From an uncultured Ignavibacteria bacterium (GTDB lineage: Bacteria; Bacteroidota; Ignavibacteria; UBA10030; SZUA-254), in contig CAVRTZ010000017.1 in the NCBI GenBank assembly GCA_963724215.1, positions 22,095 to 86,094 of the forward strand: a stretch of DNA of 64,000 nucleotides. Direction: 5' to 3'. Shown here one piece after another: positions 1-64,000 of the stretch. Position 1 is the stretch's first letter; each line of letters starts with the position of its first letter. The notes beneath the pieces were generated by a model that was not told the origin of the DNA, did no database searches, and saw only the letters and a program-made list of their open reading frames with translations. The translations under genes were made by a program, and so were the position numbers.

Positions 1-342
1 ATCGATGGCGACGTCGGCATCGATGCCGGTACCTGCGCCGAGGTCAGCCGCGCGCTCAAAAAAGAGCTGGAAGCGACCGTGCTGACCACCGCGGATAATT
101 ACGAGCTGACCGTTTCATCCCCGGGGCTCGACCGACCGCTGAAATTCCCAAGGCAGTATGGGAAGCACGTGGGCAGGGGGATTTCGGTAGAGGTCAGGGC
201 CGGCGGATCGACGGAGCAGCTACGGGGAATCCTGACCGCCGCAGGGGACAGGTCGATAGGCGTTCAGACCGACGCCGCCGGAGCGGTCCGGGAGATACCC
301 TTCGACGACATCGTCGAAGCGAGGATCGAGCCGCGGTGGTAG
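1..342 (+). CDS. rimP: Ribosome maturation factor RimP (5'-truncated by window edge)
   Basis: Open frame from base 1 (IDGDVGIDAGTCAEVSRAL...YELTVSSPGLDRPL); the SSPGxDRPL motif; lies directly upstream of nusA. Confidence 0.93.
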   Translation: MDGDVGIDAGTCAEVSRALKKELEATVLTTADNYELTVSSPGLDRPLKFPRQYGKHVGRGISVEVRAGGSTEQLRGILTAAGDRSIGVQTDAAGAVREIPFDDIVEARIEPRW

Positions 343-387
343 GACAGGGACTTTACTCATAACAGTTTTTCAACAGGCAGGGCATTC

Positions 388-1754
388 ATGAATTCGGAAA
401 TCGTAGAATCGTTTTCCCAGATGGTGCGGGAAAAGCGCCTCGACAAGGACATGCTTGTCGGGATCATCGAGGATGTGTTCTCGATGATGGTCCGGAAAAA
501 ATACGGCATGGAGGCCAGGTTCGACGTCATCGTCAACATGGACAAGGGTGAAATCGAAATCTACCTCGAGAAGTCGATCGTGGAGGAGGTCACCGATTCC
601 AATCTCCAGGTCGACCTGGCGACGGTCCGGAAGAAGACGGACGAACCGCTCGACATCGGCGACGATTACGTGGAGGTCATCGACCTCCAGAGCTTCGGCA
701 GGCGCCTCATCGTCAGCGCGAAGCAGAACCTGAACCAGCGCATCAAGGAAGTCGAGAAGGAGATCGTCTATAACGAGTACAGCAGCACGGTGGGCGAAAT
801 CATCGTCGGCGAAATCTATCAGATCAGGAAGAACGAAATCCTGATCAACCACAATCGCAACGAGCTGATCCTTCCGAAATCGGAACAGATCGCCAGGGAG
901 CGGTACCGCAAGGGAGAGACGCTCCGGGCGATCGTCAAGGAGGTCCGCAAGGGCGCGGCGAACCCCCTCGTCATCGTTTCGAGGGCCGATCCCGGGTTCC
1001 TCTCGAAGCTCTTTGAAATCGAAATACCCGAAATCTACGACGGTATCATCGAAATCAAGGGCGTGGCTAGGGAGGCGGGCGAGCGGTCGAAGGTCGCCGT
1101 CATCTCGCACGACGACCGCATCGACGCGGTCGGCGCGTGCGTCGGCATGAAGGGCGTCAGGATCCACGCGATCGTTCGCGAATTGAACAACGAGAACATC
1201 GACGTCGTCAATTTTTCCAGAACCCCACCGTCTACCTCCAGCGCTCACTCGCGCCGGCGAAGCTCAAGAGCATCGAGCTGGACGAAACAGAAAAGAAGGC
1301 CACGATCGTGGTCGAGAAGGACCAGGTGTCCCTCGTCATCGGCCGGAACGGTCTGAACATCAGGCTCGCGTCGCGCCTCACCGGCTACGAGATCAACCTC
1401 ATCAAGGAGGGTGTCGAGGAAGAATACGACATGGACCTCTCGGAATTCAGGGAGGAGCTCGGGGAACCGCTGCTCGAACGGCTCATCGAGGAGGGATATA
1501 CCAGCGCGCGGAACGTGCTCGAGGCCCCCGCCGGGGACCTTCTCCAGATCGAAGGCCTGACCGAGGACAAGGTCAACGAGATGAAGTCGATGATGGAAAA
1601 GGAACTGGAGGAAGCCGACATCGAAGAGGATGGACTCCAGGGGAATCTCATCGTTTCCCCCACGGACCAGGCCGCGACCGACCGGAAGGACGAGCCGGCC
1701 CGGCCGCCGGCCCCCGAAGGGTCGGGCGAGGAACCGAAACGTGAGAGCGAATAA
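388..1754 (+). CDS. nusA: Transcription termination/antitermination factor NusA (one frameshift near 1215)
   Basis: FEIEIPEIYDG, REAGERSKVAV, DAVGACVGMKGVRI; the second KH domain (SLVIGRNGLNIRLASRLTG) continues in the 1137..1754 frame after a T-run at about 1212-1216. Confidence 0.96.
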
Positions 1755-1766
1755 CGACACCACTCA

Positions 1767-4443
1767 ATGACCGCTAAGACCGCACATAAGAAGATCTACC
1801 AGGTCGCCAAAGAGATCAACATCTCCCACGAGACGCTGATCGAGTATCTCGCCAAGCGCGGACACACGGTGAAGAGCCATATGTCCACGGTCGACGACGA
1901 GATGATGCACGACATCCTGTCCCATTTCAAGAAGGACAAGGAGGTCGCCGAAAAGCACCAGCGGAAGATCCAGAGCATCAGGGAATCCCGGAAAAAGGCG
2001 GAAGCGAAGACCGCCGCCGCCGAACCCGAACCCCTGAAGGAAAAGAAAGGGCGGAAAGCCGCCGAGCCGGTCGTTGAAGAGAAGCCGGTCGCGGCCGAGC
2101 CCGAGTTCACCGCACCCGCGGAGGTCGAGGAAGCGATCACCGCCGGGGCCGGGCAGGAGGAAGTCCAGAACCCGCGCCCGCGGCCGAGGAGGATGCCCCG
2201 CGGCCGGAGATCGAGGCCGCGGCCGTCGACTCCGCGCCCGCCGCGGACGCTCCCGCCGAGAAAAAGCCCGAGAGTTTCAGGGTGCGCCGCGCGACCGAAG
2301 ATGGGCCTGAAGGTGATGGGCAAGATCGACCTCGACGATGTGCGCAAGCGCGAGGCCGCCGCCGAAGGGACGGGCAAGACCCGCGACGGCGCGGCCGAGG
2401 CCGCCGAGAGCGAGGCGAAGAAAAAGAAGAAGAAAAAACGCATCCGGACCGAAACGACGGCCGCTCCCGTCGAAGAGACGGAAGACGCGTCGAGGAAGGG
2501 AAAGAAACGGAAGAAAACGAAGCACCTCGAGGTCGACAAGGTCGAGGTGGTGGAAGCGATCAAGAGGACCCTCGCGGAGATGGACGAATCGGGCGCGGCG
2601 ACGCCCCGCACCACGTTCAAGAAAAAGCGGAAGGAAAAACGGGCGCTCCACGAACAGGCGATCCAGGAAGCGAAGGCGAAGGAAGAGTCGATCCTGAAGG
2701 TGACCGAATTCGTCTCCGTGCAGGAGCTCGCCAACCTGATGGGCGTCACCGCCTCCGAAATCATCAAGAAGTGCATCGAGCTGGGACTGATGGTGTCCAT
2801 CAACCAGCGGCTCGACAAAGACACGATCACCCTCGTCTCGTCGGAATACGGCTACGAGGTGAAGTTCTACTCCGGGATCGCCGAAGACCAGGATGAGGAC
2901 GAGGCGGACGCGGAGGAGGCGGAGCATCTCGAAACACGGCCCCCGGTCGTCACGATCATGGGCCACGTCGACCACGGTAAGACCTCGCTCCTGGATTACA
3001 TCCGCCAGAGCAACGTGGTCGCCGGCGAGGCGGGCGGCATCACCCAGCACATCGGCGCGTACATGGTCACGGTCAACGAGCGCCGCATCACGTTCCTCGA
3101 CACGCCGGGCCACGAGGCCTTCACCGCCATGCGTGCCCGCGGCGCCCAGCTCACGGACATCGTGATCCTGGTGGTCGCCGCCGACGACAACGTCATGCCG
3201 CAGACGGTGGAGGCGATCAGCCACGCCCAGGCGGCGAACGTGCCGATCATCATCGCCATCAACAAGACCGACAAGGCCGACGCCAACAGCGAGCGGATCC
3301 GTCAGCAGCTCTCCGAGAAAAACGTCCTCGTCGAGGAGTGGGGGGGCAAATACCAGAGCGTGGAAATATCGGCGAGGACCGGCAAGAACGTCAACCTGCT
3401 CCTCGAAAAAATTTCGCTGGAAGCCGACGTCCTCGACCTGAAGGCCAACGCCCGGATGAACGCGAAGGGCGGCGTCATCGAGGCCAGGGTGGACCGCGGC
3501 AAGGGCACCATCGCGACGGTGCTCGTCCAGAAGGGCACGCTCAATGTGGGCGACTCGTTCGTCGCCGGCGTCCAGAGCGGCCGCGTCAGGGCGATGTACG
3601 ACGAACGCGGGCACAAGATGCAGTCGGCCGGCCCCTCAACGCCGGTCCAGATCCAGGGGTTCGACGGCATCCCCCAGGCGGGGGACTCCTTCTTCGGCGT
3701 CGACACCGAGCGCGAAGCGCGGGAGATCAGCCTGAGGCGGACGCAGTTGAAACGGGAACAGGATTTCCGCCTCATCCGGAGCGTCACGCTGGACGACCTC
3801 TCGAAAAAGATCCAGGACGGCCAGGTCAAGGAACTCAACGTCGTCGTGAAGGGCGACGTCGACGGCTCCGTCGGAGCCCTCGCCGATTCGCTCATGAAGA
3901 TCACGCACGCCGAGGTGAGGGTGAATGTCATCCACCGGGCGGTCGGCGCGATCACCGAGTCCGACGTCCTTCTCGCGGCGGCGTCCGGGGCGATCATCAT
4001 CGGATTCCACGTCAGGCCGAACCTGAACGCCCGCGTGCTCTCCGAACAGGAAAACGTCGACATCCGTCTGTACAACATCATCTACGACGCGATCGAGGAC
4101 GTCCGCAAGGCCCTCGAGGGACTCCTGCTCGCCCGCGAAGAACGAGGAAGTGACGGCCACGCTCGAAGTGCGGGACACGTTCAAGATCCCGAAGATCGGG
4201 ATGGTGGCGGGATGTTACGTCCTGAACGGGAAGATCACCCGCGGCAACAAGGTGCGGCTGATCAGGGACGGCATCGTCGTGTTCGACGGGACGATCAGCT
4301 CGCTGAAACGATTCAAGGACGACGTCCGCGACGTCGAGACGGGCTTCGAGTGCGGCCTGAGCCTCGAGAACTTCAACGACCTGAAGGTCGGCGACACCAT
4401 CGAGGCCTACAAGATCGTGGAAACCCTGAGAAAGCTGGGTTGA
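1767..4443 (+). CDS. infB: Translation initiation factor IF-2 (compensating indels about 2170-2290; frameshift about 4130)
   Basis: [34 protein letters not shown]-domain motifs; the C-terminal domain ([19 protein letters not shown]) is in ORF 4150..4443. Confidence 0.97.
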
Positions 4444-4452
4444 GGCGGGAGC

Positions 4453-4806
4453 ATGACGCTCAGGACCGACAGGGTGGCCTCGTTGATACGGGAAGAGCTC
4501 GGGACGCTGCTCGCGCAGAAGTACCAGGCGTCGCAGTACGGCCTGGTCACCGTCACCGAGGTGCACGTGACCCCGGACCTGAGGATCGCGAAGGTGTACG
4601 TGAGCATCCTCGGGGACGACGCCCGGAAAAAGGCCACGATGAAGCAGCTCGAGCTGGACAAGAAATCGATCCGGTCATACCTCGGGTCGAACATCCGGAT
4701 CAAGTTCACGCCGGAAATCCACTTTTACCTGGACGAAACGATGGAGCGGGTCGACAAGATCAACCGGATCATCGAACGCATCCATTCGTCCGACCAGGGG
4801 AAGTGA
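4453..4806 (+). CDS. rbfA: 30S ribosome-binding factor RbfA
   Basis: RTDRVASLIREEL, VTVTEVHVTPDLRIAKVYVS, IKFTPEIHFYLD; follows infB. Confidence 0.96.
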   Translation: MTLRTDRVASLIREELGTLLAQKYQASQYGLVTVTEVHVTPDLRIAKVYVSILGDDARKKATMKQLELDKKSIRSYLGSNIRIKFTPEIHFYLDETMERVDKINRIIERIHSSDQGK

Positions 4807-4861
4807 GGAGCGTCGGGGCGGGCCCCCGGAAACGGGACGGGGCCTCTCGCGGGCGGAAGCG

Positions 4862-5806
4862 ATGAACGTTGCCAGGGGCCTGGAACAAGTCGGGTTCGAC
4901 GCCAACTCCGTCGTCACCATCGGGACGTTCGACGGAATGCACCTGGGCCACATGGCCATCATCGCCGAGGTCCTGGGGAAGAAAGCCTCGTCGGGCGGTC
5001 GGTCGGTGGTCGTGACCTTCGATCCGCACCCGAGGAGCGTGGTCAACGGGACGCCGGTGGGGCTCCTGACGACGATGGAGGAACGCCTGGTCCTCTTCCG
5101 CGGGGCGGGGATCGACCTGGTGCTGGTCGTCGATTTCACGTACGAATTTTCCCGCCAGTCGGCGTCGACGTTCTATGAAAGCTTCATCCTGCGGGGGACC
5201 GGCGTGAGCCAGGTGGTCGTGGGCCATGATCACATGTTCGGCCGGGACAGGGAAGCGAGCATCGAGACCCTCCGGCAGATGGGAAAGAGTTCGGGGTTCG
5301 CGGTCACGACCGTCGGACCGGTCACCGCCGGGGGGACCCGGATCAGCAGCAGTTCCATCCGCAGGCTGCTCACCGACGGCAGGGTCGCCGATGCCAGGGC
5401 TTCCCTGGGAAGGCCCTACTCGCTGCGGGCCGCCGTCGTCAGGGGGGACGGCCGCGGCGCGCGGATCGGTTTCCCGACGGCGAACCTCCGGCCGGTTTCC
5501 GCGGAGAAAGTCGTTCCGCGCGGCGGAGTCTATCTCGGGTCGGTGGATGTCGGGGGGACCGCGCACCACGGAATGGTCAACATCGGTACCCGTCCGACGT
5601 TCGCGGACAACGGCCCCGTCGTCATCGAGGCGCACCTGTTCGACCGCGTGGGCGACCTCTACGGGGAGACGGTGACGCTCGGTTTCCTCGGGTACATCCG
5701 GGAAGAGAAAAAATTTTTGAACATCGACGAATTGACAGCACAGTTAGAACGCGACCGCGACGAATGCCTCCGGCAGATCGCCTCGGGCCCAATGACCATA
5801 ACGTAA
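4862..5806 (+). CDS. ribF: Bifunctional riboflavin kinase/FAD synthetase
   Basis: [46 protein letters not shown] motifs. Confidence 0.96.
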
Positions 5807-5820
5807 AGGAGCAAGGAGAC

Positions 5821-6090
5821 ATGCCTCTCACAAAAGAGCAGAAACAGGAACTCATCACCAGGTACGGCAAATCGCCGAGCGATTCCGGGACGCCCGAGGT
5901 GCAGATCGCACTTCTCACCAAGCTGATCAACGAACTCTCGGGGCATTTCAGCGGCCATAAGGCGGACAACCATTCCCGGCTGGGCCTCCTGAAGATGGTC
6001 GGCAAGCGGCGCAGGCTGTTGACCTACCTGCAATCGAGGAACATGGAGAGATACAGGAAAATCGTTGAAGACCTGGATCTCCGTAAATAA
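5821..6090 (+). CDS. rpsO: 30S ribosomal protein S15
   Basis: [12 protein letters not shown]...[13 protein letters not shown]...[22 protein letters not shown]; GGAG RBS just upstream of ATG 5821. Confidence 0.97.
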
Positions 6091-6124
6091 GGGTCGCACA
6101 CACACTACTCAAGAAAGTCAACCA

Positions 6125-8398
6125 ATGATGAAAAAATCGATCGACATCGGAGGCAGGGAACTGAGCCTCGAAATCGGAAAGTTCGCGAAACAGGCCAGCG
6201 GCTCCGCCATGGTCCGGTATGGCGACACGATGGTCCTCGCGACCGTCGTCGCGAGCCCGGAGGCGGACGACAAGAAGGATTACTTCCCGCTCCAGGTGGA
6301 GTACCGGGAAAAAATCTCGGCCGCCGGGAAGATCCCGGGCGGCTTCCTCAAGCGGGAAGGACGACCGTCCGAGAAGGAGGTCCTCACCTCCCGCCTGATC
6401 GACCGGCCCATCAGGCCGATGTTTCCGGAGAATTTCCGGAACGAGACGCAGATCATGGTCACGGTCTACTCCTCCGACCAGGAAAACGACGGCGACGTCC
6501 TCGGGGCCATGGGCGCGTCGACTGCCCTCATGATCTCGAACATCCCGTTCGACGGCCCGATCGCCGAGGTCAGGGTCGGCAGGAACGACGGCCAGTTCAT
6601 CGTCAACCCGACGTTCGCGCAGCTCGAGAAGAGCGACCTCGACGTCATCGTCGCGGGAACCCTGACATCGATCGTGATGGTGGAAGGCGAGGCGAAGGAG
6701 ATTTCGGAGGCCGACATGCTGGCCACGCTGAAATTCGCCCACCCCTTCATCAAGTCCCTCTGCGATCTGCAGATCGCAGATCCGGAAGGAGATCGGTCTT
6801 CCCAAGATGGAGGTCGTCCAGAAACCGCTGAAAACGGACCTGATCCCGGTCATCGAAAAGCACGCGGCCTCCGGGCTCCGAGAGATCACCCACCAGGTGC
6901 TGAAGAAGGAAGAGCGCAGCGATCGCAACGGTGAGCTCTTCGATTCCCTCGTCGAGACCCTGAAGACCGACGCGGCGTTCGGCGCGGTCGCCGCGAAGCA
7001 CTCCGCCGGCGGTGAAACACTCTCCCAGCCTGACTTCCTCGAGAAGCACATGAAGCTCGTGAAGGAGATTGTGAACGACATTGAATACCGCGAGATGAGG
7101 GAGATGATCCTCTCCGAAGGCAAGCGGCTCGACGGACGCGGCGTGAAGGACATCCGTCCCATCGCCTGCGAGATCGGCCTGCTTCCCGCGGACCCACGGC
7201 TCGGCGCTGTTCCAGCGCGGCGAAACGCAGAGCCTCACCACGGTGACGCTCGGGACCAAGATGGACGAGCAGATCCTCGACGGGCTCCTTCCCGAGACCA
7301 CCAAGCGGTTCATGCTCCATTACAACTTCCCGCCCTTCTCGGTCGGCGAGGTGGGCCGCCTCGGCTTCACCGGCAGGAGGGAGATCGGGCACGGGAACCT
7401 CGCGGAGCGGTCGCTGAAGAACCTGCTCCCCGCGGAGTCCGACTTCCCGTACACGGTGAGGATCGTGTCTGACATCCTCGAATCGAACGGCTCCTCGTCG
7501 ATGGCCACCGTTTGCGCGGGGTCGCTCTCGCTGATGGACGCGGGCGTGCCGCTGAAGAAGCCGGTCGCCGGCATCGCGATGGGCCTGGTCAAGGAAGGGG
7601 ACCGGGTGTCGATCCTCTCCGACATCCTCGGGAACGAGGACCTCCTCGGGCGACATGGACTTCAAGGTCGCCGGCAGCGCGGACGGCATCACCGCGTTCC
7701 AGATGGACATCAAGATCCAGGGGATCTCGTTCGACATCTTCGAGCGGGCGCTGGAGCAGGCGAAGGCCGGACGCGCTCCACATCCTCGGGATCATGAACG
7801 CAGACGATCGCCGCGCCGAAACCGAACCTCTCGCCCTACGCGCCGAGACTCACCACCATCAAGATCCCCGTCGAGATGATCGGCGCGGTGATCGGACCCG
7901 GCGGGAAGATGATCCGCCAGATCGTGAAGGACACCGGGGCGGAAATCAACATCGAGGACGACGGGACGCGTCGTCATCGCCTCCGTCACGGCCGAGGGCT
8001 CCGAGGCGGCGCTCGCGATCATCAACAAGATCGTCGAGATCCCCGAGGTCGGCAAGACCTACAAGGGCAAGGTCGTGAGGATCATGGATTTCGGCGCGTT
8101 CGTCGAATTTCTCCCCGGCAAGGACGGGCTCGTGCACATTTCCCAGCTCGCCCTGAACCGCGTGGAGAAGGTGACCGACGTCGTGAACGTCGGCGACGCG
8201 GTGGACGTGAAACTGGTCCAGAAGGACGACGAAGGCCGCTACAACCTGAGCATGAAGGTGCTCATGCCGGGTTATGACGAGGCCACCGACCCCAACAAGG
8301 GGATCAGCACCAGGCCGCCCCGCAGGGACGGCGATCGCGACAGACGCGGCGGGGGAGGCAGCGGAGGCGGCGGTCACCGGGGCGGCCCCCGGCACTGA
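6125..8398 (+). CDS. pnp: Polyribonucleotide nucleotidyltransferase (several frameshifts)
   Basis: [56 protein letters not shown] (IGPGGKMI) and S1 ([21 protein letters not shown]) pieces spread over ORFs 6065, 6807, 7243, 7655, 7876 and 8075. Confidence 0.96.
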
Positions 8399-9944
8399 TG
8401 AAACCGGCGTCCAAGGTCCTCCTGATCATCCTGGACGGGTTCGGGATCGGGAAGAACCCGGCGATCGACGCCATCGCCCAGGCGAAGAAACCCTTCATCG
8501 ATTCCCTGATGATGTCATCCCCCTGGACGGTGATCAACGCGTCGAGCGAGGACGTCGGCCTGCCCTCGGGCCAGATGGGAAATTCCGAGGTGGGCCATAT
8601 GAATATCGGCGCGGGGCGGGTGGTGTACCAGGAAATCACCCGCATCGACCGTTCGATCCGTAGCGGGGCTTTTTTTACAATCCCGGCGTTTCTCGAAGCC
8701 GCCCGGACCGCGAGGGAAAACCGTTCCGCCCTCCACTTCATCGGCCTCCTCTCCGACGGCGGCGTGCACAGCATGAACACCCACCTGTACGCGCTCCTCG
8801 AGCTCGCCCGCAGGGAAAAACTCCCGAACGTCTTCGTCCACGCCCTGACCGACGGCCGTGACACACCCCCCGAGGGCGGCGCACGGTACATCGGCGACCT
8901 CCTCGGTAAGATGAAGGAGACCGGGACGGGCACCCTGGCCACGGTGATGGGGAGGTATTACGGCATGGATCGCGACAACCGCTGGGAGCGGACCGAGCTG
9001 GCCTATCGGGCGCTCACGGAGGGAAAGGGTGAACGCACGACCGATCTCACCGCCGCCGTCCGCGCGTCGTATGCCCGCGGTGTGACGGACGAATTCATCC
9101 TCCCGATCGTCCTCGCAGACCGATCGGGGCAGCCGGCCGGAGTGATCCGCGACGGCGACAGTGTCATATTTTTCAACTTCCGCACCGACCGCACCCGGCA
9201 GCTGACCCGGGCCTTCATCGAATCCCCGTTTGAACGGTTTCAACGCGTCCGGCGAGACATCTACTTCGCCACGATGACGCAGTACCACGAGGATTTCCGT
9301 TGTCCGGTGGCCTTCCCGCCCTCCTTCCTGACGAAAACCCTCGGAGAGATACTCTCCGGGCTCGGCCTGAGGCAGCTCCACGTCGCGGAAACCGAAAAAT
9401 ACGCACACGTCACGTTCTTTTTCAACGGCGGGAGGGAGGACCCCTTCCCCGGCGAGGACCGCATCCTCGTGCCGTCGCCGCGCGGCGTTCCGACGTACGA
9501 CCGGAAACCCGAGATGAGCGCCCACGAGATCACGGAGAAGACGATCGCCGCGATCAGCTCAGGGACGTACGACTTCATCGTGATGAATTACGCGAACGCG
9601 GACATGGTGGGACACTCGGGAAAGATGGAGGAGACGAAGCAGGCGGTCGGGGTCCTGGATGGCTGTCTCTCGCAGGTCGTCCCCGCGGCGCAGAAGGCCG
9701 GTTTCACGACCCTCATTACGGCGGACCACGGGAACGCCGACATGATGGTCGACGCGGACGGGGACCCCATACGGCCCATACCACGAACTGGGTCCCGTTC
9801 ATCGTCGTGAGCGACCGGAAGCGGTACACGATGCGCAAGGAAGGGAAGCTCGCCGATATCGCCCCGACGATCCTCAAGATCATGGAGATCCCGGCGCCCC
9901 CGGAGATGGACGGGGTGCCGCTCGCAACGGAATCCCCCCGGTAA
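8398..9944 (+). CDS. gpmI: 2,3-bisphosphoglycerate-independent phosphoglycerate mutase (frameshift about 9765)
   Basis: ILDGFG, GQMGNSEVGH, SDGGVHS, AETEKYAHVTFFFNGG, DMVGHSG, TADHGN; the C-terminus (HTAHTTNWVPF...LADIAPTIL) is in the 9300..9944 frame. Confidence 0.96.
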
Positions 9945-10083
9945 GCCCGCCGTGCCCCGCCGGGGCAGCCCGGGATAACCGAACCACAGACCGTCAGGTC
10001 CTGCGTCCCGAAGCATCCCCCCGGGAACTGAGGATCGGACCCTCAGCGCCGCGCGTGGTCACCTGTCTCCCGGTGGTTGGAGT

Positions 10084-11733
10084 TTAAATCTTCAGGATCT
10101 GGTGGGCGTACTCTTCCAGGCGGAGGGAGGAGGAAACCCGGTCGATGAATCCGGGCCCGTATTTGTTCAGGAACTGGAGCGCGTTGAATTCCCGTTCCTG
10201 GTAGTTGTCGTTCGGATACACCGTGGCGGACGCCTTGTGGAGCTGGCGGAGCGCCGTCTCGTGGCGTTTCGCCTGGGCTTCGACGGTCTTTTCCTTCAGC
10301 TGGGCGACGTTCGCCTCGTTCTTCGCCCTGGTGGTCTCGAGCGCCCCGAGGAGCGTCGGGTCGATGTATTGCAGGCCGAATTTCAACTCGTTCAGGTTGT
10401 CGTCCATCCGGGCCCGCGCCTCGGCGAACATTTCCCCGATGTTGACCTCCGAGATGAGATCGAGGACCTTCTTCTGGACCCGGGCGGGAGGCGCGAACAA
10501 CTCGTTGATCGTCAGCTCGAATTTTTCGAGCGTCCTGGTGACCCTTTCCTCCACGACCGTCGCGCTGATCCTCGGGTAGATGGCGGGCATCGGGATGTCG
10601 AAGTAGCGATACACCGGTTCGAGCTGCGCGAAATACGCCACCTCGGACGGGCCCGCGACATAGGCGATCGTCGGCAGGAGCGTGTCCTGGCAGATCGGCC
10701 GCAGCGCGACGTTCGGGCTGAGGAGCTCCGGCTGTGTTTCGACGATCGCGAGGAGCTCCTCCCGCGTCACGTAGTGCCTGGTGCCCCTGAGCGAAAAATC
10801 GTTCTCCCTCGGTTCGATGAAATACCGGCCTCCCTTGTGATAGAGGAAGAGGTTCATCGCCTTGGTCTTGATCTGCGCGTGGTATCCGTTCTCGAGCTCC
10901 GCGCTCCGCTGGATGATCAACTGGGAGACGGCGGGGAAGCTCTCTATTTCCTTCCGGAAGATGCCGGCCAATTCCTTCTTGAACCGGGGGTCGTTCGCCG
11001 AGATGAAGACGAGGCCCGCGTCGGGGAACAGGTGGTTCATCCACGTCGCGAAGGCCCGGTTGAACGTCGTCCCGGGCGCGTACGCCGCCCTGAGCGCCTC
11101 GAGGAGCGGTTTCTTGAACTCCGAGTTGGGGAGGGCGCGATGGAGCTCGTCGATGAACGCGTCGATGTGCTCGTCGACCACCATCTCGCCGACCGGCATG
11201 ACGTTTTTCACGACCGGCTTGCCCTTCGGCCAGTAGGTGATTTTGACCGGGTTGTTCTCCTGGTTGAGGATCCCCACCGAGTTCATCTCTTCCAGGTCGT
11301 GGTCTTCCCCCTCGAGCCAGAAGATCGGCACGAAGTTCAGTCCCGGGTGGACCTCCCGGAGCTTCTCCACGAGTTTCAGGGCGGTGATCGTCTTGTAGAT
11401 GGTGTACAGGGGTCCGCCGGCGATGCCCACCTGCTGGCCCGTGACGACGGCGAACGTGGTTTCGTGGGTGAGGAGGTCGATGTGGCGAAAGGCCTTCTCG
11501 GAGCCGGAATACGCCCGGTTCTGCTCGGTCAGGACCGCGGTGAGAACGTCGCGCCGGGAATGCCCGTTGCGCCGGTGGTGCCCGGGCGGAACGAGCTGCT
11601 GGAACGAGCGAAAGTCCGAGCCAAAAAACTGTCTGACCTTCTGGTAGTCGTAGAGGTAATCCCGGTACAGGGCCGAGAAACCTCCGACGGTGGCCGGGAG
11701 TTCGGAAAATGCTATGGACTTCGCGTCGTTCAT
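10084..11733 (-). CDS. bshC: Bacillithiol biosynthesis cysteine-adding enzyme BshC
   Basis: VVTGQQVGIAGGPLYTIYK, PIFWLEGEDHD, SPNVALRP, YVAGPSEVAYFAQL, coiled coil, then PNDNYQER; start taken at MNDAKS (11733). Confidence 0.93.
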   Translation of the reverse strand: MNDAKSIAFSELPATVGGFSALYRDYLYDYQKVRQFFGSDFRSFQQLVPPGHHRRNGHSRRDVLTAVLTEQNRAYSGSEKAFRHIDLLTHETTFAVVTGQQVGIAGGPLYTIYKTITALKLVEKLREVHPGLNFVPIFWLEGEDHDLEEMNSVGILNQENNPVKITYWPKGKPVVKNVMPVGEMVVDEHIDAFIDELHRALPNSEFKKPLLEALRAAYAPGTTFNRAFATWMNHLFPDAGLVFISANDPRFKKELAGIFRKEIESFPAVSQLIIQRSAELENGYHAQIKTKAMNLFLYHKGGRYFIEPRENDFSLRGTRHYVTREELLAIVETQPELLSPNVALRPICQDTLLPTIAYVAGPSEVAYFAQLEPVYRYFDIPMPAIYPRISATVVEERVTRTLEKFELTINELFAPPARVQKKVLDLISEVNIGEMFAEARARMDDNLNELKFGLQYIDPTLLGALETTRAKNEANVAQLKEKTVEAQAKRHETALRQLHKASATVYPNDNYQEREFNALQFLNKYGPGFIDRVSSSLRLEEYAHQILKI

Positions 11734-11762
11734 CGGCGAGGGATGGTCATCGGGAATGGGAA

Positions 11763-11791
11763 AATATAACCGTTCGGGCCCTGAGATGCAA
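11763..11791 (-). promoter_or_regulatory. Putative sigma70-type promoter for bshC
   Basis: Minus strand TTGCAT-N17-TATATT about 30 nt upstream of the bshC start. Confidence 0.6.
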
Positions 11792-11825
11792 CCGGGGGGG
11801 AGGGCCGGGGGTGGAAACCGGTCGA

Positions 11826-11854
11826 TTGACACTCTGACTTTTTTTGTCTATATT
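11826..11854 (+). promoter_or_regulatory. Putative sigma70-type promoter for the Rieske/cytb/octaheme operon
   Basis: TTGACA-N17-TATATT upstream of ATG 11892. Confidence 0.75.
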
Positions 11855-11891
11855 TTTTCGCTCAATTTCACCTTATCATAAGCACCGCGTG

Positions 11892-12494
11892 ATGGAAACC
11901 GAAACCCAACCCAACGCCACACCTGCGCCCGAAGGGCGGCCCGCCGTCACGCCGGCTGCGGTAAAGAAACCGAAACAGGACAAGGCTCCCGCCGACGATC
12001 CCGGGATCTGGCGGATCAGCAGGCGCAATTTCTTCTCCGTCGCCGGGTGGGCGTCCTTCTTCGTCTTCATCGCGACCTCGACGATCGCGACCCTCCGGAT
12101 GATGTTTCCCCGGATCCTGTATGAACCGCCCTCGGCGTTCAAGGCGGGATTTCCCTCCGATTACATCGTCGGCGAAGTCAGCGAAAAGTACAAGGACGAT
12201 TACAGGGTCTGGATCGTCCGCGAGGTGGACGGCTTCTATGCCCTCTCGGCGATCTGCACGCACCTCGGATGCACGCCCCGGTGGCTCGCGCCCGAAGTGA
12301 AATTCAAGTGTCCCTGTCACGGGAGCGGATTCAGGCAGTCGGGCGTGAATTTTGAGGGTCCCGCCCCCAGGCCCCTCGAACGGCTCAAGATCTCGCTCGC
12401 CGACGACGGTCAGATCCTGGTCGACCGGAACATCAAATTCCGATTCGAAAACGGCGACTGGTCGAAACCGGATTCCTTCCTCAAGTACACCTGA
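11892..12494 (+). CDS. qcrA: Rieske [2Fe-2S] subunit of Rieske/cytochrome b complex 1
   Basis: Tat motif SRRNFF plus TM helix; CTHLGC and CPCHGS boxes; GPAPRPL. Confidence 0.95.
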
Positions 12495-12516
12495 CCCCGG
12501 CCACGGAGACGTCTTC

Positions 12517-13296
12517 ATGTTCAAATTGCGAGATAAGCTGCAACAGACCGAAGCTCTGGAAATCGGTTTTCCGGCACAACTACCAGGACACCAACCGGAA
12601 CCGGGCGCTGCAGATCGTCGACAATGTCTTTCTCCACCTCCACCCGGTCCGGATCCCGCGGCACGCCACCAACATCGGCTTCACCTGGGGAATGGGGGGG
12701 ATCACCTTCCTGCTGTTTCTCGTCCTCACGATCACCGGGGTGATCCTGATGTTCTATTACCGGCCGGCCGCGGAGTACGCCTACGACGACATGAAGTACC
12801 TCATGAACGACGTCGCCTTCGGCCCCCTGATCCGGAACATGCACCGGTGGGCGGCCCACGCGATGGTGATCACGGTGATGCTCCACATGTTCCGGGTGTT
12901 CCTCACCGGTTCGTACAAGCCGCCGCGCCAGTTCAACTGGGTGGTCGGCGTCATCCTCCTGATCCTGACCCTGCTGCTGTCGCTTCACCGGTTACCTTCT
13001 CCCCTGGGACCAGCTTGCCATCTGGGCGGTCACCGTCGGGACCAACATGGCCAGGGCCACGCCGCTGCTCGGGCATGAGGGCCCCTTCGGCCCCGAGCTC
13101 GGTATGCGGATCGACAACGACGTCCGGTTCGTCCTGCTCGGCGGGACGCAGGTCGGGCCTCCCACGCTCCTCCGGTTCTACGTCGGTCCATTGCATATTT
13201 CTCCCCCTGGTCGCGGCGGTGTTCATGGTCGTCCATTTCTGGAGGATCAGGAAAGACGGCGGCATTTCGGGTCCGACCGCCAAGCCAAAGGAATAA
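12517..13296 (+). CDS. qcrB: Cytochrome b6-like (split, N-terminal) subunit (frameshifts about 12555, 12985, 13185)
   Basis: [94 protein letters not shown] pieced together across frames. Confidence 0.92.
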
Positions 13297-13323
13297 TCCC
13301 TCACTCTCCGGCGAGCGTCAACC

Positions 13324-14208
13324 ATGCACAATATCTGGCTCCTGGTCTCCAAACCCGACAACATTCCGATCGTCGGGCTGCTGCTCCTGGTGATCCTCTA
13401 TACCTGGTGGGGGTTCAGGCGCGCCCTGAAGAACGATTCCCAGGAGATCTCCGACGAAGCGAAGCTGAGCGAGAAAATCCAGGTCTGGCCATACCTGGTC
13501 CGGGTCGAGTTCCTCGCGACACTGTTCGTCATGGTCATTCTGGTGTTCTGGTCGTTTCTCCTCGACGCCCCCCTCGAGGAACCGGCCAACCCCACGCTGA
13601 CGCCCAACCCGTCGAAGGCCCCCTGGTATTTCCTGGGCCTGCAGGAGATGCTCGTCTATTTCGATCCGTGGATCGCCGGCGTGGTGCTCCCCACCCTGAT
13701 CATCGTCGGCCTGATGGCGATCCCGTACATCGACGTCAACGAGAAGGGGAACGGGTACTATACCTACCGTGAAAGGAAATACGCGCTCTGGATCTACTGT
13801 TTCGGTTTCATCGTCCTCTGGGTGTCGCTGATCGTTCTCGGCACCTTCTGGAGGGGGCCGGGATGGTATTTCTTCTTCCCGTGGGAGACCTGGGACACGC
13901 ACCGGGTGATCGCGCTGACGAACCTCGACCTCTCGGAGCTGTTCGGCATCGCGACGAAAAATCCCGACACCAGTCTCAATCCCGCCGCCTTCATCTTCGG
14001 GGCCGTCGTCGTCACGGGGTACTTCCTCCTCGCGCCGGCCTGCTGGGTCTGGAAAAAAAACACCGATCTCCTCAAGAAACTCGGGCCGGTGAGATACGGC
14101 ATCATGGCGTTTCTCTTCCTCTCGATGATGTCGCTCCCCATCAAGATGGTGCTCCGGATCGCCCTGAACGTGAAGTACGTCTGGGTCACACCCTGGTTTA
14201 ACATATAA
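13324..14208 (+). CDS. Cytochrome b subunit IV-like membrane protein (extended PetD-type)
   Basis: [47 protein letters not shown]; several TM helices; follows the b6-like gene. Confidence 0.88.
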
Positions 14209-14229
14209 ACTCGCGAACCGCCCACGCCT

Positions 14230-16810
14230 ATGCCGGGAATATTCGATGGTCTGAACAAGCGCTCCGACACGCCGATCGAAGAGCGGAAGTACGGCGGCAT
14301 CTACCTGCTCCTTTCCGGCCTTCTCTTCGTCGGGACGATGTGGTCGGTGATCGACGAGGTGTCGACGAGGAGGCCCTGGAAGGACACGCAGGCGCGGTAT
14401 CTCGCGCTCTCGGAGGAAGGGTGGAGGAACACGCTGGCGGAGGCACGCGCGGCCGTCGATTCGGCCGCCCTCCTCGACCTGCTCGCGCAGCACGACTCCC
14501 TGCAGTCGTCGATGGAGTCGCAGGACGTCGTGAACGCGAAGGCCGTCGTGGACCGGCTGGACCACGAGCTCCTCGACGCCGCCCGCGACGTGACATTCGC
14601 GAAGAGCAAGGGAGACGAGGCCTACTATTTCTGGAAAAAGTCGGTGCACGACGGGACCGAAGACCAGGCCCTGCGGGAGAAGACCGCCAGGCTCGGCGGA
14701 GAGCTCGCGGCGGCGAAAGCGATCGTCGACAGCCTCACGGGGGCCAGGTCGACGGCAGCCGCCGTCATCGACGGGATCATGACCAGGCAGAAGGAGGTCA
14801 ACAGGAAAATTTCGGAGCTCCTGATGCCCGTGCAGGAAGCGGAGAGGAAACTCGACATCGCCTCCAACTCCACGATCCGCATCCGCCAGGTGATGATGAA
14901 CGGTTATGACCGGTCGAATTTCGGGACGCCGAAGGCGAGGATCGACCGTTGCCAGACCTGCCATTCCGGGTGGAAGGACGAGATGATGGCGGACGCGGCC
15001 CAGCCGTTCACAAAACATTCCGTCCCCGAGCTTCTGAAGATCCACGATCCCGAAGTCTTCGGCTGCACGCCCTGCCACCGCGGCCAGGGAGCGGCGTTGA
15101 CGGCCGGTCTCGCCCACGGCAAGGACGATCACTACTGGGAATGGCCGCTGCTCCCGGGCAAGGAAGTCTACGCGTCGTGCAACGGGTGCCACGAGAATGA
15201 ACTCTACCTGAAACACGGAGGTGAGTTCAACAGGGGAAAACAGGTTCTCCTCGAATCGGGGTGTTACGGCTGCCACGAGATCAAGGGGTTCACGGACCTG
15301 CCGAAAATCGGGCCGGAGCTCGGACGCCTCGAAGAGAAAGCTCGAACCGGAGTGGCTCTATCGCTGGGTGAAGAACCCGAAGGAGTATAATGCGCACACC
15401 CGCATGCCCAATTTCCGGTTCGACGAACAGCAGGCGGGGGCCATCACGACCTTCCTGATGAGCGTGGGCAGCACCGGCGCAGCGCGGCCGACCGGCCGTT
15501 CCACGACCGGAGGGAACGCGGCGAGGGGCAGGGACCTCGTCGAAACGGTGGGGTGCAAGGGATGCCACGTCGTCGGTGACGACGAACGGATGAGGAAGGA
15601 AAGGGGTTTCAGTTTCGACATCGCCCCCGAGCTCACACGCGCGGGGAGCAAACTCGACCCTGAATGGCTCTACGCCTGGTTGAAGAACCCGAGGGCGTAC
15701 CGGCCGAAAACCCAGATGCCGAACCTCCGCCTCACGGACCAGGAGGCGAGAGACATCGTGGCCTACCTCATGACGATGAGGGACGAGCGCACGTTCGAAC
15801 CGGTGAAAATCGATCTCGCATCGGAGGAGGCGAGGAAGACCGGGTTCAACCTGGTCCGGGAATACGGCTGCGCCGGGTGCCACGTGATACCGGGCCTCGA
15901 AAAGGAAAACAAGGTGAGCGTGTCCCTCTCGAACCTTGGGAGGAAACGGATCGACGAGATCGACTTCGGTGATACGAAGGTCCCGCACACCTGGGATGAC
16001 TGGTTCCTCGGGAAGATCCGGGACTCCAGGCAGTTCGCCACCGACAGGATTGTCTCGAAGATGCCGGTTTTTTCACTCGCCGACAGCGAAATCGTCATGC
16101 TCCGCACGGTGATGAGGGGAATGACGAAGGAGGTTCCGGAGCCGGAATACCGGAGGCCGTTCGACCGTATCCTTCAGAACGTGGAGGCCGGTCGCAGGCT
16201 TACCAAACAATACAATTGCATCAACTGCCACCAGGTCGAGGAGATCGGGGGGTCGATCCGGGCGGTCCTCGAAGGGGAGGGGATGGCCCCGCCGTTCCTG
16301 CTTCCGGAGGGTTCGAAGGTCCAGGAAGATTGGCTCCATGCATTCCTGAAGTCCCCCACGACGATACGTCCCTGGCTGAAGGTGCGGATGCCGACGTTCG
16401 CCCTTTCCGACGCCGAAGTCACGACGATCTCCAATTACTTCCTCGGCCTCCACGATCAGACACTCGGTCTGCGCGACTACCGGGAATACACTCCGGATCC
16501 GAAGTTCGTGGCAGTCGGAAGGAAATTGTTCGAGGACCTTCAGTGTCTCAGCTGTCATTACACCGGGACGATCCCGGAAGGAAAGGAGCCCGCGGACCTG
16601 GCCCCGGATCTCTCGATGGCGAAACTCAGGTTGAAACCGGAATGGGTGGATGAGTGGATCGCCCGGCCTGACTCGATCGCGCCCGGGACGAGGATGCCCA
16701 ACTTCTTCCCTGAACTGGGGGAACCCTCGCCCTATTCGGACGATTTCGGGGGGGATGTCAGGAAGCAGATACAGGCCCTCAGGGAGTATATCTACACCGT
16801 TCACCGCTGA
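14230..16810 (+). CDS. Membrane-anchored octaheme c-type cytochrome (single frameshift about 15338)
   Basis: CxxCH motifs CQTCH, CTPCH, CNGCH, CYGCH (ORF 14230) and CKGCH, CAGCH, CINCH, CLSCH (ORF 15221); removing one A at about 15338 joins GPELGRLEEK to LEPEWLYRWVKNP. Confidence 0.88.
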
Positions 16811-16843
16811 CCGGGGCCCGGCCGGCCGGTGGGCCGCCGGTGG

Positions 16844-18091
16844 TCAGGCGTTTCCGGCGGAGACGAGGACGATTTTTGTGATCTCCGGCGGACAATTGAA
16901 CCTGAACGGCACTCCGACGGTTCCGATCCCGCGGGAAATGTACATCTGCGCATCACCCTCGGTGTAGAGCCCGGCGACGTACGGTGAGACCAGCCGCGCC
17001 GGAGCCAGGACATCCTTCCCCATCCCGCCGAGCACCACCTGCCCGCCGTGGGTATGCCCCGAAAGCGTGAGATCGAACCCCGCGTTTGCGGCCTCCCGGA
17101 AGAAGTACGGGCGGTGACAGAGGAGGATCCTCGGGGCGTCCGAACCGCCCTTCCCGGCCACCATGTTCATGTATCGCTCCGCCGTTTCGTTGTTCCCTGT
17201 GTCGTCCACACCGGCGAGATGGATCGAATCCCCTTTCCTGGTCAGCGTGAGATTCCTGTTTCGCAGTATCGACATCCCGCATTTCTCGATCTCCCGGACG
17301 ACATCTTCGATCTTGCGGGAGAAAAAGTCGTGGTTTCCGAGGACCCCGTACACCCCGTGTTCGGCGGAGAGAATGCTGAAGGCCTCGCGAAATGGGTATG
17401 CCTCCTCGAGCTGGCTGTTGACGAAATCCCCTGTCACAACGATCATATCCGCGCCGAGTGCGTTCACGGCCTCGGCATAGGACCTCATCCGTTCCCCGGA
17501 CATGAAAATCCCGGAGTGGATGTCGCTGATGAAGCCGATCGAAAAATTATGAAAAGACTCGGGCAAACCCTTGATCGGTATGCGAATATCCGTCCTCTCG
17601 AAAGCGTCTTTTTTATACACTTCGTAGGCCGAGCCGAGAGCCAGGCCACCGGTGAGGACCGTCAGTGTCTGCCTGACGGCCTGCCGCCGCCGGATGTCGA
17701 AATTTTGGAATTTCCCGTTCGAGGTGACTGCCTGAACCATCGGACGCGTCCGTTCGAACCTGGACATGATCCAGCCCGCAGTGAGGAAGGGGATTTTGAG
17801 TATTTTCCCGACGAGGATGAGGGCGCAGAGGAATATTGAAATGAAATGCCAGATGTACACCGGGGGCATCACGTTGAGGGTGAACCAACCCGGCGTTCCG
17901 ACCCCGATAGCCCTTAACAACGGGCCGATAACGATCGGGGCGTTGAAAATGATGAATACGGCGGTGACGGGCGCCAGGGCCTTGCGAAATCTCTCATGCT
18001 CCCGGGAAAACAGCCTGAAAGCCCAGAAAAGGTAGGTTTGGATCCCGAGCAGCAGGAGTGACAACAGAATTTGAATGAGATAAAACCTCAT
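16844..18091 (-). CDS. Membrane-anchored metallophosphoesterase (YkuE/YaeI-like)
   Basis: N-terminal TM helices; SDIH, TGDFV, LGNHD, LCHRP, SGHTHGGQ, SRGIG calcineurin-like motifs. Confidence 0.9.
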   Translation of the reverse strand: MRFYLIQILLSLLLLGIQTYLFWAFRLFSREHERFRKALAPVTAVFIIFNAPIVIGPLLRAIGVGTPGWFTLNVMPPVYIWHFISIFLCALILVGKILKIPFLTAGWIMSRFERTRPMVQAVTSNGKFQNFDIRRRQAVRQTLTVLTGGLALGSAYEVYKKDAFERTDIRIPIKGLPESFHNFSIGFISDIHSGIFMSGERMRSYAEAVNALGADMIVVTGDFVNSQLEEAYPFREAFSILSAEHGVYGVLGNHDFFSRKIEDVVREIEKCGMSILRNRNLTLTRKGDSIHLAGVDDTGNNETAERYMNMVAGKGGSDAPRILLCHRPYFFREAANAGFDLTLSGHTHGGQVVLGGMGKDVLAPARLVSPYVAGLYTEGDAQMYISRGIGTVGVPFRFNCPPEITKIVLVSAGNA

Positions 18092-18212
18092 GGATTCCCG
18101 GTTATGTGGAGAATGGTGGTTGTTTCCGATACGGTTAAGAACACAAGATTATCAGAAAAAGTCTCAAACGCAAAAGTCTGAAATCGCCGGAAAGGGGGCG
18201 CTACCGGATAAT

Positions 18213-18241
18213 TTGTAGTTCCGGTATTGATTTCCTATATT
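18213..18241 (+). promoter_or_regulatory. Putative sigma70-type promoter for PASTA-rpe
   Basis: TTGTAG-N17-TATATT in an AT-rich divergent intergenic region. Confidence 0.55.
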
Positions 18242-18292
18242 TTTTTTGTGAAATGAGTCTTAAAACCGAATTACCGCGCAGCCCGGCAGGAA

Positions 18293-19054
18293 ATGGAATC
18301 CAGCCATAAGAGTTTTATCAAGAAAATATTCCTCGGGATAGCGCTGTTTTTCCTGCTTTTCGTCGTCTGCAACGACCTCATCCTGCCCTGGTACGTCGAG
18401 CACGGATCCACGATTGAGGTCCCGGATGTTGTCGGTATGGACCTCGAGGACGCCACCCGGGCGCTCGATTCCCTCGGGCTAGAGGGACGGCAGGGGGACG
18501 TGCGTCCTGACAGGGAACACCCCGAGGGAACAGTGGTGATCCAGAACCCCCTGGCGGGACACGAGGTCAAAAAAGGACGGCGGGTCTACCTCACGGTCAG
18601 CGGGGGCGAAGAATCCGTCAACGTCCCCAGCGTCAGGGGCCGCACGCTGCGTGACGCGACATTTCTTCTCGAACGAACCGGGCTGAGGCTGGGTGAAGTG
18701 TCCCATGCATCCTCCGAAGAGTATCCCGTCAATACGATCATCGAACAGGGGCACGTCCCGGGGGGAAAGGTGAGGAAAGACACCCGGATCAACGTGACCG
18801 TCAGCCTCGGCGCGGTATCCACGAGCGTCGCAGTCCCGGCCCTCGCCGGAAAATCGCTCTCCGAAGCGAAAAAAATCCTCGAACAGGCCGGGATCACTCT
18901 CGGCAATGTCACCTACATCCCCTCGGCGGACCTGCTTCCGAACACCGTGATCGAACAGTACCCCCAGGCGGGGGAGCTCGTGGAAGCGAAACAGGCGATC
19001 GACCTGGTCGTCGTCCAGGGGGCCGCCAAGGACAAGGAACCCTCAGAATATTAA
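18293..19054 (+). CDS. Membrane-anchored protein with three PASTA domains
   Basis: TM helix, then three repeats starting VPDVVG, VPSVRG and VPALAG, each with VIxQxP-like segments. Confidence 0.9.
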   Translation: MESSHKSFIKKIFLGIALFFLLFVVCNDLILPWYVEHGSTIEVPDVVGMDLEDATRALDSLGLEGRQGDVRPDREHPEGTVVIQNPLAGHEVKKGRRVYLTVSGGEESVNVPSVRGRTLRDATFLLERTGLRLGEVSHASSEEYPVNTIIEQGHVPGGKVRKDTRINVTVSLGAVSTSVAVPALAGKSLSEAKKILEQAGITLGNVTYIPSADLLPNTVIEQYPQAGELVEAKQAIDLVVVQGAAKDKEPSEY

Positions 19055-19065
19055 CCCGGACAGCC

Positions 19066-19722
19066 ATGACCCTCATCGCACCGTCCGTCCTCTCAGCCGA
19101 TTTCACGAACCTCGCGCGGCAGGTCCGGGAGCTCGAGAAGGGAGGGGCTGACTGGATCCATCTCGACGTCATGGACGGGCGGTTCGTGCCGAACATCTCC
19201 TTCGGGCCGATGATCGTCAGGGCGGTCCGGTCCCTCACGAAGCTCCCCCTCGACGCGCACCTGATGATCGTGGAGCCCGACCGGTACCTCGAGGCCTTCG
19301 CGAAATCCGGGGCCGACCGGATTACGGTCCACGTGGAAACGTGCCCGCACCTGCATCGTACCATTGAGGCGATCAGGGCGCTCGGAAAGAAGCCGGGCGT
19401 GACGCTCAACCCGGCCACCCCCATCGCCGCGATCGGGGACATCCTGCCGCTGGTGGACCTGGTGCTCGTCATGTCGGTGAACCCGGGGTTCGGCGGCCAG
19501 AAATTCATCCCGGGATCGCTCGCGAGGATCGGGCGGGCGGCGGCAATGATCCGTGAATCGAAGCGTCCGATCCGGCTCCAGGTCGACGGCGGAATCGACG
19601 CGACGAACGCCCGCGACGTCGTGGAAGCGGGGGCCGATGTCCTTGTCGCGGGCAATTCCATCTTTTCACAACGGGACATCCCGTCCGCCGTACGCCGCCT
19701 CAGGAAGGCGGCAGGCTCCTGA
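19066..19722 (+). CDS. rpe: Ribulose-phosphate 3-epimerase
   Basis: IAPSVLSADF, HLDVMDGRFVPN, MSVNPGFGGQKFI, VDGGI. Confidence 0.97.
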   Translation: MTLIAPSVLSADFTNLARQVRELEKGGADWIHLDVMDGRFVPNISFGPMIVRAVRSLTKLPLDAHLMIVEPDRYLEAFAKSGADRITVHVETCPHLHRTIEAIRALGKKPGVTLNPATPIAAIGDILPLVDLVLVMSVNPGFGGQKFIPGSLARIGRAAAMIRESKRPIRLQVDGGIDATNARDVVEAGADVLVAGNSIFSQRDIPSAVRRLRKAAGS

Positions 19723-19819
19723 AACCCGGAATTCCTTCGAGCGACCCCTTGACCCCCCTCCCGCCACGATCGGAACATCCTGTTGTTTCCCGGCATGACG
19801 TTCGTTATTTTCCCCTCGC

Positions 19820-20605
19820 ATGAAATACACGACCATCAGCCTCGACCAGACACGACCGCGTCGTCACGGTCACCCTCTCCCAGCCCGGGAGGAGGAACGC
19901 CCTCGACGACGTGATGATCAGGGAACTCACCGAGGCGTTCCTCGCCATCAACAGGGACGACGCGACGAGAGTCGCCGTCCTCACCGGGGAAGGGAAGGCA
20001 TTCTGTTCGGGCATGGATCTCGGGTATCTCCGGAAGTTCACCGACCTCGGCGAACACGAGAACCTCGAAGACGCGAGGAACCTCCTGACGATGCTCCGCA
20101 CCATCCATACGCTCAGGAAGCCGGTGATCGCCATGGTCAATGGCCCGGCGATGGGGGGAGGGTGCGGCCTCGCCAGCGCCTGCGATTTCGTGTTCGCATC
20201 GGAGGAACACGCCCGGCTCGGCGTGCCGGAGGTGAAGATCGGGTTCGTCCCGGCGGTGATCCTGGTTTTCCTCATCAAGACGAATGGGTGAATCGGCTGC
20301 GCGTGAATTCGTCCTGCAGGGCGGCATCCTCGATGCCGCGGGAGCGGTCCGGAAAGGGCTGGCCACCGAAGCGGTGCCGCACGAAAAGCTGCCGGCGAGG
20401 GTCCTGGAATTCGCAACCGAACTCGCGTTCGACGACGAGCGCCTCGTCGGTGACGCTCACCAAGGACCTCCTGAACAGGCTCTCCGAGATGCCCCTTCCT
20501 GACGTGATGGAATATTCGGCGCATCTGAACGCGCTCGCCCGAAAAACCGACGATTTCAGGCACGGCCTCGAATCGTTCCTCAAGAAGGAAACTCCCAAAT
20601 GGTGA
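19820..20605 (+). CDS. Enoyl-CoA hydratase/isomerase family protein (frameshifted)
   Basis: RRNALD, FCSGMDLGYL, KPVIAMVNGPAMGGGCGL, PEVKIGF; C-terminus GLESFLKKETPKW; split over three frames. Confidence 0.88.
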   Translation: MKYTTISLDQTRPRRHGHPLPAREEERPRRRDDQGTHRGVPRHQQGRRDESRRPHRGREGILFGHGSRVSPEVHRPRRTREPRRREEPPDDAPHHPYAQEAGDRHGQWPGDGGRVRPRQRLRFRVRIGGTRPARRAGGEDRVRPGGDPGFPHQDEWVNRLRVNSSCRAASSMPRERSGKGWPPKRCRTKSCRRGSWNSQPNSRSTTSASSVTLTKDLLNRLSEMPLPDVMEYSAHLNALARKTDDFRHGLESFLKKETPKW

Positions 20606-21144
20606 AGAATCCGGGTGAGGCGTTGCGGGGATTCATCCGCTCCATCCCTGATTTTCCCCGGAAGGGTATTCTCTTCAGGGACATCACGCCGCTCCTCCTC
20701 GACGACAAGGCCTTCAGCGAGGCCATCGAGGTGTTCTATCAGCGGTATCTCGGGATGGGCATCGACAAGGTCGTCAGCATTGAATCGAGGGGCTTCATCT
20801 TCGGCAGCGTCCTTGCTTACCGCCTGGGAACGGGATTCGTCCCGGTCAGAAAACCGAACAAACTGCCCGCCGAAACCATCAGGGAGTCGTATTCGCTCGA
20901 ATATGGTGAGGATACGCTGGAAATGCATAGGGACGCGATTAGGAGTGGTGATTCCGTGCTCATCGTCGATGATCTTCTCGCCACCGGCGGCACCGCTGTC
21001 GCTGCGTCCCGGCTGGTCGAACGGTGCGGTGGAACCGTGAGGGAACTGGGGTTTCTCATCGGGTTGTCGTTCCTCAACGGCCGGGAGAAGCTTCGACCGA
21101 GACCGGTATTTACGGTCATCGATTACCATGATGAACTATCCTGA
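20599..21144 (+). CDS. apt: Adenine phosphoribosyltransferase
   Basis: IPDFPRKGILFRDITPLL, ESRGFIFG, YSLEYG, VDDLLATGGT. Confidence 0.97.
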   Translation: MVKNPGEALRGFIRSIPDFPRKGILFRDITPLLLDDKAFSEAIEVFYQRYLGMGIDKVVSIESRGFIFGSVLAYRLGTGFVPVRKPNKLPAETIRESYSLEYGEDTLEMHRDAIRSGDSVLIVDDLLATGGTAVAASRLVERCGGTVRELGFLIGLSFLNGREKLRPRPVFTVIDYHDELS

Positions 21145-21146
21145 AC

Positions 21147-22523
21147 ATGAAAACGATCATCGAACCCTTTAAAATTAAAACAGTTGAGCCGATCAACTTC
21201 ACGTCGGTTCAACAACGGGAAGAGATCCTTTCCACCGCGGGGTACAATCCCTTTCTCATCAGGGCGGTGGACGTGCTCATCGACCTCCTCACCGACAGCG
21301 GGACCTCCGCGATGAGCGCCAAGCAATGGTCGGGCATCATGGACGGGGATGAATCGTACGCCGGGGCCAGGAGTTTCTACCGATTCGAAGGGGTTGCCAA
21401 GGCCCTCACCGGATTCCGGTACATCATCCCGACGCACCAGGGGAGGGCCGCCGAAAAGATCCTTTTTACGCTCACCGGGGGCAAGGGCAGGTATATTCCG
21501 AATAACACCCATTTCGACACCACCCGCGCGAACATCGAATATTCGGGCGCGACCGCCGTCGACTTTCCCCTCCCGGAGGCCCGGGAGACGTCCGCCATCC
21601 TGGACTTTAAAGGAAACATCGATCTGGTTGCACTGGAAAAATTTATCGTCGACAAGGGGAAGGAAAATATACCCCTGATGATGCTGACGGTCACCAACAA
21701 CGCAGGGGGGGGGCAACCGGTTTCAATGGAGAACATCCGGAAGACCCGGGACCTCTCGAGGAAATATTCCATCCCTCTTTTTCTCGACGCATGCCGTTTC
21801 GCTGAAAACGCCTTCTTTATCAAGAAACGGGAGCCCGGGTATTCCGGAAAAAGCGTCAGGGAGATCGCGCAGGAGATGTTCTCCTTCTTCGATGGATGCA
21901 CGATGAGCGCGAAAAAGGACGCCCTGGTGAACATGGGCGGATTCCTCGGGTTGAACGACGAAACCCTCGCGCAGAACGCCCGGAATATACTGATCGTGAC
22001 CGAGGGTTTTCCCACCTATGGGGGCCTCTCGGGCAGGGACCTGGAGGCAATGGCGCAGGGTCTCGATGAGATACTCGACGAACACTACCTGACGTACCGG
22101 ATACGGTCCGTGGAATACCTGGGCGAAAAACTGGCGGCCGCGGGCGTTCCGATCCTGCAACCCCCCGGGGGACACGCGATCTACATCGACGCGAAGAAAT
22201 TCGCCGACCACCTGAAGCCGGAAGAGTTCCCGGGCCAGGCGATCGTCTGCGAACTCTACCGCCTGGGAGGGATCCGTTCGGTGGAGATCGGGAGCGTCAT
22301 GTTCGGGAAAAAGGACGCGCTCGGGAAATTCGTGGCTTCCCAGATGGAACTGGTCCGGCTCGCCATCCCCCGGCGGGTCTATACCCAAAGCCACATCGAT
22401 TACGTCATCGAGGTCGTCATCGACGCGTACCGCGGGCGTAAAAACCTCCCCGGGTACCGGATGGTCTACGAGGCGCCGATGCTGAGGCACTTTACGGCCA
22501 GGTTCACCCCGATCGGCGCATGA
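21147..22523 (+). CDS. tnaA: Tryptophanase (tryptophan indole-lyase)
   Basis: EPFKIKTVE, DLLTDSGT, THQGRAAE, MSAKKD (PLP lysine); RSVEIGS and LRHFTARF are tryptophanase-type residues. Confidence 0.9.
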   Translation: MKTIIEPFKIKTVEPINFTSVQQREEILSTAGYNPFLIRAVDVLIDLLTDSGTSAMSAKQWSGIMDGDESYAGARSFYRFEGVAKALTGFRYIIPTHQGRAAEKILFTLTGGKGRYIPNNTHFDTTRANIEYSGATAVDFPLPEARETSAILDFKGNIDLVALEKFIVDKGKENIPLMMLTVTNNAGGGQPVSMENIRKTRDLSRKYSIPLFLDACRFAENAFFIKKREPGYSGKSVREIAQEMFSFFDGCTMSAKKDALVNMGGFLGLNDETLAQNARNILIVTEGFPTYGGLSGRDLEAMAQGLDEILDEHYLTYRIRSVEYLGEKLAAAGVPILQPPGGHAIYIDAKKFADHLKPEEFPGQAIVCELYRLGGIRSVEIGSVMFGKKDALGKFVASQMELVRLAIPRRVYTQSHIDYVIEVVIDAYRGRKNLPGYRMVYEAPMLRHFTARFTPIGA

Positions 22524-23231
22524 TCATCTGCCCTGTCTGCTCGACCCGCAATCATCATCTCACCGTTGTCTGCGTGTCGTGCGGCGGATTCATCCAGGGA
22601 AGGGTGGATAACCTCGACCTTTTTTCAACAATATGGAAGTTGATCGAACATCCGAGGGCCGCCTTCCTTTCCATCTCCCTCGCACGGTATAAGAATTATT
22701 CGACGATCGTGCCCGCGTTGGCGGGGATCGGCATTGTCTTCGCGTTTTTCTGGTTTATCAAGGCGGGCGATCAGACAACGTCGACGTTCACGATGCTCGC
22801 CGGGGGCATCGCCGCGGGACCCCTGATCGGCGTCCTGCTGGTCCTCCTGACGGCCACCATCGTGAGGATGATACTCCGGATCTCCCGGGATACCCGTCCG
22901 GTTCAGGAACCTGTATGCCGTCCTCTCATACTCGCTCGTGCCCGTCATGTTGTCGGTCGTGTTCATCCTCCCGCTGGAAGTCTTCACATTCGGGAGGTAT
23001 TTCTTCTCCCTCAATCCTCCGCCCTGGTTGATCAAGCCGGTCTCATACTTCCTGTTCGTGTCGCTCGGGTATCTCGTGGCGGGCTGGACGATCGTCCTCG
23101 CCGCAATCGGGATGCGGGTGTTGCTGGATTGCCGATGGATTGTTTCCGCCGGTTTCGTTTTCGGCATGGGGTTGTGTCTGCTGGCGGCCGCCTGGATCGC
23201 CCGTTCATACCTGGCCGCTCCACCGGTCTGA
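22520..23231 (+). CDS. Zinc-ribbon plus Yip1-like multi-pass membrane protein (frameshift about 22890)
   Basis: N-terminal CPVC...CVSC; then WKLIEHPRAAF and about five hydrophobic helices continuing in ORF 22938..23231. Confidence 0.65.
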
Positions 23232-23249
23232 AATATTATCCCAATAAAT

Positions 23250-23278
23250 CTGTCAATTTTCGATTATTTTAGTATATT
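23250..23278 (+). promoter_or_regulatory. Putative promoter for the hemerythrin/receiver module
   Basis: CTGTCA-N17-TATATT, followed by an AAGGA RBS before ATG 23304. Confidence 0.5.
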
Positions 23279-23303
23279 GGCAGTAATCAAAAAGGAATAA
23301 TGC

Positions 23304-23600
23304 ATGAGCAGGGTTATTTTCACGATATCCTATGAAATTCTTCCTGATAAAAGGGGCGAATATCTGCCGCTTTCGCAGAAGATGAAGGAGTACATTCTCC
23401 AGAAGGGAGGGGTTGCCGATTACTCGGTCTACGAGGATAAACGGAAACGCAACTCGTTTACGGAGGTTTTTTCGTTCAATTCCATGGACCAGTACAACGG
23501 CCTGGAAGATGAGGACGAATCGATGCAGAATTTCATGACGCTCCTCGAATCGATGCTCGTCGGCGGTAAGATGAAATACACCACTCTCGTCGAAGTCTGA
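23304..23600 (+). CDS. Small hypothetical protein, possible dimeric alpha/beta-barrel (ABM-like) fold
   Basis: 98 aa with good RBS; beta-alpha-beta-beta-alpha-beta pattern (ISYEILPDKRGEY...YSVYED...FTEVFSF). Fold is inferred. Confidence 0.6.
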   Translation: MSRVIFTISYEILPDKRGEYLPLSQKMKEYILQKGGVADYSVYEDKRKRNSFTEVFSFNSMDQYNGLEDEDESMQNFMTLLESMLVGGKMKYTTLVEV

Positions 23601-23622
23601 ATTCCCCCGTACCGCCCTCCGT

Positions 23623-24102
23623 ATGCGCAATTCCGCGGATCCAATCGCACAGCTTCTCCAGGAACACAACGACGCACTGATCCAGCTCAAGAACCTCAAC
23701 CGGGCGGTACAGGCGTTCTCCCAGGATGGGTACAGCGCGAAGCAGTACCGGACCATCAGGGCGGCGCTGAAATTCATCGAGGAAGAGGTGAGCGTCCATA
23801 ACCTCAAGGAAGAGAAGGCCCTGTTCCCGGTGCTCGAGCGGTATGTGGAGGGACCCACGAGGATGATGAAGCAGGACCACCGGCGGCTGAAGAAGGGGTT
23901 TCACCGGCTGAGCGAGGTGATCCACGACGTCGACCGTAACCGGGACAGCTTTTCGGCGATCCGAAGGCTCAGGGAAGTGGCGAGCGAGGTCGTACAGTCG
24001 TTCGTCAACCACATCCACAAGGAAAATTATATTCTGTTCCCGCTCGTCCAGCGATTCCTGACCAGGGAGGAGTTGAGGGAAATCGCACGTAAAATGATAT
24101 GA
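23623..24102 (+). CDS. Hemerythrin-like (HHE) domain protein
   Basis: LLQEH, HNLKEEKALFP, MKQDH, HIHKENYILFP give the H / HxxxE / H / HxxxE di-iron pattern. Confidence 0.9.
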   Translation: MRNSADPIAQLLQEHNDALIQLKNLNRAVQAFSQDGYSAKQYRTIRAALKFIEEEVSVHNLKEEKALFPVLERYVEGPTRMMKQDHRRLKKGFHRLSEVIHDVDRNRDSFSAIRRLREVASEVVQSFVNHIHKENYILFPLVQRFLTREELREIARKMI

Positions 24103-24109
24103 GCCATCC

Positions 24110-24502
24110 ATGAACCCTCACAACGCGGAAGCCGGCCCCACACGGTTGCTCATCGTCGAAGACGAACCGCAGCAGCGGGAAACCCTCGCGATGCTCTTCG
24201 AAGGGGAAGGGTACAGCGTCAGGGCGACCGATTCGGCTGAGACGGCGATTGAAATTCTGCGGAACACCCCTCCGCACCTCGTCGTCACGGATGTCAAACT
24301 CGTGGGGATCGACGGGATCACATTCTTCGAGTCGGTGCGGGGGAGCGAAGCCGGAAAAAACATCCCGTTCATCTTCATGACAGCGTATAACGATGTGGCC
24401 GCCATCGAACGTGTAAAAAAAATGGGCTTCGTGGATTACATCACGAAGCCCTTCAATCTCGAAGAACTGGTCACCCTGGTCAGGCTCAAGAGCCGTCCCT
24501 GA
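24110..24502 (+). CDS. Stand-alone response regulator receiver domain
   Basis: LIVEDE, TDVKLVGIDG, FMTAY, YITKPF; no output domain. Confidence 0.92.
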   Translation: MNPHNAEAGPTRLLIVEDEPQQRETLAMLFEGEGYSVRATDSAETAIEILRNTPPHLVVTDVKLVGIDGITFFESVRGSEAGKNIPFIFMTAYNDVAAIERVKKMGFVDYITKPFNLEELVTLVRLKSRP

Positions 24503-24534
24503 TCATCCCGCCGTTCTGTCGATGGCCATCCTGC

Positions 24535-26335
24535 CTACCTGCCGGTCAGTGTCACCGAAAACGTCAGCACTTTGTCGCCCCGTTTTACCTCGACGTTCAC
24601 CACATCACCCGGCGAGTGTTCCTGCAGGATGTATGTGTAATCGTAAATATTGGAAACCGTTTTCTCGCCGAATTTCACGATCACATCTCCCGCCAGAAGA
24701 CCACCCTTTTCGGCGGGGCCTTCCGGCCTTACGCCGGAGATCTTCATTCCGCCGCCCTCGTCCGCGTAATCCGGCACCACGCCCATCGTCACCCGCATCG
24801 GCCTCCGGTCACCCTGGGGGGCCTGTGACGCCACTTTCACGAATACGGGGGCCTGCGTGGTCCTGTCGAGCTCGCGAACAATCCTGAGGATGTAGCTCAC
24901 CAGTTGCGCCTCGCCCTCATAGTTGATCTTCTCCCAGGTGTCGGACGGTTTGTGGTAATCATTGTGCATGTTCGTGAAAAAGAAAAGCACGGGCATGTCC
25001 TTGCCGTAGAATGCAGCGTGGTCGCTGGGCCCGTATCCGTCCGGTTTGAGCGTTAAATCGAAGAGGGAATCCCGGTTCAGCGTGTTCAGCAGGGAATCGA
25101 ACCCCGGAGAGGTCCCGATACCCTCGACGACAACCTTTTTATCCCTGAGGCGGCCGATCATGTCCATGTTGACCATGGTCCGCATGGATGTCAGCGGGAT
25201 CGTGGGATGGTTGACGAAATAGTTCGATCCGAGGAGTCCCATCTCTTCGCCGGAAAATCCCGCTGATGAGGATGCTGCGCCGCAGGGAATCCCTCGTCCA
25301 GGAAAGGTACTCGGCGGCCTCGAGCAGTCCCGCGGTCCCGGAAGCATTGTCATCGGCGCCGTGGTGGATCGCCACCGTGTCGGGAGTCAGCGAACCCTGT
25401 CCGCCCATCCCGAGATGATCGAAGTGGGCGCCGATAACGATATATTCGTCTTTGAGTACCGGGTCGGAACCAGGTATAAATCCAACGACATTGGAGGATT
25501 CATTCATGATCTTCTCGATGCTCGTCTCCATTTTTACCGTCGCATTCACCTGGAACGAGGCCGGTTGCTGCGATCCGTTGATCCCCTCCTGAATCGACTT
25601 TAATGACTTACCGTCAGCCTGGAGGAGCGAATCGACGGCTGCCCACGTAATCGTGGCCACCGCCAGTCCCGAGGAACTGAGCCCCTGGTCGAACGTAAAA
25701 GCCACGAGCTCGGGCTTTTCCGCATCGAGCGGACCGGTGACGAAGATGAGTCCGGCGGCGCCATGTTCACGGGCGTTAAAGGTCTTCGCACTGAGACTGG
25801 AATGCTGGATGAAGGGGGAGTGGGGATCATCACCTTTAGGCGTAAAGCGTAACACCAGTGCAATCTTGCCCTTTACGTCGATCCCTGCATAGTCGTCATA
25901 CTTCTGCGAGGTATCGGTGATGCCATACCCGGCGAACACCATCCCCGCGGACACGGAGGTATCGCTGGAGAAGGCGAGCGTCCTGAAACTCTGGTCGAGG
26001 ATGAACGCTTTAGAGGTCCCGCCGGACTCGATGGTCAGCGAGTTCTTCGCACCGGGCTTCGCGCCCGAAACGAAGGGGAATTTCTGTAAATACGTGCCAT
26101 GATCCCCGGCCGGCATCAGGCCGTACTCTTTAAAACGATCGGCCAGGTAGGCCGCCGCCGCCACATTTCCGGGGGTGCCGGTCTTCCGCCCCTGGAGGGA
26201 GTCGGATGTGAGGTACCGGACGTGTTCCTTCAACTCGTCCGGAGTGACCGATGGGTTTTCAATTTTGTAGGTCGATCCGCCGCAGCCAAACATCAGCGTG
26301 GCTGCGAACGCCAGCGTGAAATATATTCGGTTCAT
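24535..26335 (-). CDS. M28 family aminopeptidase lipoprotein with PA and PDZ domains (frameshift about 25260)
   Basis: Lipobox LMFGC; LQGRKTGT; PA domain; GAHFDHLG, GADDNASG, FSGEEMGLLGS, NMDMIG, PSDH, YHKPSD; C-terminal PDZ. Confidence 0.92.
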
Positions 26336-26419
26336 GATCTGTCGATATTTAAGTTGAGATGATGGGCTTGAAACATTCTAAAATAAAAGGGGTTGCATCC
26401 TATCTATTCATTAGGAAAA

Positions 26420-27462
26420 TCAGGGTATCCAATCGGTGATGAAGACGTTCGTCTCACCACGGGTCTTCGCGTTCCGGTTGGATGAAAAAATCAGTTTACT
26501 TCCGTCGGCCGTGAAGACAGGGAAGCCATCGAACGAATCGTTGAAAGTGATCTGTTCGAGGCCTGTTCCATCGGTGTTGATCGAAAAGATGTCGAAATCC
26601 CGCCCCTTGGGGTCTTTCATATTCGAAGCGAAGACGATTTTCTTGCCGTCGGATAGAAATATGGCGCGAAACTGGCCGAATTGAAGTTGGTTATCTGCTT
26701 TTTATCAGTTCCGTCGGCATTCATCACGAAGAGTTCCATGATCGAAGGACGTACCAGCCCGTTCCGCAGGAGTTGGAGGAAATCGGCCTGGCCGGCCGAA
26801 TCAGCCGGATGATGGGCGCGAACACGATCTTTTTTCCGTCCGCGGAGAAAAACGCCCCGCCATCGTATCCAACGTCGTGGGTGAGCCTGACGACATCTGA
26901 TCCGTCTGTTTTCATCGAGTAGAGCTCAAGGTCGCCGTCACGGCTCGAGGTGAAGACGATCCTGTCGCCGATGGGCGATACCGTCGCCTCGGCATCGTAT
27001 CCGGCGAAGCGTTCAGTACCCTGGGTTGACCTCCGCGGATTCCGTTGACATAAATATCATAACTGGGATAGATTGCCCAGACATAACCCTTCGAATAGTC
27101 GGGTTTTTGGGGACATTCAGGGGCATGGCCGTGAGTGGACGAGTATATGAATGTGCTGTCGCCCGGGAGAAAGTATGAGCATGTCGTTCTCCCCAGGCCG
27201 GTGCTCCGGAGCGTAATGTTTCCGCCGCCCGAGATCCATGCTAAAAATCTGATCGCACGGGAAAGAATCCCTCGTGGATTGAAATATCAGCTGATTACCC
27301 CCGAATGAGAGGTATGCTTCGGCGTTCTCTCCGCCGGAAGGTAAGTTGTGTAATTTTACCGAAATGCGTTTCGCCCGTTTTCCGGAGCGTGTCTTCCTGG
27401 GGCCGGGCGGTTGCAGTGAGAAAGAGTGTGAGAACAACGGAGGTAACAGTGATTATTTTCAT
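26420..27462 (-). CDS. Exported PD40/TolB-like beta-propeller protein (several frameshifts)
   Basis: Signal peptide MKIITVTSVVLTLFL; GENAEAYLSF, YDGGAFFSADGKKIVF, FDGFPVFTADGSKLIFSSNR repeats in successive ORF fragments. Confidence 0.85.
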
Positions 27463-27479
27463 TGATATAGATCATTATG

Positions 27480-28041
27480 TTAATCTTCGTTCGATTTGAT
27501 TTCATTGATCGCGTCCCGGAGCTTCTCAAACGATGTGGAGTCGCGCGTCGAGTATTCCATGTTGATGTATCCTATTTTCCCCAACTTGTCGACGACATAG
27601 ACGGTTCGCTTGTTGTACCCGGAGGATTCGTTATAACTGTGGTAGACCGGGGCGACCCGGTGCCTGCTGTCCGAGAGGAGCGGAAACGGCAGGCTGTGGT
27701 ATTTTGCCCACTCGTAGTGCGAATAGGGGTAATCTCCGCTGATCGCGAGAATTTCGGCTCCCAGTTCGGCGAGCGCGGAAAAATTATCCCTGAAATTGCA
27801 GACTTCTTTCGTGCAACCGCCGCTCCAATCGGCGGGGTAGAAGGCGAGAACGACGATTTTTTGCCCAAAATATGCTGAGAGGGTGATATCCCCATAACCG
27901 AGGGAGTCTTTCGTCGCGAAGGGCAGCGAAAAATCCGGGGCATCGGATCCCGACCGGAAGTGGCGGATAGACAGTCCCCTGGGCGGGAGAGATGACCGGC
28001 AGGAGGCCGGCGACAAGCACTGAGAACAGATATAATCGCAT
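27480..28041 (-). CDS. Exported peroxiredoxin (AhpC/TSA, BCP-like; frameshift near N-terminus)
   Basis: APDFSL, FYPADWSGGCTKEVC, FPLLSD, KRTVYVVD; the signal-like MRLYLFSVLVAGLL is in a neighbouring frame. Confidence 0.85.
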
Positions 28042-28247
28042 CGAATACCTCGGCACGGTTGGACGACAATATACGAACTTACCGTGGGAAATAAAAAAGG
28101 AAGGGGGGTGGTGGTGGGAGGGGATCCGTGCCCTTCAGCTCCCGGGAGTCTGGATCTCCCGGGAGTCGAAAGCGAGAGGTTTTACGATGGAATGGTCAGT
28201 TTTTCAGCCATGTTCTCCGCGATCGTGGCCAGATCACAGGGACCGGT

Positions 28248-29531
28248 TCACGGGTCGAATTGTTCCTCCTCGGTCGATCCCGGGAGCGCCGGGAGGGAGG
28301 GTGCGGCATCCGCCCGCGACGACCTTCGCAACTTCATCGAAGTACCCGGTTCCCACAAATTCCTGGTGTTTCACGGCCTTGTACCCGTCGGCCTCGCTCC
28401 TGAATTCCCTTTCCTGGAAATCGGCGTAGGCGGTCATCCCGAATTCCCGATAGGCCTTTGGAGAGGAGGAACATCGAGTAGTTCAGCGCATGGAAGCCCG
28501 CGAGGTTGACGAATTGAAATCGGTACCCCATGGCCCCGAGTTCCCGCTGAAAGCGGGCGATGGTCGTGGAGTCGAGCTTGCGCTTCCAGTTGAACGAGGG
28601 GGAGCAGTTGTAGGCCAGGAGTTTATCCGGGATACTCGGCCCTGATCGCCTCTGCGAAGCGTCTGGCTTCAGGGAGGTCCGGCTCGGATGTTTCGCACCA
28701 GAGCAGGTCCGCGTACGGCGCGTAGGAGAGACCCCTCCGGATCGCGGTTTCGAGGCCTCCCCGTAACCTGAAAAAGCCGTCCGTCGTCCGTTCCCCTGAA
28801 ATATATTCCCTGTCCCGGGGGTCGCAGTCAGAGGCTATCAGTTTCGCGTTCCGCGCATCCGTGCGGGCGATGAGGATGGTGGGCACGCCCATGACGTCTG
28901 CGGCGAGACGGGCGGCGGAGAGTTTCCGGATGAAGTCGTTCGTCGACACCAGGACCTTGCCGCCCATATGGCCGCATTTCTTCGCGGCCGCGAGCTGGTC
29001 TTCGAAGTGAACCCCGGCCGCTCCGGCCTCGATCATCGCCTTCATCAATTCGAACGCGTTCAGGACCCCTCCAAAACCGGCCTCTGCGTCCGCGATGATC
29101 GGGGCGAACCACTCGATACCGTTCAAGCCCTTGGCGTGGTGGATCTGGTCGGCCCGCCGGAGGGCGGCATTGATCGACCGCACGACCGACGGCACGCTGT
29201 CGCACGGATAGAGGCTCTGATCGGGGTACATCTGCTCCGCCCCGTTGGCGTCGGCGGCGACCTGCCATCCGCTCAGGTAGATCGCCCTGAGTCCGGCCCG
29301 GACCTGCTGAATCGCCTGGTTACCGGTCAATGCGCCGAGCGCCTGGAGGTACCCGTCCTCGTGCAGGAGATGCCACAGCCGTCGGGCGCCGACCGTCGCC
29401 AGCGTATGTTCGATCTGAAGAGAACCGCGCAGCCGGACCACGTCTTCGGGGGTGTAATCCCTCCGGACGTCCGACCATCGCGGGTTTTCGAGCCAGTCTT
29501 TCCGGACGGAGAACGCGTTGATCTGATGCAT
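28248..29531 (-). CDS. aceA: Isocitrate lyase (frameshifts in the 3' part)
   Basis: [62 protein letters not shown]-terminal [10 protein letters not shown]-stop. Confidence 0.96.
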
Positions 29532-29552
29532 GCGATGGTCCTTTCGCGGTCG

Positions 29553-31159
29553 TCAGAGGTACTGGTACGCCTTCAGCGTGAGGAAGGGCGTGAATTCCGA
29601 TTCGTGGACGAGGTTGAAGAACAGCCGGGATGCGAGATCGAACTGGCCCCGGCGGTAGCGTTCCGGCCCGACGGTTGCGTAGATGTTTTCCATTTCGTCG
29701 GAGAAGTATTTCCTGAAGTTGTCGGTCGTCAGCAGGGCGCCGTCGTCCATCCTGGCGGAATGGTGCAGCCACTGCCAGACCTGGGACCTGGCGATCTCGG
29801 CCGTGGCGGTGTCTTCCATCAGGTTGTAGAGCGGCACCGACCCCGTCCCGGAAAGCCAGGCCTCGAGGTACCGGACGCCGACGTCGATATTGGTCCTCAG
29901 GCCCGCGACCGTGATCTCGCCATCGGGCACGTTCAGGAGATCTTCCCGCGCGACGGCGGCGTCGAACCGCATCTCCGTGAGCTGGTGGGGGTATGCAGGA
30001 CCGAGCAGAACGCCTCGCGGGCGACCCGGACCAGACCGGGGTGCGCGACCCAGGTTCCGTCATGGCCCGGCCCGCACCTCGCGCATCTTGTCCTGCTCGA
30101 ACGTTCTCCATGGCCGCCTCGTTCGCGGCCGGGTCTTCGCTGACCGGAATGTTCGCGGCCATTCCGCCGATCGCGTGCGCCCCGCGCCGGTGACAGGTCT
30201 GGATCAGGAGGGTGACGTACGCGTTCAGGAACCCCGTGTCCATCGTGACAAGCCGACGATCGGGGAGAAGGAAGTTCGGGTATTTGCTGAACTTCTGGAT
30301 GAAGCTGAAGATGTAATTCCACCCGCCGCAGTTCAGCCCCACCGACCGGTCCCTCAGTTCATAGAGGATCTCGTCCATTTCGAACGCCGCAAGGATGGTT
30401 TCGATCAGGACGGTCGCGCGGATCGAAGCGAGCGGGAAGCCCCAGGTATTCCTCGGCGAAGATGAACACGTCGTTCCAGAGCGCTGCTTCGAACCGGCTC
30501 TCGAGTTTTGGAAGGTAGAAATAGGGACCGGTCCCCCGTTCGAGGAGGGCGTGGGCATTATGGAACATGTAGAGCCCAAAATCGAAAAGCGACGCCGAAA
30601 CGGGATCACCGTCGACGCACAGATGTTTTTCAACGAGGTGCCAGCCGCGCGGGCGGACCATGAGGGTCGCGGGGGTCTGGCCGACGGCGTGCTTCCGGCC
30701 CTCCGGCGAGATGTGGCGTAACTCGCCTCGCACGGCGTCACGCAGGTTTCGCTGTCCCTCGATCGTCGCCATCCACGTGGGGGACTGGGCATCCTCGAAA
30801 TCCGCCATGAACACGTTCGCCCCGGAATTCAGGGCGTCGATCACCGTCTTCGCGTCACCGGCGGGCCCCGTTATTTCCACCCTGCGGTCGATCAGGTCCA
30901 CCGGTGCACTCCTGACCCTCCAGACACCCTCCCTGACGCTTCTCGTCGATTCATGGAAATCGGGGAGAATTCCGTGGTCTATCTCGCGCTGCACCAGCGA
31001 TCGCCTTGCGAGGAGCTTTCGACGCCTGTCGCCGAAGGCGGTGTGGAGCCGGGTGAGGAATTCGATCGCCTCCGGGGTCAGGATCTCCCTGTCCCCCAGG
31101 GAGAGCGGGATGGAGAGCGTCACCCTCGAAAGGGCTTCGACCTGTCTGATGTCATTCAT
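29553..31159 (-). CDS. aceB: Malate synthase A (frameshifted)
   Basis: [81 protein letters not shown]. Confidence 0.96.
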
Positions 31160-31341
31160 GCCGCTACCGTGTAGGTGTCTGGATGGCCCGTGAGGGCGGG
31201 GGGTGAACGTACCGTACAAGATAGGAGACCCTGCACACGGTGATGTGATCTGTGACAAAAAGGGAGGGGTGAAACCGGGGATCCGGTTTCTAAAAGAGGT
31301 AAAACGGGTACGGAAAGGGAGACCTCCCCGGGGGAGGGACC

Positions 31342-31797
31342 TTACCTCCGCTTCGGTATCCGGGGTTCGTCGCGGACCGACCTCTGGTCCGACCGGGAAA
31401 TCGTTTCTTCACCAGGGTGTTTTCCCCGCTCCTGGGGCGGTTTGGAGAGGTACTGGACCCACTCTTTCAATTTTGCGGGGGAAACGCTCTTACTGAGGTA
31501 TTTGACGTTTTCGGACAGGTCGAGCGTGGCGAGCGTGGATGAATCGGCGTAGGCGGAGACGAAGATGAACGGGACGTCGGCGGCGCCGGGCACATCCTTC
31601 ATCGCCTTCTGCAGACCGATCCCGTTGAGGATCGGCATATAGATGTCCGAGATCACGATATCGTAACGATGTTCTCTTAATTTACCGAGCGCGTCCTCGC
31701 CGTTCTCGGCGGTGAAAACGGTCCAGCCCTGATTTCGTAAAAAATCACCCATGAGCATCAGGTAATGAGGCTCATCGTCCACCAGTAAAATATTCAT
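31342..31797 (-). CDS. Response regulator receiver protein with short C-terminal tail
   Basis: ILLVDDE, SDIYMPILNG, FVSAY, YLSK. Confidence 0.88.
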   Translation of the reverse strand: MNILLVDDEPHYLMLMGDFLRNQGWTVFTAENGEDALGKLREHRYDIVISDIYMPILNGIGLQKAMKDVPGAADVPFIFVSAYADSSTLATLDLSENVKYLSKSVSPAKLKEWVQYLSKPPQERGKHPGEETISRSDQRSVRDEPRIPKRR

Positions 31798-31846
31798 CGG
31801 TCCTGAAAGGATAATTGAACAGATCCGCGGCGAAATTTCTCACCTG

Positions 31847-31875
31847 AATATACCTTGCCCGAATATGAATATCAA
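31847..31875 (-). promoter_or_regulatory. Putative sigma70-type promoter for the receiver gene
   Basis: Minus strand TTGATA-N17-TATATT. Confidence 0.6.
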
Positions 31876-32013
31876 GTGCCCCGGGGGTTCTCTCCGGCGT
31901 GAAACCGGGTAAATCGAAGAAAATTGACGACGCTCACATCTTCTGAAAAAATATTTGATTATCTAGAATCCAAGACCACCAGTACCTCCCGGTCAACCCA
32001 GTCCACCGTCACC

Positions 32014-32391
32014 ATGAGCGAAAATCAGGCCATCATCTTCATCGTCTCCGTCATCGTCATCACACTCATGATCTGGGTGGGGTTGGGCGTGTTCATGGAC
32101 GCCCACCGCGCCGCCCAGAAGGACGATTTTCTCTCCGCCATGAACGATATCGGCGCTTCCGCCGTCGCGTTCCGGATGAAGCCGAAGGTACTCGGGGGCG
32201 GGGGCGGCGAATTCATCGGCTTCAACCTTCCGCAGAGCCTCGCATCGATCGACGCCGGCTCGATATTCGCCGTGATCGAGCCGAAGCGGATCCTGCTCGT
32301 CGGGCACTCGAGCCGGGGGTACGGGACCGTGTCGGCGGTGATCGACGATTCGGGGTCGGTGGGGAACATCAGCGTTGAAGGCGAATTTTAG
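32014..32391 (+). CDS. Small single-TM protein, possibly pilin-like
   Basis: MSENQAIIFIVSVIVITLMIWVGLGVF hydrophobic N-terminal helix continuing as an amphipathic helix, LGGGGG loop, then beta-rich C-terminus. Confidence 0.55.
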   Translation: MSENQAIIFIVSVIVITLMIWVGLGVFMDAHRAAQKDDFLSAMNDIGASAVAFRMKPKVLGGGGGEFIGFNLPQSLASIDAGSIFAVIEPKRILLVGHSSRGYGTVSAVIDDSGSVGNISVEGEF

Positions 32392-32446
32392 GCGGTTCCC
32401 CCCGGCTTGAATTTCCGGCCGCAGTTCGGTATCTTCTCTCCAACCC

Positions 32447-33169
32447 ATGGTCCACCTCAAGCCGATCTCGATTACGTGGTACGGCCACTCCGCGTTCCTC
32501 ATCCGCGACAGTGCTGGCGCTTCCGTTCTCATCGACCCATGGCTCGAAAATCCCAAATCACCGCTCAGGCCGCGGGATGTGCCGAGGCCGGACCTCATCC
32601 TCGTGACGCACGGACACAGCGACCACATCGGCAACACGGTCGAAATCGCCCGACGGTTTGATGTCCCGGTGGTATCGATCCACGAAGTCAGTCTCTACCT
32701 CGGCGCCCGGGGTGTCGGAAAGGCGACGGGGATGAACAAGGGGGGATCCCTCGAGGTCGGAAACATCGGCGTCACGATGACACACGCGGTCCACAGTTCG
32801 GACATCGATGTCGGCGGCGGGGGAAAGCTCCAGCCCGGCGGCGCCGCCGCGGGGTTTGTCATTACATTCCCGGGTCACCCGAGCGTCTACCACGCCGGCG
32901 ATACCGACGTCTTCGGCGACATGCGCCTGATCCGCGAACTCCACAGGCCGGACATCGCGATCCTGCCCATCGGCGGGTTGTACACCATGGGCCCGCGGGA
33001 AGCCGCGTTCGCCGTCGGTCTCCTCGAACCCCGATGGGTCGTCGGGATGCACTACGGGACATTCCCGCCGCTGCGGGGAACCCCCGGTGAACTGGTGAAA
33101 CACCTGCCCGCCGCCAGGCAGGGGATCGTCGCCGAGCTTGGAACCGGGACGCCCAGGAACTTCGAGTGA
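32447..33169 (+). CDS. Metal-dependent hydrolase, metallo-beta-lactamase fold (UPF0173-like)
   Basis: TWYGHSAF, IDPW, THGHSDH, HAVHSS, YHAGDT, LPIGG, MHYGTFP. Confidence 0.92.
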   Translation: MVHLKPISITWYGHSAFLIRDSAGASVLIDPWLENPKSPLRPRDVPRPDLILVTHGHSDHIGNTVEIARRFDVPVVSIHEVSLYLGARGVGKATGMNKGGSLEVGNIGVTMTHAVHSSDIDVGGGGKLQPGGAAAGFVITFPGHPSVYHAGDTDVFGDMRLIRELHRPDIAILPIGGLYTMGPREAAFAVGLLEPRWVVGMHYGTFPPLRGTPGELVKHLPAARQGIVAELGTGTPRNFE

Positions 33170-33229
33170 CGGCAACCGTCCGCCCCGCATCCGTTTTTCG
33201 CCTGCCATTTCACCCCTGAGCGTCCCGCC

Positions 33230-33769
33230 GTGGTCTTCCCCGAAAAATTAAACGCGCTGCTCCTCGTGATCGGCATGATCCTGGTGATCCTCGGAAGGCG
33301 GGTCTATCTCATTTCGATCGGCATCCTCGGGTTCCTCGGGGGATTGTACCTGTTTACGATCCTCCTGGGGAGGACCCACGACTGGCGGTCCCTGCTGCTC
33401 GCGCTCCTTTTCGGGACGGTCGGATCACTCCTCGCATTCGCGCTGCACAAGGCGGCATGGATTTTCGGGGGGTTCTGCGGCGGGGGAGTACTCCTGCTCT
33501 ACTTCAACGACGCGACGGGAATTTCGCCGGTCGGTTCTCCCATCATGCTCTTTCTCACCGGAGGGGCGGCGGGCGCCATCCTCTTTCTGCTCCTCCTCGA
33601 CTGGGCCCTGATCGTCGTGACCACGCTGACCGGGTCCGTGCTCATCGCCTACCAGAGCGGGCTCGGAGGGCCTCCCGGCCTGGCCCTCTTCGCCGCATTG
33701 GTGATCCTCGGGCTGCTCGTCCAGGGAAACGCCCTTCGCGGAGACCGGCGTGAGAAGCGCAAGGCCTAG
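33230..33769 (+). CDS. Multi-pass membrane protein (DUF4203-like)
   Basis: Gly-rich hydrophobic helices, GRRVY...GFLGG, IVVTTLTGS, C-terminal GLLVQ. Confidence 0.7.
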   Translation: MVFPEKLNALLLVIGMILVILGRRVYLISIGILGFLGGLYLFTILLGRTHDWRSLLLALLFGTVGSLLAFALHKAAWIFGGFCGGGVLLLYFNDATGISPVGSPIMLFLTGGAAGAILFLLLLDWALIVVTTLTGSVLIAYQSGLGGPPGLALFAALVILGLLVQGNALRGDRREKRKA

Positions 33770-33776
33770 GGGTCGT

Positions 33777-34595
33777 TCACCGGCGTGAGCGCAGCACGAA
33801 CCTGATCAGGGCGAAGACGACGAACACGGCCCCGAGCATCGCCACGATCGAAGAGCCCGCCGGAAAATCGAACTGCAGCGCGAACAGGATGCCCAGGACC
33901 GAACCGAGGACGCTCGCGACGATCGCGAGGATCACCACGGTCGCCCGTGATCGCGCCACCATGATCGCCGACACGGGGGGAATGATGAGGTAGGAGAATA
34001 CCGGAATGACCCCGCCCGCCCGCACCGCGAAAACGATCGCGATCCCGATCGACAGGAAAAAAAGGAAATTCCAGATTTTAAAAATCCCGGGCTGTCTCGT
34101 GGAATCTTCCTCGACGCTCTCGGTCATCGCGAAAAACTTTTTCCTGAAAATGAAATGGACGACGCCCAGGAGGCCGAACAGGACGGCCATCGTGGTGAGG
34201 CTTTCCGCGCTCACCGTGAACAGGCTGCCGAAGAGCACCTCGCTGATGTCGGAATCACCGTGGGGTGATTTGGCGATGAGGAGGACCGTGACGGCCGAAG
34301 CGACCGCGTAGATGATTCCAATCACCGCCTCCTGCTTGAGTCTCTTGTCCCGGATGTTGATCAGGGAGAGGAAAAACGCCGCAACCATGGTGACCGCGAG
34401 CGAGAACAGCGTCGCATCATAGCCGAAGTAATTGGCGATGGCGATCCCGAGCATCGAAATCTGTCCCAGCGCAAGGTCCACGAACACGATCCCCCTTCCG
34501 ACGACGTGAACCCCGAGATAGGAAAGAAAGACCCCGACGATCAGGCTCACCTTGAGGGCGTTCAGGACAAACGATTCGGAAAAAAACTCGAGCAT
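33777..34595 (-). CDS. Metal ABC transporter permease (ZnuB/MntB family)
   Basis: YLGVHVVGRGIVFVDLAL, EAVIGIIYA, LFGSL, GVIPVFSYLIIP, DFPAGSSIV. Confidence 0.92.
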   Translation of the reverse strand: MLEFFSESFVLNALKVSLIVGVFLSYLGVHVVGRGIVFVDLALGQISMLGIAIANYFGYDATLFSLAVTMVAAFFLSLINIRDKRLKQEAVIGIIYAVASAVTVLLIAKSPHGDSDISEVLFGSLFTVSAESLTTMAVLFGLLGVVHFIFRKKFFAMTESVEEDSTRQPGIFKIWNFLFFLSIGIAIVFAVRAGGVIPVFSYLIIPPVSAIMVARSRATVVILAIVASVLGSVLGILFALQFDFPAGSSIVAMLGAVFVVFALIRFVLRSRR

Positions 34596-34608
34596 GCATT
34601 CCTCCTGT

Positions 34609-35538
34609 TCAGTGGACGGGCGGTTGCGATAAGACTTTCAGCAGGACGCCGACGTTGTAGTCGAAGAGATCGTAATAGGTGTTGACCCCGTCGAACGCCC
34701 CGACCGACGTCGCGAGGACGGCGATCCGCGCCCCGGTCTCCTTGGAGACCATTTCGGCTGCGTCCAGCATGAAATACGGGGAGGTGATGATGATGGGGAT
34801 TTTTTTGGATTTCACCGTCGAGATGACCTTGACGAGCTGGCTCGGGGTCGGGGGGATGCCGGGTTTCGGTTCCAGAAAATCCTCGATCGTGAAGCCGAAC
34901 CGCTCTTCCATGTACGGCCACTCGTTGTGATAGGCGATCACCGGAACACCGCGCAGCGGAGAGAGCTTTTTGACCCATTCGGCGGTCCGCCTGTCGATTT
35001 CCTCCTCGAAACGCTTCAGGTTCGCGCTGAAGTACGCCTGGTTTTCAGGCGACAGCTTCACCAGTTTTTCGCAGATGTTCTTTGCGATCTGTTTCCCCCG
35101 AAGCGGGTCCATCCAGTAGTGGGGGTTACCGTAAACGTGGATGTCGCCCTGCGCGCGGTCGCTGGAAGACGGCACCTGTAACAGCGCGATACCCGCGGAG
35201 GCGTCGACGTAACCGTCCCCGCCGGGTTGGATCTTCCCGTTTCTCGAGCTCTGAAGGAGGGAAGGCACCCACCCGGTCTCGAGGTCGAGCCCGGTGGTGA
35301 TGAAGATATCCGCCTTCGAGAGTTTCATGATGAAACTCGGTTTCGGGTCGACGAAATGGGGATTCTGGTATCCCGTGGCGATCGCGAACGCGTCGACCTT
35401 GTCGCCGCCGACCAGCTCCGCGATGCTCTTCAGGCTCTGGAGGGAGGCCACCACGGTGAGCTTGTCGCCGGCCTGCGCCGCCGCCGGTATCGCCAGGAAG
35501 GCGAGGTATATGAGTGCACGAATGAAATTTCTCATCAC
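34609..35538 (-). CDS. Metal ABC transporter substrate-binding protein (ZnuA/TroA family)
   Basis: Signal peptide; QNPHFVDPKPS, HVYGNPHYWMDP, YHNEWPY, EPKPGIPPTPS. Confidence 0.93.
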   Translation of the reverse strand: MMRNFIRALIYLAFLAIPAAAQAGDKLTVVASLQSLKSIAELVGGDKVDAFAIATGYQNPHFVDPKPSFIMKLSKADIFITTGLDLETGWVPSLLQSSRNGKIQPGGDGYVDASAGIALLQVPSSSDRAQGDIHVYGNPHYWMDPLRGKQIAKNICEKLVKLSPENQAYFSANLKRFEEEIDRRTAEWVKKLSPLRGVPVIAYHNEWPYMEERFGFTIEDFLEPKPGIPPTPSQLVKVISTVKSKKIPIIITSPYFMLDAAEMVSKETGARIAVLATSVGAFDGVNTYYDLFDYNVGVLLKVLSQPPVH

Positions 35539-35577
35539 GATCAGGCTCCTGAGTCGATTGTTATAAATAATAGGATT

Positions 35578-36628
35578 TCAATACTGGTGCGCGCCATGAG
35601 CCCCGATGACGAAAATCCATCGCAACACGAAATCCGTTCGGTTCGTGGCGACGTTGGACGACGAGTGCCCCCCTCCGAGCTCGATCTTCTGAAATTCCGT
35701 CGCATACCACCCGAGGGTTGCGGAATATCCGCGTTCGAAGGCGTCGGAGGTCTGCGGGAGGTCTGTGTAGTCGTACCTGCCGGTGAGGAACCAGGTCTCG
35801 CCGAGCTGGTAGGTCAGGAATGAATACATCCCCCATGATCGGACACTGTTCCCGCCTTCCATGTCGTATTGGCTATGGTAGAATTCCGACTGCCAGGTCA
35901 GGGACTTATACCGGTTGAGTTGGAGCGGTTTCCACTTCAAGGTAAGATCGGCAGCACCGACCGTGGACGTCCGGAGATCCTGGTTTGGGCCGGTCATTCC
36001 CGTCAGTCCGAGCTCAAGCGTGGTATTCTCGTCCAGATCCCAAAAATTCTTCAGGTGGGCGAGATAGAGAAACCGGTCGGCGTCGGGGCGGGTGAAGAGG
36101 GGACTCTCCGTGGGAACGTTTGAAGCCTCGACTTCGATTTCCTGGTAAAAATCGAATGGATTCGGAATGAGCCAGCTCACTGAAACACCCTCATCGATCA
36201 TGCCGTCATCGCCGAAGAACGCCCGGTTTGCCGCAGGAATGTCGGAGAACGGGAGGGAGTGCGGGTGAACCGGGTTCACCCGTCCGATCGGCATGCGAAA
36301 CCTGCCCGCCCGGGCTTTAAGGTCGAGGGGAAGAGAGAGTGTCGTGACATAAGCCTCTTCGAGCCCGGCGACGTACTCTCCGTCAGGCGTCCTCGCGAAG
36401 GAGACGTAAACATCGGCTTTGGCATAGGGATCGATCGACGAAATCAGGGCGATTTCAGCTTCCTCGAACACGAAGTTGAATTTTCGGTTCGCGGTATCGG
36501 CATAAACGCCCCTCATATCCCCGATAACACTGATATTCGGGTTCATCAGGGAACCAGATACGGGCCCGCTCTGCGCTGAGAGCGCCAGTGGGACCATCGA
36601 ACAGACGAAAAGCAGTGAAACCTCTCAT
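35578..36628 (-). CDS. Outer-membrane beta-barrel associated with metal uptake (frameshift in signal peptide)
   Basis: NPNISVIGD, IDPY, LEEAY, AGRF, NPVHPH, alternating beta strands, C-terminal IGAHGAHQY; RBS GAGGTGA before ATG 36628, with one indel separating it from LLFVCSMVPLALSAQ. Confidence 0.82.
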
Positions 36629-36649
36629 TTGTCACCTCAAGAAATCCTG

Positions 36650-36679
36650 TAAAAAACAGGACCGGAGCTATCCGGTGCC
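36650..36679 (-). terminator. Intrinsic-terminator-like hairpin between the leader ORF and the metal-uptake genes
   Basis: Minus strand GG(C)ACCGGA-TAGC-TCCGGTCC followed by TGTTTTTT. Confidence 0.6.
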
Positions 36680-36684
36680 GTCCG

Positions 36685-37032
36685 TTAAACGAAAATCAAC
36701 GGTGACGGGGGAGGTGGAGAGCGGTCTTTTAAACGTGGAAGAAGATGAGATGAGGTGGGTATCTCGCGCTGAACAAAGGGGATATCCTGAAAATCAGGAA
36801 GTAAAGTCGAGGTCGACGTTGGCTCCCAGACAATGGTCAGGAGAAGCCGTGCACAGAGGTCGCAGCGGCTGTCCGATGTCCATCCGTCGGGATGCCCGGA
36901 CACGCTGACGCCATCGGGAGCGCGATTGGGGCCACTCCCCGGGTGATGATGGAACGAAGATGCCAGCGGAATGAAGACGGCCAACAGGCTGCCCAGCAGG
37001 AGGATTGTGGATATCTGTGTCAGCCGCGCCAT
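36685..37032 (-). CDS. DUF2946/CruR-like putative metal-responsive leader protein
   Basis: MARLTQISTILLLGSLLAVFIPLASSFHHH...CDLC...KDRSPPPP: hydrophobic signal, His cluster, CxxC, linker, RxPP motif; directly upstream of the metal-uptake operon. Confidence 0.72.
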   Translation of the reverse strand: MARLTQISTILLLGSLLAVFIPLASSFHHHPGSGPNRAPDGVSVSGHPDGWTSDSRCDLCARLLLTIVWEPTSTSTLLPDFQDIPFVQREIPTSSHLLPRLKDRSPPPPSPLIFV

Positions 37033-37132
37033 GGATGAAGGTAGTGAAATCCATGCAGTTGCGCAAGTTCCAGAATTCGCGGTCCACGGGTTCCCGTGAA
37101 CCGATCTGTCCGTCGCGGGATCACGGACCGAA

Positions 37133-37161
37133 TTGATTATCGCCCGGTAAAGTGATATATT
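37133..37161 (+). promoter_or_regulatory. Putative sigma70-type promoter for the SDR-yqeY-cvpA-mutS2 operon
   Basis: TTGATT-N17-TATATT about 20 nt before ATG 37184. Confidence 0.6.
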
Positions 37162-37183
37162 CATTCAATTTTTACAGGGTCTG

Positions 37184-37888
37184 ATGCCGCTCGATGGTAA
37201 AATCGTTCTCGTTACGGGTGGTACCGGCGATCTCGGGAGAGTCGTGGTTAGCAGATTTGAGCGGGAAGGGGCGAAAATATTTTTCACCATACGCGGGAAG
37301 GTCCCTGCCGGAACCTTTCCTCCCTCGCTTCTACGGAACCTGACCGCAGTCAGGGCGGACGTGACGAACGAGAAAAGCGTGGCGGGCTTGTTTGCCACGA
37401 TCGCACGGACATCAGGTAAAGCCGATATATTGGTCAATACGGTCGGGGCATTCAGTTCCGGACAGCCGGTCTCGCGGATGGACCTGGAAGAATGGGATTC
37501 CATGATGGACATTAACCTGAAATCTGTCTTCCTCTGTTCCCGGGAGTTTCTCCGGCAGAAGGGAATCGGCAAATTCGGCAGAATTTTCAATATTTCGGCG
37601 CAGACCGTCTTCCGGGCTTCCAGGGACCGTGCGGCCTACGCGGTCGCAAAAAGCGGGGTGGCCGCACTGACGGCCTGCCTCGGTGAAGAATTACGTGGAT
37701 CGGCGATCACGGTAAACGCCTTTGCTCCAAGCATTATCGACACCCCCGCGAACAGGAAGGCGATGCCGGGGGAGGATTTTTCGAGGTGGGTCGATCCCGG
37801 GGTGATCGCGGATGAAATGATTCACCTCTGCAGGCAAGAGGCCTCGGCGATCAACGGGGCTGTCATTCCCATATTTGGAGGCATATAG
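37184..37888 (+). CDS. Short-chain dehydrogenase/reductase
   Basis: VTGGTGDLG, ADVT, YAVAKS, VNAFAPSIIDTPANR. Confidence 0.92.
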   Translation: MPLDGKIVLVTGGTGDLGRVVVSRFEREGAKIFFTIRGKVPAGTFPPSLLRNLTAVRADVTNEKSVAGLFATIARTSGKADILVNTVGAFSSGQPVSRMDLEEWDSMMDINLKSVFLCSREFLRQKGIGKFGRIFNISAQTVFRASRDRAAYAVAKSGVAALTACLGEELRGSAITVNAFAPSIIDTPANRKAMPGEDFSRWVDPGVIADEMIHLCRQEASAINGAVIPIFGGI

Positions 37889-37894
37889 AATCTG

Positions 37895-38365
37895 ATGGCG
37901 CTCACCGAGAAGATTTCCGCCGACATTTCAAAGGCGTTGAAGGCCGGGGAGAGGGTCCGGCTCGAGACGCTCCGGACTGTCCTCGCCGCATTGAAGGAAA
38001 AAATCGTCGAGAAGCGTCCGCAGGGCGGCATCTCAGAAGAGGACGAGCTCGCCGTCCTGATGCAGGCCGCGAAAAAAAGACGGGAAGCGGCCGACATTTT
38101 CGCCCAGCAGGGGAGGATGGACATCGCATCCCTCGAAGAGGAGGAACTGCGGGTCATTCAGGAATATCTGCCCAGACCGATGACCGTCGAGGAGCTCAGC
38201 GCGATCGTTCTCCGGGTCATCTCGGCCACGGGGGCCGGAGGGCCGATGGATTTCGGCAAGGTGATGCCGGTCGTCATGAAGGAAGTGAAGGGAAAAATCG
38301 ACGGGAAGCTCGTTCAATCAACGGTTAAAACACTCCTGGAAGGGCCTGCACATGGTGCTCATTGA
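37895..38365 (+). CDS. GatB/YqeY domain protein
   Basis: ALKAGE...KKRREAADIF...GRMD...YLP...DFGKVM...KGKIDG. Confidence 0.93.
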   Translation: MALTEKISADISKALKAGERVRLETLRTVLAALKEKIVEKRPQGGISEEDELAVLMQAAKKRREAADIFAQQGRMDIASLEEEELRVIQEYLPRPMTVEELSAIVLRVISATGAGGPMDFGKVMPVVMKEVKGKIDGKLVQSTVKTLLEGPAHGAH

Positions 38366-38885
38366 TCTCCTGGTCATCCTCATCCTGGTTGCGTCGACGC
38401 TTCTTGGAATCAAAGACGGTTTTTTCAAGAAAGTGTTCGGCGTCCTCGGGTTCTGGGGGGGCTTCGTGCTCGCGACGAAATACATGGGCCTCGTGGCGGA
38501 ATTGCTCATTTCGTGGCTCGATATGGAGCGCGACACCGCGCATATCCTCGGTTACGCCATTATCTTCACCGCGGTGGTCGTGGGGGTGAACCTCGGATAC
38601 CGGTGGTTCGGACAGTCAGGGAGAGAGACGCTCTCGCCGAAATCCAGGATCGCGGGAGGCATATTCGGTTTCTGCGAAGGACTCGTCCTCGCCAGCCTGC
38701 TCCTTCTCGCCATGTCGATTTTCGGCGAGCCAGACGACGAGACGAAACGGGAATCGGCGTTTTATTATTCCCTGATCAATGTTGCCCCCGACGTCTTCGA
38801 CTATTCCCTCTCCTGGATGGCCGAGAGCAAGGAATTCGCCGACGAAATCAAGGGAAAATTCGGGACTTACACCCTCCCCAAATAG
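38352..38885 (+). CDS. cvpA: CvpA family membrane protein
   Basis: IDLLVIL...GIKDGF; RIAGGIFG; RES; lies upstream of mutS2. Confidence 0.85.
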   Translation: MVLIDLLVILILVASTLLGIKDGFFKKVFGVLGFWGGFVLATKYMGLVAELLISWLDMERDTAHILGYAIIFTAVVVGVNLGYRWFGQSGRETLSPKSRIAGGIFGFCEGLVLASLLLLAMSIFGEPDDETKRESAFYYSLINVAPDVFDYSLSWMAESKEFADEIKGKFGTYTLPK

Positions 38886-38894
38886 TGTCGTCGT

Positions 38895-41245
38895 ATGAGA
38901 GAGTTTCTCTCCTCGCTGAGCAAGGTTGAATACGACAAGGTCAGGCTGCGCATAGGGGGATACCTCCAGACCCCGATGGGGAATGATCACCTTGTTTCCC
39001 TCGGCCCACGGTCCGATGAGGCCTGGATCCGGGCCGAACTTGCCCTCACCTCGGAGATGAAAGGTTTGGTGGGGGAGGGAACCCCGGTGCCGATCCGGGG
39101 TCTCGCCGACGTGAGGACTGCGCTCCAACGTGCCGCCATCGTCGATTTCGTTCTCCCCGCCGCCGACCTCCTGGCCATCGCCCACCTCGCCGCCAATTCC
39201 CGGGAACTCAAGACGTTTTTCTCCGGCAGGGCGAAGGAGTATCCGGGACTCGCGGGACTGATCCTGCCGCTGACGATCGACAAGATCATCGAGTATAACA
39301 TCCTGAGGGCCATCGACGAGGAGGGAAGAGTGACCGACGGGGCCAGTCAGGCGCTCGGAACGATCAGGCGCGCGATTCGAAGGAAAAACGAGGCGCTGCG
39401 CTCGCAAATGGAGTCGATCCTCGGCAACCTGCATAAGAAGGGAATCACGCAGGAAGAGTTGATCACCACGAGGGACGGACGTCTCGTGATCCCGGTTCGC
39501 TCCGAATACAAGAACCAGGTCCCGGGATTCATCCACAGCATCTCCGCCAGCGGCGCGACCGCGTTCATCGAGCCCACCCAGACGCTCGAGATGAACAACG
39601 ACCTTCGAACCCTTGAGAGCCAGGAACACCAGGAGATCGCGAAGATACTGAAGGAACTCACCGCCCAGGTCCGCGACGCCGATACCATCCCTTACGGCGA
39701 ACATCGCGGTCATCGGCAGGATCGATTTCCTCAACGCGAAGGCCCGGTACTCGGCCGAGATCGGGGGAAACGAACCGCTGCTGAATACCGGGAGGCGGTT
39801 CAAACTGAACGGCGCCATCCATCCGCTCCTCCTCTCGAAGCATCAGCGAAGCGCGATCTCCCCGCTCGAACTCGAGGCGGGGGAGCGTTTCAATACGCTG
39901 ATCATTTCGGGGCCGAATGCCGGCGGGAAATCCGTCGCGATGAAGACCGTCGGACTCCTGGCGGCGCTGGCCCAGTCCGGGTGTCATATTCCGGCATCGC
40001 CCGATTCTGAACTCTGCATCTTCTCGGAGATTTTCGTCGAGATGGGCGACGAGCAATCGATCGAAAACGACCTGAGCACATTCAGTTCCCACCTGAAAAA
40101 CCTGAAAATCATACTCGAAAACGTCACGCCGAAGAAGTCTGGTGCTGATCGACGAAATCGGTAACGGCACCGATCCCGCCCTCGGGGCCGCCCTCGGCAT
40201 CGCCGTCCTGGAACGATTGAGCGCAACGGATTGTCTCACTATCGTCACCTCCCACCACAGCGCCTTTAAAACCGCCGGTTTCGAACATGAAGAGCATGGA
40301 GAACGCGGGTATGGGATTCGATTCCGATTCTCTCGTTCCGAATTACCGACTGTCCGTCGGGACGACCCGGAAATAGCTACGCACTCGAGATTGCCAAGAA
40401 TTTGAAGTTCCCTGAGAATGTCCTCAAACGCTCATTCGAGCTTGCCGGTGAAGATAGCGTCAAATTGTCAGAATATCTCACACGATTCGAGGAGACGGAC
40501 ACATCAGCTCGAGAAAACCTCGCCGAGGCGCAACGACAAAGAGCGTAAGGCCTCTGAAATAATCAACTCGTATGAAGATCGGTTACGCGTTGTCAATCAG
40601 GAAGTTAAGGCCATCCGTTCGCGTGCCGAAACAGAGGCGAACGAGCTGCTCGACGATGTGAAGCGGAAGGTCGAGGCACTCGTGAAGGAGATCCGGGAAA
40701 GCGGTGCGGCCCCCGAGGTTGTCCGTAAAGTCAGACAGGAGATAACGGCGATCAAAAAAAGTCACCCCGTTCCCGCCGAAAAGGATGAAAAACGGTCGAT
40801 CCAAAGGATAGAACCGGGGATGCTCGTAAAAATCCGTGGGACCGAGATGGCGGGTGAAGTCATCGAACTGGTCGACGCGAAAAAGGTCGTCCTGGAATCC
40901 GGTGGAAAGCGGGTTATCGTCTCCATCGATAGCCTTGAAACAACGCGAGAGAAACCGCTGGTATTCATGAAACAAAATGACTTTATTGATTTCTCTGAAG
41001 CTTCAAATGAGGTCGATCTCCGCGGATTGTATGGGGACGAGTCGATTGAAATCCTGGATAAGTTTATCGACAAAGCGATTCTCCTGCGGTTGACCCGGTT
41101 CGAATCATCCACGGTAAGGGGAGCGGTGCGCTCAGGAAAAGGGTCAACGAGTACCTTTCGAAAAATACGAACGTCGCCTCATTTCAACTCGGGGAATGGA
41201 ACGAGGGAGGAGCGGCGGGTGACTGTAGCTGTACTTAACGAATGA
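38895..41245 (+). CDS. mutS2: Endonuclease MutS2 (multiple frameshifts)
   Basis: SASGATAFIEP, HPLL, Walker A ISGPNAGGKS, GDEQSIENDLSTFSSH, LIDEIGNGTDP, coiled coil, Smr domain VDLRG...IIHGKGSG. Confidence 0.94.
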
Positions 41246-42743
41246 AAAAAATAATACGAAAAATATTAATTGCGAACAGGGGTGAAATCGCCATCCGGGT
41301 GATGAAGACCTGCGGGTCCATGGGTATCCGGAGCGTGGCGGTGTTTTCAGATGCTGATGCGAACTCCCCGTATCTGCGTCATGCCGACGAATCGTATCAT
41401 CTTGGGCCGTCGCCGGCACGGGAGAGTTATCTCAACCAGGAGAAAATTCTGAACGCCGCGCGGGAGTCGGGTGCGGACGCGATCCATCCCGGTTACGGGT
41501 TCCTCTCGGAAAATCCGACCTTCGTGGAAGCGGTCGAAAAGGCGGGATTACGATTCATCGGCCCGTCCTCACGCTCCATTCGCCAACTCGGCGATAAAAC
41601 CTCCGCGAGAGCGATCGCGCAACAGATCGGCGTCCCGGTGGTTCCCGGTACGATCAGGCCGCTGTCGTCCGCCGCGGAGGCGTCGTCCGTGGCCAGGTCG
41701 ATCGGTTTCCCGGTCCTGCTAAAGGCCGCGGCCGGCGGGGGAGGGAAGGGCATGCGCGTGGTCAGGGAGGAGAAGGAGCTGGCCGGAGCGCTCGAGCTCG
41801 CGCGATCCGAGGCCGCGTCGTCGTTCTCCGATGACCGGGTCTACCTGGAAAAGTACATACTGAATCCGCGGCACGTCGAAGTCCAGATCCTCGCGGATAC
41901 CCACGGCAACGTCGTCCACCTCGGAGAGCGGGAATGCTCCATCCAGCGACAGGCACCAGAAGATCATCGAGGAGTCCCCGTCGCCCGCCATCGATGAGCA
42001 GTGTCCGCGCGGGATTGACCGAATCGGCCGTCAGACTCGCGTCGCACGTCGGGTACGCCAATGCCGGCACGGTGGAATTCATCCTCGACGAGGCGGGCCG
42101 ATATTATTTCATGGAAGTCAATACCCGGTTGCAGGTCGAGCATCCGGTCACCGAGCTGAGGACGGGCCTCGACCTCGTCCGCGAACAGATCCTCGTCGCT
42201 TCGGGCGAACGGCTGTCGCTGACGCAGCGCGACGTCCGGTTCGACGGCCACGCGCTCGAATGCAGGATCTACGCAGAGGACTCCTCCAGCAACTTCATTC
42301 CGTTCATCGGCACGATCGGCCACATCGCGCATCCCTCGGGGCCGGGGATACGGGTCGACACGGGTATCGAGACCGGCTCGGCGATCTCCGCCTATTACGA
42401 TCCGATGATTTCCAAGGTGATCGCCCACGGCGCGGACCGCGGCGAATCGCTCGCCATCATGGTCCGGGCGCTCGAGCGATATGAAATTCACGGTGTCAGG
42501 ACGAATATCGACCTCCTCCTGTGGATCCTCGCCGATCCCGATTTTTCCGGCGGCGCATTCGACACGAATTTCCTTGGCAGGAAGTATCGTCCGGAGATGT
42601 TCGACCGGACCCCGCCGGAGATCCGCGAACTTGCCGCCGACGTGGCGGCGCTGCTGCAGGTCCGCTCGGACGACCGGGTCCGCGCCGGCGCGCACGGCCA
42701 CGACCCCGGCTGGACGTCCGCCAGGTCGGGCGGATTGAGGTGA
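41242..42743 (+). CDS. accC: Acyl-CoA carboxylase biotin carboxylase subunit (frameshifts about 41950-42000)
   Basis: KILIANRGEIA, HPGYGFLSEN, KAAAGGGGKGMR, ERECSIQR, MEVNTRLQVEHPVTE, YYDPMISK. Substrate (acetyl/propionyl/methylcrotonyl) not determinable. Confidence 0.9.
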
Positions 42744-42746
42744 ACG

Positions 42747-43265
42747 ATGCCGAAATCATTCATCGCGACCGTCGACGGCGCAGTTTTCGACATACCAGAG
42801 GCGCGCATCAGGAAGGAATTCAGCGACCCCGCCCGGGTGGTATTCCACCGGTCTCCGCCGGGGACCAACCTGCTGGATATTCACCGGGAAGGGAAAACCA
42901 CCCGGGTCTTCGCCAGAACGCTCGCGGACGGGTCGAAGGAAATTTGGATCGACCGGTACCGCGTCGTCGTCTCACTGCAGGAAGAACCCCACCGGAGGCT
43001 TTCGGCGTTCATCCGTTCCGCCCTGCAGATCAGTTCCGGGTGTTCGGTCAAGGCCCCCATGCCGGGACTGATCAAGGACGTCGCGGTGCGGACCGGGGAC
43101 GTCGTGAAGCAAGGTCAGCGGCTCGTCACTCTCGAAGCGATGAAAATGGAAAATGAAATATCTGCCCCCATCGACGGGACCGTGGGAGCATGCCGGCTGA
43201 CGCCCGGCGTCAATGTCGAGAAGGACGAGGTACTCATTCATATCACACCAACGACAGAACACTGA
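42747..43265 (+). CDS. Biotin carboxyl carrier protein
   Basis: [18 protein letters not shown] biotinylation motif. Confidence 0.92.
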
Positions 43266-43266
43266 A

Positions 43267-45522
43267 ATGGAACATCGCCCCGAAACGGCTCCTCATCGAC
43301 CGACGGCGGACATGGACGCGGCGTTGAAACTCGGCCTCACGCGCGAGGAATACGAAAAGATCCGTGGCATCCTTGGTCGCGATCCGAATTATTCGGAGCT
43401 GAGCATGTACAGCGTGATGTGGAGCGAGCACTGCAGCTACAAGAATTCGATCGCCGAGATCAAGAAGCTTCCCAGAAACGGCCCGCGGCTCCTCGCGAAG
43501 GCCGGTGAAGAGAACGCGGGGCTCGTGGACATCGGCGGAGGGTACGCCGTCGCGTTCAAGATCGAGAGCCACAACCACCCCTCGGCCGTGGAGCCCTACC
43601 AGGGGGCGGCGACCGGCGTCGGGGGGATACTGCGCGACATCTTCACCATGGGCGCGCGCCCGGTGGCGGCCCTGAACTCGCTGCGGTTCGGCGACCCGGG
43701 GAGTGCCCGCACCAGGTATCTCATCCGGGGGGTGGTGAAGGGGATCGGTGATTACGGCAACAGCTTCGGCGTTCCCACCGTCGCCGGGGAGATCTATTTC
43801 GATCCGAGTTATAACGAAAATCCCCTCGTCAACGCGATGGCCGTCGGCATCGTCAGGCACGACAGGGTGGTCAGGGCGATCGCCAGCGGGACCGGAAATC
43901 TCGTGATGATCGTCGGATCGTCCACCGGCCGGGACGGCATCCACGGCGCGACATTCGCCTCGGAAGAGATCTCGGAGGCGTCAGAGAGCAAACGGCCGTC
44001 GGTCCAGGTCGGTGACCCGTTCACCGAAAAGCTCCTCCTCGAGGCGACCCTGGAGGCGATTCGGGGGGGGTACGTGGTGGGGATGCAGGACATGGGGGCT
44101 GCGGGGATCACCTGTTCCACCTGCGAGATGAGCGCCAAGGGCGGGGCCGGTATCGACCTCGACCTCGGCAGGGTCCCCCTCAGGGAAACCGGCATGGAGC
44201 CGTTCGAAATCCTGCTTTCCGAATCACAGGAACGGATGCTCGTGATCGTTAAACCGGAACATGAATCGGAAGTGCGCAAGATTTTCGATAAGTGGGATTT
44301 ACAGTGCGAGATCATCGGCCGGGTAACGGAGAGTACCAGGGTTGAAATCAGGCGGGGAGCGGAACACGTCGGATCGGTGCCACCCGACACCCTTGTGCTC
44401 GGCGGGGGGGCGCCGGTGTACGTCAGGGAGAGAAGGGAACCTCGATACTTCAAGGAGTTACAGGCCCTCGATCTTTCCGCCTTCGGGGAACCGCCGGATT
44501 ACAACAGGGCGCTTTCCGACCTCCTCGGGGCGCCGAACATTTGCTCGCGCCGCTGGGTCACTGCCCAGTATGATTCGATGGTTCGGACGAACACGATAAA
44601 CGATTGTTATCTCGATGCTGCGGTCATCCGATTGAAAGAAACAGATACCGTTCTCGGGATGAAGACCGATTGCAATTCCCGGTATGTGTATCTCGATCCG
44701 TATATGGGAGCGATGATCGCGGTCGCCGAATGCGCCCGGAACCTTGTGGCTGTCGGGACGCGGCCGCTCGGTGTCACCAACTGCCTGAATTTCGGCAACC
44801 CGTATAAACCGGAGATCTACTGGCAGTTCAGCGAGGCCATCCGCGGTATCGGGGATGCCTGCCGGGTCCTCGGAACACCGGTGACAGGCGGAAATGTGAG
44901 CTTTTATAATGAAAATCCGGATGGTGCCGTCTATCCAACGCCGGTCATCGGCATGGTGGGCGAAACCGGGTCTTTGGATGCGACCATGACGGCCGATTTC
45001 AAGAACGCGGGAGACATCGTCGTTCTGCTGGGATCGACCTCGGGGCAGATCGGGGGTTCCGAGTATCTCTCGACCGTACACCGGACAGTCGGCGGTCGGA
45101 TCCCGACGCTCGATATTCAGGCCGAAAAACGGCTACAGGAGTTCGTCCTGGACCTGATCGGCGAAAAATTGATCAATTCGGCTCACGATTGCAGTGAAGG
45201 AGGATTGGCGATTGCGATCGCAGAATCCTTGATGGGGGCCGGCAGGAAAGGAAAGACGCTCGGTCTGGAGATGACATTCCCCGCAGGCATTCGACCAGAT
45301 TACTACCTGTTCGGTGAAGATCAGTCACGGATGGTAGTTTCGATGGTAGAGGTCAACTTCAAGAAAATAAGGGAGTTGGCTATACTGAAGAAAGTGCCGG
45401 TTCAGGAGATCGGGAGGATTAACGATACGGGAAAATTCGCAGTCGGGACGCTGATCAGTATGCCGGTGGCCCGAATGATCGAGGTCTATGACACATCCCT
45501 GGCCCGAAGAATCGTCGAATGA
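43267..45522 (+). CDS. purL: Phosphoribosylformylglycinamidine synthase subunit PurL
   Basis: [67 protein letters not shown]. Confidence 0.97.
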
Positions 45523-45613
45523 TCGCCCAGAGTGATGCAGCCGGAGGAGCAGGGAGGGATGGGGTGCGATGTTGGGCTAATTGGAGAAATTCAGACCGAA
45601 AAGGGCAAAAGTA

Positions 45614-45641
45614 ACATTACATAATATATATTATGAGACAA
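45614..45641 (-). other. Candidate dif (XerC/XerD) chromosome dimer resolution site
   Basis: Minus strand TTGTCTCATAA-TATATA-TTATGTAATGT, an 11-6-11 layout with a perfect 16-bp palindromic core CATAATATATATTATG; intergenic between convergent genes. Confidence 0.75.
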
Positions 45642-45671
45642 ATGGTTTACCCATTCACGTCTTGAAACTAG

Positions 45672-45707
45672 TGTGGCCGGCGACTGTTTTCACGATCGTC
45701 GGCCACA
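45672..45707. terminator. Stem-loop between convergent genes (possible terminator)
   Basis: TGTGGCCGGCGA...TCGTCGGCCACA inverted repeat; no strong U-tract. Confidence 0.4.
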
Positions 45708-45747
45708 AGACTGCACTGCCTCCCGCTGCCGCCAGGTGTAACCGCGT

Positions 45748-46341
45748 TCAGAACCCGGCGATGATCCCCACGCTGAACATCGGCGCCCAGTCTTCGTACG
45801 GCGAGTTATCGTCCTGCAGGACGTCGAAGAGTACAGACGCCACAAGCGATACATTACCGGAAAGTTGTTTCACGACGCCTCCGCCGAGGTACAGGAACGG
45901 CACCCACTCTCGTTTGGTTTCCGTCAGGCTGGTCGGCCATTCGTAGCTCATCTGGACGTACTCAGCCTGCAGGTAGACGTTTGGATGGATGCGGGCATAG
46001 GTAAAGATCGAACCGCCGTAATTGCTCGCATTGAAGTCCGTACCGTACAGATCAGCGCTGACATATTCGTAGTTGAACCTCACTCCGGCCGACAACACAG
46101 GGTTGATATGGTACCCGATCATCGGAGACACCTCGATCGTCGAATAATCGCCGAACGTTGCACCGACATACCCGCCGAAGTAGAATTTACTCGGTGCTGA
46201 TTCCCCCTGGGGCTCGGCCGCCGGAGGCGGGACGGCTTTGATCGTATCGGTCGCCGCCGGCTTGACGGTGTCCGTCTGCTGTGTGAATGCGGTATTTGTG
46301 AAGAATAACAGTACAACGGCAATGAGTAGATAATTTTTCAT
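45748..46341 (-). CDS. Small outer-membrane beta-barrel protein
   Basis: Signal peptide MKNYLLIAVVLLFFTNTAFT, Pro/Thr linker, alternating aromatic beta strands, C-terminal Phe; GGAG RBS. Confidence 0.78.
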   Translation of the reverse strand: MKNYLLIAVVLLFFTNTAFTQQTDTVKPAATDTIKAVPPPAAEPQGESAPSKFYFGGYVGATFGDYSTIEVSPMIGYHINPVLSAGVRFNYEYVSADLYGTDFNASNYGGSIFTYARIHPNVYLQAEYVQMSYEWPTSLTETKREWVPFLYLGGGVVKQLSGNVSLVASVLFDVLQDDNSPYEDWAPMFSVGIIAGF

Positions 46342-46447
46342 TTTTTCTCCCTGATCTATATAGTGTGAAGACATTACGCCTGATCGACTCAGGTGGAATA
46401 TATCCAATTCATCGATAAAGTCCAATCAGCAGGCTGAAAATCGATCT

Positions 46448-46633
46448 TCAGTTCTCCGCTGATTTGCCGGACTTCCGTTCTTTTTTCAGCTCCGCCATCC
46501 GCAGATATAAGAGCATCCAACCGACTGCCAGGAAGAACATCCCGATGAACCATACGGAGATCCTCACGCCCAGGTCCGGGAGCTGACCCCCTCCCCCGTC
46601 CGGTTGTAGAATAAACATGATCAGGGAAATCAT
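46448..46633 (-). CDS. Small membrane protein translationally coupled to cytochrome b
   Basis: 61 aa; start overlaps the cytochrome b stop (ATGA); TM helix ISVWFIGMFFLAVGWMLLYL followed by a basic tail. Confidence 0.6.
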   Translation of the reverse strand: MISLIMFILQPDGGGGQLPDLGVRISVWFIGMFFLAVGWMLLYLRMAELKKERKSGKSAEN

Positions 46634-47673
46634 ATCGTCAGATAAGACATGGCGATGGCTGCGATGTTAAAAAGCAGAAATACTATTCCGACGAACCGCA
46701 GGATGCGTCCGTTCGCCCGGTCCAGCCAGGGCAATGCGAGGAGCCCGGCGAGGATCACCGCCACGCCGACGTTCACGACAATTTCACTCGCGATGCCTGC
46801 GATCGTTCCGGGCATGAGACGAATCACCTGAAACAACGGCAGGAAATACCATTCCGGTTTGATCCCGGGAGGCGGCGAAGCCAGGATATCGGCCTTCGGT
46901 CCCAGGACGGGAGGAAAATAGATCGATAGCGTGAACAGGAGCATTACGCCCAGGAGCCAGGCAAGCGCGTCCCTGACAATGAAATCGGGATAGAATCGGA
47001 TCTCCCCTGTTACGAGGGCCTTCGCGGGTGAAGCAGAGCCTGAAAATTGGTTTAAGACCAGATGGAAAAAGATGAATGCCATCGAAATCATCGGAAGGAT
47101 CACCGTGTGGACGCTGTACATCCTTGTCAATGTCGTCGCATCGACATAATCGCCGGCCCCGCGGAGAAGCGCGACGATGGACGGGCCGATGAACGGCAGC
47201 GATCCCGGGATCTCTGTTCCGATCTGGGTGGCGAAATAGCCCGACGTGTCCCAGGGGAGCAGGTGTCCTGTGAAGGCGAACCCGAACAGAATCAACATTA
47301 AGAGGACCCCGGATAACCATGTGAGTTCGCGGGGTTTCCGATATGCCCTGAAGAAATACTTCGAAGCGAAATGTGTGAGCGCGGAGAAGATCAGGAGGTG
47401 TGATGACCAGACGTGGACACCCCGGACGAACCATCCGAAGGAGACCGAGTTCACGATTTCCGTTACGCTCTCGTGCGCCGTTTCCGGCGCCGGGTGGTAG
47501 TACAGGGTGAGTAAGATCCCCGAAATGAGCTGAATGAGGAAGAAAAAGAGGGTCAGGCCGCCGAAGAGATACCACGATGTATGGCGATGTTCCGGCACCG
47601 TTTTACGGTCGAGGAACCGCAGAACCTCTCCGGATGGAGTCCTTTCAGCCAGCCACTGACCTAATCCGGGCAT
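46630..47673 (-). CDS. qcrB: Cytochrome b (unsplit) of Rieske/cytb complex 2
   Basis: GGLTLFFF, RGVHVWSSH...LTHF, PRELTW, TGHLLPWD, YSVH...FFHL, FYPDF, IKPEWYF. Confidence 0.93.
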   Translation of the reverse strand: MPGLGQWLAERTPSGEVLRFLDRKTVPEHRHTSWYLFGGLTLFFFLIQLISGILLTLYYHPAPETAHESVTEIVNSVSFGWFVRGVHVWSSHLLIFSALTHFASKYFFRAYRKPRELTWLSGVLLMLILFGFAFTGHLLPWDTSGYFATQIGTEIPGSLPFIGPSIVALLRGAGDYVDATTLTRMYSVHTVILPMISMAFIFFHLVLNQFSGSASPAKALVTGEIRFYPDFIVRDALAWLLGVMLLFTLSIYFPPVLGPKADILASPPPGIKPEWYFLPLFQVIRLMPGTIAGIASEIVVNVGVAVILAGLLALPWLDRANGRILRFVGIVFLLFNIAAIAMSYLTI

Positions 47674-47679
47674 TGCGGC

Positions 47680-48103
47680 CTAGAGGACGGTCACGATGAT
47701 GTCGTCGTTCTGCACCTCGACACGGTACGGCTGCAAAGGCCGCGGGGCGGGTCCGGAGAGGTTGTTCCCATCGGAATCGAACACACTTCCGTGGCAATTA
47801 CATCGAAATTTCTGTTCTTCATCGAGGAACTCGACCAGGCAACCCAGGTGGGTGCAGCGCGCGGAGAAGGCCCGGAGCTGCCCCGACTTCCGTTTCCTTG
47901 ACGAAGAGCGCGCTCTTCCCCTGCCGGAAGAGTTTCACCGCGCCCGGTACGAATGCGGATCGTTTTCCGGCGACCAGTGCGGAGGGTGCGCCATCCGCTT
48001 TTCCCGGTGGCATCAGATATTGCATAAATACGTAAAGAACAGGGAGCGAACAGATTGTCGCCCATGCAGTTAGTATCTTCTGGATGAAATTATTTCTGGT
48101 CAT
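47680..48103 (-). CDS. qcrA: Rieske [2Fe-2S] subunit of complex 2 (frameshift about 47883)
   Basis: N-terminal MTRNNFIQK plus TM helix; after the indel LRAFSARCTHLGCLV...FRCNCHGSVFD...GPAPRPL...IIVTVL-stop. Confidence 0.9.
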
Positions 48104-48118
48104 CAGCCGTCCTGGAGG

Positions 48119-48947
48119 CTATCCGCGCCGATCTGTCTCGTAGATTCCATTGAAGGTCACGACCGCGGGTCCGTCAAGTGTGATGTCTGTGACGATTGTT
48201 CCGGTGCGAAGAAACGAGACGAATCAGGGTTTCCCCGCTCAGGGGGGTGATCCTGACCTCACGGCTCCCCTCCCCCCCTTCCAGAAGCGCATACACCAGG
48301 GCGGCAGCCACGGCGCCGGTTCCACAGGCCCACGTCTCATCCTCCACCCCTCGCTCGTACGTCCGGATGATCAGCCGGTCCTTACCCTCGACGGTAACAA
48401 AATCAACATTCGTGCCGGATGGGCTAAAGGCCTCGTGATGGCGTATTTCCCTGCCTACGTCGACGACCGAGCGTGAATCGCGCCCGAATATGTCCCCGAC
48501 GATGACCAGGTGGGGCGATCCGGTATCGATGAAATGTCCCACGAGGTCGGCATTCCGGACTCTCAGGGAGACGTGCATCCTCGCGGGGCCTGGATCATCC
48601 ATCTGTAACTTCACCCCGTTGACGCTCCTTGCGGCCCGGTACGGTCTTCCGCAGGCAAGGAATGACACCTCGCTCCGGCCCAGGATCTCCATCAGGTACG
48701 ACGAGGCGCACCGGCCCCCGTTACCGCACATGCTCCCGGTGGACCCGTCGGCGTTGAAATATTCCATCGTGAAATCGGCGGTTGTCGCGGGCGTGACGAT
48801 GATGACCCCGTCGGCCCCGATGCCGCGCCGCCGGTCGCACATCGCGGGAACGACCGACCCCCACGCAGGGCCTGGTGTCCCCTCCAACCGGTCCACGACC
48901 ACGAAATCGTTTCCCGCGCCGCTCATTTTCAGGAATGGAATTTTCAT
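48119..48947 (-). CDS. dapF: Diaminopimelate epimerase (frameshift about 48205)
   Basis: KMSGAGNDF, GIGADG, MCGNGGRC, TGSPH, RTYERGVEDETWACGTG, C-terminal LDGPAVVTFNG. Confidence 0.95.
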
Positions 48948-48983
48948 GTCACGGTGTCCAGGTCAGGTTTCATGCCGTAATAT

Positions 48984-49012
48984 AAAAAAAATCCCGGCTG
49001 CAAAGCCGGGAT
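48984..49012 (-). terminator. Intrinsic terminator of ssrA
   Basis: Minus strand ATCCCGGCT-TTGC-AGCCGGGAT followed by a T-run, a few nt after the tmRNA 3' end. Confidence 0.85.
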
Positions 49013-49016
49013 CATG

Positions 49017-49370
49017 TGGAGATGCGGGGAATCGAACCCCGGTCCGAAGAGAAGACCACTCTACCCTCTACATCAATAGTCCGGCCTGATTGCTTCATCC
49101 GCTCTCGCCGGGCCGAACTCGGCTCAAGCAGACTATCCCGGTATTGTTTCGCCCTGCTACCCCGGAACCGCAGCAAGACTAGCCCGGTACAAGCGACACC
49201 CCGTTCCGACCACCCGGGCTAGATCGGGCGGGATGGGTTGCTTAGTTAATTAAGCAGCCAGTGCGTAATCGTAGTTCGCACTTATGGTTTTCCAGTTTTT
49301 TTGCGTGTGACCGGAGAACACGAGATGCCAGTAGAACCATCCTCATCCCCGTCGAATCCATGTCATCCCC
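49017..49370 (-). ncRNA. ssrA: tmRNA; tag reading frame (A)ANYDYALAA at 49279..49250
   Basis: 5' GGGGATGACATGGATTCGAC; 3' GGACCGGGGTTCGATTCCCCGCATCTCCA; G3-U70 acceptor stem; internal ATAAGT-GCG AAC TAC GAT TAC GCA CTG GCT GCT TAA. Confidence 0.96.
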
Positions 49371-50245
49371 TCAATCCAAAGATACGTAATTCAGTCCACG
49401 AATTCAACCGTGCAGGATGCCCGCCGCATATCGTTTGTCGTGAATTTTCTGCAAGTTCTTCTTTCATCACCGTGAACGCCTCTTCCGGGGTGTCCGCGAA
49501 CGTGAACAGCCGGGTGTCGGATTTCTCGATCACCCCCAGCCTGACCATTTCGCTGAAATTCAATATGGTATTCCAGTATTTCCGGCCGTAGAGGATGATC
49601 GGCATCGGTTTCGTGATCTTTTTCGTCTGGACCAGCGTCAGGACCTCGAGCAGTTCATCGAGCGTACCGAACCCGCCCGGGAACATGATCAGGCCTTTCG
49701 CCGGATAGAGGAACCAGAATTTCCTCATGAAAAAATAATGAAATTCGAATCCCAGTTCCTTGGAAACATAGGGGTTTGCGTCCTGCTCGAACGGCAGGCT
49801 GATGTTCAGTCCGACCGACCTGCCGCCCGCCTTGATGGCGCCCTTGTTCGCGGCCTCCATGATGCCCGGACCACCCCCCGAGCAGACCGCGAACTGCCGT
49901 CTCCTTATCAAGCGTCTTCGACCACCGGGAGAGAAGGAACGTCAGTTTGACGGCATCCTCGTAGTAGGCGGACATCTCGACGGCGACCCGGGCGTTCCCG
50001 AGCTCCTCCGGAACCCGGCCGGAGCCCGGTTTCCCCGCGCGGTGTTTCGACTCCAGGAGCGCGAGCTTTTTCTTCGCGACGGACCGCGGGAGGATCCTGG
50101 CCGAGCCGAAAACCACGATGGTGTTCCGGATACCCTCCTTCTTGAAACGGCCGAGCGGTTCGAGGAACTCCGAGAGGATCCGGATCGAACGGGCGATCGG
50201 GCTGTTCAGGAACTCGATATTTCTGTAGGCTTTGACTGGTTTCAT
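49363..50245 (-). CDS. LOG family (TIGR00730-like) nucleotide phosphoribohydrolase (frameshift about 49910; true 3' end uncertain)
   Basis: VFGSAR, SGGGPGIMEAAN, GLNISLPFEQ, FHYFFMRK, PGGFGTLDEL. Confidence 0.9.
49379..49407 (-). promoter_or_regulatory. Putative ssrA promoter
   Basis: Minus strand TTGAAT-N17-TATCTT, placing +1 about 2 nt from the mature tmRNA 5' end. Confidence 0.65.
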
Positions 50246-50255
50246 ACCTTTGAGA

Positions 50256-50981
50256 TCAGTTGATGGACCTTCCGCCGTCGGCCGTGAACACCTGGCCCGT
50301 GATATAGCCGCCCTTCCCGGCGAGGAAGACGACCAGATCGGTGATATCGTTCGGGGAGCCGTATCTCCGCAACGGGATCCGTCGTTTCGGGAGATGCCGG
50401 ATGCCGGTCTCCTCACCGGCGAGGATGATCGTCCCCGGCGCGACGGCGTTCACCCTGATCGCCGGGGCGAGGCCCCTCGCGAGGCACTTCGTCAGCATCA
50501 CCACGCCGGCCTTCGACACCGAGTAGGGCAGGTATCCCGACCAGGCCTGCAGGCCCCCGACGGAGGCGATGTTGACGATCGAGCCTCCACCCTTCCGCTT
50601 CATGACCCTCGCGGCGGCCTGTGAACAGAAGAACATCCCCTTGAGGTTCGTGTCGAGGGCGTCGTCCCAGGATTTCTCGGTCGTCGTGAAGACCGTGCTC
50701 TCCCTGAAGACCGCGGCGTTGTTGACGAGGAGATCGACCCTCCCGTAGGTCCGGATCGCCTGCGCGATGACGGCTTTCGCGCCGGCGGGTTTCCTGATGT
50801 CGGATTGCACGTGGACGGCGGAGCCGCCCTCCCGCGTAATCGCCCTGACGACGGCGAGCGCGCCCTTCCGGGAGCGGTTGAAATGGACGACGATGGAGTA
50901 ACCCTCGCGGTGCAGGGCGATGGCGATCGCCCTCCCGAGCCGGATCCCGGCGCCCGTCACGACGGCGACCGGACGTTTCAT
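50256..50981 (-). CDS. SDR oxidoreductase, pteridine reductase/FolM-like
   Basis: TGAGIRLGRAIA, VVHFNRS, NNAAVF, YSVSKA, LAPAIRVNAVAPG, ADGG. Confidence 0.85.
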   Translation of the reverse strand: MKRPVAVVTGAGIRLGRAIAIALHREGYSIVVHFNRSRKGALAVVRAITREGGSAVHVQSDIRKPAGAKAVIAQAIRTYGRVDLLVNNAAVFRESTVFTTTEKSWDDALDTNLKGMFFCSQAAARVMKRKGGGSIVNIASVGGLQAWSGYLPYSVSKAGVVMLTKCLARGLAPAIRVNAVAPGTIILAGEETGIRHLPKRRIPLRRYGSPNDITDLVVFLAGKGGYITGQVFTADGGRSIN

Positions 50982-50985
50982 CTGG

Positions 50986-52026
50986 TTATTCCTGGACTTC
51001 ATACTCGGCGTAACCATGGGGGAGGCCGGAGAGGACCCTGCAGGGTATGGTGTGCCCATCTCCGTCCTGGATGAAGTCGTACTCTGCGTCCGTCACACGC
51101 AGACGTCGGTATCCCAGGCCGATCCAGGCCTTGTGCAGGGGGGAATAGGTCGTACTGGTGATTCGACCGGCTTCGCGGTCGCCCTGGAACACCTTTCCCG
51201 GTGACACGGAGTCGCCCGTCATAGTCGCGGCAGGATGAAGAGCGTGAGGATGTTTTGAAGCTTCCGGTAGGTGTCGAGACGGGCGATCACCTCCTGTCCG
51301 ACGTAACATCCTTTCGAAAAATTGATATACTGTTTCAGCCCCGCCTCGAGGGCGTTGACGTCCGGACCCGAGCTCCCGGCCGCGGACGGGACGGATTCTT
51401 CGATCCTCACGGTCTCAAAGGCGGCGGGCTCGGCGATGGGGAATGTCCAAGCCCTGCCACGGCGGTGCGGGTGCGGAGCTCATCTTCCCCTCCTTCGGCC
51501 GCCGGTACGAACAGAAAACCGGGGATCGACCCGAGATCCTCGCGGATGATGCCGGCCGGTCGGGATATTCTGTATGATCGCCGGTGTATCCGGGCCATAG
51601 ATCGACGCCAGCAGCGTCTGGCCGCCGGGAGCGGTCAACCGGACATCGTCCATGATGATGAACTTCCCGAGCCAGCGAGCGAGTTCCTCCCCGCTCCCGG
51701 GGCTTCCGATGACGATCGCCTCGTCCCCGACCCTCGCGACGGTGACCAGATCGATCAACCTCCCCTTCTCGTTGATGATGACGCTCCGCCTGGACTCGCC
51801 GTCGCTGATTGTCTTCAGGTCGTTCGTCGACATCCTGTGGAGATAATCGAATGCATCCGTTCCTTCGGCGCGGATGATGGTACGTGGGAGGATCAGTGAG
51901 GCTGCCGCTTCCCTCATCAGCCGGTAGCCCGGGGGATGACCCGCCAGTCACCAGGTCCCGTTCGTTTCTCCACGTGGCGGGCGTTTCGTTCAACATGGAC
52001 CGGAGTTGGTCGATCGCTGGGTGCAC
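50986..52026 (-). CDS. ygfZ: YgfZ/GcvT-like folate-binding protein (frameshifted; start uncertain)
   Basis: [48 protein letters not shown] signature. Confidence 0.85.
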
Positions 52027-53085
52027 TCGAAGAGATCACAGCAGGTATGACAGACCCGTTTGTACGCTTTGTACCCGACGAATTCGATCTCAGCCGAAAG
52101 ATGGGTGGGAGCCGGGCATTCCGTCCTGAGGAGGTCCGTGCTGAGGTATTTCTTGTTATCGTCAGGGAAGACGGTGACGACGACGGCGTCCGGACCGAGT
52201 TCGTTCTGAGCCTTCACGGCGCCGATGAAGTTGCACCCGGAGGAGATCCCCACCCCCAGCCCCATCTGCGCCGCCATCTTCTGCGCGGCGATGATGGAAT
52301 CGCCGTCACTCACGCCGATGACCGGATCCAGGAACCGCAGGTCGACGATGGCGGGAATGAATTCGTCGGAGATGCCCTGGATGCGGTGTTTCCCGATTTT
52401 GTGGCCCGTCGACAGCGTCGGAGATTCCAACGGTTCGAGCGGGTGGACCCTGATCGACGGATCCTGTCTTCTTCAGGAACCGCCCGACCCCCATGATGGT
52501 GCCGCCGGTTCCCACGCCAGCCACGAACGCGCGCGGCTTCGTGGAGAGGAAGGAGAGCTGCCACCATAATTCCGGTCCCGTGGTCTCCTCGTGGGCCTCC
52601 ACGTTCGAGGGATTGTCGAACTGGCTCGGCAGAAAAACATCCCCCCGCTCCTTCGCCAGCGCTTCCGCCCGGGCGATGCACCCGAGGAACCCGCCCTCAT
52701 CGCGGCTGATCGGGACGATGCGGGCGCCCATGCTCCTGATGAGGTCCGCCCTCTCCCTGCTCATCCAATCAGGCATGAAAATCACGACCGGGTGGCCCAG
52801 GGCCCTGCCGATCGCGGAAAAGGATATTCCCGTGTTACCGCTGGTCGCCTCGGCGATCGTGTACCCTTCGCGGATGGCCCCGGCCCCGTACGCCCTGCGC
52901 AGGATGTGATACGCCATCCTGTCCTTGATGCTTCCGGTCATATTGACGTACTCGGCCTTGGCGTAGATCAGCCGGTCCTGGTTCTTGTACCGGTAATGGA
53001 TTTCGAGCAACGGCGTGTTACCGATGATGTGCTGCAGTCCCTTGAACCTGGACTTCTCACCGAATTCAGCCGCGTCGCTCTTCAT
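51990..53085 (-). CDS. PLP-dependent cysteine synthase family protein (frameshift about 52465)
   Basis: [45 protein letters not shown]. Confidence 0.9.
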
Positions 53086-53189
53086 GGGTGTTAAACACGG
53101 ATTGAACGGAGGTCGTGGATTACTGGCGCCGGAATGCCGGTCGCCGTGACAAGCGCTTCTTCCCGTCGCCGGGAGGGTTAAGGCAGGGA

Positions 53190-53218
53190 AATTTACAGAT
53201 TTGCTGAAGAAATGTCAA
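53190..53218 (-). promoter_or_regulatory. Putative sigma70-type promoter for the cysteine synthase operon
   Basis: Minus strand TTGACA-N17-TAAATT. Confidence 0.7.
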
Positions 53219-53251
53219 AAACCGGGGCGTGTTCGTTTGCGGGTACCAGGG

Positions 53252-53593
53252 TCAGTACGAGTAGCTGGCGAGGGCCCGCCCTACGGTTTCATACGTGTCG
53301 AAGATCTGCACCAGCCTTGTTTTGGTGAAGATGTTCTCCAGATGCTCGTCCAGGCCCGCGATGCGTATGTCCCCTCCCTTGCTTCGGACGGATTTGACCG
53401 CATTCAGGAGTGCGGAAAGTCCCTGGCTGTTGATCGTGTTGAGCTTCCCGAAGTCGAAGACGATCTTCCTGATGTTGTCGGTGGTCAGGCTGATGATTTT
53501 CTGTTCGAGGACGGTGCCGTCCTCTTCGTCGAGCAGTTCACCGCTGAGGGCGACGACCGCGATTTCCCCGCGGATATGTTCCTCCAGATGCAT
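53252..53593 (-). CDS. STAS-domain anti-sigma factor antagonist
   Basis: VVALSGEL, IVFDFGKLNTINSQGLSALL, GGDIRI, TRLVQIFDTY; GGAGG RBS. Confidence 0.9.
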   Translation of the reverse strand: MHLEEHIRGEIAVVALSGELLDEEDGTVLEQKIISLTTDNIRKIVFDFGKLNTINSQGLSALLNAVKSVRSKGGDIRIAGLDEHLENIFTKTRLVQIFDTYETVGRALASYSY

Positions 53594-53800
53594 AACGCCT
53601 CCATGTACTGTGTTTGACCTCAAACCCCGTGGAACGGTCCATCCGGGACTAGTGACAGATACGGAGGGGAGTGGAAAAGGTTACGGTGCCGCGCGTGTCC
53701 TGGCGAAGGGGATGGAGGAGTATCGAGCCCGGGGGATCCTTGGCCCGGATCGAAAGAAATCAGCGATTCGTGTGAATGGTGTGAGTCGGGAATTGAGGAG

Positions 53801-53873
<73 letters not shown>

Positions 53874-53892
53874 AAAAACGCCGTCGGGGAAA

Positions 53893-54252
53893 TTACTGGG
53901 GGTTGCCCGGCGGGGTGCCCTGATCCTGGGGTGTGGCGGCAGGCTGACTCACCGGGGGTACCGGCGAAGGGGCCGATGTCGGGGCCCCGCTCTGGATGAC
54001 GCTTTCACTGTTTTCCACGCCCCCGGGCAGGTAAAAAATGTTGATGATCAGGCAGAGCGCGATGAAAAGTGTCGCCAGAATCGTCGTCGCGCGGCTCAGG
54101 AAATCTGCCGTCCGGCGGACTCCGAAAACCGTTCCGACGGAGCTCGAGCCGAACGTGCCTGCCAGGCCCCCTCCCTTGCTGGATTGCATGAGGATGACGA
54201 TCGTCAGGAGGATGCTGATGACGATTTCGATCGATACGAGGAATGTATACAT
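53893..54252 (-). CDS. secG: Preprotein translocase subunit SecG
   Basis: VILMQSSKGGGLAGTFG...FGVRRTADFLSRAT; followed by a tRNA, as is typical. Confidence 0.95.
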   Translation of the reverse strand: MYTFLVSIEIVISILLTIVILMQSSKGGGLAGTFGSSSVGTVFGVRRTADFLSRATTILATLFIALCLIINIFYLPGGVENSESVIQSGAPTSAPSPVPPVSQPAATPQDQGTPPGNPQ

Positions 54253-54290
54253 TGATAAATCCTTAAATCTGATTGTTTCCGGGGATTTTA

Positions 54291-54319
54291 AAGATACGGA
54301 ATAATCATGAAATCTCCAA
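54291..54319 (-). promoter_or_regulatory. Putative secG promoter
   Basis: Minus strand TTGGAG-N17-TATCTT. Confidence 0.5.
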
Positions 54320-54364
54320 GGCCGGACAGTGCCGACAGTCGTCCCCTGACCCGAAACGATATGG

Positions 54365-55015
54365 TCAGAAACCCTGGGTTTTAAGGGACTCGATGGTGAG
54401 CGACGGATTGGTTCCCGCCTCTCCCTTGCCACCCCGCATCATTTTTTCGACGTATTTCCCGATGACATCCACCTCGATGTTGACGCGATCCCCCGGGCGG
54501 TAATAACGGAAGATCGTGTTCTCCATCGTGTGGGGAATGATCGAGATCCTGCAGATGTCCCCCTCGATGCCCGCCACGGTGAGGCTCACGCCGTCGACGG
54601 CAATTGAACCGGTATGGACGATGTAGCGCAGGTGATCCCCCGGTATCCGGATCGAATGCCACCAGCTCTCCCCCCTCTCCTCGATCGATGCGATGACGCC
54701 GGTCGTGTCGACGTGGCCCAGCACGAGGTGTCCGTCGACGAGGCCGTCCGGTCGCAGCGGCATCTCCAGGTTGAGGTGTTTTCGTTCGAGCTGCGCGGCG
54801 AGCGCCGTTTTTCGCAGGGTCTCCTCCACGATGTCGGTGGTGAAGCGGTCAGGGCCCGTCTCGACGGCCGTCAGGCAAGCCCCGTTGACCGCGATGCTCG
54901 CACCGGGCCTGAGAAGTCCCGCCGATTTCATTGCCCGGATGGTGGCCCGGATGTTACCGCCGGTCCGCGCAGTCCCGATGACCTCCCCCACTTCCTGTAC
55001 GATGCCGGTAAACAT
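54365..55015 (-). CDS. ribE: Riboflavin synthase (alpha chain; RibC in E. coli nomenclature)
   Basis: MFTGIV, SIAVNGACLT, GHLVLGHVD, GSIAVDGVSLT, IIPHT, VNIEVDVIGKY. Confidence 0.96.
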   Translation of the reverse strand: MFTGIVQEVGEVIGTARTGGNIRATIRAMKSAGLLRPGASIAVNGACLTAVETGPDRFTTDIVEETLRKTALAAQLERKHLNLEMPLRPDGLVDGHLVLGHVDTTGVIASIEERGESWWHSIRIPGDHLRYIVHTGSIAVDGVSLTVAGIEGDICRISIIPHTMENTIFRYYRPGDRVNIEVDVIGKYVEKMMRGGKGEAGTNPSLTIESLKTQGF

Positions 55016-55017
55016 GC

Positions 55018-56140
55018 TTATGCCATTTTCAAAGGATGGATGATTTCTCCCTCGGCGAGGACATCATCGCCGATCATTCTGACCGAAACGTTTTTCAGAT
55101 GAAGCCGCTGCGACAGGGAGAAAGGCTCGAGCGAGCCGAATGCCCGGGCCTTTCCGCCGAGTAATGACGGCGAGGAATACACCACGAGTCTGTCCGCGCA
55201 GCGCGCGTTCAGAAAGGCTCCCCAGGTCCGGGGTCCCCCCTCCACCAGCACCGATGTGATTCCCCGCCGCCCCAGGGCGCTGAGGATCTCTCCCGGTGCT
55301 ATCGACGAGGACCGGCCGGTCCCGAACACCATGAACATCACGCCTTTTTTTACCAGGGATTTCGCCTTCCGGTTCCGACCGATGAACGCCCGTTCCGTGG
55401 TGATGAGCACCGTCGGGACTTTCGCCGTCCGGGTGAAAATCTTCGCGCCTGTGGGGACGGAGAATTTGCCATCGACGACGACCCTGACCGGCTGCGGGCC
55501 GGATACATGCCGGACCGTGAGGAGCGGGTCGTCGCTCGTCACCGTCCCGGCCCCGATGAGAACGCAATCGGACCTGCTCCGGCGCCGATGGGCGTCGATC
55601 CTGGCCTCGGGTCCCGTGATCCACCTGCTGCGGCCGTCCCTGTCGGCGACCATGCCGTCGATGGTCTGGGCGATCTTCACGGTGACCAGGGGGAGCCCGG
55701 TCGAAACATGTTTGACGAATGCCTCGTTGAGGCGGGCGCACTCCGTCCCGAGGACCCCCGACCGGACCTCGATCCGGGAACGCCTGAGCGCCCGGATCCC
55801 CCTCCCTGCCACGAGCGGGTTCGGGTCGGGCATGCCGACGACGACGCTGGCGATGCCGGAGGCCCGGATCGCTTCGGTGCACGGAGGGGTCTTGCCGTGA
55901 TGATTGCACGGCTCGAGGTTGACGTAGAGGGTGGCGCCGCGCGGCGAGACCCGGCAGGAACGAATCGCCCCGACCTCGGCGTGGGCGCCGCCGAAGCGCC
56001 GGTGATATCCCCTGCCGATGATGACACCGTTTTTCACGACGACAGCCCCGACGAGCGGGTTCGGGCTCACCGATCCCCGGCCCTTCTCCGCCAGGCGTAT
56101 GCATTCCCGTCATGAATGTCTCATCGGTCGCACGTTTCAT
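55018..56140 (-). CDS. ribD: Bifunctional deaminase/reductase RibD (frameshift about 56105)
   Basis: SPNPLVGAV, HAEV, NLEPCNHHGKTPPC, SRWITG, VLVEGG; N-terminus MKRATDETFM is in another frame. Confidence 0.95.
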
Positions 56141-56916
56141 GTCCTCAGCTCCACCGTGTGCCCCGTTTTCACGCCGAGGAGATCCGCGGCATGGCCTTTC
56201 TTCACGGATATTTCAAGAAGGCCGTTGCTGCCCCGGATCAAAAACGGGCTTCTCTCGGGGCCTTCTTCGTAGGTCGCGCATATCCGCCGGATCATCCTGC
56301 CGGCGATCCTGAGCCTCAGGGTCCCCGGCGTCCGTTCCGGCATCCTGAAGTTGGTGACGATGTTCCCGAAATGGTCGATGTGGAGGACCGTTCCTTTCAC
56401 GACGGCGGCCCTCCTCGCCGGGATGTCCGTGAAAAGATCGCGGGCCGGCAACAGGGGGATCGCCCGGGCGACGACCGGGAGTCGGACGCCGGCGGCGATC
56501 CGGGCGGCCACGGGGGCGAAGATGTCGCGACCATGAAACGTCGGACTGACGTCGCCCGACCGCGTGAAAGCCTTCAACTCATGCCATCGCTCGTCCTTGC
56601 CGCGATCCGACATGAAGTTCAGGATCCCGTTGTCCGGGGCGAGGAACACGTGCTTTCCCTTCTCGAGGCAGAGGATGCGGCGATCGGTTCCCACCGCCGG
56701 ATCGACCACGCAGAGGAAGATCGTCCCGTCGGGATAGTAGGGCGCGACGCACCGGAGGGTATAGGCGGCGGATGTGACGTCATGGCGCGGGATGTCGTGG
56801 GTGATGTCGGCGAGCCGCGCGCCGGGATGGATGGAGAGGATCACCCCTTTCATCGCCGCCACGTACGGGTCGCCGGTGCCGAAATCGGTCAGCAGGGCGA
56901 TGAGTCTTCCCTTCAT
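56137..56916 (-). CDS. SAM hydroxide adenosyltransferase (DUF62 family)
   Basis: LLTDFG, VVDPAVGTDRR, APDNG, TFHGRDIFAP, IDHFGN; the Asp-Arg-His triad is present. Confidence 0.9.
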   Translation of the reverse strand: MKGRLIALLTDFGTGDPYVAAMKGVILSIHPGARLADITHDIPRHDVTSAAYTLRCVAPYYPDGTIFLCVVDPAVGTDRRILCLEKGKHVFLAPDNGILNFMSDRGKDERWHELKAFTRSGDVSPTFHGRDIFAPVAARIAAGVRLPVVARAIPLLPARDLFTDIPARRAAVVKGTVLHIDHFGNIVTNFRMPERTPGTLRLRIAGRMIRRICATYEEGPERSPFLIRGSNGLLEISVKKGHAADLLGVKTGHTVELRT

Positions 56917-56919
56917 CGA

Positions 56920-57924
56920 TCAGCCCAGCCGGACTTCCTTCCCCTTCTGGGAGGACCGGTAGATGGCTTCGACGACCTTCATCCGCTCCATCGCCTCCTC
57001 CCCCGTCGACACCACCGGGTGGAGGCCGCGCAGGGCCCCGATGAAATGTCGAAGTTCGTTTTCGTAGCTCTTCCGATAGAGACCGTTCGGTGTATCGGAT
57101 GAGGCCGGCGTGAGGTTCACGAGGCTGCCGTGGAGGTGTTTGTGGATCCGGAGCGGGTTGATCAACGCGCTGCCCTCCGTTCCGAAAAGGTTGCAGTAGA
57201 AGTAGTCGGCCGACGAAAGGAGCGACCAGCTCACCTCTAGGGTGAGGACAGCGTCCGGTTTCATCCTGACCGTTGCCAGGCAGGTGTCCTCGACGCTCTT
57301 CGTTTTGTGGCTGTACATCGTCGCGCTGACGTGGGTGACGACCGGAAATCCCATCATCCAGAGGATGAGATCGAGCATGACGATCCCCAGGTCGAGTACC
57401 ACACCCCCCCCCGATTTGTCCTTCCGCGTCATCCAGGGGTTCGTGTCGGAGAGGGATTTCAGCCAGCCGCCCTTGGCGTAAAACAGTTTGCCGAGCTCGC
57501 CCTTTTCGATGAAGCTCTTCAGGATCATCGTGTCGGGCCTGAACCGGTTGTTCATGCCCACCATCATCGTGAGCTTCTGGCTGTTCGCCATCTCTGTCAG
57601 CTGCCGGGCCTCGAGGAGCGTCCGGGTGATCGGTTTTTCCACGAAGGCGTGCTTCCCGGCCTGGAGGGCGGCCACCGTCACGGGGTGGTGGGCGTCCGTG
57701 CTCGTGCAGATGATCACCGCGTCGATGTCGTCCCGGTCGAGCATCTGGCGGTAATCGCTGAAAACGTTCGGGATGGAAAATTTCTCCCCGATCATCCTCG
57801 AACGCGCCTTGTCCTTGTCGCAGACGGCGACGACTTCGGCCTCGTCGATTTTTGTGAGGAGCGGAAGGTGGAACACCTGGGCGACCCAGCCCAGCCCGAC
57901 GACGCCCACGCGGATTTTTTTCAT
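56920..57924 (-). CDS. Gfo/Idh/MocA family oxidoreductase
   Basis: GVVGLGWVA, GKHAFVEKP, GMNNRF, SGGGVVLDLG. Confidence 0.92.
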   Translation of the reverse strand: MKKIRVGVVGLGWVAQVFHLPLLTKIDEAEVVAVCDKDKARSRMIGEKFSIPNVFSDYRQMLDRDDIDAVIICTSTDAHHPVTVAALQAGKHAFVEKPITRTLLEARQLTEMANSQKLTMMVGMNNRFRPDTMILKSFIEKGELGKLFYAKGGWLKSLSDTNPWMTRKDKSGGGVVLDLGIVMLDLILWMMGFPVVTHVSATMYSHKTKSVEDTCLATVRMKPDAVLTLEVSWSLLSSADYFYCNLFGTEGSALINPLRIHKHLHGSLVNLTPASSDTPNGLYRKSYENELRHFIGALRGLHPVVSTGEEAMERMKVVEAIYRSSQKGKEVRLG

Positions 57925-57948
57925 GGTGAGGTTGACCGTTCGGTATGA

Positions 57949-59898
57949 TCAGGCGAGTGTTTCTGCCGGGGCGGAGCGGGGCTCCGTCCTGAAAAAGTCC
58001 TTGACGACGCTCGCGATGCCCGGGGGGTCGAGTTTGAGCATTGTGTACAATTCGGCCGGGCTTCCATGCTCGATGAATGTCCCCGGTATCCCGTGCACCC
58101 TCACGCGGGGCGGGGGAATGCCGAGCTTCAGGATGGTCTCGATGACGACGCTGCCGAAACCGCCGTCCACCACGTGGTCCTCCACCGTGAGCACGTTCCT
58201 GAACCTCCTGCAGACGCCGGCGATCATCGTCTCGTCGACCGGCTTGACGAACCGCATGTTGACCACCTCCGCCTCGATGCCGTCCTTCGAGAGAAGTTCG
58301 GCCGCCTTGATCGACTGGTGGACCATGTTCCCGATGGCCAGGATCGCCACGTCCTTACCCTGCCCTCACCGTCTCCGCCTTCCCGAGCGGAAGGATGTCG
58401 AAGCCTGGTTTCATCGGCACCCCGATCCCGTTCCCGCGGGGGTACCGGACGGCGACGGGGCCCCCCTTGTACTGGACGGCCGTGAAGAGCATGTCGCGCA
58501 GTTCGGACTCGTCCTTCGGCGACATGATCACCATGTCCTGGACGCACGCGGAGGTAGGCCATGTCGAGGACGCCGTGATGTGTCGGACCGTCCGCGCCCG
58601 ACGAGCCCAGCGCGGTCGAGGCAGAAGACGACGTGGAGGTGCTGCATCGCGACGTCGTGGATGATCTGATCGTAGGCGCGCTGGAGGAAACTCGAATAGA
58701 TCGCCACGACGGGTACGTATCCCTGCGTCGCCATTCCCGCGGCGAACGTGACGGCGTGCTGCTCGGCGATGCCCACGTCGAAAAACCTCGCCGGCATGTC
58801 CTTCTGGAGGATGTCCAGCCCGGTCCCGTCCGGCATGGCGGCGGTGATCCCCACGATCTTTTCGTTTTTCGAGGCGATTTCCACGATCGCCTTTCCGAAG
58901 ACGGTGGTGTACGAAGGAGCGGTCTCGGGCTTCTTCGGCGATATCCCGGTGATCTTGTCGAACGGGGTCACGCCGTGGAGCGCCTGGACGTCCTTCTCCG
59001 CGGGTTCGTACCCCTTCCCTTTCCTGGTGATCGTGTGGATGAGGATCGGGCCGGAGAAGTCCTTGACTTCGGTGAAGATCCTGACGAGCTGCGACGATGT
59101 TGTGCCCGTTGATCGGACCGAAGTACCGGAACCCGAGCGCTTCGAAGAGCATCCCCGGAGTGATGATCACCTTGATGCCTTCCTCGACGCGCGAGGCGAT
59201 CTTCCGGATCCGGTCCCCCACCACGTCGAGTTTGCCCGGTCGAGGTCGTAGACGTTCGATTTGAACCGGTTGTACGAGGGGTTGGCGATCAGTTCCGTGA
59301 AGTAGTTCGAGATCGCCCAGACGTTCGGGGCGATCGACATGTTGTTGTCGTTCAGGACGACGATCATGTTCCGTTTCAGGAGCCCGGCGTTGTTCATCGC
59401 CTCGTAGGCCATGCCGCCCGTCATGGCGCCGTCGCCGACGATCGCGACCACCTTGTAGTCGTTTCCGGCCAGGTCCCTCGCCGCGACCATTCCCAGCGCC
59501 GCCGAGATCGCCGTGCTGGCGTGACCCGCGCCGAAGGTGTCGTACGGGCTTTCGTCCCGCTTCAGGAATCCGCTGAGGCCGCCGAACTGCCGGATGGTGT
59601 GGAACCGGTCCCTCCGTCCGGTGAGGATCTTGTGGGGATAGGCCTGGTGCCCGACGTCCCAGACGAGTTTGTCGTCGGGGGTGTTGAACACGTAGTGGAG
59701 CGACACGGCGAGTTCGACTGCGCCCAGGCCGGCGCCGAGGTGGCCGCCGACCCTGGAAATTTCATCGATCAGAAAATCGCGGAGCTCCCTGCACAGGAGT
59801 TTCAACTCGGGGACGGTGAGGTTCCTCAGGTCGGATGGTGCATCGATCGCGTCCAGGAGTCTGTACGGCGGTCGGGATTGCGCCTGGCTATCGTTCAT
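57949..59898 (-). CDS. dxs: 1-deoxy-D-xylulose-5-phosphate synthase (multiple frameshifts)
   Basis: [65 protein letters not shown]. Confidence 0.96.
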
Positions 59899-60133
59899 CT
59901 TCCTCCGGTGTAAGCTCAAATTTGCCGGCTGCGTCGCGGCTGAGTTTTTTCAGACGGAGTTCCGTCTTCCCGAGGTACTCAAGGCATTCCGACGAGAGGC
60001 GGATCCCTTCCTCGAACATCGTCACGACATCGTCGAGGGGCCTGTCCCCGCTCTCGAGGGCTTCGACGATCTCTTCAAGCCTGCGCATCCGTGCTTCGAA
60101 CGACTGGGGTTTTTCGGCTGCTTTTTTAGCCAT
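59888..60133 (-). CDS. xseB: Exodeoxyribonuclease VII small subunit
   Basis: [17 protein letters not shown]...FEEGIRL...C...L. Confidence 0.94.
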
Positions 60134-61350
60134 GGTCTGGGTCTTTGTCTTGTGAAGCTTCCGGGCCGAGGGCCTTCGTCCCGATCGTCCCGTCCCGGAA
60201 TCGGAGATTCAACCGGTCGCCCGGCCTGACGATGCCTGCTGTCCCGACGCTCCGTCCGTCCCGGTACACGATAACGTACCCGCGGTCCAGAATCCGCCCA
60301 GGGTCCAGATTTTCGACCCTTTTATGGAGGGCGGTCAACCGCTGCCTGAGGGATTCCGTCCTGTGGACCGTCACCCGGGAAAGCGAAATCCTCAGCTCGT
60401 CGAGGCGCTGGGACCGTTGCCGTATCAGGTCCGCGGGCAGGTTGAACGCGTAGCTGCGAAGGTGTCCCCTGATCCGCTCGCGGTGTTGCGTGAGCGTCGT
60501 TTCAACCGATTTCCTTGCAGTATAATAATAATTGGTCAGATTTTCAATCAGCTCGGTTTTCGATTTCACGGCGAGCTCGGCGGCCGCCGACGGGGTCGGG
60601 GCCCGCAGGTCGGCGACGAAATCGGCGATGGTGAAGTCGATCTCGTGCCCGACGGCGCTGATGACCGGTATCTCCGACGCGGCGATGGCCCGCGCCACGA
60701 TTTCCTCGTTGAATGCCCACAGGTCTTCGATGGAACCCCCTCCCCTCCCCACGATCAACAGGTCGACCCCGCGCCAGAGGTTGAACATCCCGATCGCACC
60801 GGCAATTTCCGCGGCCGCCCCGATCCCCTGGACTTTCACGGGACAGAGCACGAGCTCGACGTACGGGGCCCGACGGCCGATGATGTTGACCATGTCCCTG
60901 AGCGCCGCCCCGGTCTCCGATGTCACCAGCCCTATCCGTTCAGGGTATTCCGGAAGCGGAAGTTTCAATCGATCGTCGAACAGCCCTTCTTCAAACAGCT
61001 TTCGCTTCAATCGTTCAAACGCCGCCTGAAGCTCACCGATGCCCGGCGACCTGCAGCGAAACGGCGTCGAGCTGGTAGACCCCCCTGACCGGATATACGG
61101 TCACGGTGCCGCGGGCGATCACTTTCATCCCGTTCTCCGGTGTGAACGAGAGGCCGGCGACCCGCGTTCGCCACATCACCCCCTGGAGCTGGGCGTTTTC
61201 GTCCTTGAGGGTAAAATAGCAGTGTCCCGACGTGTGAATCTTGAAGTTGGAGATTTCTCCCTCGACGGTGATGTTGGTGAAGCACTCCTCGAGGGTCTGC
61301 TTGATCCGGAGGGTGAGCTCGGAAACGGAGAAATGCCGGGAGTCGTTCAT
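60126..61350 (-). CDS. xseA: Exodeoxyribonuclease VII large subunit (frameshift about 61040)
   Basis: SVSELT, VEGEISN, SGHCYFTLKD, GRGGGSIEDLWAFN, SAVGHE, RAPTPSAAAE. Confidence 0.96.
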
Positions 61351-61400
61351 CGGGAATGAATATATTCATTGGTGCACACAGAATCAACGGATAAGGGCCG

Positions 61401-61429
61401 TTGCCTTTTATGACCGATTTATATATATT
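61401..61429 (+). promoter_or_regulatory. Putative promoter for bshB1
   Basis: TTGCCT-N17-TATATT. Confidence 0.6.
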
Positions 61430-61458
61430 TTTGCACTATTTTTTCAGGGGTACGAACA

Positions 61459-62184
61459 ATGCAACTCGACATTCTCGCGATCGGCGCCCATCCGGACGAC
61501 GTCGAACTCTGTTGCGGTGGGACCCTGGCAAAACTTGTGAAAAAAGGTCGGAAAGCGGGGATCATCGATGTGACCCGTGGTGAACTGGGCACCCGCGGCA
61601 CGAGCACTGTGCGGCTGAAGGAGGCGACCGCGGCAGCATCCATCCTGGGATGTGTCCGGGAAAATCTCGCGATCCCGGACGGGAACATTGAGGTCAATTC
61701 CGCCAACGTCAGGAAATTGATCACGAAGATCAGGAAATATCGGCCAAGGATGATCATCATCCCCCACTGGCACGAACGGCATCCCGACCACGTCCACACC
61801 CATCTCCTCTGTCGGGAAGCCTGGTTCTACGCGGGGCTCAGGAAAATTTCGACGACGCTGAACGGCCGCCGTCAGGATCCCTGGCGTCCGGACAACTATA
61901 TCCATTACATGCAGTGGTACGAGTTTAATCCTTCATTTATCGTCGATATCACCGGAGTCTATAATGTCCGGTTGAGGGCTATCAGGGCGCATAAATCGCA
62001 GTTCCACGACCCGACCTCGAAGGAGCCCGGGACCAAGCTGAGCGAGTCGACCTTCATGGAATTCGTCGAAACCAGGGCAAAATCGTATGGGGTCAAAATC
62101 GGCGTTAAATACGGTGAACCGTTCTACTCGGTCGAATCGGTGGGAATCGCGGATCCGCTCGATTTAAAGATGTTTCGTGGATGA
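61459..62184 (+). CDS. bshB1: Bacillithiol biosynthesis deacetylase BshB1
   Basis: LDILAIGAHPDDVEL, TRGELGTRG, RHPDH, AHKSQF, IGVKYGEPF (PIG-L/LmbE family, BshB1 type). Confidence 0.9.
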   Translation: MQLDILAIGAHPDDVELCCGGTLAKLVKKGRKAGIIDVTRGELGTRGTSTVRLKEATAAASILGCVRENLAIPDGNIEVNSANVRKLITKIRKYRPRMIIIPHWHERHPDHVHTHLLCREAWFYAGLRKISTTLNGRRQDPWRPDNYIHYMQWYEFNPSFIVDITGVYNVRLRAIRAHKSQFHDPTSKEPGTKLSESTFMEFVETRAKSYGVKIGVKYGEPFYSVESVGIADPLDLKMFRG

Positions 62185-62229
62185 GGGGGTGGCGGTTCGA
62201 AGTATTCCGTCGGTGGGATCACGCAACTG

Positions 62230-62258
62230 TTGACATAATGGAAGAAAAACGGTAAATT
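62230..62258 (+). promoter_or_regulatory. Putative sigma70-type promoter for the leader-TolC operon
   Basis: TTGACA-N17-TAAATT; predicted +1 at about 62265-62266. Confidence 0.72.
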
Positions 62259-62302
62259 TCAGGTCATGCGATCAACAGCGAATCATAGCGCCAGCCTACT
62301 CC

Positions 62303-62713
62303 GTGGGTAACCGTCGACGGAAAACAGCGCTTCTGGCTCTGACGACGATATTCATCGTCTTCACCGTAGGCCTTCCGGTGGTCGTTGCCTCCTGCCCGAT
62401 GGCGAAGGCGCCCGGTCGGACCACGTGCGCGCCCTGCCTCCCGGCGGGCGATGGAAATTCACCCTCGATCGGGTCTGAAAGAAATTCTTCATGTTGCAGA
62501 ACAATCATCGCTTCCGGTCGTAATCTCACGGAGTATCTCACCGTCGGCGCTCCCGACGGTCTCAGGATGCTCGCCTCAGATTTTCATGTCCAGATGCCGT
62601 CGACCGGCGTCCAATCCTTTCCGGCTGTTTCCCCGGCCAATTCCATCTTCGTCAAACACCCTCCCCCGACACCGGACGATATTCAGATCCTGGTGTCTTC
62701 CCTGCTCATTTAG
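62303..62713 (+). CDS. Cys-rich exported protein with Pro-rich C-terminus (HYC_CC_PP-like putative leader); true start may be ATG 62266 with an indel
   Basis: RRRK plus hydrophobic helix, SCPM, CAPC, SCC, then KHPPPTPDDIQILVSSLLI; lies upstream of a TolC-family gene. Confidence 0.68.
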   Translation: MGNRRRKTALLALTTIFIVFTVGLPVVVASCPMAKAPGRTTCAPCLPAGDGNSPSIGSERNSSCCRTIIASGRNLTEYLTVGAPDGLRMLASDFHVQMPSTGVQSFPAVSPANSIFVKHPPPTPDDIQILVSSLLI

Positions 62714-62851
62714 CGCCACCTTTAATATCCGTATCACGAACGGCCCTCGCGGGTCGTTCCGGAGAATCGTTTTCGTTGTGATCCGTCGTGTTCGCGAGGC
62801 CAACACGGCGAGAATTGCGATGTATTAAAGGACATAATTTGAGGTGTTTCA

Positions 62852-64000
62852 ATGAGATATCAACTTTGGTCGATCATTTGTATCCTGACGTTTGCAGGGC
62901 TGTGTTCGGGTCAGGACTCGCTCCTGATCCCCGAACCCCTGGTGGTGCCCCTGGAGGACCTGGTCACCGAGGCGCTGGCACGAAACTCCGTCATCCTGGG
63001 TTCACTCGAGCGGATCTCGATCGTCCACGCCCGGGAACGACAATCAGGCGTTCTCGATGCGCCGGAGCTGACGTACACGAGAAATATGATGCCCGAGTTT
63101 CGGTGGGCAGACGCCGTTTACTCCGAGTGGGAGTTGATGCAAACGGTGCGATTTCCTTCGAAATACTCCTCCCAAAACAAGATCCTGGAGATCCAGTCGG
63201 AGCATTCCCACCACGAGGCCCAGGAAACCGTCAACGAAGTGCTCCTTGAGGTTCGACAGATGTACGCGGAACTCTGGTACGTGCAGCAGAGGTCGAGTCC
63301 TCCTCGACGAAAACCTCAGGATTACGGAACGGTTGAGGGACATCGCCTGCATCACGGTACAAAGTGGGGGCAGTCAGCCGGAACGACATGCTCATGGCCG
63401 AGATGCTGCGGACGTACCGCGGTCGAACTCGAGGATCGACCTTCGTCAGATGGAACTGGGTCTCAAGGCGCGCCTCTCCGCCCTGCTCGCCCGTCAACCC
63501 GGGGACACCATCGGCTATGCGGTTGTTTCGGAGACCCCCGCGTTCGACGTCCCGCTCGACACCATGCTGGCCATGACCCGGGCCACCAGGCCGATGTTGA
63601 TCCACGATTCCCTCGGTGTCCGGGAACAGGAGGAGATGCTCGCGACCGCCAAACAGGAATATCTCCCCGACCTCCGGCTGGGTGTGTCGTACATGGACTC
63701 CAGGGACCTGATGTTCCAGGGCTGGACCCTCACGGCGGGTATCACGCTGCCATTCTTCCCCTGGTCACTCGGGAAAACCGCCGGCGGCGTGGAGGAGGCC
63801 GAGCACAGGATCCTCCAGGCCGAGGAATCGTACGCCTCGACGCGGTTCAACGTGATCGCGGAAGTCCGCTCCGCCTGGTACGACGTCACCGGCAAACTCG
63901 GGCAATTGCGGAATATCGGTGCATCGATGCTCCCCGCGGCCGAGCAGGCCCTCAAGTCGAGCCTCTCCCTCTACCAGACCGGTGAAGCCGATTACCTGAT
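62852..64000 (+). CDS. TolC family outer-membrane efflux protein, CusC/CzcC-like (frameshifted, 3'-truncated)
   Basis: Signal peptide; LEDLVTEALARN, QTVRFPSK, EYLPDLRLG, GITLPFFPW, AEQALKSSLSLYQTGEADYL; GAGGTG RBS. Confidence 0.85.

Follow-up and report, generated by a model that had tools for sequence, protein, structure and literature searches.

Control of downstream genes by the arrest of a nascent leader peptide is already known from CruR, from CutF and from surveys of RAPP/RGPP uORFs, which are cited here from those parts of the reports that were available. CruR (Bp2923 of Bordetella pertussis, DUF2946/PF11162) is the first small ORF of a metal-uptake operon (PMC9426467). It combines an N-terminal export signal with an invariant CxxC and a C-terminal R-x-P-P motif, RAPP, that is followed by only three residues, and the 45 residues between the two motifs are conserved within one or two (PMC9426467). 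The next gene begins after a spacer of 162 nt and the cargo is a TonB-dependent transporter; arrest by CruR has been shown by toeprint (PMC12992588), and CruR works without its signal peptide (PMC9426467). CutF of Rhodobacter capsulatus is an exported DUF2946-like nascent peptide that arrests at a proline motif in its C-terminus, and the arrest is coupled to an mRNA structure by which the RBS of the next gene is shielded (PMC9973294; bioRxiv 10.1101/2025.02.05.636593). It has CxxxC and PPP, it needs its signal peptide (bioRxiv 10.1101/2025.02.05.636593), and copper induces its stalling, which turns a detoxifying oxidase on. The ApdA, ApdP and SecM class has a C-terminal motif of the R-x-P-P type in a small exported uORF product, but its members monitor the Sec/YidC machinery and have no metal motifs (PMC10987492, PMC12992588). 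Among transport systems, the ZnuABC and AztABCD importers pair a ZnuA-type three-His binding protein with an ABC-3 permease under Zur control.

The downstream classes given in the available text of PMC12992588 are TonB receptors, YcnI, PCuAC, PepSY and DsbA, with porin/ZnuA not among them, and Bacteroidota, according to the same text, yielded no Cu-related uORFs. The available part of PMC9973294 reports 5,334 CutF-like proteins, 19% of them from Bacteroidota, names OEP/RND, TonB-like, PCuAC and HupE/UreJ neighbours, and concludes that not all are copper-specific; that of PMC9426467 does not mention zinc, ZnuA, porin or Bacteroid. Among the publications listed, none has both ZnuA and arrest peptides, and we found no published description, within the texts available, of the porin/ZnuA/ZnuB context, RLxDRSPP module, invariant His or lineage-specific RNA pairings described below, and supplementary tables may list such loci. 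The initial annotation of this DNA had put the locus forward as an undescribed system. That view holds for the porin/ZnuA context, as far as these texts go, and fails for the type of leader, since CutF-like leaders, many of them in Bacteroidota, are catalogued in PMC9973294.

A candidate arrest leader and its motifs

The locus lies on the minus strand of the window, the whole stretch of 64,000 nucleotides that was analyzed, and its features are listed in Table 1. The frame at 36685-37032, stop included, translates to a candidate exported or membrane-anchored metal-motif peptide with an arrest-type motif at its C-terminus. The initial description of a 115-aa ORF with a hydrophobic segment, HHH, CDLC, a linker of about 40 aa and RSPP near the C-terminus is confirmed, and the linker, from C60 to R104, is 43 residues long. 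The longest open frame begins further upstream, at 37164, and would give 159 aa; the three close homologues in a collection of 5.8 billion proteins are 114–115 aa long and start at the Met equivalent to 37032. The N-terminus has an Arg at position 3 followed by about 20 hydrophobic residues (about 4–26) and ends in A-S-S, and residues 1–26 are a candidate signal peptide or signal anchor; the hydrophobic segment is kept among the leader homologues. Eight residues, several of them proline, separate RSPP from the stop codon.

Table 1. Features of the leader and its downstream operon, with positions in the window.
Feature	Position	Strand	Length or basis
Leader ORF (P0001)	36685-37032	-	115 aa plus stop
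N-terminal segment, residues 1-26	36955-37032	-	read from translation
H28-H29-H30	36943-36951	-	alignment of leaders
C57-D-L-C60, CxxC metal motif, invariant	36853-36864	-	alignment of leaders
C-rich, G-poor tract in last third of leader ORF	36693-36812	-	base counts
R100-L-K-D-R-S-P-P107	36712-36735	-	alignment of 7 clade members
RSPP, R104-S-P-P107, putative arrest site	36712-36723	-	
Leader-porin spacer, 56 nt	36629-36684	-	holds if porin start is ATG 36628
Spacer hairpin	36661-36676	-	
T6 run after spacer hairpin	36651-36656	-	
SD-like GAGGUG in spacer	36633-36638	-	
Porin-like barrel, outer membrane (predicted), 16 strands	35578-36628	-	fold model
ZnuA-type substrate-binding protein	34609-35538	-	Pfam ZnuA, E 3.1e-53
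ZnuB-type (ABC-3) permease, last operon gene	33777-34595	-	Pfam ABC-3, E 3.2e-37

There are several likenesses to CruR. First, the leader is also the first small ORF of a metal-uptake operon. Second, it has a putative N-terminal export signal, and it shares the invariant CxxC and an R-x-P-P a few residues before the stop. Third, its spacer of 43 residues is close to the 45 of CruR. Finally, the logic expected by analogy would be the same, with metal releasing the arrest and uptake going off. There are also differences. The motif is RSPP, set within an invariant RLxDRSPP, rather than RAPP, and is followed by eight residues rather than three; an invariant His comes after the hydrophobic segment; the next gene lies 56 nt away rather than 162; the cargo is a 16-stranded porin with a ZnuA/ZnuB-type importer rather than a TonB-dependent transporter; and the phylum is Bacteroidota (Ignavibacteria-like), with a Pfam score under the cut-off. 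With CutF the leader shares an SD-like hexamer that is paired in the free RNA, although the accessibility test gave no unmasking at this locus (see below), and the sign of control is expected to be opposite, because the cargo is an importer. The C-terminal motif is likewise that of the ApdA, ApdP and SecM class, from which the leader is set apart by its metal motifs.

The downstream operon

The barrel gene has a main ORF at 35578-36597 (339 aa) with no match to any Pfam or NCBIfam family. Its fold model (pLDDT 73.5, pTM 0.71) has the 16-strand beta-barrel of the general/specific porins, and the top Foldseek matches are OmpT (6ehe, E 1.8e-11, TM 0.62), chitoporin, Omp32 and OprO/OprP, with TM of about 0.62–0.65 to 16-stranded porins. 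The barrel has invariant His residues in an H-P-H loop motif (residues 111–113 in the 339-aa frame) and in a motif at its C-terminus. As assembled in the window, the ATG at 36628 and the barrel ORF lie in different reading frames, offset by one base. In the three nearest relatives the porin begins at the corresponding ATG and has a normal signal peptide, and a public contig that is otherwise identical over 219 nt is without one base at 36615, which brings ATG 36628 into frame and restores a normal signal peptide. We take the frame break near 36615 to be probably an assembly error or a recent lesion, the depth of the contig being low (2.8); if the porin does start at ATG 36628, the leader ends 56 nt before the uptake operon, as first reported.

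The second gene encodes a ZnuA-like protein whose best NCBIfam match is AztC (101.5 bits, under its cut-off) and whose closest solved structure is 2ov1, the ZnuA of Synechocystis (E 8.5e-25). It has His at three positions aligned with Synechocystis ZnuA and no Asp at the fourth. We take the three His positions to be the zinc ligands of the Synechocystis protein, and a fourth-position Asp to be what Mn/Fe binders use. The ZnuA-family binding protein with a His/His/His site and the ABC-3 permease are both components of the ZnuA/TroA-type (cluster A-I) systems. In contrast to ZnuABC and AztABCD with their Zur control, the operon has no ATPase gene, begins with a dedicated porin and is apparently controlled by a leader peptide. 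No ABC ATPase gene adjoins the permease in any of the 15 longer loci checked, and within the window's own genome, which is just 68% complete, the best match to a ZnuC-type ATPase scores 82 bits against a cut-off of 306.

Leader-type ORFs are found at most porin loci

Direct sequence searches with the leader barely reach beyond its own clade. A profile of the four closest leaders gave no convincing relatives among 401 genomes of the phylum (four weak matches of 17.8–19.4 bits), a search of 1.84 billion representatives returned only ten matches at E <= 0.001, and a leader alignment found nothing in metagenome contigs. Four of the ten matches, all long repetitive proteins, were judged unrelated. 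The leaders being too divergent for sequence search, we searched by position instead, using the porin. Porin homologues are present in 34 of the 401 sampled genomes of the phylum, at 418 places in a species-level genome collection (the 80 places kept are all labelled Bacteroidota and include Ignavibacteria, Chitinophagales and others) and on 509 metagenome stretches. An ORF was counted as a leader if it lay ahead of the porin gene and on its strand, encoded 90–150 aa with a hydrophobic N-terminus, and carried [R/H]-x-P-P no more than 20 residues from its stop.

Leader-type ORFs are present at 22 of 30 loci in the phylum genomes (the window's own locus included), 55 of 80 in the species-level collection and 54 of 80 on metagenome contigs. 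In the phylum set HAPP forms occur at two further loci, and at one the upstream DNA is limited to 102 nt; 16 of the 26 leaderless metagenome loci have less than 600 nt of upstream DNA. After removal of four doubtful ORFs, leaders stand at 127 of 190 porin loci, 118 of them distinct, with the motifs RGPP (55), RAPP (52), RSPP (7), HSPP (2), HGPP (1) and RPPP (1). The leader is not obligatory, since 59 of the 190 loci have no accepted leader and four more have the doubtful ORFs, at least 17 of these being short of upstream DNA. A ZnuA-like gene follows the porin at 28 of 30 loci.

There is a contrast between the freedom of the leader sequences and the fixity of their layout. The distance from CxxC to RxPP is 42–45 residues in 81 of 84 distinct CxxC leaders, and an alignment of 46 leaders of this CxxC type (type I) has a mean identity of 18% and exactly six invariant columns: H28, the CxxC cysteines C57 and C60, R104, P106 and P107. 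Many leaders of the same operon type have no CxxC, and Cys/Asp/His motifs stand in its place. Conservation of H/CxxC/RxPP and of their spacing upstream of homologous porin/ZnuA/ZnuB operons, which the initial annotation had proposed as a check, is thus borne out. Leaders with the same layout also occur elsewhere in Bacteroidota, upstream of TonB-dependent receptors, of the copper-linked MbnP and, in one case at a distance of 272 nt, of a CobW/COG0523 GTPase. Both the porin module and the leaders occur widely among Bacteroidota, and they are present also on unclassified soil-metagenome contigs.

The window's leader belongs to an RSPP clade of seven sequences (four proteins from the large collection and three genome loci whose porins are 63–67% identical), in all of which RLxDRSPP is invariant, as is H30 in addition to H28. 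The third-position bases of the R, S, P and P codons differ among the four available DNA copies, and selection therefore acts on the peptide. Strain-level contigs show 12 changes in the leader (five synonymous, seven not), all in the linkers or the tail, with no variant within RLxDRSPP or the other leader motifs. Among the sequencing runs listed for this DNA none is of RNA, and those of DNA cover it only in part. The RSPP form recurs, since it is also present at three metagenome loci whose porins are only 32–34% identical. In PMC10987492 RSPP is one of the motifs that cluster with RAPP uORFs, and the accessible text of PMC12992588 reports it as arrest-capable, as 'partially permissive' when substituted into ApdA/ApdP, as recovered from random arrest screens and as depleted in bacterial proteomes.

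Relationship to DUF2946

Pfam DUF2946 (PF11162) aligns with the leader end to end (profile positions 4–117 of 117), but at 17.5 bits (E 0.0071), below the gathering cut-off of 23.7. Of 46 related leaders, six match DUF2946 at E <= 0.01; one positional counterpart scores 23.8 bits and so reaches the cut-off, one relative carries the NCBI name DUF2946 family protein, and in a language-model (Atlas feature) search DUF2946 clusters are among the top neighbors, at 0.96. An hhalign comparison of the RSPP clade with the RGPP clade that holds the threshold-passing member gave a probability of 1.07% (E 0.05), and with so weak a profile-profile score it is design and synteny, rather than sequence statistics, that speak for kinship.

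In design the leader can be compared with the family point by point. It has the CxxC (C57-D-L-C60) and, at 43 residues, the family spacing of about 45 within one or two; it has RSPP eight residues before the stop where the family has a C-terminal RAPP; and it heads a metal homeostasis operon, being followed on its own strand by the genes for the porin and for the ZnuA-like and ZnuB-like proteins. Because its DUF2946 score is under threshold we file the leader as CruR/CutF-like by design only, probably a very divergent branch of DUF2946 rather than a demonstrated member, and the initial interpretation of the ORF as a CruR/DUF2946-like arrest leader is partly supported.

RNA features of the leader-porin junction

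The 141 nt that run from the arrest site into the beginning of the porin gene are predicted to be highly structured (-50.6 kcal/mol, z = -4.66, 0 of 200 shuffles). In the folded free RNA the SD-like GAGGUG pairs, in silico, with CACCUC of codons 106–108 (36711-36716) and has an unpaired probability of 0.01; SD-like sequences peak genome-wide at -13 to -9. These features favor unmasking of the start, and further evidence for it comes from the family as a whole. When the RNA that an RxPP-arrested ribosome would occupy is freed, the porin start opens more than with all six control pause sites at 32 of 69 loci, against an expectation of about 10, and the mean change in accessibility is +0.057 against +0.002 for the controls (Wilcoxon p = 0.004, the loci not being independent). 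Eight Chitinophagaceae loci share a 7-bp stem between the last codons plus stop of the leader and a region about 12–20 nt before the porin start. Five of its seven pairs show compensatory changes, 90.9% of cells are paired as against 25–47% when the alignment is slid, and none of 500 shuffles reaches its covariation score.

The RNA tests do not support start-site unmasking at the window's own locus. The duplex there has p = 0.08, with control windows inside the leader pairing equally or better, and the footprint constraint applied to this locus and its three closest relatives gives -0.07, -0.08, -0.08 and +0.03, accessibility being lowered here and in two relatives. GAGGUG re-pairs with a second CACCUC 41 nt upstream, a copy that only a queued second ribosome would cover. 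RNAalifold finds no conserved long-range stem in four sequences of the window's clade and none in the SD-using group, and there is no Rfam family within E <= 1 at 36400-37300. A comparison of cognate with non-cognate duplexes (mean -7.2 vs -6.0 kcal/mol) was dropped as a test because the SD/anti-SD composition is shared and confounds it.

Proposed mechanism and alternatives

Judged from its sequence and setting, the most likely function of the leader is that of a metal-responsive arrest peptide acting on its operon in cis. We propose for it the arrest itself, a response to metal, the identity of the metal, the direction of control and the output step. The ribosome would pause or arrest with Pro106/Pro107 of RLxDRSPP in the P and A sites, and H28 and the CxxC, fixed 43 residues upstream, would during arrest lie outside the exit tunnel. 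With the cognate metal scarce the arrest would persist and the porin, ZnuA-like and ZnuB-like genes would be expressed; metal bound to the nascent chain would release the arrest by folding or pulling, and the operon would go off. This off-when-metal-bound logic is suggested because CruR also fronts an uptake system. As the favored output, the porin start would be unmasked, the arrested ribosome covering the CACCUC that pairs with GAGGUG, and loss of porin translation may add Rho-dependent polarity; we hold unmasking, possibly followed by Rho polarity, with only moderate confidence. Taken as a whole, a cis-acting leader of the CruR/CutF kind in which metal releases an RLxDRSPP arrest and so controls the porin, ZnuA-like and ZnuB-like genes, with start unmasking favored, is in our judgment probable.

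Sensing in the periplasm, as had been proposed at first, is doubtful, because a distance of 46–49 residues separates the CxxC from the peptidyl-transferase center when Pro106 occupies the P site, which places the motif just outside the exit tunnel and barely out of the ribosome, and because CruR works without its signal peptide (PMC9426467, in the part available). H28, about 78 residues from the catalytic center, could already be across the membrane. As to the metal, our best guess from the sequence is Zn(II), which would be the most likely ligand because the binding protein is ZnuA-type with three His, and copper is the main alternative. It would go considerably further to regard the leader as the first zinc-responsive nascent-peptide sensor, in which Zn bound via His/CxxC would free the RLxDRSPP arrest and shut a His-lined porin/ZnuA/ZnuB module, with motif, ligands and RNA output re-tuned by lineage, and we put this forward only as a tentative possibility.

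The same arrest leader could instead have a transcriptional output, in which arrested (and queued) ribosomes would cover a C-rich Rho tract and release by metal would permit termination before the porin, by Rho or at the hairpin and T6. CruR, the sole characterized leader of an uptake system, acts in this way (PMC9426467, in the part available), the unmasking tests are negative for the window's clade, a terminator-like hairpin followed by T6 lies in the spacer, and a C-rich, G-poor tract (about 16 C against 3–5 G per 40 nt) ends at the arrest site; from these base counts we infer a resemblance to a Rho loading site. Neither element is statistically distinctive, however. The C/G ratio from the arrest site to the start is at only the 87th percentile of window stretches, terminator-like sites number five where shuffles lead one to expect 4.3, and, by eye, no hairpin plus T-run is common to the three closest relatives; an intrinsic terminator was rejected as the main switch, such sites being not enriched and the hairpin plus T6 not conserved. 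The spacer is moreover much shorter than that of CruR, and a ribosome at RSPP does not cover the spacer hairpin, so that a transcriptional switch seems to us rather unlikely. We would say much the same of copper sensing in the manner of CruR and CutF, by which the porin/ZnuA/ZnuB module would import copper or be shut off by it. In favor of copper are the CxxC, classically a Cu(I) motif, the Bacteroidota leaders of like layout that stand before MbnP, and the copper response of both characterized family members (PMC9426467; bioRxiv 10.1101/2025.02.05.636593, in the parts available), but the three-His site known from Synechocystis ZnuA is retained in the binding protein, and many leaders of this operon type have Cys/Asp/His motifs in place of the CxxC. 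The leader upstream of a CobW/COG0523 GTPase also speaks against copper, this family being linked to zinc starvation.

Two further readings dispense with regulation by the leader. It might be a stable small metal-binding accessory protein, periplasmic or membrane-anchored, whose proline-rich end has no regulatory role; the putative export signal, the His/Cys ligands and the adjoining transport genes fit such a protein. Its sequence nevertheless varies freely outside the six invariant columns, most of the strain-level changes are non-synonymous changes in linkers, and a folded chaperone would have no reason to keep a fixed distance to an arrest-type motif beside the stop, all of which makes this very improbable. 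Nor is the leader a chance ORF. Long spurious frames are common in this genome because it is 63.6% G+C, but a scan of the whole 3.06 Mb for the pattern C..C, 42–46 aa, R.PP and at most 12 aa to the stop found only 3 matches among the 25,401 frames that run for 60 aa or more from stop to stop, namely the window's leader, a second real leader and one arginine-rich junk frame that is the single chance match. The homologues share the start of the leader, and synteny and motifs are conserved over 127 loci; these comparative data already contradict a functionless frame, to which we attach practically no weight. The second leader, on another contig, is of the RGPP type and lies 99 nt before a TonB-dependent receptor, which is the classical arrangement of CruR.

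Implications

The surprise is limited, because the principle of control is itself already known. To our knowledge, studies of such leaders have been limited to two, both of them copper leaders from Proteobacteria; the same arrangement occurs in many other bacteria, and such control therefore probably reaches beyond copper systems. If the proposed role of the leader is correct, the range of nascent-chain metal sensing would come to include a zinc-type importer, as well as phyla in which Zur-type control is poorly known, and an uncharacterized porin family without a Pfam model would gain a function. A single arrest module would also be available in over 100 natural variants, in which the spacing is fixed while the motifs (RGPP, RAPP, RSPP, HxPP) and the ligand sets vary, and these variants would provide a comparative series on how the signal passes from metal bound outside the tunnel to the peptidyl-transferase center.

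Pairing between the leader and the porin start

In an alignment of eight Chitinophagaceae loci (L049, L050, L059, L066, L071, L073, L090 and L095), a 7-bp long-range stem connects the last codons and stop codon of the leader with sequence immediately upstream of the porin start. The stem includes five compensatory pairs, and 90.9% of its cells are paired versus 25–47% in slid controls. Each of the two CACCUC copies in the window leader is able to pair with the Shine-Dalgarno-like GAGGUG of the porin. Their 41-nt spacing is about the distance of two queued ribosomes.

Locations of leader pairing motifs and of a second leader with its downstream gene
Feature	Location	Strand	Remarks
CACCUC, copy 1	window 36711-36716	-	3' part of leader; 41 nt from copy 2
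CACCUC, copy 2	window 36752-36757	-	3' part of leader
Second leader, same layout	contig C1 of the same assembly, L141:1186-1533	+	115 aa; H-R-H, CALC, RGPP, 3-residue tail
TonB-dependent receptor	L141:1633-3584		begins 99 nt past second leader; barrel runs on in another frame

The porin and permease genes

The window porin has a frame break near 36615 (reverse strand), with the ATG at 36628 offset by one base from the porin ORF (region 36597–36628). The base at 36615 is absent from one public contig, otherwise identical across 219 nt, and its absence restores a normal porin signal peptide resembling those found in the closest relatives; the break thus reflects an error in the assembly or else a frameshift that arose recently. 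There is no Pfam or NCBIfam model for the family of this ORF (35578–36597, reverse strand). Its members have invariant histidines within an H-P-H motif, located in a low-confidence loop of the structure model, and a C-terminal G-x-H-x-A-H-x-Y/F, which together suggest a metal-selective pore.

An ABC ATPase gene after the ZnuB-like permease is absent from all 15 loci (the window, 33777–34595, reverse strand, and loci within L037–L114). Only one ABC-3 permease is present in the genome containing the window, which is 68% complete and whose best match to the ZnuC model scores 82 bits against a cut-off of 306.

Leader variants and other cargos

About one-third of the 190 porin loci show no sign of a leader. 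CxxC is missing from 34 of 118 distinct leaders, which have other Cys/Asp/His motifs at a similar position (Chitinophagales loci L045–L112; L034, L035, L052, L053 and L060), and in a few R-x-P-P is replaced by H-A/G/S-P-P. A large soil-metagenome group (contigs L172–L220) has leaders with CxxC, 42 residues, RAPP and a two-residue tail, ending about 400–460 nt ahead of the aligning part of the porin; these porins may therefore be extended considerably at the N-terminus, or the gap may hold a further small gene.

Same-layout leaders in other Bacteroidota (L119, L122, L124, L125 and L132) precede TonB-dependent receptors and an MbnP-family protein, and one lies 272 nt upstream of a CobW/COG0523 GTPase. 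With its RGPP leader before a TonB-dependent receptor, the genome containing the window thus has two leaders of this layout that differ in both arrest motif and cargo.
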